NCBI RefSeq assembly: GCF_016432865.1
Contig: NC_067401.1
Coordinates: 283,650,001-283,714,000, forward strand
Length of the DNA stretch: 64,000 nt
Reading direction: 5' to 3'
DNA from: Antechinus flavipes
Taxonomy: Eukaryota
The translations under genes were made by a program, and so were the position numbers. Positions 1-64,000 of this stretch are shown here, one piece after another; positions within the stretch are counted from its first letter, which is position 1; the number at the start of each line of letters is the position of its first letter. The notes beneath the pieces are model-generated. The model had not been told where the DNA came from. It searched no databases and saw nothing but the letters and a program-made list of their open reading frames with translations.

Positions 1-248
1 TTCAATAAAATTCAGTAGCTCCTTATCTTTTAGATCAACTATAACATCTTTTGGATATTTAAAGCTCTCTAATATCTGACATCAATTCATCTTTCAAGGT
101 TTATTATGAGTACTCTATACTTCAACCGACCTGGCTATCTTCTTCTCATACATAACTCTCCAATTCTCATTTTCATGCCTTTGTACTGCTTTATTCCACT
201 TCATCTTTGTCTCTTAGGATCCCTAGTTTTCTTTAAGACTACGTACAA

Positions 249-400
249 ACCTATTCAACATGTAAAGGACTGCTTGCCATCTTGGGGAGGAGGTGGAGGG
301 AGGGAGGGGAAAAATTGGAACAGAAGTGAGTGCAAGGGATAATGCTATAAAAAATTACCCTGGCATGGGTTCTGTCAATAAAAAATTATTAAAAAAAAAA
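249..400 (+). mobile_element. 5'-truncated L1 3' end with poly(A)
   Basis: L1 3' UTR G-rich tract and poly(A); 14-bp TSD AAGACTACGTACAA at 235-248 and 401-414; target TT|AAGA. Confidence 0.85.
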
Positions 401-499
401 AAGACTACGTACAAGCATTGCCTTATACATCAAGTTTTTCCTGATCCCTAGCTGCTGGCATCTTCTCTCTGAAAAATAACCTTGCATTTATTTTGATAT

Positions 500-818
500 G
501 TTTTTTTCCCCAAATATGCAAAGTTGGTTTTCAACATTCATCTTTGCAAAACCTTGCATTATAAATTTTTCTCTTTCTCCTCCCCCCCTCCCATCCCAAG
601 ACAGCAAACAATCTGATATAGGTTAAATGTGCAGTTCTTCTAAATATATTTCTATATTCATTATGTGGCACCAAAGAAAAAAAATCAGGTCAAAAGGAAA
701 AAAAATAAGCAAATGAACAACAACAACAAAAGGTGAAAATACTATGCTTTGATCCACATTCAGTCTCCATAGTTCTCTCTCTGGATATGGATAGCACTTT
801 CCATCTCAAGTCTATTGG
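500..818 (-). mobile_element. L1 3' UTR fragment
   Basis: Reverse complement of the marsupial L1 3' UTR seen at 15500-15880. Confidence 0.8.
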
Positions 819-1299
819 AATTCTTGCATTTATTTTGTATTAAACTACACATATGCACATTGTCTCTGTCAGCAGTATGTAAACTCCTTGACAGTAGGCA
901 TTATTTCACTCATCTTGTATTCCCAATATCAACTAGGCACTTAAAAAATGTTTATTGATTGACGATCCTAACTCTTTTAAAGTGCTTCATGTTATTTTAT
1001 TCTGTGGGTCAGTCATGGAGATATAGGCACATATTTCTGAAATACATTTTGGTTGAAAATTCATTTTGGAAATATCCATAATGGAGATGTTATGGCTTAT
1101 TATAGTGGTCTTATGTTGCTTATTATATATCATACTTCTTGGAAAAAGTTGTATCCATAGCTCTCTAGAGAAAGCTAGCTAGCTACATCCTTTTAGACAA
1201 GGAAACATCCTTCCCAGGAAGAGAAGAAAGTTTTGCTGATTTATTTAGGAGTGGTATTATGAGACAAACATTTTGCAAAATCATAGAATTTAAAAGTTA

Positions 1300-3200
1300 G
1301 AAGGGATCTCAGCAGCTATTTAGGAAGATCCATAAAAGAAATCTCTATTATAATGTACCTAACAAGTGACTGACCAGGCTCTACATGAAGACCTCCATCA
1401 TACCTAATCCCTTTTGAGGCAGGTTATTCTTTTATTCAGACAGTGAAAATGTTACAAAAGTGTCCTCTTTTCAACTTTCATTCCTTGCTTCCAGTACTGC
1501 TTATTTGGGCCAAACAGAACAAATCTAAACTCTTATTCACATGACAACCTTTTTTTTTTCTTTTTAAAAATTTTTTGAGTTTTGTGTGGTTATTTCTTTT
1601 TTTAAATAATATTTTTTCAATTTCATGTAAAAACAATTATTAACAATTCATTTTTTTTTAAATTTTGAGTTTCAAATTCTTACTCTCCCTAGCTCCCCCA
1701 TCCATGAGATGATAAGATATTTGATATAAATTATACATAATATCATAACCTTTCAAAAACTTGAAGACCGTTATTGTGCTCCTTTCCCCAGTCTTTTCCC
1801 TAGGATAAACATGCCCATTTCCTTTAACCAGTAGTCATATGTTGTGGACTCAAGGTCCACAGTTATTAATTTATTAATAATATTAAATACTAGTTATCAA
1901 TTTATTAATGTCTGATGAATTTTTCTTGATTTATTAATTTGTTTTATTAGTTATTATATTATTTTTTATTAATTCATTTATTAATATCTTTCTTAAACCT
2001 TAATATCCAGAAATGAACACAGCATTTCAAATGAAGCCTGATAAGAACAGAGTAGGACTATCAATTCCCTGTGCTATTCCTGGAAGCTATGCCCTTCCCT
2101 TCATCTCAAGATCTCATTGGTTTTGGGGTTGGGTTTTTGGTTTTTCTTTTGGCTGCTACATGATGCTGCTTTCTCATATAATATCTTCCTCATATTTAGT
2201 TCACTAAATATGGATCATTTTCAGAACAACTGCAGTGTGATCATACCTATAACCATCTTATACTTTTTTGTAATCTAGTACAAGATTACTTTCTTCCTTA
2301 TTGAATTTCATCTAATTGGACTTAATTCTGCAGTGAGGTGACACAATGGATAGAGCATTGACCATGGAGTTAGGAAAAACTAAGTTCAAATGTGGCCACA
2401 GACAGCTGTGTGACCTTGGACAAGCTACTTTATCCTATTTACCTCAGTTTCTTCATCTGCAAAATGAGCCAGAAAAAGAAATGGCAACACTCCGGTATCT
2501 TTGCCAAGAAAACTCCAAACAGAGTCATGAAGAATCAGATACTACTGAAAAATGACTGAAAGATTTGGACCAATGTTCTAGTTTGTAGGGATCTTTTTAG
2601 GATCCTGTGTCATCTAGTATGGTAACTATTCCTTCTAGGTTTGTGTAATCTGCAAATCTGATGAGTTTATTATCTATGCCTTAATCTAAATCACTGATAA
2701 AAATGTTATGCAACACTGGGCCAAGGACAGATCCCTGGGTTACTCTATTGGAGACCTCCTGCCACTTTGAAAGTCTTTAGCAATTTCTCTTTGAGTTCAG
2801 CTAGAATTTATAACTGAAGAATTTATAAATCCATATGATTATATTATCCACATATCACTGTATTTTCTATAAAAATAGTTTAAGATGTTTTGTTAAAACT
2901 TTAATAAAATCCAGATGAACCATATCCATAACAATCCCTCCATCTATAATTTGGTAAAAAATAAATGAGCTTAATTTGCTATGACCTTTTCTTAATGAAG
3001 TCAGGATGGCTCTATGTAATCACTACTTGCTTTTCTAGGTGTTTGTCAACCATCTCATTAATGATCTGTTCTACAATTTTCCCAGGAATAAACTCAAGTT
3101 TATTGGCATGTAGGTTGGAGAAATATGTTGATAATGATGTTTTGAACCTAAGAATGACATACATTATTTGACTCTCATAGTGCTTTTGAATCTAATAGTA
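1300..3200 (-). mobile_element. Degraded CR1/L3 LINE ORF2, interrupted by an L1 tail (about 1560-1745) and a MAR1-like SINE
   Basis: Minus strand of about 2620-2740 translates as [34 protein letters not shown], typical CR1 reverse transcriptase motifs. Confidence 0.75.
2328..2558 (+). mobile_element. MAR1-like CORE-SINE
   Basis: tRNA-like head, CORE (cctcagtttcttcatctgcaaaatg) and RTE-type tail (atctttgccaagaaaactccaaa...gactgaa). Confidence 0.8.
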
Positions 3201-4145
3201 TACTAGGCACTGCTAAATTCAAGAGCTCAAAAGATACAAACAAAAAAGTTTCTGCCCCTGAGGAATTTTATTACATTCTGTTGGGGGAAATAATACATAC
3301 AAATATAAGTAAACAAGACACATATGAAGTAAATTTAATGTAATTTTTTATGAGGCTGCACTAAGTAAAGTAATTTTTTAAGGGGCATTAACGTCATACA
3401 GAAGATAGTGCTTAGACCAATTTTTAGAGGAAGTTAAGAGATTTCAAGAGGTGGGAGCTGAGAAGGTAGTTTACTGTAGGCATAAGGACAGCTTTTGTTA
3501 AGGAATGGAGATGAAGATAAAATTCTTTGCATGAGGAAAAGCAAGTCAACCTTTATAGCTAGGATGTGGAATATGTGAAAGGAAGTAATGCATAATAAGC
3601 TTAGAAAGATAGGATTTAATCTAATTGTGAAGGGCTTTGAATGCCAAACAAATGGAACTGTATTTGATCCTGTATACAACAGGGAGCTCCTGGAGGTTTT
3701 TGAGTGACCTAGTCGGATCTATGCTTTAAGAGTATTATTTTGGACATTGGATGGATTGGAGAGATTTGAGGCAAGGAGACCAAATGTAAGATTATTTAAA
3801 TGAGCCAAGTGGGAAGTGATGAATGAGGGCTTGAAACAGAAAATGGTGGAAAGAAGAGAATGAAGGGATGTGAGGTATATTGTAGAGAGAGAGCTGCTGA
3901 GGCTTGCGCATTGATTAGAAATGATGGAGAGGGGCAGTAAGGGGAATTGAAGAATGGAGCAGAGGGTATCTGCTAACTTGTGGATCAGGGTGATAGGAGG
4001 GCAGTGTGCCTTCTATAGAAATGAGGAAGCTTGAAAAATAGGTGTGTAGTGGAAGTAGTGAAATAATGAATTCTATTTTGCATATGTTAAGTTTGAGATG
4101 CCTTCAAGACATTCATTTGTCAACATCCAGGTTGAGAGATGTAGG
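3190..4145 (-). mobile_element. L2 LINE fragment
   Basis: Purine-rich + strand with L2 motifs (aggcactgcta, agtttgagatgcc). Confidence 0.6.
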
Positions 4146-4932
4146 GGAAGGAACTCATTGCTTCAGTTTAGAGTTTGGGTTGTGGGGAAGGAGTAATAGA
4201 GCTTTGCCTTCTGTACCCTTCTTTCCACTTGTGTCTCCCCATTGTTGTAAGCTTATGAGATCTCCTTTCAGTCTCTGTGAAATCTGCCTCATCTGAGAAT
4301 TTTAAGCCTTGCTCCTTCTGCTGAGGAGAAAACCAGGTTCTCTTCCTGCCTTGTTGAACTTGAAATCATTTCCACCTTCCATGAGAGACAGGCCTTTAAA
4401 GATCATTCTGCATTCTGGATGGCACACAGATAAGCCTTTGTTTGGATTCCTCAAGTTCATGTCCCTACTTGCAGAAGACTTCTTAGGCATTTGGATCCAG
4501 GGTTTAGCTGAGGGAAGGATTGCAACAGATTTATCCATTCTACAGATCTGAACCTAGTTGTGGGAAAGAAGAACAAGAGCATATATGTAAAGGGTTGTAG
4601 ACTGTAATCCCTGGGAGTTTGCCATAAAGGATACCTTATTCTTCAAGCAAAGAAAGTCCCTGAATTTTACTTTCCTTACCTTTCTAGGATTACTCTGGGA
4701 ACTGCAGCAGTGGTCACATAGGCAGATATGACATTTTCTTAGTCAACAGCTGGCCTTTTTAATGGATTCCCTAGTTTCCACAGGCAATAAGGACACTGCA
4801 AGATTATTCCTTTGCTTAAAAAACTCGGTAATCCATTTTGATTAGTTATAATAAAAAGCAGATACGGTGATAATCTTCAGTGGCCTGAGACCCAGAAGAT
4901 CTCTTCTGAAGGAGGGTAGGACGGGTAGAGAT

Positions 4933-5117
4933 CAGAACTTCTTAAACTTTTTTCCACTCATGATCCTTTTTGCCTGAGAAATTTTTTATGCACATTTAGG
5001 GTATGTAAAATAGATATACAAATCAAACATTTACTGATAATAAACCATAATTTTGCTTCACCCACATACAGTTGCGTTACCCATATGAGATTGTGATGCA
5101 TAGTTTAAAAAGCTTTG
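4933..5117. mobile_element. hAT-Charlie-like MITE
   Basis: Imperfect TIRs cagaacttcttaaact / agtttaaaaagctttg; related to the element at 58683-59012. Confidence 0.6.
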
Positions 5118-5296
5118 CTATACATGATGAATATGGAAGCATATTTAGAAGAATTACACATATTTAATGTATATCAGATTGCTTACCCTTTAGTGGGGTG
5201 GGAAGAAAAAGTTGAAACACAGGATTTTGCATAAGTGAATGTTGAGAGCTATCTTTGCATGTTTAAAAAAATAAAATATTATTAAAGGAAAAAAAA
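5118..5296 (+). mobile_element. L1 3' UTR tail
   Basis: L1 3' UTR text and A-tail; apparent TSD AAAAAGCTTTG at 5107-5117 and 5292-5302. Confidence 0.7.
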
Positions 5297-7624
5297 GCTT
5301 TGTTTAAAATAATTAATATTTTTGTATGTTTTGTTTTATTTTATTTTGTTTAAGACTCCTTTACAATACAGGTATTTTGGTAATTCTATTTATGCTAGAT
5401 TTTGAATTTTTAGCTTTGAAAAATATGTATTGTACCAGAGAACAAGAGACATGGAAGGAATCTAGAGAAGCGGCATAAGTTTCCCCCTTTTGCTTTTACT
5501 GGCAATATAACCAAAAGAGAGTAGACTTGGATACTAGACCTATTTTTGCCATCCCTCTGTGTGATCTGAGTGAAATCTGAGGTTCTTTGTCAAATGAGGA
5601 GAATAATTCTCTCTGTGTGTCTCATAGGAATGTTGTAAGAACATTTAAAATACTCATGTAAAAGTAGAGTACTTTTAGTTCCCTAGAAGAAAATTATTAT
5701 TAATGGGCCTAAATCATACCAGACAGATGAGAATCTACTTTAGAGACCCCCAGAGGGAATTTTCATAACCTTCTTTAAGAATCCATTCCATCTTAAATTT
5801 TTTCCTTCATTTGTTTTTGGTGTAATTTTAGCATGCCTGAATTACAAATGTCTTTATTAAAACAACAATTTCCACGAGCTTAACTCATTAGTCATATAGC
5901 AGTAGCTTAATTTGCTTGTAGAAATATAACTGAAAAGATACTCGCCCATTCTTAGCCTCTAAATGTATCCCATTAGCCCTATTATCACTATATTCCACAT
6001 TTAAAAAAAAAAAAGTATTGATTATATAAGAGGGTTGGCCTAAATAATCTCTTAGGATCCTACCCATCTCTAAATCTCTTGATTCCCATGATTAAATTTA
6101 CTAGGTTCTATCCATTTTTAGTGAAAAATACATAATAAATCGGCAGTGCTAATGTTCTTTTGAAAAAAAAATTCCCTAAATTTTATTTTCTTTAAGACCT
6201 TTTCACTCCATATCAACATCTTAAAAATTTCCAGACCTTGCAAAGGCTTGATCATACTTCATCATCTATATAATTTCCCAATATTTTTCAACTGGCTTAC
6301 CTTATTGTGAGGTTAAATTCTACCCCTTAGTTTTTCTCTTTTGATATGACTTCTTTCATTCCATTCCTTTGTATAATAATTCTTCTGCCAATTACAGCCT
6401 TCAATTTCCCACTGGCTCAAGAGGCTTATAATCACTCACAGCACAGGTCAGAGCCCTTCAATCATCAATGCAATGGTGCATCATGCATCATAAGAAGCAG
6501 AGGGTATGTTTGCATTGGTACAAATCCAGCCCTACTCCTGCTGTTCTTGATCCTGCTGATGGATCTGTAGACTTATTTTCCTTTTAAAAAATTATCGATG
6601 AAATAACTACCCACAAAAACATTCCTTTGATACCCAAACTATCTTGAGCTCATTTTTAATACTGTACAAATAATATATTATTTATCAATCAATCAACAAG
6701 AATTAATTTAATAAGCACCTGCTATGTAGAAGGTACTCTGAAAGGTGCTGAAGATAAAAAGCTGAGTACCTACCTTCCAAGAGTTTATAGTCTTTCATGA
6801 GGGAGATAATATGTGTGCATATATATGTTAATATCTACATATAAATATATGTATAACAATAGAGATGCATCTATATTTATATATTTACATGTATATATAC
6901 ATAAATGACCTTTATGTAGAGATATTTACAGATATACCTATTTTGCATTTTTCTCTATCTCTATAGCAACATATCTAGATATATAGCTATATTTATCTAA
7001 ATATATACAAAATTGATATAAAACAGTGGAGAGGACACAGAAAGAGACCCAGAGAGACAGAGACAAAGTGAGGGAGAACAAGAGAAAGGGAGGGAGAAAG
7101 AAAAACAGAGACAAAGTTAGAGAGGGGGAAGGAAAAAAACTCCAAAAGTTCAAAACCAACCAATGCATTAACCATGTTCATTGTCATTTGCAAAATTTTG
7201 AAGTCCCCTAATTCTGCAAAGAAGGCAGGAGATGCATCTCCTCTTTGGGGCTAACCTTAGCCATTATAATTTCATAGAATTAAGTTTTTATTTCATCATT
7301 GTTATTCTTTTTCCTTTCCTTTCCATTGCTGTAATCATTATATAGCATTGTTTTCTTGTTTCTGCTTCTTTCCCTTTGCATATGTTTTTCAAAGCCCAGA
7401 TTCAAACCTTAGCTCTATAATTCATTTTCAGTCTCTCTGGAACTCAGTTTTCTACAATGTAAAATTAGGAAGCTTGGACCAGAAGAATCTTTTCTAGCTC
7501 CAAGTTCTATCTATGCTGCTATAAACTGAACAAGTTTCACTTTTTATGAGTCTCTGCTTATGTTCTTCCTTATACAAAGTATTCCTTCTCACTTCTATCT
7601 AGCATTTCAAAATCTATGGGTAGT

Positions 7625-7860
7625 GGTTGTTTTTCAGTTTTTGGAGTGACCCACTCTTCATGACCCCATTTGGTGTTTTCTTGGCAAAGATACTGGACAG
7701 TTTTGCCATTTTCTTCTCCAGCTCATTTACAGATGAGGAAACTGATTCAAGTTTAAAAAGATAAAAATCACTTATCCAAGTTTACAGTTAGTAAGTAACA
7801 GATCTGGAATTAGAATTGACATCATTAAATTCTGAAACCAGGGCTCAGTTCATTACACCA
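7625..7860 (-). mobile_element. MAR1-like SINE
   Basis: ttttcttggcaaagatactgg...gccattttcttctccagctcatttacagatgaggaaact. Confidence 0.75.
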
Positions 7861-8762
7861 TCCCAGGTATTTAGCATTTATTTTATGCCTGCCTTACATA
7901 TAGTAGGTGCTGGGTAATTTTTTTTTCCTTAATTTTGATTTGACTGACACAAGGTTGGAACAGAGGATTGTAGAAACCTTCATCCTCATTATCAATTTAA
8001 ATAGAAAATGCTTTTAAATAATTCTGGAAGAATAACCCCTGAATTTGATTGGAAGCAAAACGTGTGAATGAGGTGAGTTGATTTCCCAGTTTGGTTTTGC
8101 TTTCTCAGACCAGATTCCACTTCTGTTCTCCTTGCCACAGTCCAGGAAAAAAGAACCAGTTGAGCTAGAGTTATGGAAATGATAGACCTTAGTTTTTAAT
8201 GCTTAGGAAGTTGGGGATTAAGTGTGTCTGAAGAAAGGTGGAGGTGGGGGGATGTGTTATAAGCCAGGGCAAGAATTTTACGTTCTCTAGAGGAGCTAAT
8301 ACTTCAAGGAAGGTAAGCATCTCCAAATTCCAACTACTCATTAGTCTTCATCCCCCTACTAGGGAATTTTTAACACCCTCTCCCAGACTTTTCACCAAAC
8401 TGGTTCTGCAAATATATCTGGAAGATGGATGGGTGTGATATAATACTGTCAGTTTCCAGAAAGAAACACCCAGTAAAGCTCTCAATTAATGTGAGGGGCC
8501 ATAGTAAATTGGGTGGGAGTAGATTGAGGCAAAAACAAAAACAAAAACAGAACAGAGGATCTAGAGACTCCTAGTTTACACCATGGAGTAGCAAAAGCTC
8601 CAACAAGTAGACAAAAGATGGCAAAAGATGAGGTTTTGAATTTGACATAAAAAAAATTTAAAACAATTAAAGAACTATTCTTTTGATCAGACCTATGATT
8701 TCATTAATGAAGAGTGTTGACTCTACAGCTCAAGATGGGCACTTGTTCTACAATTTATAATC

Positions 8763-9134
8763 GTTTAAAAAAATAGCTTTTTTTATTTTCAAAATACATG
8801 CAAAGAAAGTTTTCAGCATTCACTCTTGCAAAACCTTGTGCTACAAATTTTCTCCCTCCCTTCCCCCACTCCCTTCCCTAGACAGCAAGCAATCCAATAT
8901 AGTTTCAACATGTACAATTCTTCTATATATGTTTCCACTTTTATTATGCTACACAAGAAAAATCAGATCAAAAGGGGGAAAATGAGAAAAACAAAAACAA
9001 AAAAACAAGCAACAACCAACAAAAAAAGGTTTAAAAACAGTTATGTTGTGATCCACATTCAGTCCCTACAGTTCTTTTTCTAGCTGCGGATCGCTCTCTC
9101 CATCACAAGTCTATTGGAATTGGCCTGATTCACC
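8763..9134 (-). mobile_element. L1 3' UTR insertion
   Basis: Perfect 16-bp TSD TCTACAATTTATAATC at 8747-8762 and 9135-9150. Confidence 0.88.
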
Positions 9135-9477
9135 TCTACAATTTATAATCTTAAAAATTTCTTGGTACATAAAGGACTTGGCCTAAGATCATACTGCTAG
9201 TATGTGTCAAAAAGATTGGACTTGAACTCAGGTCTTGGGATCAGTTTTAGAGCTGAAAGGAATCTTAATTTTTTCATTTTACACATGAAGAAATTAAGGC
9301 ACAAAGATTAAATGATTACCCAAGGATGCACAGGTAGTAAATGGAAGAGACAGAATTCAAACTCAAGTCCTTTTATTTAAAATTCACTATACCACCTACT
9401 CTATTCACCAAGCCTCCAATTCTATTAAAAATAGTAAATATTTTTGAAGCATTTTTGAAAATCTAAGATTACTTGGA

Positions 9478-9722
9478 GGCAGGTGACACAAGTGGATGGG
9501 GTGCCAGGACTGGAGTCAGGAAGACCTAAATTCAAATCCAGCCATAGAATCTTTGTAGCTGTGTGATCCTGGGTAAGTCACTTAACTCTGCCTCAGTTCC
9601 CTCATCTGTAAAATGAATTGGAGAAGGAAATGACAAACCACTCTGGTGTCTTTGCCAAGAAAATCCCAAATAGGGTTACAAAGAATCAGATATAACTGAA
9701 AAAAAAAAAGAAACTAAACAAG
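9478..9722 (+). mobile_element. MAR1-like SINE
   Basis: Head, CORE and RTE-type tail as at 2328. Confidence 0.8.
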
Positions 9723-10627
9723 ATTATTTGAGATAAATCATGTTGCAAATACATGTCTATGTTATTATTTATATTTTATCATATACATTATATATAATAG
9801 ATTTGTTACATATTATTAATTAGCATAAGGAACATATCTTTCTGTCCCTATTACTCAAAGGTAGTATTAAAAAAAAGTATAGGAGGAAAGTTAGCTATGG
9901 TAATGCTGAAAATGATCTAATTCTCCTTCTTTCTGAGCCCTCACCCTCTGGGTTCTGAAATCACACAGTAATAAAAATCAGGATAAGAAATATCAACTTT
10001 GGATCTGCTTTCCCATTTTGGGACTCACCCATTTGTGAGAAAGGTGAGTATATGAAGGAAAGTCCCAGAACTAAATAGAACTCTTGGGAAAACCTAACTT
10101 GAGAAACTGGAAGTAAGGAGCACATTAAAGTGCTATTTCCAAATTCCACACCCTGTCAAAAATGCCAATTGTTAATGGTAAATGAATGACAGTCACTGGG
10201 TTATCCCACCTATGCCCGTAGGACAAAATCCTTTAGGTGAAGGGGGGAAAATACCTATATGAATCAGTCTTCCATTTGATATCTTCACATTCTATATCAA
10301 TCACTCAATCAACATGCATTTATTAAGCTCTTACTATGTACTAGGAGTTGTGCTAGCCAATGGGAACAGAAAGAAATAGTGATATTTTCTTCTGGGTGTT
10401 TGCCTGTGATAGGGAAGACAGTATGATCATAAGTGGGCAAATACAAGATGTATACAAAGGAGATATAAAGTAGACTGCAAGCAGCTGGGGGGATTAAATC
10501 TCATGCAGAAAGTGAGGTAAAGAAAAACAGGAATCCTAGGAAGGAGGGTTTTTCAGGTATTAGGGATAGTCAGGGCAAACAACACAGAGTTTTGTAGGAA
10601 GACCAGCAGGTTCTTCATAAACAAATA

Positions 10628-10757
10628 NNNNNNNNNNNNNNNNNNNNNNNNNNNNNNNNNNNNNNNNNNNNNNNNNNNNNNNNNNNNNNNNNNNNNNNNN
10701 NNNNNNNNNNNNNNNNNNNNNNNNNNNNNNNNNNNNNNNNNNNNNNNNNNNNNNNNN
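10628..10757. other. Assembly gap (130 N)
   Basis: Run of N. Confidence 1.
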
Positions 10758-11126
10758 CATTTATTAATCACCTAATAAGTGCCAGGAACTGTGCTAAGTG
10801 TCAGACAAATATTATCTCAGTTTGATCCTTACAACAATAAAATTCTCTTTTTATAGTTGAGGAGGATCAGCTAGATAGCATACTGCATAGAGTATAGGGC
10901 CCAAAGTCAAGAAAATCTGAGTTCAAATTCAGCCTCAGATACTTAACACTAGATGTGTGTGACTCTGGCCAATTGTCTGAAAACAAAAACAAAACAAAAC
11001 AAAAAAAAAAAAAGATATAGTTGAGGAAACTGGGGCAGACACAGTGCTTTGCCCAGGATCACACAGCTAGTAAATTCTGGATTTTAACTCAGACTTTCCT
11101 GACTATGAAATTCTTGAAAGAAACTC

Positions 11127-11935
11127 CAAATTATGCCCAAAAAGTTATCAAACTGTGCATACCCTTTGATCCAGCAGTGTTTCTATTGGGCTTATACCCC
11201 AAAGAGATACTAAAAAAGAGAAGGGGACCTGTATGTGCCAAAATGTTTGTAGCAGCCCTGTTTGTAGTGGCTAGAAACTGGAAAATGAATGGATGCCCAG
11301 CAATTGGAGAATGGCTGGGTAAATTGTGGTATATGAATGTTATGGAATATTATTGCTCTGTAAGGAATGACCAGCAGGATGAATACAGAGAGGCTTGGAG
11401 AGACCTATATGGACTGATGCTAAGTGAGATGAGCAGAACCAGGAGATCATTATACACTTCGACAACGATATTGTATGAGGATGTATTCTGATGGAAGTGG
11501 ATTTCTCTGACAAAGAGACTTAACTGAGTTTCATTGGAGAAATGATGGACAGAAACAGCTACACCCAAAGAAGGAATACTGGGAAATGAATGTGAACTAT
11601 TTGCATTTTTGATTTTCTTCCCGAGTTATTTTTACCTTCTGAATCCAATTCTCCCTGTGCAACAAGAGAACTGTTCGGTTCTGCAAATATGTATTGTATC
11701 TAGGATATACTGCAACATATTTAACATACATAGGACTGCTTGCCATCCTGGGGGGGGGGGAGGAGGGAGGGAGGGGAAAAAACGAAATATAAGTGATTGC
11801 AAGGGATAATGTCGTGTAAAAATTATCCTGGCATGGATTCTGTCAATACAAAGTTATTATTAAATAAAATAAAATTTAAAAAAAAAAAAAAGAAAAGAAA
11901 ATTAGTGAGGACTGGAAAAAAAAAAAAAAAAGAAA
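11127..11935 (+). mobile_element. Young 5'-truncated L1 (ORF2 C-terminus, 3' UTR, double poly(A))
   Basis: Stop-free ORF2 end YAQKVIKLCIPFDPAV...YEDVF* (stop ends 11491); 11-bp TSD GAAAGAAACTC at 11116-11126 and 11936-11946. Confidence 0.93.
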
Positions 11936-12989
11936 GAAAGAAACTCTCCAAAGAGGAGAGTTTGTCTTTTTACTCAGAGGTAACATAGAGGTAACAGTAG
12001 TCACTGGTCTTGCACAGCTGTGTGTTAGAGCTACAATGAGGAGAGACTGGAGGCTCTTAAGAACAGTTTGGAAGCTATTTCAATTACAGGAGTGAGAAGT
12101 GATGAGAGTCTGAACCAGGGGGTGATCTTGTGAGGGAAAAGGAAAATGTATATAAGAGATCTTGTGGAAATAGGAAAAAAAAATACAGATCACATGAAAT
12201 GTTCCTTGTTGAAGCAGAGATAAGTGACTTGCTCAGTCATACAACTAGGAAGTGTCTGAGGCTGTATTTGAACTCAGGTCTTCTTGACTTCAGGCTGGTC
12301 TCTATCCATTCTACTATCTAGACACTCCTCATTCTTATTCTTGCAAAAGAATTTTTTTAAACCAAAAAACTCTACTGCTTTAATGTTCTATTATATAAAT
12401 GTTAGCTCTTTCTATCATTGTAGATCCATCAGTGTACAGTAGACTTGTCCATTGACCAATCCAATTAAGTTCAAAAAGGCTTGTAACTAAATGGACCCCA
12501 GAGTAATGATTTTTTTAGCTAAAGTAATTCTCAAACCTGTATACTAAGGCATTAGAGGCTGAGCTGTAAGTAGAATTAGTGTTTGGTTGGTTGTTTTTTA
12601 AACCACAATCAGAAAGTAAGGAAATCACCATCAGTTGAGATAAGATGGAGAAAGAAGACTCAGTGTTAAGGATGTAGATAGAGCAGGACTCTATTCTCAT
12701 TCCAGCAGGCCACTTACTAGTTTCCAATGTTAATTGATGATTATTGCTAATTAGATTGTCAATTGTTAGGAGAAAGGGATGATAGGGATAGGAGTCTGAT
12801 GCTTTTTTTTTTTTCCAATATTCTAATTTTATTTTATTTTATATTTTGATTTTACTGACATTGTACTTCAATCTTAAAGCAATTATGCAAAACAAGCACT
12901 ATAGTGATCTCATCTATAGATACATGCAGTATTTAACTCCAAACTCTTTATTTTAAGACAATTTATTTTATTTTATTTTATTTTATTTT

Positions 12990-13978
12990 ATTTTCAACAA
13001 ATTTTTTATTGAACAGAAATCTTTTTTTTTCTCTCATTCCCATTGCCCATCCCATTGGGAAAAAGGAAAACAAATTCCTTGTAATAAATACACATAGTCA
13101 AGCAAAATGAATCCCCTCTTTATATACTGAAATATATATGTTTTATTCTGCTACCTAAAATTATCATTTCTTTGACAGGATGTAGAAAGTATGTTTCATC
13201 AAGATCATAGTTCTTATATCTTTGAAAATTGTTTATCCTTACAATGTTGTTATTGTACAAAATATCCTCTAAATTCTGTTCATTTCATTCATTAGTACTC
13301 TTCAAAATTGTTTTCTTTGATGATATAAATCATTTTTCTCATTCTTCTTAACCTTCACTCTGTATCAGTTCATATATCATTTTCAACTCTCTTTGAAATA
13401 ATTTTTTCTCAATGATATCCACATCTAGAGAAAGAATTGATAAAGTCTGAATGCTGATCCAGGCATATGATTTTTAAGTTTGTTAAAAAATTTTTGTTCT
13501 ATTTCTTCTTTCACAACATATCTACTGAAGAAATGTGTTTTATATGATTTTGCATATATAACATATCAGATTGTTTGTCATCTTGGGGAGGAGAAAGAAA
13601 AGGAAAATAGAGAGAAAATTTTGGAACTCAAAATCTTTCCCCAAAAAATAAATGTTAAAAGTTGCCTTTACGTGTAATTGGAAAAAACGAAATATCAAAT
13701 TTTCTAAAAGAAATAATTTTTTCTCAGTACAGATTAATAATATCTGATCACACTTATGTACTAAACTTATTTAGCCATTCCCTTTAGTGGATCCCTTTAG
13801 TTTCCAATTTTTTGCAACCACTAGAAGAACTGTTATAAATATTTTTTATTCATATAGGACCTTTTTCTATTTCTTTGATCTCTTTTGGATATAACTAGGT
13901 CAAAGGACATGCACTGTTTAATAACTTATATGATAGCAGTGTTAAATAACGTATGTGATATAGTCGCAAACTGCTTTC
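12990..13978 (-). mobile_element. Older L1 3' end, interrupted by a nested L1
   Basis: Degraded reverse-complement L1 3' UTR and ORF2 end. Confidence 0.7.
13412..13709 (+). mobile_element. L1 tail nested inside the older antisense L1
   Basis: 17-bp TSD GAAATAATTTTTTCTCA at 13395-13411 and 13710-13726. Confidence 0.85.
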
Positions 13979-14849
13979 ACTTAAGTGTCTAGGGTCAGAT
14001 TTATTTTGGGAAGAAGAATCTTCTTGACTGTAAGCTCAGGACTCCATCTGTTGTGCCACCTAGCTGCCCTTTATCCACATTACCATCCCATAAAACCCAA
14101 TATGCTGCAACCCAAAACCACTCCGACCTGCCCCATTCCTGTCCAAAGAACCATTGCCCTCCTAGCCGTACCTTAAAATCTGAGCCATCTTTGACTCATC
14201 TTGCTCATCTCCCTTTTACCGTCAGACACTAATTTAGTCAGCTTTTATATTCATCTCTTCTTTCTCTTTCTCCACTGCTACCACAGTCAACCCTCTGACT
14301 GTACCTGAAACTAGCCTGGTAGCTAATCTCCCTGACTTTCAATTCCCTTGCTCACCTTCATCCTGAATACTGCTGCCTGACTAATCTTATCTACATATGA
14401 CTTCTGTTATAGGATCACAGAGAACCGGAAGGGACCTCTAGCTCACAGATTTTTGTAGGTGGGAAGCTGAGACCTAGACAGATGAAATAATTTCTTTTCC
14501 AAGATCACAGAGTCAGGAAGGATCCAAGCCAGGATTGGAACATAGATGCCCTGGCTTCCAAAGCCCAGGTATAGTCCCTTTGTGCCACACAGTGCTACTC
14601 CCTTGTTCACAAAGCTCTAGCAGCTTCCTATCTCCTACCACATCAAACATAAACTATTAAAAGACTTCAGTCTCATGACTCCGGGTTTATTACTCTTTGA
14701 ACTGAGTCAAGCTACCTTCCAATAATAGAAATTCTAATCCATTTTAGACTAGGAGTGAATGAATGAGAGCATTTCATCACTTGTGCGTTACACTGTGCTA
14801 AGTGCTAGGGAAAAAAAAATAATTGGCTTATTTTAAAATTTTAAGAAGG

Positions 14850-15100
14850 GCACTAGTTGGCACAGTGGAGAGAGTGCCTGGCCGGGAGTCAGGAAAACTC
14901 CTGAGTTCAAACGTGGCTTCACACAATTATTAGCTGTGTGATCCTGGGCAAGTCACTTAATTCTGCCTCAGTTTCTTCGTCTGTAAAATGAGCTAGAGAA
15001 GGAAATAGCAAGCCACTGCAGTATCTTTGCAAAGAAAACCCCCAAAGGGATCATAAAGAGCCAGACACCATTGAAACAATTTAACAACAATAACAAAAAG
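14850..15100 (+). mobile_element. MAR1-like SINE
   Basis: Head, CORE and RTE-type tail. Confidence 0.8.
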
Positions 15101-15161
15101 CCAACAAAAGGACTAAACAACAATAAAACCTTAAGAAGTTTGTTTTGAAATAAAAAAGTTC

Positions 15162-15887
15162 CTTTGCCTAAAGGGCTGTCAAACTGTGCATACCCTTTGA
15201 TCCAGGGCTGTAAAAGATCATAAAAAAGGGAAAAGGACCCACATGTACAAAATGTTTGTGGTAGCTCTTTTTTGTAGTGACAAGGAACTAGAAACTGAGT
15301 GGATGCCAATGGGGAATGGCTGAAAAAGTTATGGCATATGAATGTTACGTTATTCTGTAAGAGAAGATCAGCAGGATGATTTGAGAAAGGCCTGGAGAGA
15401 CTTACATGAACTGATGCTGAGTGAAGTGAGAATAACCAAGAGAACATTATACACAGCAACAGCAAGATTGTACAATGATCAATTCTGATGGACGTGGCTC
15501 TTTTCAACAATGAAACGATCTCGTGATGGATAGAGCCATCTGCATCCAGAGAGCAGACTATGGGGACTGAATGTGGATCACAATATTGTATGTTTATCTT
15601 TTTTGTTGTTTGCTTGCTTTTTTTTCTTTCTCATTTTTTCCCTTTTTGATCTGATTTTTCTTGTGCAGCATGATAAATGTGGAAATATGTTGATAAGAAT
15701 TGTAAATGTTTAACATATATTGAATTACTTTCTGATTAGTAAAGGGGTGAGGGAAAGGGAGAAAGAAAAATTTGGAACACCAAGATTTTGCAAGAGTAAA
15801 TGTTAAACTATCTTTGCATATATTTTGAAAATAAGAAATCTATTATTTAAAAAATATAAAGCTATTATTATTAAAAAAAAAAAAAAG
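15162..15887 (+). mobile_element. 5'-truncated L1 (degraded ORF2 end and 3' UTR)
   Basis: aaactgtgcataccctttgatcc...poly(A); short TSD AAAGTTC at 15155-15161 and 15888-15894. Confidence 0.88.
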
Positions 15888-16652
15888 AAAGTTCATTTAC
15901 CCATACCTAGCACTATACTTTATTCAGAAAATATATTGGATTTGGAGTCAGAGGACATAGCTTCAAATTTTGTTCCTCAAACTTCTTGTCTATGAGAACC
16001 TGAACAAGTTAAAATACTTCTCTAGATCTAGGTTTCCTTATATGTAAAATGAGGGGGGTAGATTAGATGAACACTGGGATTGATCCAGCTCTAGACAATT
16101 GATCCTCTGAACTGGTGAATGTTAATTCATAATGATAACCATTAAAAAATTGTAATGTTATTCATTATTTTTTTCTAATGGGTTCTAAGAAGGGAGGATT
16201 GGCTTGGTTTTTTTTTTCCTTCTGATTTATGTCCCCAAGTAAGAGAAATCTAATAACAGAGTGACCATTAATATTTGTTCTTGTTCAGTCACTTCTGGAG
16301 TGTCCAACTCTTTATGACTCTGCATAACTCTTTTAAGTCTTTTATTCACTGTGCCATTTACCTGCCCCAAAGAAATAGTAAAATATGGAAAATGGAGAAA
16401 CTCAGACAGAGAAAAATAAGTCAACCTAGCCAGCATATAGGACAGTGTTAGCTCATTGTCTAATGAATTTCTGCCCAAAGCTTATCATCACAGTTAGATT
16501 TTTGAGGTGAATTGTTGAATTTTTAAAACAAAATTGGTTTTAGTGATTAAAATAGAATATATTTTTACCTTTCTGATTCTTATTTGAATGTGTAGTATGT
16601 AAGTGACAGATTCTGATGTCTGGAATGTGCTGTCTTATAAATTTGGTTATTA

Positions 16653-16890
16653 TTGTTTGTCCTTCTGGAGCCATCTCCATTTGTCTTGATCTGAATCTTG
16701 CCATTGAATCCAGATGGCTCTAAAGGGAGAGTGAGGCAGGTGATCTCAGTTAAATTCAGTTCACTTGCATTTCATGGTATCATCTCCCTGATGTCATGGT
16801 CCCCTTTGAGAATGAAGGACAAACAGCAACCTAATTCTCAAAGAGGACCAATAATATCAGGAGTGTAATATCTTGACTTGTAGTCAATGA
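16653..16890. mobile_element. MdoRep1-like marsupial repeat, two copies in opposite orientation
   Basis: 16666-16830 is the reverse complement of sequence like 37145-37320; plus-strand pieces flank it. Confidence 0.6.
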
Positions 16891-18824
16891 GTAAAGGAAG
16901 CAATACTTAAGACAGAGAATGTGTAATGTATACAATAATTTAAATATAAGCAACTCTGAGAGCCAACAAAATTCAGATCATATACAAAGGATAGCATTTG
17001 ATTCCTATGCTATTAAGTGATTTTATTTATCTGTTGTTGTGCAACATGCCTTGCGGTTTTGTTTGGAAAATACATTATTTTTTAAAGTGCTAAATACAGA
17101 TGAGTAAAAATCACAGGTTTTTTCCCCCCATTTTATTGCTAACTAGATGTTCTCTCATGTTCCTTATAGATTTCAATCTGTTTCTGTGATCAGAGAAAAA
17201 AAAATCCAATATAACCAGAATTTGCTTATCTTCTCATCCTACCTTTTTCCAATCTAACATTATTCAGATTTTCCATATAACTTAATGTATTCAAGGTGTC
17301 TCCTGCCAAATCACCTCTTACTTCCTATGTTGTCTTTTCAGCATTTTTTATTCAGTGTCACACCTAAAAAAGGACGCACCTCTTTAACCCTTTCAACTAT
17401 TGAATCACACACACCCTTAGTAAGTAAGCTTTTCACATAAACACTGTCAGTTGTCTCTGGCTCTTAGCAAGAGCAGCACAGCTGGAATGTAACTTGATGT
17501 GATGTTAAAACTGATAGGAAGGAGAAAGGATAAAACAGGCTGTTGGAGGAAATTAAAAGATCGATTTTTGGGGAGAATTGATTTGGGGGAAAGGGCTGCC
17601 TGAATGACTGCATTTTACATTCCATAATCTCTTGGTGGGTCTATAAGAAACTTGAAAAGCTGCTTCATCATGGTAAGATACAAACTTAAATTTTGTTTTA
17701 TAAACCTCTCTTCCAGTTGAGACTTGGGGCTTGGCTATATATTATTCTTGTTATAATTACATCAATTAACTTGACAATGTTTCTACTATCTGGAATTGGC
17801 AACAGCTTGAGCTTTAAATTTTTTAGGTGATTGTGGGTAGAAGGAATTTCCTATAATGTGAGTACAATGTTGAATGTTGCTCTGGTTTGAAAGCAGAAGG
17901 GGGAGTTCATACTCAAAGTATATTACCTGGTGCAGTGATTCTGTCGGGAAGCTTTTATTCAATTCCTTCTTAATAAAGGAAGTACAATGGGACATGAGAG
18001 ACTCAACAATATGGACTTTCTGTTTAATAAGATCTATTCTAATGTTTTACACTAGAGCCCATGAAGATCTGTTTTACTTTTTTTTTTTTCTGACTTTCCC
18101 GCCTGTTTTCCAAATTTCAAACTAAAACTAATGCCCGATGCCTTGGAGAAAAAAAAAAAAAAAACGTAAAACTCAGTGGAAGAGGGAAAACTCTTTTTTG
18201 AGATTACAAATTGATTGTTTTTTTCTCTTCATGATGACAGAAGTTAGAAATCTATTATGCATTTTTTAAAAATGTAGGTTATCTTTTATCAGACCTATTC
18301 TTTAGTGGGTGGTGGCTGCTTGCTGCTCTTACTTGAATGTGCCCGTAACAAGTTATTATGTATTGCACATACTTTCCCCAAAGATTTTATTAGGGCATAG
18401 TATTTTATGGAACAGACTCAGTGGCTTTGTTTCCTTCTTGGGCCCCCTATATCTTTAACTTTCAGGAGGTCCTGTGAACTGAAGTAATTTGTGAGAAAAG
18501 CAAACCTCTAAACTCCAGAGGAAAAGGAGTTAATATAAGCTTTGGGATAGTTTGATCATAAGATTATTAATACAAAGACCTAAGTAAAGGCTGAGTGTTA
18601 AATTATTTCTTTTCCTCTATTACTCTCAGCACTTTTCCCCATTCATTGATATCTTAGGCATAAAAGCTTAATAACTACATTGACTATCTTTATATTAAGG
18701 CGTGAGATACTCCATGTTAATAATACATTCTGGATTACTTACAAGAAGTCCTCTTAAATAATTTTTTACATTACCTCCTCATTTTTACAAACCCATCACT
18801 TAGTTTAACAGCAACATGTCTATG

Positions 18825-18953
18825 NNNNNNNNNNNNNNNNNNNNNNNNNNNNNNNNNNNNNNNNNNNNNNNNNNNNNNNNNNNNNNNNNNNNNNNNNNNN
18901 NNNNNNNNNNNNNNNNNNNNNNNNNNNNNNNNNNNNNNNNNNNNNNNNNNNNN
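18825..18953. other. Assembly gap (129 N) next to a CT-rich low-complexity tract
   Basis: Run of N. Confidence 1.
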
Positions 18954-19076
18954 TCTGTTTCTGTTTCTCTGTCTCATTCAGCTTGTCTCTTTCTCTATTT
19001 CTCTCTTTCATTCAGCTTCTCTGTTTCTGTTTCTCTTTCTGTTTCTGTCACTATCTCTGCCTCTATCTTTCTCTCA

Positions 19077-19089
19077 TACACACACACCA

Positions 19090-19120
<31 letters not shown>
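19077..19120. repeat. (CA)n microsatellite, imperfect
   Basis: Direct reading. Confidence 0.95.
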
Positions 19121-20279
19121 CTTTTAATTAAGTTTAAAGCAAGAATTTTTAAACATTTTTGTGTCAAGTATCCCTCTGGCAATTCAGTGAGTCCTGTTAA
19201 CAGAATTATAGGTTTTTTTTAAAGTTATAATTGAAAGAGATGTTTCCATTTAAGTTTGAGGTTAGTGAAAATAAAGATTTTTTTTTGGTTTCCATTGGAG
19301 TTCACATTTCCTTGAAATCTGTCAGTAGACCTTAGATAAAAAGTCCTCAGACTTAAAGAGACTTTAGCATTTTGTTGAATCCTTGGTTAATGTTAAAGTT
19401 AAAAAACAAAACAGAACATTTCCATGGAAGCCTAACTGCACTGAATTTTTAATGTAGGCACAGGAGAATGGAAAGTACCAGGAACTCATGCTATAAGTAG
19501 TTAGTGATTTAGCATTCATACTTTTGATTCAAAATTTTTGACTGGGCAGAAATTTGCTGCTTGTGTCTCTAGGCAGAATGGAGGCTCTGACAACCCTGGC
19601 CATAGTGCTAAGGTTTATTCTCATCAAGCCTCTACAGGAGCAATGTTTGCATAATACAATCCAGATGTGCAAGCCGAGGCAATGAGCAAGACCACAGGGA
19701 GCATGGGAATATGTTGCCTGTAAAAGCTGTAAGAGATGATGAAATAAGAGACACATCAAAATTAAATAGGTGACAAACTAAGGTAAAACTTGCTTTTTTA
19801 AAAGGAAAGGCTATAAGGGGATAAAAAGTAAGCGAATTCAATAAGATAAATAAAAATGGATATTCTTGAGGATTAAGAGAAAAGCAAGTAGAAGAACAAA
19901 AAGATTCAGATGGAGAGAAAATATATGAAGTGAAAATAATATTAACAGCTGGTATTTTTATGGCCTTGTAAGGTGAACAAAGTATTTAATCCACACAATA
20001 ACCCATGTGAGGTGGATACTTTTATTGTCCCCATTTTACAAAAAAAACAAATTGAGGTTTAGACAGGTTAAGGAATTTGTCATTAGTATCTGAAGCAGGA
20101 TTTGAATCCAAGTTTTCATGTTTCCAAGTTCTACATTCTTATCCACTGGTGAAAACTATTAGGTTTTTCTGTCTCAAAAAACTCATGGTCAGAGAAGTAG
20201 ACAATTTGTTTTGTTGTTGTGCTGCCATGCCTCTCTACCCAGTTTGCCTTTTACAATTTTTTTTTGCCAATGCTACCAC

Positions 20280-21420
20280 TAAAAATGTGGAAGTGACATT
20301 AGATTGCATTGAGTGATATAGGAGCCAGATCCAAGGAAGACAGTCTGCTTTATTCTAACTTGGTCAGATCACTTCTGAAGAGTTTTATTTGGTTCTGGGT
20401 GCCACATGATAGGAAGGACATTGATAAATTAAAGAATGTCCAATGGAGGGAAACTGAAATCAGTTAGTTGTCAAGCATTTATTAAATACCTACTGTGTAC
20501 TAGGTGGGGGCAGCTAGGTGGTACTGTGTGATATAGAGTCCTGGCCTTGGAATCAGAAAGACTAATCTTCATGAGTTCAAATCTGCCCTCAGACCCTAAT
20601 TATGTGATCTTGGGCAACTCCGTTTGCTGCAGTTTCCTTATCTGTAAGGTGAACTAGAGAAGGAATGGCAAATCACTCCAGTATTTCTACTAAGATAATT
20701 CCATATGGGTCAAGAGAGTTGGTTGGAGATGATTGCAAAATGACTTAACAACAACCACAAAATTGCCAGCTAAGTACAATACAATAAAGAAGCAAAAAAT
20801 AGTGCCTTATGTCAAGAACCCCACAGTCTAATGGGAGAGATAACACATAAGCAACTATGATCAAGTGAGTTATATGGATGACAAGTTGAAAACAATCAAT
20901 AGAGGGGAAGCACTAAATTAAGGAGGATCAGGAAAGGCCTTTTACAGGAGGAAAGATTTGAACTAGAAGCCAGGAGATGAAGATGAAGAGAAATAGAGTA
21001 CCAAATATGATGGTTAGCAAAACTGGAATGATGAAGGATCTTAAAGCTATAAAAGGGTTGGTTGAAAGAAATAAGGATGTAGCCTGGGGAAGAGAAGATT
21101 TAGTGGATAATCTTATAGTTTTATTGTTATTCTTAAATGATTGTCATAGAGAAAAAAAAATTTCTGATTGTTTCCATTGGGCAGACCTAGCATTAATGGG
21201 TAGCAATTATAAAGAGGAAAAATTAATTTTGGTAAAAAAAAAAGTTCTTTACAATTAGAAACACTCAAAAATAGAATGGACTTTCTCAAGAGCAATGAGT
21301 AAAGGCCTCTAGAAAGGAGGCTTTCAAGTAACTGTAAGACCTCTTATACACGTATGCCATAAGGGGAATCCTTGTTCCATTAAAGACTGGACTATGTAGT
21401 ATTTGAGGTTCCTTTCAAAT
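20280..21420 (+). mobile_element. CR1/L3 3' region interrupted by L2 and a MAR1-like SINE (about 20455-21080)
   Basis: L3-like text (ttctgggtgccacat...aaggacattgataaatt) resumes after the inserts. Confidence 0.55.
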
Positions 21421-22223
21421 AAATGACACTGAGAACTCATTCTTGACTTGCTCAATCTTCTTTGCCCTAACTCCTTTGTTCTGTTCTCTGAACCCTATTT
21501 TTAGCTGGTTTCACCTTATTTGGTCAGTGGGTTCCACTCCTTCTTGGGGACAGCTAGATGGCTCAGTGGATAGAATGTTGAGCTTGGAGTCAGAAAGACC
21601 CACCTTCAAATTCTGACATAGATACACAATAGTTGAGTAAGCAAGTCGCTTAAGAGTCATTTTCCTATCCTGTAGAATGTTGATAATAGCATCTACCTCA
21701 AATGCCAGGTAGTACTGGATAGAACATTGGACTTGGAGTCAGGAAGACCAGAGTTCAAATGTGATCACAGACACTTAACTTCTAGTTATCTCAGTTCCGT
21801 CAACTGTAAAATAAAGATAATAACAGCACCTACCTACATTGATAAGCTAGAGAGTGTCCAGAAGAGGTAGCCAGTTGATCAACATGCATTTATTAAGCAC
21901 TAATTATGTACCAGGCACTTTGCTAAATACTGGGGATGCAAAGGGAAGTAGAATACAGTCTTCCTCTCAGGGTTGTTGTGAGGATTAAATGATATAATAT
22001 TTGCAAAGTGTTTGCAAACCTTAAAGCATTAATAATGCTATTGTTTTAAAATTGTTCTTAAAGGTCCATTTCTCATAGTGTTCACTCTTCAGAACCATAG
22101 GGGATATTTCTCAAGCCCTCTCCCCTGAACCCTATTCTGTGCTTTCACCTCCTCCTTCTTACTATATGTTCAGCATCTTAGCAGCCAATGGCAGAAATGA
22201 GATGAACAATCTTCTTTTCTTGC

Positions 22224-22257
22224 CTATCTATCTATCTATCTATCTATAAATGTGTAT

Positions 22258-22298
<41 letters not shown>
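22224..22298. repeat. Compound (CTAT)6 and (TG)19 microsatellite
   Basis: 22224-22247 and 22261-22298. Confidence 0.95.
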
Positions 22299-22303
<5 letters not shown>

Positions 22304-23789
22304 TTTATCCAGCCAGTACTGACAGATGCAAACTGGAAGTACATGAATTCTAATTTTTTCCTAGAAGCAGGAATATTAAAAGAGCAGAAGAGGACAAGTG
22401 CCTAAATCCCAGTGCCTTTGCACTGGGACAAGTGATGGAAATATGAAACAAAAATGAAAAACAATCTCAAAGAGATTATATTTTATCAGGGGAATAAAAC
22501 ATATCCACAGATCATTAAATATAAGATGATTTGAAGAGGGAGAGAGCACCTAGCAATTCAGAGCACAGGAAAGATTCGCTATTCTATGAGATCACTGAGG
22601 GAAGAAAGTAATTCAATGGAGATAGATTTGGAATCAGGAAGACAGGTTAGATCTTGCCTCAGATATTTATTAGCTGTATATGATCCCTAGAGAAGTTACT
22701 TATCATCCGCCTCAGTTTCCTCATCTATAAAATGGGGATAATAATAACATCAACTTCCACAGCATTGCTATGGAGATCAAGTGAGATAACATGTTATTTG
22801 CATACCTTTATGTGCTATATAAACACCATCTATTAACCTTAAATAAAAACTAGGGATTCTAAGAGGCAGAAATAGACACAGGAGGATTCGGGAAACAGCC
22901 TGGACAAAGTATTGAGGTGAGAGAATTCGACAAAAAACAAATCAATCTATTTGGTGTATAGAGTATGTTGAGGGGAATCATGTGAAATAAAATTTTTGAA
23001 AAGTACTTTGGAACTAAATTGTAGAGGTTGAAATGTCAGGCTTTAGTTAATTCTTGAGACAAGTAGCCATAGATGATTTTTGAGCAGGGGAATAAAGTTG
23101 GTTGGAGGCTTGGTCAGCTTTTTAAAACTCAGAGAGGAGTAGAAGACTAAAGCTACTGAGGAGGGTAGTCATTGAAGCTGTCTATGAAAGTTATGTTTTT
23201 GTAAGATTTTAATGCTCTGTGGATTTTAATCCACTTGGCATTTCTAAAAGTATCAAAACCACAATATAGTTACAATAAAAATGATATCAAAATACTAAGT
23301 ACCATAGTCCAGAGATTGAGGTCATAGAGAAATTACAGAGATGTGCTTCTCAGTCTTTATTTTGAGTGTTGTTATCTTATTATTCTTCCTGGAATTTCTT
23401 TGAACTTTACTTATTCTCAACCTTTTTCAAGTAGAATTTTTGAGGTGATCACCAGAAAAATTCTAAAATAGATTACTAAGCAGATGTCTTGTGGAGACAC
23501 TTTGTAAAGGAAGCAATGATCAATAATAATGAATGTATTGTGAGTTCTGCTAGGAAATTTGTCTTTCTCTTTGTTATTGCTAAAAAAAAAAACCTCATTC
23601 CTTGCTAAAAATCATTTATGGATTTAGCCCACTTTTAGCTAGTGGACTCTTTGCCTCTTGATTTAGGGAAAAAAAGTAAACATAGATTCATTAAGACCAA
23701 ATTTTACTTATTGAACCTTATTCCTTTTTGGGGGGAAGGGTAGAAAAAGGTTATTGAATTAGAGGGTCTAGATAGACTATTCCAGATTT

Positions 23790-24330
23790 GAGGTGGACAT
23801 TTTTGCAAAATCCCTCATGACATTATTATGGGATAAATATGAGCTAGATAATAATGCAATTAGTTGGCTGAACAACCATACCCAAAGACTGTTGATGAAT
23901 AGATTGATGTTAACCTGGATATTGTACCCTATAAAGCTATGTTTGTATCTTTGGTGAAGGATTTTTTTAGATTTGTTTTTTCTCATCAGTGACTTGGATA
24001 AATACCTAGAAGGTATTCTTATCAAACTTTCAAATGACATAAAACTAACAGGGATAGTTAATAAATATCATGCCCAATGGAACTAAGATTTTAAAGTGTA
24101 TTCATAGACTGGAATAGAACAATAACAAAAACAAAGCTGATAAATTGAAATTTGGGTATAGAAAATCATAAAAACTGAGATTTGATTTGATTTGAATCGA
24201 CAACAGATTATATAAAAAAGACCTAGTGATTTTATTTCATATTATTTCACTGCATACTCAGTACAAATCAGTGATATGATTTAGCTTTTAAAACAACCAG
24301 AGATTAGGAAGTAAGGATCCTATTGTGCAT
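23790..24330 (+). mobile_element. CR1/L3 reverse transcriptase fragment
   Basis: Translates in part as WLNNHTQR... and ISDLDKYLEGILIKLSNDIKL. Confidence 0.65.
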
Positions 24331-24609
24331 TGCAAACTGGATAAGTGACTTTCCCTTTATGGGAGTCAGTGTCTTCTATAAAACTGAAATGAAACAACCA
24401 CTAAAATAATTTATTAAGTTCTACATTTCTTCTCATGTGCTAAGTACTGGAGCATATAACAAAGTGAAACTATTCTTGTCTTCAAAGAACTTATATTCTA
24501 ATAGAGGAGAGACAATATGCATTTCCCCAAGGTTTGCCAATTTACTGCACTAAAATTTTTGAGACACACATACACATACATATGTAGAAAGAGAAATAGA
24601 GAGAATCAG

Positions 24610-24850
24610 TAGGTGGCAGAGTAAATAGAATTTCTGGGCAAGGAGTCAAGAGAGTCATCTTTCTGAGTTAAAATCGACTTTAGACACTTAGTAGCTATAT
24701 GACCCTATGTGAGTCACTTAAACCCATTTGCCTCAGTTTCCTCATCTGTAAAATGAGCTGGAGAAGGAAATGACAAACCACTCTAGTATCTTTGTCAAGA
24801 AAATTCCAAATGGAGTCATGAATCAGACACAACTGAAAAAAAAAAAACTG
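24610..24850 (+). mobile_element. MAR1-like SINE
   Basis: Head, CORE and RTE-type tail. Confidence 0.78.
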
Positions 24851-25439
24851 AACAGAATGTAAATACATGACATTTACAAATTACATACAAGGAGATTTAG
24901 GGAGGGAGATTCCATCTCTAAAATTCTCTTCTGACACATCAGATACAATTACTATTTTTATTTTCATCTTACCAGTTAAAAATTTAAAGTTGAGAAATTA
25001 GTCTCATTAGCTATTAATGTGTACCATCTGCACATTGCATTCTAGCCTGTGAACTAGCTAGTGAATATTGAGATGATGTGATCATTATCTTGTTAGGAGC
25101 ACAATGTCCTCTCATACATTAACTTATTTGAGCCTTACAATAACCCCATAATGTAGGGTGTATTTTTAATCTCTCTAGGCCAGGCCTCAAGTTTTCTCAT
25201 CTGGAAAGTGGAGTTGGACAAACTAGCCTCTAAGATTCCTCTCAGCACTATATCCATCTTCTTCTGAATCTATAGTGTTTATTTGACAAATAAGGAAATT
25301 CAGATTTAGAAAAATGAAGTGATTTTCCCAGGATTGGATGACTAGTTAATATCAGTTCCGTAGTATATAAATAGTAGAAACTATGCTATTTGAGAGAATG
25401 CAGATTGAAGAAAGTGGTGGTCAGAAGCAAAACATTAAT

Positions 25440-25740
25440 GAGGAGGGAAAGGGTAAAAGGAGGGAAAACTTGGGAAAAATAGGATTGCTGGAAATACAGA
25501 GTTAGTAATCTTAACTGTGAATGTGAATGGGATGAAATCTCATAAAATGGAAGGGAATAGCAGAGTAAATTAAAAACTAGAATCCTACGATACATTGTTT
25601 ATATTTGATGCAGAGAGATACATAAAGTTTAAATCCTGTAGCAGAATATATTATGTAAAAAAAGTACAAATTAAAAAAAAAAAAAACAAGGGTAGCAATG
25701 CTGATTTCAGATCAAGAAATTGTACTACTTGAAAACAATC
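25440..25740 (+). mobile_element. L1 ORF2 endonuclease N-terminal fragment
   Basis: gtaatcttaactgtgaatgtgaatggg corresponds to the L1 endonuclease start (xTVNVNG); degraded. Confidence 0.65.
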
Positions 25741-26221
25741 TAGAATTATTTCAAATTTTAGAGTATTTAGAATTTTAACTATCTCAAACATCTACACTTC
25801 TAAGTATCTCAAATATCTAGAATTCTAAAGAGATATTCCAGCAAGCCTTAAAATCTTTTGGGATAGTGTACATGGATGTGAGCACAAGTTTCAAATAACC
25901 ATAATTACAGAATGGATTTATATAGGATTATAAAACAAAGACTCTACCATCTGCTTAACCCTTTCTATATGATTCATTAAGCAGACCACAAGCCCAAAGT
26001 CAGCAGAAATCAAAGGTAACCTGAAGCCGTGCTGATTGTTCAGTTTCTAATGTTCATTCAGTCATTCCTTAGAGAGCTATTGGGCATTTGGGAACTTTTA
26101 GCATCTGCTCTTGCCTAGCTCTGCTGGGCTCTAAAGGAACCTCTGGGGCTTCCTTCATTCGATTCAAACTTCTTTGACTAATGAATGTTATATTATTAAA
26201 GGATATATTTATGGTCTAGTT

Positions 26222-26473
26222 CAGAGGTTCTTAACCTTTTCTAGATTATGTGTCTCTTTAGTAGTCTGGTGAAGCCTTCACACTCCTTCTAAGAAGAATG
26301 CTTTAAAATAATTATAGGAAATGCTAAATTTCAGTTAGAAATCAGTAAAAATAAGTGTTTTATAGCATGTAATAAAAAATAAACATTTTTGTTTCCTATC
26401 CAAGTCCATGGACTCCTAAAATCTAAACTATGGATTCATTGAGATTACATGGACTTCAGGGTAAGAACTCCTG
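26222..26473. mobile_element. hAT-Charlie (MER5/MER20-like) MITE
   Basis: TIRs cagaggttcttaac / gtaagaactcctg; 8-bp TSD GTCTAGTT (26214-26221) and CTCTAGTT (26474-26481), with the Charlie-type TCTAG core. Confidence 0.8.
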
Positions 26474-29400
26474 CTCTAGTTAAATTAAGATAAAGTACCC
26501 ATGAAATTTTGATAATTCTATGACTTGGACTTTGAAATTCTAGTTATAGATACATTTGCAGTTTTTAATGAGTAACTATTGTTTTTATGTTATGCCTAAA
26601 TTCATTTGTATAGCTGTTGTTGTTGTTTAGGTTATGCTCTTTGGTTCTCAATCATAAAGTGGGATTTCTTTGTTTCACTCTACCACAATTCTATTCTGGT
26701 ATCCAATGTACCTAAACTTCTTAAATGGCACTCCCAAGTCCATCACTATATCCATTGCACTATTGCTGTCTGTTGATGGTATCTTATTTTCCATATCACA
26801 TAAATCTCACTTAATCTCTTAAATGAGATTATGCCCAATGCTTAAATTGGGCATAAAGTTTAAATCCATGCATATCTCAATCATGGAAAAAAGAATTAGG
26901 AGGCACATTATATTATAAAACATTTGGTTTTATGTTATTTTGAGAGAAGATAGTTGGTGTGGACTTAGAATTTCATCTGTGAAAAAACTACATTGTTGAT
27001 TATGTATTATTCTTTTGATCCTATTATACCTCCTTTTTAAAAAGAGTGGTCTGGGGCAGATTCTTTAAACTGTCATTTGTGAAAACTACAAGTTTCCTAA
27101 AACCATCCAAGGAGTTCCTAAAATTAAAAAAATAAAAATAAAATTGTACCCTGCTTTGCTGTCTGTATCCATGTTGTACAATGTGTTCAACTGATGTAGG
27201 TAGCTTTACTTACATAGAAAAACATCAGAGAATGATCACACTCAATTGTGAAACTAGAAACTGGATTATTATTGATTTGAAACCAGTCATTAAATATACC
27301 GAATAATGTATACAATTATCAAGACCAAAAAATTGAAATTGAGAATCATGCTTAAAGCAATTGAAAGGCATATGATGAGAGAATAGACTGCAACACATTA
27401 TAAACATGAATGAAATAGTAAAAGTGGCGTAAAGGCGTCATCAAAGGTATGTATTATTTAAAAAGAAGGTGGATTGGTCCTGTAGCAAGACTGAGGAGTA
27501 ATGGATGAACTGCTCCTGTGCTCCATTAATAATCTTTTGATGTTATGGGAGTACAAGAAAGGCACTTTGCATACTGAATGAGTCAACTGTGAATATGAAA
27601 AGCAAAAGAAGCATTTATTAAGTACCTACTATGTGTAAAACACAGTGCTAAATTCTTTCCAGATATTATCTCATTTGATCCTCCTAATAACTATTAGTCT
27701 TCCCATTTTGAATTGAAGTTGAAGGAAGAAGGATAGATGAAAATTAAGTGACTTGCTCAGGACTACACAGCTAGTAAATGTCTGAGGCTGAATTGGGACT
27801 CAGGGCTTCCTGACTCCAGATCCAGGTCTCTACCAACAGTTCCACTCAGCTGCCTACCTAATATTTTGAAGCAACCTTTTAAATCCTTGAGACAGCTATA
27901 ATGTCACCCCATCTCTTTTTCAGACATCTCCACTTTGTCCAACTCTCCATTGTATAGTGCTCTGAATCCATTTTCTTGTATCTGTTTCTCATTTTTACAT
28001 CCAAACCTCTCTTGCTTTGCTCTGCATGGCTCCCGCTATGTCTGTGTTTTTCCTTATATTTGCCCTCTCTCCCTGGTTCTTTTTTGTTTCTTTTTACTTC
28101 AAATTGGTGTTTCTTCTTCCTTGATGTGGAACTGAAAATGTTGTTTCTGTTATACTATTTTCTGAATAGAAATTTAACTTGCTTGTTTTTAATTTTAAAA
28201 CTATATGAGCAAAAATATGAGATTCTCAAAAAAAAAAAACCACTGTGTGAGCAATCTTGATATTTCAGAGATGGAGGAAATGTTAGAAATTATTCTCTTC
28301 TTGGAAAAAGAAATCATACATTTGGTTTTTTTTAATAGATAAATGACTCAATTTCTGCCCTTCCCCTCCTCACCCCCATTCCTTCCGGTGTCCTTCAGTA
28401 GAATAGGTTTCCATTCATTTATTGCAGAGAAAAAGACCCCAAGGAGGACTGACTAGAAATATATTTCCTAAGACCATAGGTTTAGAATGAAAATGAGACT
28501 TTACAGCTCATATAGTCTAGGGATATTCTTTGTAGACTAGGGAACTGAGACTCAGAGAGGTTAAATGAGTTGCCACAGTTAGTAAATGGTAGAACTGAGA
28601 TTTAAATCCAAGCCTGGAGACTCCCAAGTCCAGCACTGATTTCATTGCACTATTGCTGTCTGTTGATGGTGTCTTATTTTCCATACCACATAAATCAAGT
28701 TGGGAAGTAAATGATATAATAGACATGGTTTCATTTGGTTAACCTCCAGTTATCTTTGAACATTTAATTATAAAGTAGGAACAAGAACTGAAATTCATTC
28801 CTACACCAGGGTTACTGTAAATGTTTTAAGCTAGAGAGGTTCTTCAGAATGCTGATGGTCTCATTCTTGAAGCACAGATGTGTGATATCACCCAGGAGAT
28901 GCTAAACCAGAATAGTTTAACGTCTTTATTGTCTGTTTTTTGTGTATTTGTTTGTTTTTTTCTACCACTTTCTCTATTCCTCTCTTTTTTGTGCTATATC
29001 TATTGGATTCTGGATTTAAGAAAATGAAGCTTCACATTTTTAGGAATCTAACCTTCTTAAAATTTATATCATGGATACAGCAAGGACATGTGCCAAACAG
29101 GGAGATGGCCCCCTATATACCTTTTGTCCAGCTTTGTGGCTTGCCAGGATCCAACTAGGAGCTTGCCCAGTTCTGCCAGGACTGGAGACTGACTTTGAGT
29201 GTTGTCTGGCGCCCTGAAATTTATACTAAATCTTGCTTTTGTACTTGGAAGTATACAAAGGTAGTTGGCATCCTTTACAAATGGACCAATACAAGGTCAG
29301 ATGATTCCAAGTATCTTTGAATAACTATACTAGTCAAGAATAACAGAGTTACAAAGGAATAATCCCTCTTGAGTTTAATGGCAACTCCTGTGGATAAATC

Positions 29401-30892
29401 AGTTATTCTGTCTTTTTTCTATTTTATGTCCCCAGCTCCTCCTCCCACTAAAGGGAAAGGATCAGACTGCCACATATCTTTCTCTGACTCATTCTTCCTT
29501 GTTTTTTTTTTTCTTTAACTGGCCAAAATATAAAACCAAAGCATATCTTATTTAAGCAACAAGAAATAAAATAGATATTATACCAGAAATCTACTTCATT
29601 ACAATCTTGAGCTTTATTTGGCAGTGAAGAGTTTAAAAACTGTCACTGGATTCTGTTCTATTATTCTTGAAATGGATTTTCATTTTGTACTAAGGGGCTG
29701 AAAAATAGAAAAAAAAGAATAATTGGTAAAGCCAACATGCCATTAGGAGGTTGGCAGGGAGAAGTATCCAACTCCAAACAAATTAATGTGATGTAGCATT
29801 GTTTTGCATTCCTAAATTTCAGACACCTCTTCTGGGTTGCTTTGGATGATCTTAAATAGTGTAATACCATTTAAAAAATTAATTTCATCCAAAATGCCCT
29901 ATGGAATGCTTAGTAGAGGTGTCATGAGACTATCAATGTTTAGTTAGAACTTACTAATGGGAAAATATAAGTAGAAAGAAATATAAAGTATTTATTAAGC
30001 ACTTAGGATATTCCAGGCACTGTTCTAAGCACTGGGAATACAAATATAAGCAAAAAAAGAAATTTTCTACATTCACGATGCTTATATGCTAATAGGAAAA
30101 GAAGAAAAATATAAAAGGAGCTGAGAAGCCTGAGATAGGGAGAAATAGGGAATGATACCCCAGTGGGATGAAGGCTTCTGAGGAGGTAGAAAAATCCAGA
30201 GCAAGAAATGGAGCTAAGAGTAAAGTAAGCATGATCTCAGCATGTTGTAAAATGGCAATCCAGATCAGAGTTTCCAATCAAAGAAGAAAAAGAGAAAATG
30301 GACAAAGAAGTAGAAAAGGTCAGAGAGTAAAGAGTAATATAGGAATCTGTGCTGAATGTGGGAAATACAAAGATGTTCTCTGAACTCTGGGATTTTTTGA
30401 ACTAGCTGGAAATAAATGTCATGCATATAAGAAAAATAACAGTACTTTAGAGCATAACCTAAGGAACCACTGAAAAGGAGAAGTTGCTCCAGTTCCCAAA
30501 GGACCAAAAATAAGAGTGATAGAATGTAATAGTGGTATCCAAACTTATATATGACTGTAAAGGCACAAGTTTCAGTTTTTTGAACAAGACTCATTAAAAT
30601 TAGACAAGGTTATTTATAGCTGAGCCCTAGAATATAACTAATCTAATATCACTGAAAAAAAATGTGACACCAGATGTGACAGATCATTATAACAAAAGAA
30701 ATGGAAATGATTTTTAGTGAATTGTTAGACGGTTAAATGAAAATAAGATATTTAATTAATCACCAATTAATTATTAAGCTTCTCCAATGTAAAAGGCATT
30801 GTGCTAAGTTCTGGGTATAAGAAACACAAAGTGAAGCAATTCCTGACCTCAAGGAACTTACATTCTAATGGGAAATACAGCATATACAAAAA

Positions 30893-30920
30893 TGTGTGTG
30901 TGTGTGTGTGTGTGTGTATG

Positions 30921-30965
<45 letters not shown>
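30893..30965. repeat. (TG)n/(TA)n microsatellite
   Basis: Direct reading. Confidence 0.95.
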
Positions 30966-30968
<3 letters not shown>

Positions 30969-32109
30969 CTATATATCTATATCTGGAGGGGGGGATAGAG
31001 ATAGGGACAAAGAGAGACAGAAACAGAAAGACAAAGAAAGAGAAGAGAAAACTAGTATTTCATTTATGTATTGATTAGATTATATGGCTACTTTTATTTT
31101 TTTCAGCCCTGAAATGCTATAATTTAGGAAAGTACATATAGAGGCACATTCTTGTGTGAAGCGTATTTCAGGCGAAGAAGGAGGAAAATCAGAATTATCC
31201 CAGTAATATGCTTCAGTACAATGTAAGCTGAAGAGATTCTTCTAAATGCTGATGGCCATAAATGATGTATAAAAGGATGATAACACACAAAAAAATTTAG
31301 GCCAGAATAATTCAATTTCTCTATATCTTTCTTTGTGTTTCTTCTTTTCTTCTTTCTTTCTTTATTCCTTTTTTTTCTGCTGTCCTCATTGAATTTTAAT
31401 TGGATATCTTATTGAATACCTACTATATATACATATGTATATGTATATATAGAGACCTACTATATAGAAATATATATACACACATGCAGATATTCATTCA
31501 TTCATACAAATTCTTATATACACATACATGTATATACATCCTCACCACAAAGAACAACAAAATGTATTTAACAGACACAGATAAAAAGGATGAATGTTCT
31601 TAGTTTGGAACATACTATTGATCACGAGTTTTTTAAACCATGTGCTTGTAAATGGATTACAGCATCATTAATAGGAAAAATAAAAGAACTTGAACTTGGG
31701 TTTTTTCCTTTTTTTTTTTCAAACCACCTTTAAATCAGTATATGTTTATTTCCTATTTTTCTTTTGTTGACAAGGGCTCAGTTTACTGAATGTTGTCAGT
31801 AGGTTTTTAAAAAAAGTTTAATGACCTACTAGAAAATAATGAAATATAACTTTATCATCAATAAAACCTATAGAATGATTCTTCAACAAAATTATTTAAG
31901 CTGTTGAGTTAGTGAGGTTGAGTTTTTAGGATGATTCTAAGCTTGAAGATCTCAAATGTAAATAAGCTCATTTTAACTTGGAATAAGACCTAAAGTCACA
32001 TGGATTAAACCTTTACAAAATATTAAATTAAAGCAGTTACTGGATACAGTTATATTGGCGTGACTATAAAATATACCAGATGTAAATGCTTTTCACTTCC
32101 TTTTTATTG

Positions 32110-32800
32110 CCTTTTTTTAAAAGTTTTTTTTTAAAATCTGAACTTATCACCAAATGAAATGAGCATTTTCCTATACAAAGTAAAACAAACAATGAGGATT
32201 ATGTTTGAAATCACAATTACTGTTACATCAGCTTGCTTTTTTCTTTTCAAAATATAATAAGTTCAATGTTACTTTCAAAATTGTCTTATTTTCTTATAAA
32301 CTTCCTACTATTTGCTTCTGTGCATTAAAAAACTTTTTCAATAACTCTTTTTCCTTTCTCCTAGTTCTTTGCTGTAAATAGAATTGCTCTGATATTAACT
32401 TTTTTATTTGTCATGTTACCATGTTGAGTTTATCTTCAAATAAATATAGTGGGAAATAGTAATCTAATTCTAATTTCTTCCAGATTGATTTATAGTTTTC
32501 TTAGCAGTTTTTGTTGAATAGTAGGACCTTATACCAAGTTAGGATGATTGGGTTTATCAAATACAATATGATTATGCTTGATTGCTTTTACATATTGTGT
32601 TCTCAATCTGTTCTGCTAGGCATCTTTTATATTTCTTAACCCAGTAAAAAACAGTTTTGATTATTACTACTTTAGTATAATTTAAAATCTGATACTTCCA
32701 GGTTTATTTCCCTAATGAATATTGATACAAAATTTAAATAAAAATGAATTATAAATATTGCAAAAATTAAATAAAGTATTTAATATTTTACATTAATGTC
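32110..32800 (-). mobile_element. Old L1 fragment
   Basis: T-rich degraded antisense L1-like sequence. Confidence 0.5.
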
Positions 32801-34312
32801 TATTAGGGATATGGTTTGATATTGATATTTTACCTCTCCCTGGTTTGAGTGTTATGACCATATTTTATATTGTACAAGTTTAATAGTATTTCTTATTTTT
32901 TATTTTTTGGGAGGAGGAGGCAATTTAATTATTTTATTAGCAAGATCAACAGGTTACTAACTTGAAAAGGATGATCATTTGGCCAATTCTTTTAGACCAA
33001 AGACAAACACTTCATCAAGAGATTCTTGGATTTATGAGGGAAGACAATGTAAAAGGGAAGATGGAAAAATGAATGGCTCTTGGCAAAAACCAAAAGGAGC
33101 AATCATCTTTGATAACCATGACAAAATTAGAGGGCAGTTATCTTTGATAAATAGACCTTAGAGATTAAAAAAAAAAAGGGAGAAAAAGTAAATGTCTATC
33201 TTCCTCTAGAAATATTTGATGCAGATGGACTTTTTATTTTAAGAGGTTTTTTATTGTCTGTTCCATTTCTTTTCCTTAAATTGGGTTATTTGAATTCTCT
33301 ATTTTTTTATTCTGGTTTAAAGAGTGGTTTTATAAAAATTTTATCATTTCATCTATAATACATTTTGTTGTCATATATTTTGGCATAAGTAATTTCTAAT
33401 AGTTTTCTTAATTTAATCTTCACATGCTAATTCTCCTTTTTTTTTTGAGACAGCCAGCTGATTTTAAAATATAATTATTATCTTATTTAATATAATTTTA
33501 AATTTATTTTCCCAGATCCTTCACAGATATGTGCATCTAATAATGCCTAAATATTCATATAATACTTTGTAATAAGGATCTGAATTTATGTTTTAGTAAA
33601 CTGGATATTTTGACATAGATTTTTTCCTTAAATGATATAAAATTTAAAAAAACTAATTTGTATTATTATAATCAAGTACTGGAATGATTGTTAAAAATTA
33701 ACTTGAGAAGAGTATCCATTTCTATTATAAATTCTAATTTGATATAATACATTACTGCTTTCTTTTTTAGAACTCATATTTGGAAAGTAGAGTTATTCTC
33801 TAGTTATGATAAATATTCCTGATTTTTTTTTTGAAAATCTACCTTCCTGGTTTTACAGTAAGGATCCCCACATTCTCTTGTCTTACATATATCCAAATAT
33901 TATCTTGAATCATTTTCTTTTATTTCTATTTCTTGTTCTTTCTATTCTTTCCAAACATTATTCCTTAGTCTTCATTGAAAGATTATTATCCATATCTCAG
34001 TCCTTATCCTCTCAACTCTTTCAATGTTTTCTCAGGTGATCTCAGTCATCATATATTCAAACTATAATCTCTATGTGGATACTTACAAAAACTATGAATA
34101 TAATCTTCACCCCTAGGCTGAGATCCAGTTCTCCCATTCCACATTACCAGTTTCCTGATAGACATCTTCACGAGTATCTCAAACTTGACATATTCAAAAA
34201 AGTGTTCATTTTTCCCCCTCAGAACTGCATATCCCTTATAAATGGGAACACAGACAAAAGGGCAATATTAGTCCTACTGTGTTAAATTTTATCTCTAAAA
34301 AATATAAAACTT

Positions 34313-34467
34313 GGGGCAGATAGGTGGCGCAGTGGATAGAGCATCAGACTTGAAGTCAGGAGGACCTGAATTCAAATGTAGCTCCGATATTTAACACTTC
34401 CTAGGTGTGTGACCCTGGACAAGTCACTACAATTGGCTCAGCAAAAAAAAGAAATAAAAATAAATAT
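34313..34467 (+). mobile_element. WSINE1-like short CORE-SINE
   Basis: ggggcagataggtggcgcagtggatagagc head with A/B boxes, A-rich tail; 13-bp TSD AAATATAAAACTT at 34300-34312 and 34468-34480. Confidence 0.88.
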
Positions 34468-34704
34468 AAATATAAAACTTTATATATTAAATTCACATTT
34501 TTTAGATGATCCTTTCACATGGACAATCTTTTTTTGTGGAAATGTTCTTTCTGATGTTTATCCAGTTCATAATTTTAAAAGTGGAAACCAATTAAAAAAA
34601 AAAAACAACCTATACTTTTTCTTAATTTTCCTGTCTTATTGAGGATACCATCATCCTTTCAGTTCACTGAAGTCTGCAAGCTTGGAGTCATCCTTTTTTT
34701 TAAA

Positions 34705-35100
34705 AAAATTTTTATTTAATATTTTTATTTTCTACAGTTACATGTAAAACAATTTTTTTTTACATTTGTTTCTGTAACTTTGAGTTCCAGATTCTCTCCA
34801 TCCTCCTCACTCTTAAGAAGTTACATTTCAACTTATACAAAACATTTCCATAAAAGTCATATTGTGAAAGAAAACATAGATTTCCCCGCTCCAAAGAAGC
34901 AACCCTCAAAATAAAATAAAATAAAATAAAATAAAGAGTGTGCTTCAATCTGTATTCAGACACAATCAGTTCTTTTTCTGAATATGGATAGCATTTTTCA
35001 TCTTAAGTTCTTCAGAGTAGTGTTAGATCATCATATTGCTGAGAATAGTAAGATCATTCACAACTACTTATCCCCCAACATTGCTATTATTTTGTATATA
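34705..35100 (-). mobile_element. Older L1 3' UTR
   Basis: Antisense L1 3' UTR, with (TAAAA)n at about 34910-34934. Confidence 0.7.
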
Positions 35101-35114
35101 GTACCTTTTGCTTT

Positions 35115-35845
35115 TCTTTTTCTTTTTCTTTTTCTTTTTTTTTTTTGTTTTCTATTCAGACTATATTGGGATTACTTTGGATCGCTGAACCCATGAGATG
35201 AACCAAATCTTTCATAATTGATCATTACCCATTCTTGCTGTTTCTCTATATTATGTATTCCTGGTTCTGTTTGTTTGATTCAGCATCAGTTCATGTAAAT
35301 CTTTCCAGGCCTTTCTAAAGTCAGCTTGTTCATCATTTTTATATAACAATAATATTCCATTATCTTCATATAGCCTAATCAATCATTCCTCAATTAATGG
35401 ACATCTACTCATTTTCTAATTTTTTGCTACCACGAAAAGAGCTGCTACAGACATTTTTGCACATATGGATCCTTTTCTCTCTTTTAGGGTTTCCTTGCTA
35501 TACAGACCCAGTAGGGGCAGTGTTGGATCAAAGAGTATGCAGTTTCATAAGCTTTGAGACATAGTTCCAGATTGTTCTCCAAAATGGGTTGGATCATTTC
35601 AGTTTCATCAACAATGCATTAGTGTTCCAATTTTCCTACATCCCTTCCAACATTTATCATTATCTTTTCTTGTCATTTTAGTCAATCTGAGAGGTGTGAG
35701 GTGGTTCCTCAAAGTTATTTTAATGTGCATTTCTCTAATCAACAATAATTTAGAGCATTTTTTCATATGATTATATGTTGGCTTTAATTGAATCATCTGA
35801 AAATTGTCTGTTCATATCCTTTAACCATTTATCAATTGGGAAGGA
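35115..35845 (-). mobile_element. L1 ORF2 3' part
   Basis: Minus ORF 35608-35796 (HMKKCSKLLLIREMHIKITLRNHLTPLRLTKM...DKCWKGC) is L1 ORF2. Confidence 0.9.
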
Positions 35846-35867
35846 GAAGCTCTTGAGAACAGTGAGC

Positions 35868-36015
35868 TTTTTTTTTCCCCTGAGGCAACTGAGGTTAAAT
35901 GGCATGCCCAGAAACACACAGCTAAGAAGTATTAAGTGTCTAAGTCCAGATTTTAACTCAGGTCCTCTTGACTTCAGGACTAGTGCTCTATCTACTGCAT
36001 CATCTATCTGTTCCA
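35868..36015 (-). mobile_element. WSINE1-like SINE
   Basis: Reverse complement of the 34313 element type. Confidence 0.7.
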
Positions 36016-37144
36016 GAGTCATTTTTTTATCCAACCATTTGCCAGGTCTTATTGATTCTTCCCATAGGAGGTCATTTTAATTTGTCTCCTTTGTCCAGTC
36101 ACTAGTCCATCATATTTGTTCAGACTTTTATCATCTCTTACCTGGATTATTGCAATAGTCAACTAATTGAATTCCCTGCATCTAATTTCTTTACTCTTTA
36201 ATATATTCTCCATCTAGCTGACAAATAATATTCCTTTAAAACTGTTATTGATATGTTTTGTTTTATATATTTACAGATTACCCTCACTCCTTGAGATATC
36301 TCCTGGAACAAAGAAAAACAATTAAACAAAGCTATTACTAGTGATCTTATCTGAAAGTGCATGCAACATTCAACATCTACAGCATAGCCCCATTCCCACC
36401 TCTCAGTATTTTTTGTTCAATTACCAGAAGTTTATTTTCTTTCCCACTCACCCTGATCCCTTCAACCTTAACAAAAACTTAGGTGGAAGAAAAGAAAAAT
36501 CAATTTCTTGTTACAAATGTCTATAGTGAAGCAAAACAAATCCCCTCATTGGCAAAATACAAAAATATATGTTTCATTAGTTATCCCTATATCCATCACC
36601 TCTCTCATGAATAGCATATCTTAGTCCTCTGAAATTGTGTTTTGAAAATATTGTTGTTATTGCATAAATTGTCCTGATTCTGCTCATTTTAGTCTTCATC
36701 AGTATATAAAAGTCTTCAAAGTTGTTAATTTTTATAAATGAAAAAAGCACAGTTTTCATAAAGCACAGTTCTGACCATATCACTGAAGCTGAAATGACCC
36801 TTTATCAATCAATTATTTAATCAATGACTGTTTATCACATGCTCACTATGTTCCAAGGACCTTGCTAAGTACTGGGGATATGAAGGGAAAAAAATGTCCC
36901 TGTCTTCAAAGAGTTTATATTCTAGTGGGGAGATGATGTATAAATAAATAGCTAGTATAATATACAGAGTAATGGAAATAGTTTTAAAGGGAAGGATACT
37001 AGCAAGTGGGAGAATGGGGGAAAGACCCAAAGAAGATTGGTCTTGAGCTGAGTCTTGAAGGAAGCCAGGAATTCTAAAACTGAGATGAAGAGGGAGAGCA
37101 TAATATGCATGGAAGAATACCAGTGCAATAGTAAGATTGTTGTT

Positions 37145-37780
37145 TGAGGACCATGAGACCAGGGAGGTGATACCATGAAAAGCTCAGGAATTGGATTTAA
37201 GTGAGGGAGGGCTGTGCAAAGTCACCTGCCTCATTTTCCCCTCCAGAACTGTCTGGGCCCAGTGGCCAGATATAGATCAGGATGGCTGGAGATGGCCCTG
37301 AATGCACTGGAAGATGTTGGCCTTTTTATTTTTTGCTGAGGGAACTGGGGTTAAGTGACTTGTCCAGGATCACACAGCCAGGGAGGTCTAAGTGTCTGAG
37401 GCTAAATTTGAACTCAAGTCCTTCTGACTTCAGGGCTGATGCTCTATTCACTACACTATTTAGTTGCCCCGATCTTGGGCTTTTAAAACAAAGGTCTTTA
37501 AGAGGTCTCAGTTTGACTGAGATAGGCTAGTAAGAAATAAGACAGAAAATGGACTCTTTTACCCAGTCAAAAAAAAATCCATCTGGGAGGGGAAGATCCT
37601 CATGGTTTCTGAGCAAAACAAACAATTGTTATTTGCATTCACTCTGAGTCCTTTAGAGCCCAAGCAAAGATTAACTGTGATTTGGTCTGGGACCTATTAT
37701 TGGCCAATCAATGAAAGCTAGAGTAATTTGGGTTTAAGGCTAGGTCCTTAAGAAAGATATTTAAGCCATAAATCCTGATC
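37145..37780 (+). mobile_element. MdoRep1-like marsupial repeat with a nested antisense WSINE1-like SINE (about 37327-37470)
   Basis: agtgagggagggctgtgcaaagtcacc...gatggccctg text resumes after the SINE; imperfect TSD tggcctttt/tgggctttt. Confidence 0.65.
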
Positions 37781-37805
37781 TCTATATATACCTAAATATC
37801 TAAAG

Positions 37806-37808
<3 letters not shown>

Positions 37809-37848
<40 letters not shown>
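37809..37848. repeat. (CA)20 microsatellite
   Basis: Direct reading. Confidence 0.95.
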
Positions 37849-37849
<1 letters not shown>

Positions 37850-38352
37850 TTATTTATTTTAAATTTGTTCACAGTAGCATGGAGACAGAAGATGAAGCAT
37901 TATGATTATGTCTGAGGAGCAATACATAGACCAATATGATTGGGTCTAAGAGTGTGTGTAAGGGAGTAATGTATAATAAGACTGGGATGATAAGAAAGGG
38001 CAAGGATATGGGTAGTTTTAAATCTCAAACTGAAAATTTAATATTTGATCCTAGAAGAATAGAGGAGTGACATGGTCAAAACCATATTTTGGGAATATCA
38101 CTTTAGCATCTGCCTTAAGATGATTTTGTATGGTTGGAAACATTAGACGTTAAGCAGGAAGTCCATTTAGAAAGCTATTCCTACAGTTTGAGAAGAGGTG
38201 ATAAAAGCCCAAGCCTATCATCTGTTGACCATTTCCATTTTCACTGGTTGTTCTTTACACCTACAATTCTCACTTCTGCCTCCTAGCTTCCTTTAAGTTT
38301 CAGCTAAAATACTGTTTTCTGCAAGAAGACTTTTCTACATTTAGTGCCTCCC

Positions 38353-38520
38353 NNNNNNNNNNNNNNNNNNNNNNNNNNNNNNNNNNNNNNNNNNNNNNNN
38401 NNNNNNNNNNNNNNNNNNNNNNNNNNNNNNNNNNNNNNNNNNNNNNNNNNNNNNNNNNNNNNNNNNNNNNNNNNNNNNNNNNNNNNNNNNNNNNNNNNNN
38501 NNNNNNNNNNNNNNNNNNNN
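38353..38520. other. Assembly gap (168 N)
   Basis: Run of N. Confidence 1.
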
Positions 38521-38554
38521 CAAATGTGTTTGTAAGTTATCTTGTTTGTGCAAG

Positions 38555-38790
38555 CAGCTAGATGATGCAGTGGATAGAGCTCCTGACCAGGAATCCGTAA
38601 GATTTGAGTTCAGAAATTTAGTAACTGTGTGACCCTAGACAAGTCACTTAATCCTATTAGTCCCAGTTTCCTCATCTGTAAAAATGAACTGGAGACGAAA
38701 ATGGCAAACCACTCCAGTAACTTTGCCAAGAAAATGCTAGCTGGGATCATGGACAGTAGAACCCGATTGAAAAACTACTAAACAAAAACA
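38555..38790 (+). mobile_element. MAR1-like SINE
   Basis: Head, CORE and RTE-type tail. Confidence 0.75.
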
Positions 38791-40029
38791 ACAATTTTGT
38801 TTGTACAAGTTGGTTCCATGTCCCCCCCCCCCCCTCATTAGACAGTGAGTTAAGAATAAAGGCTAATTTTTTTTTTCTTTTCTTTATATTCCCAGCACTT
38901 ACATAGGGCTTGGCATATAGGCATTTTGACTTGACACAAATTGGAGTGGTAGCTTTTTGAATTGATTTTATTAACTATAGGGAAAAAAATTTAAAAATTG
39001 GGGAGGAGGGAGGTGCATTTAAAACTTCACTATTCAGACTAATGTAGGGCCATAATTTTATAGCTGGAAAAGTCCTTGGCCGTCTTGTCAAAATTCTTTA
39101 TTTTCCTGCAAAAAACAAATCAGGATCAGAGAAATTAAGGGACATGTCCAAGAAGACACAGATAACATTGATAGAGCTAGGATTTGGCTGCAGGTGCTCT
39201 GATTTCCAATACAGCATTCCTCTCCCCCCCACCTCCCTATTTTCCCTTTTATGTCAGGCAGTATATTAGACTTTAGAGAATGGAAAGATAAGAAACAGCC
39301 CTAATTGTGTAAGAAGTTCTTAATCTCCGTGTTTCATCTCTCCACCCCTTCCCCCACATCAAAATCCAGTTCCTAGAATCCGTTTCTTCCTTCAGTCTGC
39401 TTTTTGGCATGCCCTTTTCCCAGCTTCCTCTGCGTTCAGGGTTCAGTTCAAACACCACCTCCTCTTTATTCCTCTAATTGCCTGACTTCCCCTTCTCCCA
39501 AATTGCGTTTAATTTTTTTTTGCATATGTTTTGTAATTTATCTGTATATGTGTTTTTCTTCCCAACTAGAATGTAAGTTCCATGAAGCTTACATGGAAGG
39601 GACCCCGTTCATGGGGGAATCCCTGATTCCTGAATGTATAGTAGGCACTTTATAAAATGATTTCAGTTTAATTTTATTTAACCACATATAACTGAGAATG
39701 AATGTAATCAATTGTAGCATTGGTTTCTTCTTTAGCTTGTTCTCCGTTTGGGAGTTTCTTCATTCAGAGCTAATGGTGTGCAAGGCTTTGCAAGGGTGAA
39801 TGTTGAAAACTATCTTTGCATGTATTTTGAAAAATAAAATTATTATTATTTTTAAAGTAGGCTTCCTCAAGTAGAAAAAAATTAAGTATTTATTAACTAA
39901 GTATTTATTTATTAAGTAAAATTAAGACTTAATAAAAAAAGAAAGAAAGAAAGAAAGCTAATGGTGCAGAAACCTCGGAAATCTAACCTGGAGGAAAAGG
40001 ACGTCTATATTGTTCGCAGACCTCCACTA

Positions 40030-40650
40030 GGAAGGGGGGTGGGAGTGGTTTGGGGTAGAGGGGGAGAAGGGAAGGAAAAAAAGAAACAGGTTGATAGTGT
40101 TTACTTTGGGGATAGCCCGTTGCTGGCCAGGATAAGTCTAAAACCACAGCCTTCTTTTACTCCTTTAGCCCCAGTTTTCAGCCTAAAGTCTAAGAATTTT
40201 ACCCTAGGAGGGGCGGGCACACCCCTTTAGAAGATGGATCTGTTTCCGTGTCTGCATCCTTTGCTTCCCTCCTGGCTCCGCCCCACCTTTCCTCTGGCAC
40301 CGGGTGACTTTGCCGCCATCTAGGAAGCTGCAAACTGTCTGATGGGAGACTATTTATTTAAAACCACCTGGTTTACAGGGATCCCGCCTCACCTGCACCC
40401 TCTCCACCCTCTTCTCCTCCTTCCCGACTCGCCAGCAATTTGCGACCGTTGTGCTGCAGGCTTGTCAGGCTCAGGTTTCTTTCAGTCTACACACGTGCTG
40501 CAGCCTGCATTTGCCCTAAGTGCACATTCTCTTCTCGATTCAGCCCCTCCCTTCCTTGGGTGAGGGTTTTTTTTTTTTGTGTGTGTTTTTTTTTTCTTGG
40601 GGCGGGGGGGTGGTGGGGGGGTTTGTCTGCTTTTCTTCAGTACCTAGAGA
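40030..40650 (+). promoter_or_regulatory. Candidate internal/alternative CRYBG1 promoter
   Basis: GC boxes GGGGCGGGC 40210-40218 and GGCTCCGCCCC 40274-40284, CACACCC 40218-40224, TATA-like TATTTAAAA 40355-40363, E-boxes, raised CpG content, non-repetitive sequence. Confidence 0.5.
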
Positions 40651-41882
40651 TGGCTGCTTTTTGGTCTTCTGCCACTCTTGGACCCAATTTCTCTCCCAGT
40701 TTGCGGTTGGGACCAGATGATTCATTCCTCCCCTAAAAGAACACCTTTAGGGATGCAGCTAAGTCCCTGCCCTTCTCTATCAGTCCTAGAGAGGAAGTGT
40801 AGAATTGAGGACCCGGGACTTCTAGCCCTTGGGTGCAAGCGAACTTTTCCTGCCAGCTTTTTCTCTAGTCCTCTTGCCCACTTCCAGGAGGGCAGTTGTG
40901 AGCGTGCGAGGATAAAACCTCATTTTCTCCGCCCAAAAGACCCACGCAGTTTAAAAAGAAATTTTTTTTTCCCAGAGCTAATTTGTGCTTGTTTTGAGGC
41001 CTCAGTAAAATAAGTTGGTGGATCATGAAAGCTAATGTTTGAGGTGAACACTTGCTTCTGGTTAGGATTGTTTGATCCAATTCTTGGGAGAGAAATTGCA
41101 TTTGGCTTTCTCGCTAGTAGTTCACAGTATAAGAAGTTCTAAGTTTATAGGTCGGGTGGAGGCCAGGTGGTTATTTCCAGAGTTTTTATCTTCTAATTAC
41201 AGGTCACTAAATTAAAATGACTCCTCTCTATTACCCAGGTAGAAGACCATACAGTACACTTATCCCCCTTTTTTCTTTTTTATTATTAAAAGTTTTTATT
41301 TTCTAAATATGCATAGGTAATTTAACATTCACCCCTACAAGGTCCTGTGTTTCAAATTTTTTCTCTTGCTTCCTCCCACACTTTCCTCTAGATTGCAAGT
41401 GATCCAATATATTTAACCCCCAATTTCTACCTTGAAAATACACTAAGATAATATTTAGATTATATTGTTTTGGATAAGTTGATGTGATACTTTTTCTTTA
41501 CAAAAATGATTGGGAATTGTGCAAATTTTTTCTTATTTTATTTACTTAATACACATTTTTTTATGAATCATGTTAGGGGAGAGAAATCAGAACAAAAGAG
41601 GAAAATCACCGGAGGGAAAAAAAGCAGAAGTGAACATAGCATGTGTGGAAGTATACATACTCACATTAGATTTTCAAAAGTTTAAGACATGTTTAAAGAC
41701 ATATTTGTGAAATGGCTCTCACTTGTGGTGTGATGAGGCAGATTTAGGACAAAATGCAGGTATTACATTTTTCTAGAGGAGATTACTGTATTTTAATAAA
41801 TCTTTTGGGTTTAGGTGATGCTATCAGGGAATGAAGTAAAGAAGGGGTAATCCTGAGGTTAATTTCTCTCTGTCTTTTTCAG

Positions 41883-43536
41883 TCCAGAGCACAACCACCA
41901 GAAGAGAATAAGAGGAAACCAGTTTTGGGGAAACTTGGAAACCTGTTCACTGCTGGGAGAAGGCGGAATACCAGGAATGGATCTGAGGGTTCTACAAACT
42001 CAGTTCCTAAATTAGTTTCTCCTTCTAAGCTGTCAGAAAAAGAGAAGGAAAAAAGTAAATCTGGCATTCAATCAAAAAATCCAGATGGATCTGTAGAGAG
42101 CTCATCTACAGAAAAAACACATGAGCCAGAGAATGACCATGCAGAGGACCAGGGCCAAACAAACTCTCTTGATGCTGAGCTGTCATCTTGCTTGAGCAAC
42201 AGTGAAACAGTGGCTGTACAACTCTGTGATGAAAGTGATTCATCCAAATTAGAACCTTCAGAGCAAGGAAGAGACACTTTCCCAGATCCCACAGCCACTG
42301 CCAAGGACCTGCCTTCCAATCCAGAATATTCCTCTAGGCAAGAGAACTCAGAGATCCTTCCTCCCAGTTTGGAGAAACTTTCAGGCAGTAGTCACTCAAG
42401 CGAGGAGGATAAAAGGTGTCTAACCAATGGCTCTCCAGAAGACTCAAACAGCCATCCACCTGAAAACTCGTTCATTTTAACCAGCTTACCAAAAGAGCTG
42501 GGTGGAAATTGTCTAAGTAATTTGCAGATTGAGAGCACAGACAGTAAGCCCGAGTTTTCGCATGCAACCTCAAAGGCTGTGCCATGTGCTTCAGATTCCA
42601 AAACCAACGAGCGTGCACACCCAGCTAAAGTTTTAACTTTGGATATTTATCTGAGGAAGACGGAGGAGGTGTCCCCCGTGGATGAACCAGTGGTTGTTTC
42701 TCTAGCGGAAGAAGATTGCAGTGATTCTGAGGAGATGGAAAAGCGGTCGAATGGCAGAAGGTCAGGGAGGAGGAGAAAATCTCAGAAATCGACTGACGCA
42801 CTCAACGGAGATAAAGTTCCGGTTGAGACTGTTACAAGTGAAGACTCCGTATTTGCTGAGGATGCCTCACCCGCTGCAGTGGCAGAAAAAGTCTCTGGGG
42901 AGAAGAAAGTAAAATCGCCGCAGGCAGCAACTGCTGCAGCTGCTTTACCTGAAAGGGGCGCTTTGGGATCTGGCCACGCGGACTCCAAGGCAGCGGCTGC
43001 ACACCTGAAAGGACACTCGAAAGGAGACTCGGACAAAGGCAGGCAGCCCCAGCTCCCCTCCACTTCCCCTACCAAAAGGAAGAGCAGAAGCCGTCTGCCT
43101 GAAGCTAGCCCCCTCTCACCTCCTGGAGGCTCCAAAAATCAAGGCAAAGATTCCCCTCCTAAAAAGCAATCCGGGGCGGCTCCCGACGGGAATTCCGCTA
43201 GTACATCCAAGGCACCGCAGCAGGAGAAAAGGCAGCGCCCGCAGCTGGGGAAAAGGCAGCGACAGCCGCTGGACCGGGTAATGAGAACGGGGAGGAAGGG
43301 GCGGTGGCAGCAAAGGTTATTCCTCGCGAGCTCCCCGTAAAGAGCAGCACGTTGCTGCCCGAAATCCGCCCAGAGCACAAGAGAAGCTCTTTCCTCAACC
43401 ACTTGGATGGCAGAGCCGAGGGGGGCAGAAACAGAGGCGAGCTAACGAGACTACCAGCCAGTTCTGACCCTGACAACTGCAAACACAGAAATCACTTGGG
43501 TGCTGCTCGAGCAACTGTTACCACTAAAATTAATCT
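41883..43536 (+). CDS. CRYBG1: CRYBG1/AIM1 large coding exon (SRAQPPEENKRKPVLGKLGNLF...TVTTKINL), with an apparent 1-bp frameshift at about 43209-43212
   Basis: Acceptor tctgtctttttcag ends at 41882; donor CT|gtaagt at 43536/43537. Translation matches recalled human CRYBG1 motifs: SRAQPP, KPVLGKLG.LFTAGRRRN, HPAKVLTLDIYL, MEKRS.GRRSGRRR, IPRELPVKSS.LLPEI.PEHKR. The reading frame changes between 43202 and 43337. Confidence 0.93.
42600..43500. promoter_or_regulatory. Exonic CpG island around the internal Met (42735) of CRYBG1
   Basis: Dozens of CpGs and high GC content here, versus strong CpG depletion in the rest of the window (visual estimate). Confidence 0.75.
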
Positions 43537-44719
43537 GTAAGTAACTGCACAATTGAGCTAGCCTTCTGCTGCTTACGGAAGTACCCTGCAGTTGTGGGTG
43601 TTGGGGATTAGGTGAAGTGATTGAGCTACACTTGGGGAAAGGGAAGGGAATTTACATTTTAGTTTAATGACTTAAATTTGAATTTAAGAAAGTGACAGCC
43701 CAGCGTGCAGTTAAACCAGAATGAGGAAATGAGTAAAAGTAGCATGTTTTAAGATTCGTTTAGCAAATTAAAGCGTTATGATTTTTTTCTCCTCTGTGGA
43801 TTGTTGTTTTCTTTTATAAATTTGCCCAAGATATGCTTGAGAATTTAAATCAATTACATAGAAACAAAAGCACATGAACTTTCTGTTTACCCAGTCCCAC
43901 ACCTTGCCAGGTACAGACAGGCTTAAGTCAGTTACAGCAATGTTTTCCAAACTTAGTGAAAACTGAACCTATGAGTAATTTGTATAACAAAGCCAATTAT
44001 TTTTTGACATTAGAATTCTATTTGACTCATAATTAAGAAAGCACAGAAACTTTGAAAATTAAAAATCTTAGTGCTATTTCCATTCAGTATATATTTCCTG
44101 AGTGCCTACTATATGCAATTCAAGGTCCTAGGGTTTACAGTGAATCATCTCTTAACCTTCTTTTATTACTATCTTGGAATAAAATTGCTTAGTCATTTCT
44201 CTCCTTCTTTAGTCTTAGATATCTGAGCTATATGACCTACAGGCAGGTTGAAAACTTATCTTCAATTACCAGATGAGAGATTTGTATCCATCTCCCATTA
44301 TTACTTATTCCTAAAAGATTTGATAAGTAAAACTTGGAGAATGGAATCATAGGATTTGAGGGCCCGAAGGGACTTCAGTATCTCCTAATATAACATGCCC
44401 AGCAAGAGGTCAGTCTCTACTTCATCACCTCCAAAGGCAATACATTCTACTGTTAGAAAGTTTTTCTTGAAATTGAGTCTAAATTGACATCTTGGAAACT
44501 TTTAGCCTTTGTTCCTCATTTTCCCCACCATTACACTAAACAAATAAATCTGATCCCTCCTCTACATTGCTCCTGAACACAGGTACCATGTTCTACCTTG
44601 ATAAATGGAATTTAGGATTATTCTCTACTAGTTTTATTCACTTAACACAACTTTATTGAATTCAGCACAAGCTGTATTGAAATTTACAAAAACATATGAG
44701 ACACTTATGGACAAATAAT

Positions 44720-45490
44720 AGCCAGCATTTCTGTGACAGGAGTGTGCTGGGTGCTAAGAATAGAAATATTAAAGTGAAATATTTCCAGCCCTTAAGGTAT
44801 TTACATTCATTAGGGAGATAGAATACATTTGTGGATAAATAAATGCACTATGTAAACAAAATGAATAGAGAGTAATTTGAGAGAGATCCTAATAATTGAA
44901 GGGGGAGCAGTCTCTTGAAGGAGGTAATGAATTGAGCCTTGAAGGGACCTAGAGATTCTCAGAAGCAGATGTGAAGAAAGAGAACATTCTAGGTGAGGGA
45001 TAGCTGAAACAAAGTCATGGAGGTGGGAGTATCATGGGGAGAAGGCTTATTACAGGTAGGCGTCCTGTAATAAGGAAGTGAGTAATGTTTAACAGGCCTT
45101 CAAAGATAGGTAAGTCATATTGGAAAAGGCCTTCAGAGTCAAAAAGGAGTTTATACTTTTTTTTTTTCTAAAAAACTCCAATAAGGCTGCACTGAAGCTT
45201 CTTGAGCAGAGAAATGATGTTACCGCTTTAGGAATATTGATTTGGCAGTTGTGTGGAGGATGAGATACTGGAAGCAAGAAGCACCATTGAGAAGTCTATT
45301 GTATTAATTCTAGTAAGAAGTGATCAGAACCTGAATAACATGGTTTTGGTTTGACTAGAGCAAGGTCCATTGAGGAGATGGAATGGTTCAGACTATTGAA
45401 TATTTGGTAAAAGTGGAAAAAAAGGAGTGAGGATAATTTCTTAGTTGAACCTGCATAATTAGAAGAATGGTAAGGTCCTCAACAGAAAAG
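44720..45490 (-). mobile_element. L2 fragment
   Basis: gtgctgggtgctaaga...purine-rich L2 antisense pattern. Confidence 0.55.
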
Positions 45491-48149
45491 AAGAAATGAA
45501 AAATAATAATTATGCAAGACAATATTTAAATATTATGGATTAGAGGTAGGAGAATCTCCCCCTTAATTCTGGCCTTGATCATGACCTAGATAGGTAGACA
45601 GGCAGGGAAATCATTGGGAATCAGATTTATTATAGCTAAAAGGTTACTTTTAGTGAAACTGAATGAGATCCCCTAAATCAGTGCAAAAAAATTATCAATG
45701 AACTTTTTAAAAGAAATCTCTTGAGTCCCACCATTGGAATAAACAAATATGATACATATATTAAATAATGCAACAATTACTTACAAAAGCTTGTTCTTTC
45801 TTATTTCCCACATCTTGTCCAAGTATTATTGGTTCTATTTCCATAATATATCTGACATCTCTTCCTTCCTCTCTTTTCAGAGAACCTCCCACTATAGTTT
45901 ACCCAGATTACTGAATTTGAACCAGGGTTCAAATCCAGTGTGATTTAGGGCAGGTTAGTTAATCTCTGAGGGCCTCAATTTATTCATGTGAAAAAATGAA
46001 AAGATTGGCCTAGATTACCTCTAAAATCTCTTCCAGCTGTAAATCTATAATCCTAAGAGTCTGTGACCCATTGGACCATTTTGAACATTTCTTTTAGTTT
46101 CATCTACCCCACTTTCCCCACCCACTACACATAAAATCATAGTACTTTCCTAAAAATGTTTCCCCTGTACTTCTTTACCTCTTACCCTCAATTAATTTTG
46201 GTTATCTTCATTAAGTATCTATTACATGGAAGTCACTGAGCCAGGCACTAGCATATGTAAAAATGAAAAGTGGCATAATCTCTGATTTCCAGTAGTTTAC
46301 AAATTTCTAGAAGGAGAATTAGACTCACATACAAATAAATATGATGAGTGGTAGAACTATTGGAGGAGGAGGAAGAGAAATCAAAAGTAAGGGAGAGTTC
46401 AGTTTGAGCTGGGGATACTGTAAAAGTTTTCATAGAATGTTACTGGAGCCATGCCTTGAAGGAAGATTACCCAAGTGGGTAATAGATCTAAGCCATGATG
46501 GTTAGCCTGTGTGAATGGATAGAGGAAGAATAGGGATTAGAACTGTCTGGCTATCTGGAGCCTAGAATGCCTGAAGGAGAATGGTGCGAAATAAGGTAGG
46601 AAAAATAAACTGGAATGAGATTGTGATTGGATTTCCTTAAGAGCCAGGGGTAAGATTTTTGTATGATCCTAAAATACCATTGAAGATTTTTGAGCAAAGT
46701 ATTGCTTTGACCAGATTTGGGCAACAACAATAATATTAAAATATAAATAATTTATATAGCATTTTAAAGTTTGCAAAGTACTTTACAGGTGTTTCCTCAT
46801 TTTATCCTCAAAAATAAACAGACACACAAAAAAACCTGGGGAAGTAGATGTTATTATTATCCTCATTTTACAGACGGGGAAGCTGGGACAGACAGAAGTT
46901 AAGTGTTTCTTCCAGGGCCATATTCAGTATCTGAGACCAGAACTGAAAATCTGATTTTTAAACCCAGTGCTCTATCCCCATTATTCTATTAGGAAGAATA
47001 TCTTGGTAGCTGTATGGAGGATGGGATTGGAGAGAGAAGAAACTAGGAGTCAGGGATCCCAATTAAGAGGCTTTCATCCTCCAAATTGCATGTTTGCTGA
47101 TAACTTTTGTTTTCATATCATCATTTATCATTATATCCCTCTGTTCTCCTCCACCCAGAGAGTCATCCTTCTTAGGGATAAGGGACTTGACTTGTGATTT
47201 TATTAGCATAGGTAACACCCATATGGTGAAACTTACCTGTGGAGGTCAGCACCTTTTTTGTAACTTATAATCACAGCTGGAGCATTGAAAGATTTACCCA
47301 GAATCACCCAGCCAGCATATGCTGAAGGCAGGTTTTTGAACCTAGATCTAGTTCTCCATTCATTATCATCTACCTCTATAATAAAGAGTTTAAAAAAAAA
47401 GAGAAGAGAGAAATTCAGTTAACTTAACTCCTATCAAATTAGTCTGATAGAGTATGGTATTCTATATCTGTAGCTCCTTACCTCAACAAAGAAGGGACGA
47501 AGGCAAATTCTTTTATCTTGGCAAAAGTTAAACTTGGGCAGTATAATCACACACTATTCAGTTTAGATTTTTTTTTGTTTTTCTCTATTTACCTTGCTGT
47601 CATGATTTTGCATTCTTTTACATGACTTCCTCAGTCTTCCCATGCCTTTGCATTTTTCATATTTCTTATAAGAGAGTAAAATTCAATTATGTTTATATTC
47701 CATAACTTATTATTTATTCTAAGTCAAACTTTTATAAAGTCAAAAATAATGGCTTCTACTTTTTAACTATCTACTCACTTTTTACTCATCTGCTTTTGTC
47801 CCATCAGATCCCTAATGAATGGCTCTTTTATTTCCAAATCCTTTCTTATCAGGATTCTTTCTCTTTCACCTTAATTTCAGTACAGCATTTTTGATATCAT
47901 GACCTAGATTAAATTCCTATGAGTTTGTTGTCCCTTGTCCAGTGCCCATGCCGGATGCAATGTCATGATTATCTCCCTATATATTTTTCTATCTCCTTTG
48001 TTAAATCCTCACCTTTCACCTGCCTATTAATGATTCTTTTCAATGCTTTTTTTTTTTTTTTTTTTTTTTGTCTTTCTGTACTTTTTTCCCTTGGCCATCT
48101 TGCTCATTTCTGTGGGTTCTATTGATCTCCTTTCTAAAGTATTTGTTGT

Positions 48150-48375
48150 TTAGTTGTTTGTTATGTCCAATTCCTTATGACCCTTTTTGAGGTTTTCTTG
48201 GCAAGGATACTAGAGTGGTTTGCCATTTCTTTTTCTAGCTCATTTTATAGATGGGTAAAGTGAGACAAGCAAGGTCACACAGCTGGTAAGTATATTAGGT
48301 CGGATTTGAGCTCAGGAGGATGAGTCTTCAAAACCTTAGACCCTGCACTCTATCCACCAAACCACCTAGCTGCCT
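48150..48375 (-). mobile_element. MAR1-like SINE inside L2
   Basis: gttttcttggcaaggatactagagtggtttgcc motif. Confidence 0.75.
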
Positions 48376-49654
48376 CTTTCTGAAGATGGATCTGAAATTA
48401 TGTCTTTATCTCATAACCTTTCTTCTGAGCTCCGTATACATCCTGTTAGTTGTTAGGATTTTTGAAGATTTATGGGTTCTTGAAATTCAACATATCAAAA
48501 ACTAAGTTGTATTCCTTCACCAAACCTTAAAGTCTTCCTCTCTTCTTTATTTGCTAGTTTCTCTTTATGGTATTATAATACTCCTAGAAAGCCAGGCTCA
48601 TAAACTCAGAGATATCTTTGATTCTGTTTTTTCTTCCTCTCACCTACTAAAATCAGATACCAAGTATCTTTGATTCCACTTGTATTATCATTCACATCTG
48701 ACTCTTCATTTCTCTTTCTACTGAAACCACGAAACTCAGGCTTTTTTTTTTTTTTTTTTTGGTGGAGAGAATTATACTAACTGTGCCTTTATATCCCCAT
48801 CATTGATAGAAATGTTAAATAGCACAAGGAAGGTTGGTGGATAGCATCCAGGCCAAGGAAGGCCTATCCTCAAATACTACCTCAGACACTTCCTGACTGT
48901 GTGTGACCCCAGTTAAGTCATTTACCTTACCCCAAATTCAATTTCTTCATTTGAAAATGGGGGATAACAGCACTTACTTCTCCAGGGTGTTGTGAAGATC
49001 AAATGAAATGATACTGTATTTATAATATTTTACAAACTATGATACACTTCTGTGCAAATGCTAACTGCTATTGTTTTTACTATTATTTTAGCACAAGGTG
49101 AAGTACAGATTTTCTGAGTGTACCAGATTTCCTAAGTTTACCTCACTGCCAAATTGATATTGAACTCTTCTAGTGTGCCAATTCATCCAGTGCCAAAATC
49201 TATATAATTGCATTACTGTCTATCCTATATCACTCAATATTTTCTATAAAAATAAGTATGACATACTTTATTAAGTGATTTTCTAAAATGTAGGTGAACT
49301 ATAGTTAGAATATCCTTCTGATCTATTCATTTAGTAAACTTGTAGACAAAAAGGAAATGAAATTAGACTGGTATGACTTATTGATGATGAAATCAGGCTG
49401 GCTTATTGTAACAACCATTTCCTTTCCTAGGTGTTTACTTATTTCCTTAGTGATTCATTTTAGACCTTCCCCAGAATTGAAGTCAAGCTCACTAGCCATA
49501 GTTTTCAGGCTCTGTTTATTCTCTCCCCTTTTCTGAAGAATTTATTTTGCTTATCAAATTAAATATAGCATTTAAAACTCTCCAATTTATCTTTCCAGCC
49601 ATATTTCATACTACTTTCATTCTATTTAATAGCCATTCTTCTGCTCTTTACTAT

Positions 49655-49922
49655 GTCTTTATCCATCTCCTATCATCCCCATCGTTAGATTGGACTCTCT
49701 TCCTCCTTTCTTTATTCAAGTCTACGTCTTTATCTCTTATCCCCATTCCCACTCTTTCCCCCCATCTCCATTCAAGTCTAAGTCTTTATCCACCTCCTGT
49801 CATCCCCAAACTGATGGTGGAGTCTCTTCCCCCTTTCTCCATTCAGGTCTGTCTTTAGCTGACATTTGTCATCCTCATCCATAAAGTGGACTCTCTTCTC
49901 CCTTTCTCCATTTAAGTCTTTC
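49655..49922. repeat. Degenerate minisatellite, ~69-bp unit, about 4 copies
   Basis: Units start near 49692, 49751, 49819 and 49888 (ggactctcttc...ctttctccattcaagtct). Confidence 0.75.
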
Positions 49923-51867
49923 CCTTCTACAATGCCAAATTCAAGCATCATCCATCTTCAATATGACTCCTCTGTTGGTTTTTCTAGCTATCTCCCTGCT
50001 CTATTCTCCCCTGGCTAAAAATGTTCATAGGCCTAGAATTGCAATGAAAATTGGAGGTAATTTAGTCCAGTTCAGTCATTTTATAAGTAAAGAAACAAAA
50101 ACTTGGAGAGATTAAGTTGCAATATTCAAAGATGCCAGATTAGTCTGTGGCAGGACTAGCCTAGAACTTGGGTTTCCAAATTCAAGTTTCTTCTTACTCT
50201 GTCACCATTGACCTTTCTCTTCTCAGATTTCTTGTAGAACTTTACCTGGTCTTGTCTTTGACATTTATTGAACCTAATCTCACACCTGAGCATCTAGCCC
50301 AAAAAACTTTGTATGTGAGACATGATTAATTAATACATGTTTCTTAAAATTAATGGAACTGAGTAACTATTTGCTTTCTTAAGTGTGCTGTAGAGTAGGA
50401 GTCCTGTTTGGTGAATTGTGAAAGGAAAAGTTTCTTAATGAATAACTCAAATTATCTCACCAGCTGTGGACTGTGAGACCTTTGACTCAGTCACTATTTG
50501 TTTTGTAGCAGTGTCAGAGAGGTAACCTCTCTGAATGATGCCCATTATTTAGAGAATAGTAGGACTGAATAGTGAGTGTAAAGCTATAGCAAAACTTCCT
50601 GAGGCCATTCAGGAAGCACACTTACCTCTCTTCTAGTAACAGCAGTCTACCTAAAATAAACCTGGAAATGTTCAACCTGATTGGGGGGGATAAAGGACTG
50701 CTCCGGTATAAGGAACTAACAGTGAGGAAACTCCCTCTCCCTGGCACCTCCTTTGTAATTTTCCTGGAGCAATGAGAGGTTAAGTGACTTTCCCATCAGT
50801 ACAGAACTAGTATGTATTAAGACATGAGACTTAACTAAGTCTTAGCTCCAAGCTTGGTTCTCTGTAACTCCAAGATGCCTTTATGGAAGGGAAAGGATTT
50901 CAAAATTTTATAGAATTTTAAGCCTGGAAGGGATCACTTAGCCCAAACTCCCATTTTACAGATGAGGAGACTGACACCTAGAATATTGGCATTACCTACC
51001 CAAGTTCATCCACCTAGCTAGTGGCAGAGCTGGAATTGGAGTCCAGATCTCTTGATGGTTCTGGCTCAGTGTTCCTTCCAACATACCACAGTCAAATTTA
51101 TTCCATGTAATAATTCTCAGTAATAAAAAATTTTAGGCTAAAAGGGGTTACTGTTTTAATACATGTTTCTGTTCATTTTATGCCTCCTAATTTATGTTTT
51201 TTTTAAATTAATATCCATTTCCAATGATCTGTTCCATTTCAACTTAATAACATATTTACTTAATCTTACCTTAATGAATATAGTGCTTAGCCTGTAGTCA
51301 GGAAGAGTTCAAATCCTACTTCAGACACTAACTGGGTCACCTAGGCAAATTATTTAACTTCTACCTGCCTCACTTTTCTTAACTGTAAAACAGGGATAAT
51401 AATAGTATTCAACTTCCTAGATTATGGTGAGAATCAAATGAGATAATATTTGTAAAATATTTAAATACAGAGCCTGAACTGAAGTAGGCACTTAAGAAGT
51501 GTTTTTTCCCTTTTCTTTCTCCTTCCCTCCCAATACCACCCTATTGCTTTTAGGATCAAATATAAATTCTTCTGTCTTTTAAAGTACCTTGGGATTTGTC
51601 CCCAACTTACCTTTCTTGCCATGAATTATAGCACCCCTCATTCTTCACTCTGCTGTGAAGGCAGCCTAACTTTCTTGTGTTTCCCGCATGACATTCCTGC
51701 TTCCTTTTTAAAACTCAGCTTAAGTTTTAACTCTCTTCGTGAAACCTTTCCTGCTTCCCTTCCAGCTTCTAGTTCCCTTCCCTGCCCTATTACCCTATCT
51801 TTATTGTATCTAGAGTCAATATTTTCATAGGTAAACGTATCATCTCCCTGATAGAATATAAGCTTTT

Positions 51868-52016
51868 TAATGATAGTTTTTTATTTTCAAAATATATGCA
51901 AAGATAGTTTTCAACATTTGCTTTTGCAAAACCTTGTGTTCCAAATTTTTCTCCCTTCCTTCCCCCTTCCCCCTTCCCTAGACAGCAAGCAATCCAATAT
52001 ATGTTAAACATGTTCA
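51868..52016 (-). mobile_element. L1 tail inserted in an L2 3' end
   Basis: 15-bp TSD AGAATATAAGCTTTT at 51853-51867 and 52017-52031. Confidence 0.85.
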
Positions 52017-53290
52017 AGAATATAAGCTTTTGAGTGCAGGAACTATTTCATTTTTCCCCCCATGTTATTTCCAGCATTAGTCACAGTAGGCATTTGTTGA
52101 TGAAGTTACTGGTTGTTTATGGTCAAAGCTGTATTAACTGTGGTTATTTAATGCTATTATTTTTAATAATCCAAATAATGTTTTTCATCTTTGCTTCTGA
52201 TAGTAAATTTGTGATTATACCTGAAAAGTGAAGGTGAAATATTATTTTGTCTGCCACAAAAATACTAGTTAGACTAATTATTTCTTTAAATTCTTCTGTA
52301 ATTGAATGTTATGTACCAAAGCTCCTCTCAGAACATTTCATCTTTGGAGGTTTTCCCTTTCATGTTATACCTGTGGTATATTCATCCATGGAATAGTTTC
52401 CCCTCTCCTATTAAAACAAAGGCATTGCATCATGAATTACAGGGTCCTCCTTCCTTTTAATCAGAGTCACTATTTTAATTGTAGTGACTCTCAGTAGTAT
52501 CTTATAATACTCCAGAAACCAGGTTGTAAAATATTTTGATCTTTATTAAATATTTAATGATTAGACAGATCGCTTGACTTTCTGGCATTAGAGGATGTGT
52601 CTTGCATTCATGTCCTGACATAGGAGCTGAGGTTTTTATGTTGGACAGGGTTGTGTCTTGAGCTCTATTAGAATTCTTGTTTTACTCATTTTTCATAATT
52701 GATGCTTATGCTGTAACCCCATTTAACATAATACTAATTAGCATTTATGTAGTTCTTTAAGGTTTGCAAAACTATTTTTATATATAATTGAATTTGATCC
52801 TCACAACAACCCTGTAATGATAGAGCTTTTGTTATTCCCATTTTGCAGATAAGGAAACTGAAGATGAAAGGTTATGGAAAGGGTCACAGGACAAATAAGT
52901 ATTTAGAGGTTGGATTTGATCTCAGGACTTCCAAACTTCAAGTTCAGTTCTCTGATTACCTACCTGCCTAATATACATATAAATAAATAGATGTAAGACT
53001 TGTTAGCACTTAAACATTTTTTTCCTTCTACTTAACCTCTCAGATTTTAGTATTTTATCCTAAGTAAGAGTTCACAAATTGATTCTGCCTGTACATGTTA
53101 GAAGGCAAGGAACAACAAAGAAAAAATTGTAAAAAAATTTTGGGGGAAATTATGCCCATGATCTTTAACAGATATGTGTGTGTGTGTGTGTGTGGTGTGT
53201 GAGAAATAGCATAACTTTAAAACTAATTGGTTTGTATGTCTTTTAAAGAAATTATATCTCAAGTAACTCTTACTGTTTCATTTCTTACAG

Positions 53291-55613
53291 TCCAGCCAAA
53301 CCCAAACATGTGGAGCTGAATTTCAAAGCCCCCAAGAATCTTGAGGGCTTGGGAAATGATCATAATCCATTTAACCAACCAGTTCATAAAGGAAATACAG
53401 CCAACAAGATTTCCTTATTTGAAAATAAGCGTGCTAGCAATAGCCCAAGACACACAGATAACCGAAGTGTGAAGAGTGTACCTTCAAAGACCTTTGTTGG
53501 TAGAGCAAAGCTTAATTTAGGGAAAAAAGTCAAGGAAAGTGAGCAACCTGAAAAGAAAGGAAATATGCAAAACAATCACCCAAATGGTGGCTTATTGAAA
53601 GAAGCCTCCGCAGAAAAGAATATTCCACCAGAAAATGATATTCTGCCAGCAACTACAAATCATGGGGAGACTGTTGATTGTCAGGTGGGCCACACTGAGA
53701 AGGCAGATGTTCAAAGAGACCCTGCTTGCCCTTTGGAACAAACAGGTGCTACTCAGATTCCAACTAAGGACCCAGAAATCCTTGGAGAAAACAATTTGGA
53801 GACTGTCAACAGCACAGCACTTGTGTTAGAAAACAAGGTTGACCTTGATCGGGATAATAAAGATTCAGCTCAAACAGTCCCATTAAAGCCTGATGCAGAT
53901 GTTCTCAACTTGCATCCTACAGTAGAGATTTCTCATAGTCCTTCGAACCAGCAGCTAGCATCTGTTTCCATGGCAACTAATGGTAATACCTCTGTAAGTT
54001 GTGATGGGGATACATCCCTGGCTAATAACAATTCTAGCACTGATGTGAAAAAACAGTCCCAGCCATCGTCAGCTTCCATAGGTCATACAAAGTGTGACTT
54101 GCCTGTCTCATGTGAAAATGAAAACAAAATGACAGTAACTGAACTTGGTGACAAAATTGCTGTGTCTGCAGAGCAGGATTTATTAAACACAGAAACTAAA
54201 TCGCCATCCAAAGTTCTTGTCCAGGTTAGGTCTTTTATGTTACCCGTGGAAACTGCTCAGGGTCGAGCCCCACATATCATTTTAGGTAGCTCAGAAGTCG
54301 AAGAAGTTCGATTGACAAGTTACTATAATGATGAAAATGAAGGGGATTCTTCTCACAGCTGCACTTATGTAAAAAATGAGGGGCCAGATAAGACCACCTC
54401 ACCCAAGGATGTAGAATGTGGAGGAGAGCACATAGAAAAATCTGGCCTACAGTCTGAGCCTTTGGAGTCAGAGAAAACTATGTCTACATCGACACCAAGT
54501 AATGACAACAAAATAGTTAGGGGAACTGAGTCAAGCCCTACCAGCTCACCTAGAAGCAAAGGCACTTTAGAACTTTTATCAAATCAAGTCTTCAAAGATG
54601 CTGAGAGCAGTCCTGCCAGTGTTATGAATGTTTCTGTTGGGAGTGATGACAGTTCTTTTGATTCTTCTTCTGATATGGAAAAATTCACAGAAATCATTAA
54701 AAAGATGGACAGCTCAATTTGTGTACCCCAGAAGAAAAAAAAGGCCAGGGTACCAAACTCTCCTGCTCCCCACTTTGCCATGCCCCCTATTCATGAAGAC
54801 AATTTAGAAAAAGTGCTTGATCCCAGTGTGTTTACTTTTGGACTGGGGAAAAATAAAGAAAGCCAGCAAGACATGTCACCAGGTATGCATCTCCTCCAAG
54901 GTCTAGATTTAAAATCTAAATTGAGACCTAAGCGTACTTCTGCAGAACAGAGCATTCTCTTCAAGTCTGGGAACACTCCTAGTAAAAATGAATTCGTGGA
55001 ATGTTCAGATACAAATGGAAAGGAAAATAGGGATGTCATAAACAGTGGAATTAAGAGATCTAGGCTAGAAAAAAGTGCTCTTTTCTCCAGCATGTTATCT
55101 TCTTCCCCTGTACCTAAAGAAAAAGTCTTCTCACCATCAGTGACATCAGTCAACACAATGACCACATCTTTTGGCACCTCCCAGAACAGTTCTCTTCTGC
55201 CAAAGTCTGATTCTGATGGAATATCAGGTCTTTCCACTCATCCCAGTGTTTCAGAAAATGAACTTCACAAACCTGCATCTGCCAACTCTTCAAAGATCTT
55301 TAACTTTGACTCATCAAGTAAATCACTTTCAGGTTTAAGAAGCCCAAACTATGTGGAAAAATATTTGCAAACAGTTGAAACTAAGAGAGATCCAGATTCA
55401 AGAAGCAACGTGACGTTACCAGAAACTAGACTTTCAGAACTTTCCAAGAATAAGAACAATAATGGTGTAGAAAAATCGAATTCATTTGAAAATGCTCTTA
55501 AATCACAGATGCCAAACTATGGAAACACTGATACAGATTTCATGAGTTATTTGAAATCTAGTATATATGAACCAAATATTTCCCTAGCTGGAATGTCATT
55601 ATCAGACAATCTG
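53291..55613 (+). CDS. CRYBG1: CRYBG1/AIM1 2323-nt coding exon (PAKPKHVEL...SLSDNL), disordered region
   Basis: Acceptor tttcttacag ends at 53290; donor CTG|gtgagc at 55613/55614. Open frame throughout. Motifs NPFNQPVHKGNTANKISLFENKR, SSSDMEKFTEIIKKMD, PHFAMPPIHED and KRSRLEKSALFSS match recalled human AIM1. Phase agrees with the preceding donor (CT+T = Leu). Confidence 0.97.
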
Positions 55614-58600
55614 GTGAGCAAAAACTTTTTCTTGGAGAGAAATTGTCTTTTATTGTGTAAGGCTATACTAACATGACTTTATAATAACAATGATAGCTAA
55701 CATTTATATTACTATATACATTACTATATACTATATACATAGTAATATGTATCAGGTACTGAGCTAAGAGCTTTACAATTATTATCTTATTTGAGCTTCA
55801 CAAGAATCTTGGGAGGCAGGTGTTATTATTATCTTTATATTATAGTTAAGGAAACTGAGGTAAACTGATTTTTTTAAAGTGATTTTCTAGAGACACACAG
55901 TTAAGTGAATGAAGTCAAATATGAACTTCCTGATTCTAAACCTGGTTCTTTATTTGTCATATTTTATCTAACAAAAGGTAGCCCAAAATAGTAGGTGGGG
56001 ACAAGCTAGTGTTGAAATCTGGAAGACCTGGGTTCCTAATATGTAGTCTAATATATATAGTGAGATCACTGCTCAGCTTTGAAGAAAGTCTTTGAGTTTC
56101 AAAGAAGCTGCTGAAGTAAATTGATGGGATTCCCTGGAGAGCACCCTATGTTATTGAAAATACAGGAACAGTCCTATTCCTATTCATCAAATGGAGGTAG
56201 GGTGGGGTGGAGAGAAGGGAAATTAAATACTACTCTTTTGGAAGAATAGAGCAGCAAAATGCTCATTTGTCTCATTCTGCCAGCCCTTCCACCCTAGTGG
56301 TTTAGACTTAGGATTCTGAAGAAGCCTAAAAGAATTCGCTTCAACCAGCTGAGGTCTGAACCCCTTGTATTTTAATTTAATTTTTTCCTCCCACAAAAAA
56401 TAAAAAATGTGTGTTAATCCTGTCCTCTTGAAAATGGATTATCTTTTTTGTTGAGAGTTAAGATTTTCTTCAAAGAAACAATTTCTCATTGAATAAGCAT
56501 TGAGAAGAGTAGATTTATATTTATAATAGAGCTTTTTCCTTTAGATTGTTACAGTGATGTGTCCATATATGATTTTTTTTTGAGAGTAGGTATGATCTAA
56601 ACAGAAGAAGTTTATACTATTTCACCTTTATCTTTTCCTATTACATGGAAGCTTGGCCTTTGTAAAATAACTTTGGCTTTGCCTTAATTGAGGCACTTTG
56701 TAAGCAGAAAGATACTGAAGCTTGGTCTTCAAGTTAATGAATACAATGAAAGAGAGAAAAAGAATAAAACTTTACGTGGTCAACTCACCTAGCATGGAAG
56801 CATGGGGATATCTTCTTTGAAGGCAAGAGGTTATTCCTGAGAAACTAGAATATCTGGATGGTTAGGTCCATAATTTAATCACAGCTCACTCAGGCAAAAC
56901 ACACACACACCATGTGCAAAGCACTCTGCCCGATTTATATATATGAAAGAAAAAGAAACTCTTAATGATTATACTGTCAGTACCTTTATCTGTTTACTTA
57001 AAATATAGAGTTGAATCTTGAGTAATTGTTCAAAACAAACCACCCTATTCATCATCATTTCCCTTTCCTTGCAAATAGCATTCAAAAGTTGTTAGGTTTT
57101 CCAATGTTTTCTCTAGACTCCAATTATTTGCATAGCTTCTACCCATAGTGCTGTGGCTTCTTCTAGTCATGCCCCATTTCTTCCTGAGATTCTTATTTTA
57201 CTTAGGTTCAGAGAGCAAGAACAACTATTGATAGAAAGTCTAATTTTTATTAAGTCTCTGGAAAATGAAGCTAGAAAGGAACAGGAGAATGTATCCAATA
57301 GTTTTTAGGTTGGTCTTTTCATTCTATCTACTGCTTGATTCTATTATTAAATTATTCTTTCACTATAGGATTGCAAAATATCAGGGGGACTTCAGGGGTC
57401 ATATAGTTCAACCACATCTGAAAAAACATTCCCATTACTATATATACTTAAGGGCCACAAATAGAATAGTATTTTCCCTTGAAACTCTCTTAACTAGTCA
57501 GCCTCTCCCCTCCCTCTGCAGATATTGATAGGCACTCACAAAATCATAGAATTTTAGAGTTGATAGGGGATCTCAGTGGCCAAATAGTCTACTTAGCAAA
57601 GGGCATCTGGTCTAATCTGTATCTAAAAAGGAATCTCCAATGTAATTTATTCCAAAAGTGATCATCCAACCCCTACAGATCCCTCCTCTGGCAGCACCAG
57701 CTGTTGGAAATTTGTCTTAGTATCTAACTTTAAGATGTAATTTTGTAACTTCTGTTCATTGTTCCTTGTTTCTTCCCACTTCTGAACATAGAAGATTAAT
57801 TTCATGTCCACAGAGTTCTCCAAATATTTGAAAAATGGCTCCCATGTCATTGTCCTGAACTTTCCCTGTTTCCTCTTATAGGATAACAAGACTAGTAAAG
57901 GGCCATGTAAAACTCAGTTTCAACTTAGTTTGGCCCAGGTCCAATTCAAAGTGAGATTGTATCATGAAGAAGAGGTAGATTAGACTTGTTTTATTGCATT
58001 CTAGATGGTCAGTGGTGGGTAGAAATTGCAAAAGCTTTGGACTTGGTGTCTGGAGAGATTTTTTAACACTTGAAGTTTCCCAGCTTGGAATTGCTGTAAT
58101 TGGGAAGTGGGTTTGTTTATTTGTTTGTTTATTTATTTATTTTGACTATTCTAGTTGATTTGGATGTTTGTCTGTTTCTTGTTTTTGGTTACTGCCAATC
58201 TTTCTACATTAGCTTATTTTTATTCCTCATGATTTAAAATTGTAAGCTAAATTTGTCTTAATACTTTCAGTTCAGCTACTGCTGAGATTTCCTCACCATC
58301 TTTCAATTTCTATCCACACCTTATGGTGATACATATTAGGCTGAGAGAGCAGATGAAAGGCATTTTTTAAAACTTTTTTTTTTCTTAGCAGGACTCCTGG
58401 TCAACATTGAAAGTAGTACATGTTTTGCAACATTTTTACATGTATAATTAGTATTTTTATTATTACATGCTTAACTAGTTTTACAAGTCTTGTCAGAGGA
58501 TTTTGAAAATGATTATTTCTGAGGTCACTTAATCCATTTGTTTAATATTTATTTAATAAATATTTCTTGCGGTGGTGGGGTAACCCATTTTATCTTCTAC

Positions 58601-58682
58601 CAATTTTATAGGTAAGGAAGGTAGGGTTTTATCATCCTAAGTTTTTAGTGGGCTAACCCATCAGTTTTTAAGTGGGCTAACC

Positions 58683-59012
58683 CAAAGTTTCTTAAACTGT
58701 GAGTTGTGACCTCATATGCAGTCAAGAAACTGAATGTAGGGGTTGTGAAAAATTTGGCAACCGTGAAAGGTATAAAATATTCCATCAAGATTTCATTCTT
58801 TATGTAAAAATAAACAAGCTCATCTATCTCATTAGTATACAAATTTGCTTTTATCTTTAATAATTGGTAAAATTACATGTATACTAAAGACTTGTTTTAA
58901 AATAAATTTTGATGATTTAGTAAATCTATTTTTTTATTCTGTATACTCTGGATCATGTAAAAATTTTTCAGGTGAAAAGGGTCACAAGTAAAAAAAAGTT
59001 TAAGAAGCCCTA
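58683..59012. mobile_element. hAT-Charlie-like MITE
   Basis: Imperfect TIRs caaagtttcttaaact / agtttaagaagcccta; subterminal gggtcacaag. Confidence 0.65.
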
Positions 59013-59686
59013 GGTCAGCCAACATTTTATTATAGTTGATAGTTGACTTATATGCTATTAGACATCATTTAGGAGAAAAAAAGGCAGTTATAATTCAAAC
59101 TGATAAGATAGAAACCTTTAAAATGGCAGTGACTTAGATAGAATAACTCAGACAATAATAATAATTCACCTTTATGGAGAATTTTAAGGTTTTCAGAGAG
59201 CCTTCTTTAGAATGATCCTGTGAGCTAAAAACAGAAATATATTGTCTCCATTTTACAGATGAGGAAAAGGAGACTCTGTGTGTTTAAGAGAATTCTCCAA
59301 GATCATGCAACTACTAAATATCCAAGGCAATATTTGAATCTAATTTTTTTTGCTCCCAGTTCCATATCTTTATTTCTATACTGTGATGGCAGTTCCCATC
59401 ATTAGAAGAATGACACATGTTGAACTTATGTCATATTGCTTACTGTTTTGAGGGAGGGGAAGAGGAGAGGAGAGGGAGAAAAATTTGGAACACAAGGTTT
59501 TGCAAATGTTGAAAACTGTTTTGCATGTACTTGGGAAAATGAAATAGTGTTAAAATAATAATTTAAAAAGTCAGTCTAAGATATAAGGTATAATTTGTAG
59601 TCTTTTATAGAAAAGATAATAGGAAGAAAAGAATGTTATACAAAATTCTGATCATTTGTCCTATTTTTTTATTTGCCTCATTCCAG

Positions 59687-59734
59687 GTATTTAATAGAAG
59701 TATGCAAAATAAAATCAATCCTCGACCTGGCAAG
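59687..59734 (+). CDS. CRYBG1: CRYBG1 48-nt exon (VFNRSMQNKINPRPGK)
   Basis: ttccag| acceptor and AAG|gtaaga donor, phase 0 at both ends; matches the recalled human QNKLNPRPGK linker. Confidence 0.95.
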
Positions 59735-59814
59735 GTAAGATATCTATAACCTGCCCTGATTAATAGTTTGTTAAAGTTGAATGAAACCTGATACAATTGG
59801 GACTATCTTAACAG

Positions 59815-59933
59815 GTGGTGATATATAGTGAACCCACTTTCTCGGGGAACTGCTTTGAAGTGTTCAGTGATATTCCTGATTGTACCTCTTGGAGTCTGTC
59901 ACCAGTGATCATTGTAAAAGTAGTTCGAGGATG
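59815..59933 (+). CDS. CRYBG1: CRYBG1 119-nt exon, first Greek-key motif of crystallin domain 1 (VVIYSEPTFSG...KVVRG)
   Basis: cttaacag| acceptor and TG|gtaaga donor; beta/gamma-crystallin signature YxxxxFxG. Confidence 0.96.
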
Positions 59934-60319
59934 GTAAGAAATGTTTTTTTAAGATCTTTTTCACTATCTGTATTTCACTATTTTTCCTCATAAACTTTGT
60001 TTATAAAACTAACTTGGTAGGACCATACGACTTATAAGTTTCTTCCAAATAAAATACCTCATAATTTCATAAAATCCTCCTGGCTTTACTTATTCTTTAT
60101 GTGATGAAATTTATCATCATAAATATCATATCCTTAAAATGTTAGTATGGAGTGAAAATGGCTATGCAGTGAATATCTAAGATCATTTTGATCAACAGAA
60201 TAGTGTTTTATTCATATCCAGTTATATCTTCCTAGTTGTTTTTAATTGGGCGGTATAGATAAATTAAATTTGTCAGAAAATGTGGTTTATCTGGGTTTGT
60301 TCTATGCCCAAACACCAAG

Positions 60320-60570
60320 TTGTTGTTGTTCAGTCAGTTGTTTCATTTTTTGTGACTCCATTTGAGGTTTTCTTGGCAAAGACATTGAATGGTTTGCCAT
60401 TTCTTTCTCTATCTCATTTTACTGATGAGGAAACTAAGGCAAACAGAATTAAGTAACTTGCCCAGAGTCACCCAGCTAGTAAAACTATGGGGCCAGATTT
60501 GAACTCAATCAAGAAGGCAAGTCTTCCTTTCTCTAGGGGTAGGGCATTCTACTGTGCCACCTAGCTGCCC
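60320..60570 (-). mobile_element. MAR1-like SINE
   Basis: Reverse-complement RTE-type tail, CORE and head. Confidence 0.8.
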
Positions 60571-61019
60571 AACTGAAGATATTTGTTTAAAATTTTATTT
60601 GACTTGTTATTTTTTCCAAGAAAAGTTAGTTTTCATTTTTTTAAAATGAGACTTCAAAGCAACCTTGAAGGAGGAAAAACTTTGCCAGCCTTCAAATGTT
60701 TTTCCAGTTTACTCTCTTTGAGGAGCTGGCAAGTAATTGAATAAAAAAAGGGAAAATTCTACAAGATCCAACTAATTGTTTGGTATAAATAGTCATCTTT
60801 ATTAGTGAGTCTGTTTGAAGTATCATTAGAATTATTTTCTGATTTACTTATTTTCCATTTGAAATGGCTAAAGTATTTCATTTGGTATTCTTTTAATATA
60901 CGTGTCTATGTCTGTGTTATATTGCAGAAAAATTGATGTACTTTTCAACATATTAAATATACCTTCATTTAAAATAACTAATAATAAATATTGATGTCTT
61001 TTGTTTTTAATTCATTCAT

Positions 61020-61990
61020 TTTTAGAAATATTCCCTTTTCTTCCCTTTAAGATTTACTCACTATCTCTGCCTTTTTGTAACAAAGAAAAAGAGAGCAAAA
61101 GCTTTCAAAAGAGTCACTGCTTTTAAAAATGTATACAACATTCTTCCCTGCTTTTCTCTCACAAGGGAATGTAAACATAGCAATTTTTTAAATAAAATTT
61201 TTGTTTTCATTAATGAAAATCTATTTTCTCTTCCTTTCACCTGTCTCTTCTTCCCCAAATTGAGAAAGAAAACCAAAAAAAAAAAAAAAAAAAGAAAGAA
61301 AGAAAACCCAAAGTCCTAAAGCCTTTGGAATAAATATGCATTGACAATCAAAACAAGTTTTCCCATTAGACATTAAAAAAAAAAAAAAAAACCCAAACAA
61401 CTTTTCAATATGTCCTCTGAGTTAATCACTTCTCTTCAGCAGAGGTAGCATGTTTCATCAGTCCTTTAGAATTATGTTGATAATTTCATTGATTTGAATT
61501 CTAAAGTCTTTCAGAAGTTATTATCTTTCCAATAATATTGAAACTGTATACATTGTTCTCCTGGTTCTGCTCTTTTCACTTTGCATCAGTTCACGCAAGT
61601 CTTCTCAAGTTCCTCTAAAACCATCCCTTTCAGCATTTTTTACAGCCAAATAGTATTACATTCCATTCCTGTACTATAAATTGTTCAGTCATTCCCTAAT
61701 TGATGGGCAACTTTTTAGTTTCCAATTCTTTGCTTTTGGAAATTGGGCTGCTATAAATATTTTTGCACATATATTCCTTTTTATCTGATCTTTTGGCCTA
61801 GTGGTTTTTGCATAGTTTAATAACTTTGGACATTATTCTAAATTGCTTTTCAGAATGGCTAGACCTATTCACAGCTCTATCAACATTCTATTAATGGACC
61901 TGTTTTCCCCACATCCCTTTTGGCATTTATCATTTTCCTTTTTTGTCAGTTTTGCCAGTATTATGGGTGTGAATTAGAACTTATAGTTTA
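61020..61990 (-). mobile_element. Old L1 3' end (ORF2 end and 3' UTR)
   Basis: Antisense L1 motifs (ttgatgggca...ttccaattctttgc, ccccacatcc). Confidence 0.75.
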
Positions 61991-62995
61991 AACTTAGCTC
62001 TTTTAAGGAAAAGTATCGTTGTCCTTTGTCCTTCATTTAAGACAATAAAAACTAGAATAATCACACAACTAATTACAAGATTTCAATTACTGTTTTATAT
62101 TATATTTTTGTCATTTTTAATATAATTTACATTAAATTTTCCCTTTTTATTTATTGATGGTGTTTTTATACAGAAAACATCACCAGCATTTTATTTAACA
62201 ATGCCACTAATATTTCAACTACAAATTAATCAGACTTATTTTTCTTAGTATTTATTAACTAAACCAGACTGTTTCTGAAAAGTGGAAATATCAGAGCTCA
62301 ACACATAGGATGTATGTTTGCATATACAGAAAAAAGAAAAAGATTGCAGAAAAGATAGCTTTATTTGGATCCTTGTTAATTGCAGATCTATCTATGTTAC
62401 CTGGCACATTTGTCTAGTTTCAGTGAATTAATAACAGCTCAGTGTTCTCAGGATAACTTTATTCAACCAATAAGTTATTTATGAAGCAGCTCAACACTGT
62501 ATGCCAGGAATTGTCTTGGGTTCTGGATATACAAAGTTGTAATTTGCTCTCAAGGAACTTATATCTTTTAAGGGTATCCTAAACACCTTGAGTTTCTGAA
62601 ACACATTCTGAATCTCCAGAAATTAAGTTTTAGCATTAGAAATTACATTTTGGTATTATATTTAAGAATGTATTTGCTCTTTTATTTCTTCACTCTTCCG
62701 GAGGAAACTTCCTTTATCAATTCAGATCAGTAAATGTTCTCTTATTTATATTCTCAGGTAATTTTTGAAGAATCTCAGAGGCTTAGTTATTTCTCCAGAG
62801 CCACATAGTTGGGATGTCTTGACTTCAAGGGTAGCCTTCTGTTTACTCTGTCATTACTGCTTGCTCAGTTGTAAATATTATACTGTTTTAATTTTTCAAA
62901 AGACGGTATGCAATGTATGTTATAAATGCCAGTCTTCCATTACCTAATACATTCCCTCGGGATAACAGAAAGAATACCATATCTTTCCTTTTTAG

Positions 62996-63161
62996 CTGGA
63001 TTTTGTATGAGAAGCCAAATTTTGAAGGAAATTCAGTTCCTCTGGAAGAGGGAGAGTTGGAGTTATGTGATCCCTGGGGAGTGGAAGATAGTTCTGCAGA
63101 AAGTGAAGAGAAAGAATCTGCTAAGCCCCTTGTGATTGGTTCAATAAGACATGTGATTAAG
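62996..63161 (+). CDS. CRYBG1: CRYBG1 166-nt exon, second Greek-key motif (C/WILYEKPNFEG...VIGSIRHVIK)
   Basis: tttcctttttag| acceptor and AAG|gtaagt donor; TG+C completes Cys; crystallin signature WILYEKPNFEG and SIR. Confidence 0.96.
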
Positions 63162-63449
63162 GTAAGTTAGAGTGAAATCCAATTGTAAAAATAAATTCCA
63201 TTTTAATATCATTAATTCACATTTACACAATTCCCTAAGGTTTATTTATAAGGCAGTTTGTATACCTGACCCCATAAGCTTGACATTGCCAGAATTATCT
63301 CCATTTTACAGATAAGGAGACTGAGAATTGCAATGTCAGGACCTGAATTCAAAGACATAACTTTTTCACCTCAAATTCTAATACACTATCTATTCCTTTA
63401 TGTTATCTTCTATAAGGCATAAAAGTGAGTGATGAAATTTTGGATAATT

Positions 63450-63585
63450 CTTTTTTTTTGGAGGCAATTTGGTTTAAATTGTCTTGTCCAGGGTTACATG
63501 TCCAGTAAATGTCTGGGACTAGATTTGAACTCAGGTCTTCCTGATGTCAGGGCAGGTGTTCTATACATAATGCTACTGAGGTGCT
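63450..63585 (-). mobile_element. WSINE1-like SINE
   Basis: Near-perfect TSD TTTTGGATAATT (63438-63449) / TTTTGGATTATT (63586-63597). Confidence 0.75.
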
Positions 63586-64000
63586 TTTTGGATTATTGGA
63601 TTATTTTTATGAAACTTATATGTAATGGTTTTTAAAAATCAAATATTTATACATTCTAATTATTTGTTTAGGGAAAATGAAGGGAACATTCCCTTTCTAT
63701 TCTAAGTGAATAGACTTTTGTATTAATGTAATTCTTATTAGTGTTCAGTTTATTTTTCCATCTTCTTGAATATTTATTTATTTTAATTGTTTTTTCCCCA
63801 GAATATTTATTTTTGCAAAAATACTTTGTCTTTAACTTGTTCCATGAAAACACAGTTTTGTTTATTTTTATTTGTGTACTGCTTGAACTTTGGCAACCTC
63901 TGGTACCTAAGAATATCAAATATAAAACATCCAAAATTAAATTGCTAATTAAGATTTCCCTTAAATTTAAATCTGAATTTTTGAGATTGAGTGAAATTCT

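What the first reader, a model, noticed from the sequence alone, without database searches (positions are those of the whole stretch)
43209..43212. 1-bp frameshift in CRYBG1: assembly error or real loss-of-function allele
The sequence reads ACA TCC AAG GCA CCG (TSKAP...) and stops at 43338-43340. Adding one base gives TSK-GTAAGEK...VIPRELPVKSS, matching recalled human TKGTAA...IPRELPVKSS. Independently, the exon is 1654 nt but its splice phases (0 in, 2 out) need 3n+2, so one base is missing. As assembled, both long and short isoforms would be truncated before all crystallin domains and be likely NMD targets. All downstream exons are intact with canonical splice sites, and the assembly is gapped, so an error in GC-rich sequence is more likely. 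A real allele would be a recent knockout of a tumour-suppressor-like actin-binding gene.
Basis: partly seen in the sequence, partly recalled or inferred. Interest (0 to 1): 0.7.

Follow-up and report, generated by a model that had tools for sequence, protein, structure and literature searches.

The report
One-base gap in antechinus CRYBG1 exon
The large exon of the CRYBG1 gene in the yellow-footed antechinus reference genome is one base short, which breaks the reading frame. This is most likely a leftover error of the long-read assembly and not a real gene knockout, but no sequencing reads could be examined to settle it.

Summary
Exon 41883-43536 is 1654 nt (3n+1) but its splice phases need 3n+2. 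The entry frame stops at 43338-43340, and the frame that matches the orthologues is open only from 43202.

The window is Antechinus flavipes GCA_016432865.2. Tasmanian devil and dunnart CRYBG1 place the missing base after 43216 (43216-43219). With one base there, 62 of 63 residues equal the devil's.

The rest of the gene is intact: 19 canonical introns, six crystallin stretches and a ricin-type domain. The antechinus lineage carries as many private amino-acid changes as the devil's (21 vs 22). So a real lesion would be very young.

The RefSeq protein hides the shift behind a 65-nt GT..AG "intron" (43201-43265). Its splice signals are very poor, and it removes 22 residues that are coding in relatives.

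The assembly is PacBio CLR built with wtdbg2, and one Pilon step is described.

My odds:
- consensus error: about 70%
- real allele: about 22%
- other: about 8%

The scan did not find this before on other DNA.

The parts
41883..43536 (+). Large coding exon of CRYBG1 (AIM1). It is 1654 nt, one base short of the 3n+2 that its splice phases require.
   Evidence: Sequence and splice sites. Translations. tblastn of Sarcophilus, Sminthopsis and A. flavipes CRYBG1.
43216..43219 (+). Best place for the missing base: in or just after the Pro codon CC- (GCA CC_ GCA GCA). The reading switches here from the entry frame to the frame that matches the orthologues.
   Evidence: I tried one N at every position from 43196 to 43344. 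The top score is after 43216, where CCN is Pro whatever N is. This gives 62/63 identity to Sarcophilus without a gap.
43338..43340 (+). Premature TAA in the entry frame, 196 nt before the exon's 3' end.
43199..43201 (+). TAG that closes the orthologue-matching frame upstream. It is the 5' limit of the interval in which the shift can lie.
43214..43273 (+). 24-nt tandem repeat, 2.5 copies (AAGEKAAP AAGEKAAT AAG in the orthologue frame), directly 3' of the shift. Local GC is 57-63%.
   Evidence: Tandem Repeats Finder. Composition. The same duplicated peptide is present in Sarcophilus and Sminthopsis.
43201..43265 (+). 65-nt GT..AG 'intron' of the RefSeq model XP_051853433.1, which restores the frame by skipping 22 codons. 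I judge it an annotation device.
   Evidence: Exact threading of P0139 on L001. The donor is CTA|GTACAT, and there is 20% pyrimidine before the AG, against 50-95% in the 19 other introns. The skipped residues are present in Sarcophilus and Sminthopsis.
42735..42737 (+). Internal ATG (MEKRSNGRRS...) used as the start of the 1733-aa RefSeq model. The frame is open upstream to the exon start.
53291..55613 (+). Next CRYBG1 coding exon (2323 nt), intact.
   Evidence: 95.5% identical to Sarcophilus over 776 aa with no stop. Boundaries.
59687..59734 (+). CRYBG1 exon (48 nt), followed by a real 80-nt intron.
59815..59933 (+). CRYBG1 exon (119 nt).
62996..63161 (+). CRYBG1 exon (166 nt), the last one inside the window. 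Fifteen more CDS exons follow in L001.

Best explanation
The frameshift is a residual consensus error of the Antechinus flavipes reference assembly. One base was dropped in or next to the proline codon at 43215-43217 (GCA CC_ GCA), in a GC-rich stretch that abuts a 24-nt tandem repeat. The animal's real gene would read ...TSKAPAAGEKAAPAAGEKAATAAGPGNENGEE... in frame and make a normal CRYBG1 protein.

Shown: the deficit, its place, the intact remainder of the gene, and the assembly method. Inferred: that the base is present in the animal.
For: 1. The window is GCA_016432865.2 (0 mismatches to L001 over 22,266 nt). That assembly was built from about 100x PacBio reads, corrected with canu, assembled with wtdbg2 and polished with Pilon using 50x 100-bp BGISEQ reads (PMC9290055). 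Single-base deletions are the typical residual error of such assemblies (established knowledge). A 1-bp frameshift in koala OPN1LW was shown by reads to be an assembly error (PMC10671557).
2. The lesion is absent from Sminthopsis and from two Sarcophilus annotations.
3. One added base gives 62/63 identity to Sarcophilus with no gap.
4. The remaining roughly 1576 codons carry no other lesion, and the 19 introns are canonical.
5. Private amino-acid changes are 21 in antechinus against 22 in Sarcophilus over 1732 columns. So there is no relaxation of constraint.
6. CRYBG1 is retained in every marsupial found and widely in tetrapods.
Against:
- Pilon with 50x reads from the same animal should normally repair a simple 1-nt deletion in unique sequence of about 60% GC. 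A heterozygous indel is one reason for it not to.
- NCBI did not label the model LOW QUALITY PROTEIN with a corrected frame. It built around the shift instead.
- The dropped base is not in a long homopolymer (at most CCC or GG).
Confidence: 0.7

Rival explanations
1. A real, very young one-base deletion in A. flavipes, either heterozygous in the reference male or homozygous or fixed. It truncates both CRYBG1 isoforms after a 41-residue aberrant tail, before all beta/gamma-crystallin and ricin-type domains. It also makes the mRNA a target of nonsense-mediated decay. This would be a natural loss-of-function allele.
For: - The assembly, polished with reads from the same animal, still carries the deletion.
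- RefSeq did not correct the frame.
- The stop lies 196 nt upstream of the next exon junction. All domains needed for actin binding lie downstream (PMC5529512).
- Wild animals do carry private loss-of-function variants (general knowledge).
Against: - There is no second lesion in about 4.7 kb of downstream coding sequence, and no excess of private amino-acid changes (21 vs 22). The event would therefore have to be recent.
- The gene is conserved in all marsupials found.
- My rough estimate, not a measurement: a single residual indel per long gene in an assembly of this kind is several times more likely a priori than a true frameshift.
Confidence: 0.22
2. The deletion is real, but the transcript is rescued by splicing out the 65 nt at 43201-43265 (an intron inside the exon), as in the RefSeq model. 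The protein would lack 22 residues of a disordered, repeat-bearing segment and otherwise be complete.
For: GT at 43201 and AG at 43264-43265 exist. Removing 65 nt restores the frame and reproduces XP_051853433.1 exactly. The segment is variable in length among marsupials. The gene has real introns of 80 and 87 nt.
Against: - The donor CTA|GTACAT lacks G at -1 and +5.
- Only 20% pyrimidines precede the AG, against 50-95% in the other 19 introns.
- 65 nt is shorter than the gene's shortest real intron.
- The segment is coding in Sarcophilus and Sminthopsis.
- Gene predictors are known to insert such mini-introns to step over frameshifts (general knowledge).
Confidence: 0.05
3. The exon model is wrong. 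A different real splice site or a two-base insertion, rather than a one-base loss, accounts for the phase problem.
For: From sequence alone, both frames are open over 43202-43337.
Against: The residue-for-residue, gap-free match to Sarcophilus on both sides of 43216 needs exactly one added base. A two-base removal would cost a residue. The exon borders are the same as in the orthologues.
Confidence: 0.03

Closest known systems
CRYBG1 / AIM1 of other dasyurids (Sarcophilus harrisii XP_031820324.1 and XP_012404709.2; Sminthopsis crassicaudata XP_074166270.1)
   Same: Same exon structure. 97.2% (Sarcophilus) and 95.6% (Sminthopsis) amino-acid identity over 1732 shared columns. Same duplicated GEKAAPAA peptide beside the site.
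   Different: Those genes read through in frame (TSKAPAAGEK, TSKAPSAGEK). The antechinus assembly lacks one base there.
RefSeq model XP_051853433.1 (A. flavipes CRYBG1, 1733 aa)
   Same: Built on this very sequence. 100% identical to the window's exons.
   Different: It starts at the internal Met at 42735. It removes 43201-43265 as a 65-nt intron and so hides the frameshift. It lacks 22 residues that the relatives have.
Single-base frameshifts that are assembly errors in long-read marsupial genomes (for example koala OPN1LW exon 1)
   Same: A 1-bp deletion in an otherwise intact, conserved gene of a marsupial reference assembly. That case was resolved as an error by public reads (PMC10671557).
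   Different: Here the read check could not be run, so the parallel is a prior and not a proof.
Human AIM1 C-terminal truncation (Delta859) studied by Haffner et al. 2017
   Same: A protein without the beta/gamma-crystallin repeats fails to bind the actin cytoskeleton (PMC5529512). The product of the frame as assembled would lack the same domains.
   Different: That is an engineered human construct. Here the truncation would be much earlier and the mRNA probably degraded.

Membership tests
CRYBG1 (AIM1) orthologue | Repeated beta/gamma-crystallin Greek-key domains in the C-terminal half | tested here: met
   Pfam Crystall (PF00030), E 1.8e-133, 6 stretches in P0139, which is encoded exon by exon in the window and L001.
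CRYBG1 (AIM1) orthologue | C-terminal ricin-type beta-trefoil domain | tested here: met
   Pfam Ricin_B_lectin (PF00652), E 3.2e-10, residues 1601-1728 of P0139.
CRYBG1 (AIM1) orthologue | Long disordered N-terminal exon collinear with named CRYBG1 proteins | tested here: met
   The exon at 41883-43536 aligns to Sarcophilus and Sminthopsis CRYBG1 at 91-98% identity, and to eutherian CRYBG1 at about 45%.
CRYBG1 (AIM1) orthologue | Conserved gene neighbourhood | not tested
   The window holds only this gene. The flanking genes were not examined.
Assembly consensus error | Raw reads of the same animal show the base that the assembly lacks | not testable with these tools
Assembly consensus error | Single isolated indel in an otherwise intact, constrained gene, absent from relatives, in an error-prone assembly type | tested here: met
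Unitary pseudogene / lineage gene loss | Several inactivating lesions or relaxed constraint | tested here: not met
   There is one lesion only. Private amino-acid changes are 21 (antechinus) vs 22 (Sarcophilus).
Unitary pseudogene / lineage gene loss | Lesion shared with related species | tested here: inconclusive
   Absent in Sarcophilus and Sminthopsis. Other Antechinus species could not be reached.

The most novel reading that the evidence does not exclude
The one-base deletion is real in the reference male (or in the species). Antechinus flavipes would then carry a natural, very recent knockout allele of CRYBG1, an actin-binding, tumour-suppressor-like gene that all other sampled marsupials keep.
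Probability: 0.22. Interest if true: 0.4.

Novelty: not a real feature. Interest (0 to 1): 0.15.

Why it matters
If it is an error, the value is practical. The public RefSeq protein for antechinus CRYBG1 is wrong in two ways. It lacks 22 residues because of an invented 65-nt intron, and it starts at an internal methionine. Comparative studies that scan this assembly for gene loss would wrongly score CRYBG1 as inactivated.

If it is real, it would be a natural loss-of-function allele of a conserved cytoskeletal regulator in a marsupial used as an ageing model. That would be of moderate interest, mainly if homozygous animals exist.

Tried and rejected
I sent no DNA of that stretch to any DNA search. 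Protein translations were used in protein tools afterwards.

2. Read-derived ORFs from antechinus in the protein collection: three searches covered candidate lengths 97-849 and 1084-3448 aa. They found no dasyurid sequence from sequencing-run assemblies, only RefSeq or GenBank proteins.

3. DNA of the Sarcophilus and Sminthopsis genes, for a codon alignment and dN/dS: not delivered, because the gene ranges are 250-260 kb. The identity of the lost base (C of CCC, G of GG, or another) therefore stays open, and only a protein-level rate test was done.

4. Upstream exons of the long isoform are not in the window.

5. The A. flavipes genome paper and two marsupial gene-loss papers do not mention CRYBG1.

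6. Earlier scan notes gave no read-based calibration of one-base frameshifts in this genome.

8. A real 65-nt intron is judged unlikely.

Full report
**What is in the sequence**

The exon begins after the acceptor ...ctttttcag at 41883 and ends before the donor gtaagt at 43536. It is 1654 nt long.

- The entry frame (TCC AGA GCA CAA = SRAQ...) stays open for 485 codons and stops at TAA 43338-43340.
- A second frame is closed by TAG at 43199-43201. It then runs open to the exon end, reading ...AAGEKAAPAAGEKAATAAGPGNENGEEGAVAAKVIPRELPVKSSTLLPEIRPEHKR...KINL.
- The last two bases, CT, join the T at 53291 to make the Leu codon before PAKPKH.
- The exon therefore needs 3n+2 bases and has 3n+1.

**Where the window comes from**

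An earlier scan note called this genome an antechinus. I checked this.

- The RefSeq protein XP_051853433.1 of Antechinus flavipes (P0139) matches the window's exons at 100%.
- Its locus L001 is GCA_016432865.2, chromosome CM028220.1, at about 283.7 Mb. It is identical to the window over the 22,266 nt they share.
- The genome paper describes about 100x PacBio reads, canu correction, wtdbg2 assembly and polishing with Pilon using 50x 100-bp BGISEQ reads. The result has 1107 contigs with a contig N50 of 51.8 Mb (PMC9290055).
- With so few contigs, the three N runs of the window are weak evidence of a "gapped" assembly. I did not look up their letters.

**Where the base is missing**

A library-wide HMMER search and a word-index search returned CRYBG1 of many mammals, including seven marsupials. 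The 90% cluster of the dunnart protein also holds two Tasmanian devil annotations and the antechinus model.

- Devil reads ...APDGNSASTSKAPAAGEKAAPAAGEKAAAAAGPGNENGEE....
- Dunnart reads ...NTSKAPSAGEKSAPAAGEKAAAAAGLGNENGEE....
- The window gives ...NSASTSKAP in the entry frame and AAGEKAAPAAGEKAATAAGPGNENGEE in the other frame.

In a script I put a single N after every position from 43196 to 43344 and scored the translation against both relatives.

- The optimum is after 43216, where the codon CCN is proline whatever the base is.
- Positions up to 43219 are nearly as good.
- At the optimum, 62 of 63 residues equal the devil's and there is no gap.

So the deficit is one base in GCA CC_ GCA GCA, 4-7 nt 3' of the stated place. 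It directly abuts a 24-nt tandem repeat of 2.5 copies (43214-43273), in sequence of 57-63% GC. That read-through was made only inside the script and was sent to no search tool.

**How the public annotation treats it**

Threading P0139 on L001 reproduces the protein exactly as 21 coding pieces.

- The first junction removes 43201-43265, which is 65 nt. This restores the frame and deletes 22 residues that the devil and dunnart have.
- Its donor is CTA|GTACAT, and only 20% of the 20 bases before its AG are pyrimidines.
- The other 19 introns have GTAAG, GTGAG or GTAAA donors and 50-95% pyrimidines. They are 80 nt to 14.6 kb long.

I read the 65-nt "intron" as a device of the gene predictor and not as biology. 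A real intron inside the exon gets 5%.

The model also starts at the internal Met at 42735, although the frame is open back to 41883.

**State of the rest of the gene**

- All downstream exons are present and free of stops. They are 91-100% identical to the devil and dunnart proteins.
- In a nine-marsupial alignment, the antechinus model differs from the devil's only by the 22-residue hole, a 5-residue shorter alanine run and two single-residue indels.
- Over 1732 shared columns, 21 changes are private to antechinus and 22 to the devil, with the dunnart as reference. The gene has therefore been under the same constraint on both branches.
- Pfam finds six beta/gamma-crystallin stretches and a ricin-type domain, all far downstream of the site. 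It finds nothing in the 485-residue entry-frame product.
- In human AIM1, a construct without the crystallin domains fails to bind actin (PMC5529512).
- As assembled, the gene would thus be null. The stop lies 196 nt before the next junction, which by the usual 50-55-nt rule makes the mRNA a target of nonsense-mediated decay (established knowledge).

**Error or allele?**

The decisive test is reads, and I could not run it.

I later used protein translations of the exon in protein tools, but no DNA of it in any DNA search.
- As a substitute I looked for antechinus ORFs derived from public sequencing runs in the protein collection, over three length classes. There are none.
- The devil and dunnart gene DNA was not delivered because the genes span 250-260 kb. 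No codon-level test was possible.

What remains is weighing.

For an error:
- The assembly type is one whose typical residual fault is a single-base deletion.
- A published marsupial precedent exists: koala OPN1LW, shown by reads to be an error (PMC10671557).
- The lesion is not seen in the devil or the dunnart.
- The fit after adding one base is perfect.
- There is no second lesion and no rate excess.
- The gene is kept in every marsupial found.

For a real allele:
- Polishing with 50x reads of the same animal should usually mend such a fault. A heterozygous site is one reason for a polisher to leave it.
- RefSeq did not flag a corrected frame.
- The dropped base is not in a long homopolymer.

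I put 70% on a consensus error, 22% on a real and very young deletion, 5% on a real deletion with the mini-intron, and 3% on another exon model.

**Comparison with what is known, and verdict**

- The gene is an ordinary CRYBG1 orthologue. The domain and collinearity tests were met, and synteny was not tested.
- The lesion does not meet the marks of an old gene loss: there is one lesion and no relaxed constraint.
- The finding is most likely not a biological feature. Its practical yield is a corrected site, and the note that the RefSeq antechinus CRYBG1 protein carries an artificial 22-residue deletion and a shortened start.
- Interest is low, and moderate only if reads prove the allele real.

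Noticed in passing
window 43201-43265 and 42735: The RefSeq protein XP_051853433.1 steps over the frameshift with a 65-nt GT..AG intron that has very poor splice signals. It also starts at an internal Met. The public protein therefore lacks 22 residues and the whole N-terminal part that relatives have.
   Followed up: yes
window 43214-43273: A 24-nt tandem repeat encodes AAGEKAAP twice. The duplication is shared with Sarcophilus and Sminthopsis. The wombat also has two copies, while opossum, wallaby, glider and monito del monte have one. The segment therefore varies in length among marsupials.
   Followed up: partly
window about 42925-42950: The alanine-rich run (PQAATAAAALPER) is 5 residues shorter in A. 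flavipes than in Sarcophilus and Sminthopsis. This is an in-frame length difference. I could not say whether it is natural or another consensus fault.
   Followed up: no
window 10628-10757, 18825-18953, 38353-38520: There are three N runs of 129-168 nt within 28 kb. The published assembly has only 1107 contigs, so these may be masks rather than gaps.
   Followed up: no
window 59735-59814; L001 34136-34222: There are two real, very short introns (80 and 87 nt) with good splice signals inside the crystallin-domain part of the gene.
   Followed up: partly
window 1-41882: The upstream coding exons of the long CRYBG1 isoform (MSDQGGGQREV... in Sminthopsis and Monodelphis) are not in the window. They must lie more than 41 kb upstream of the large exon.
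   Followed up: partly
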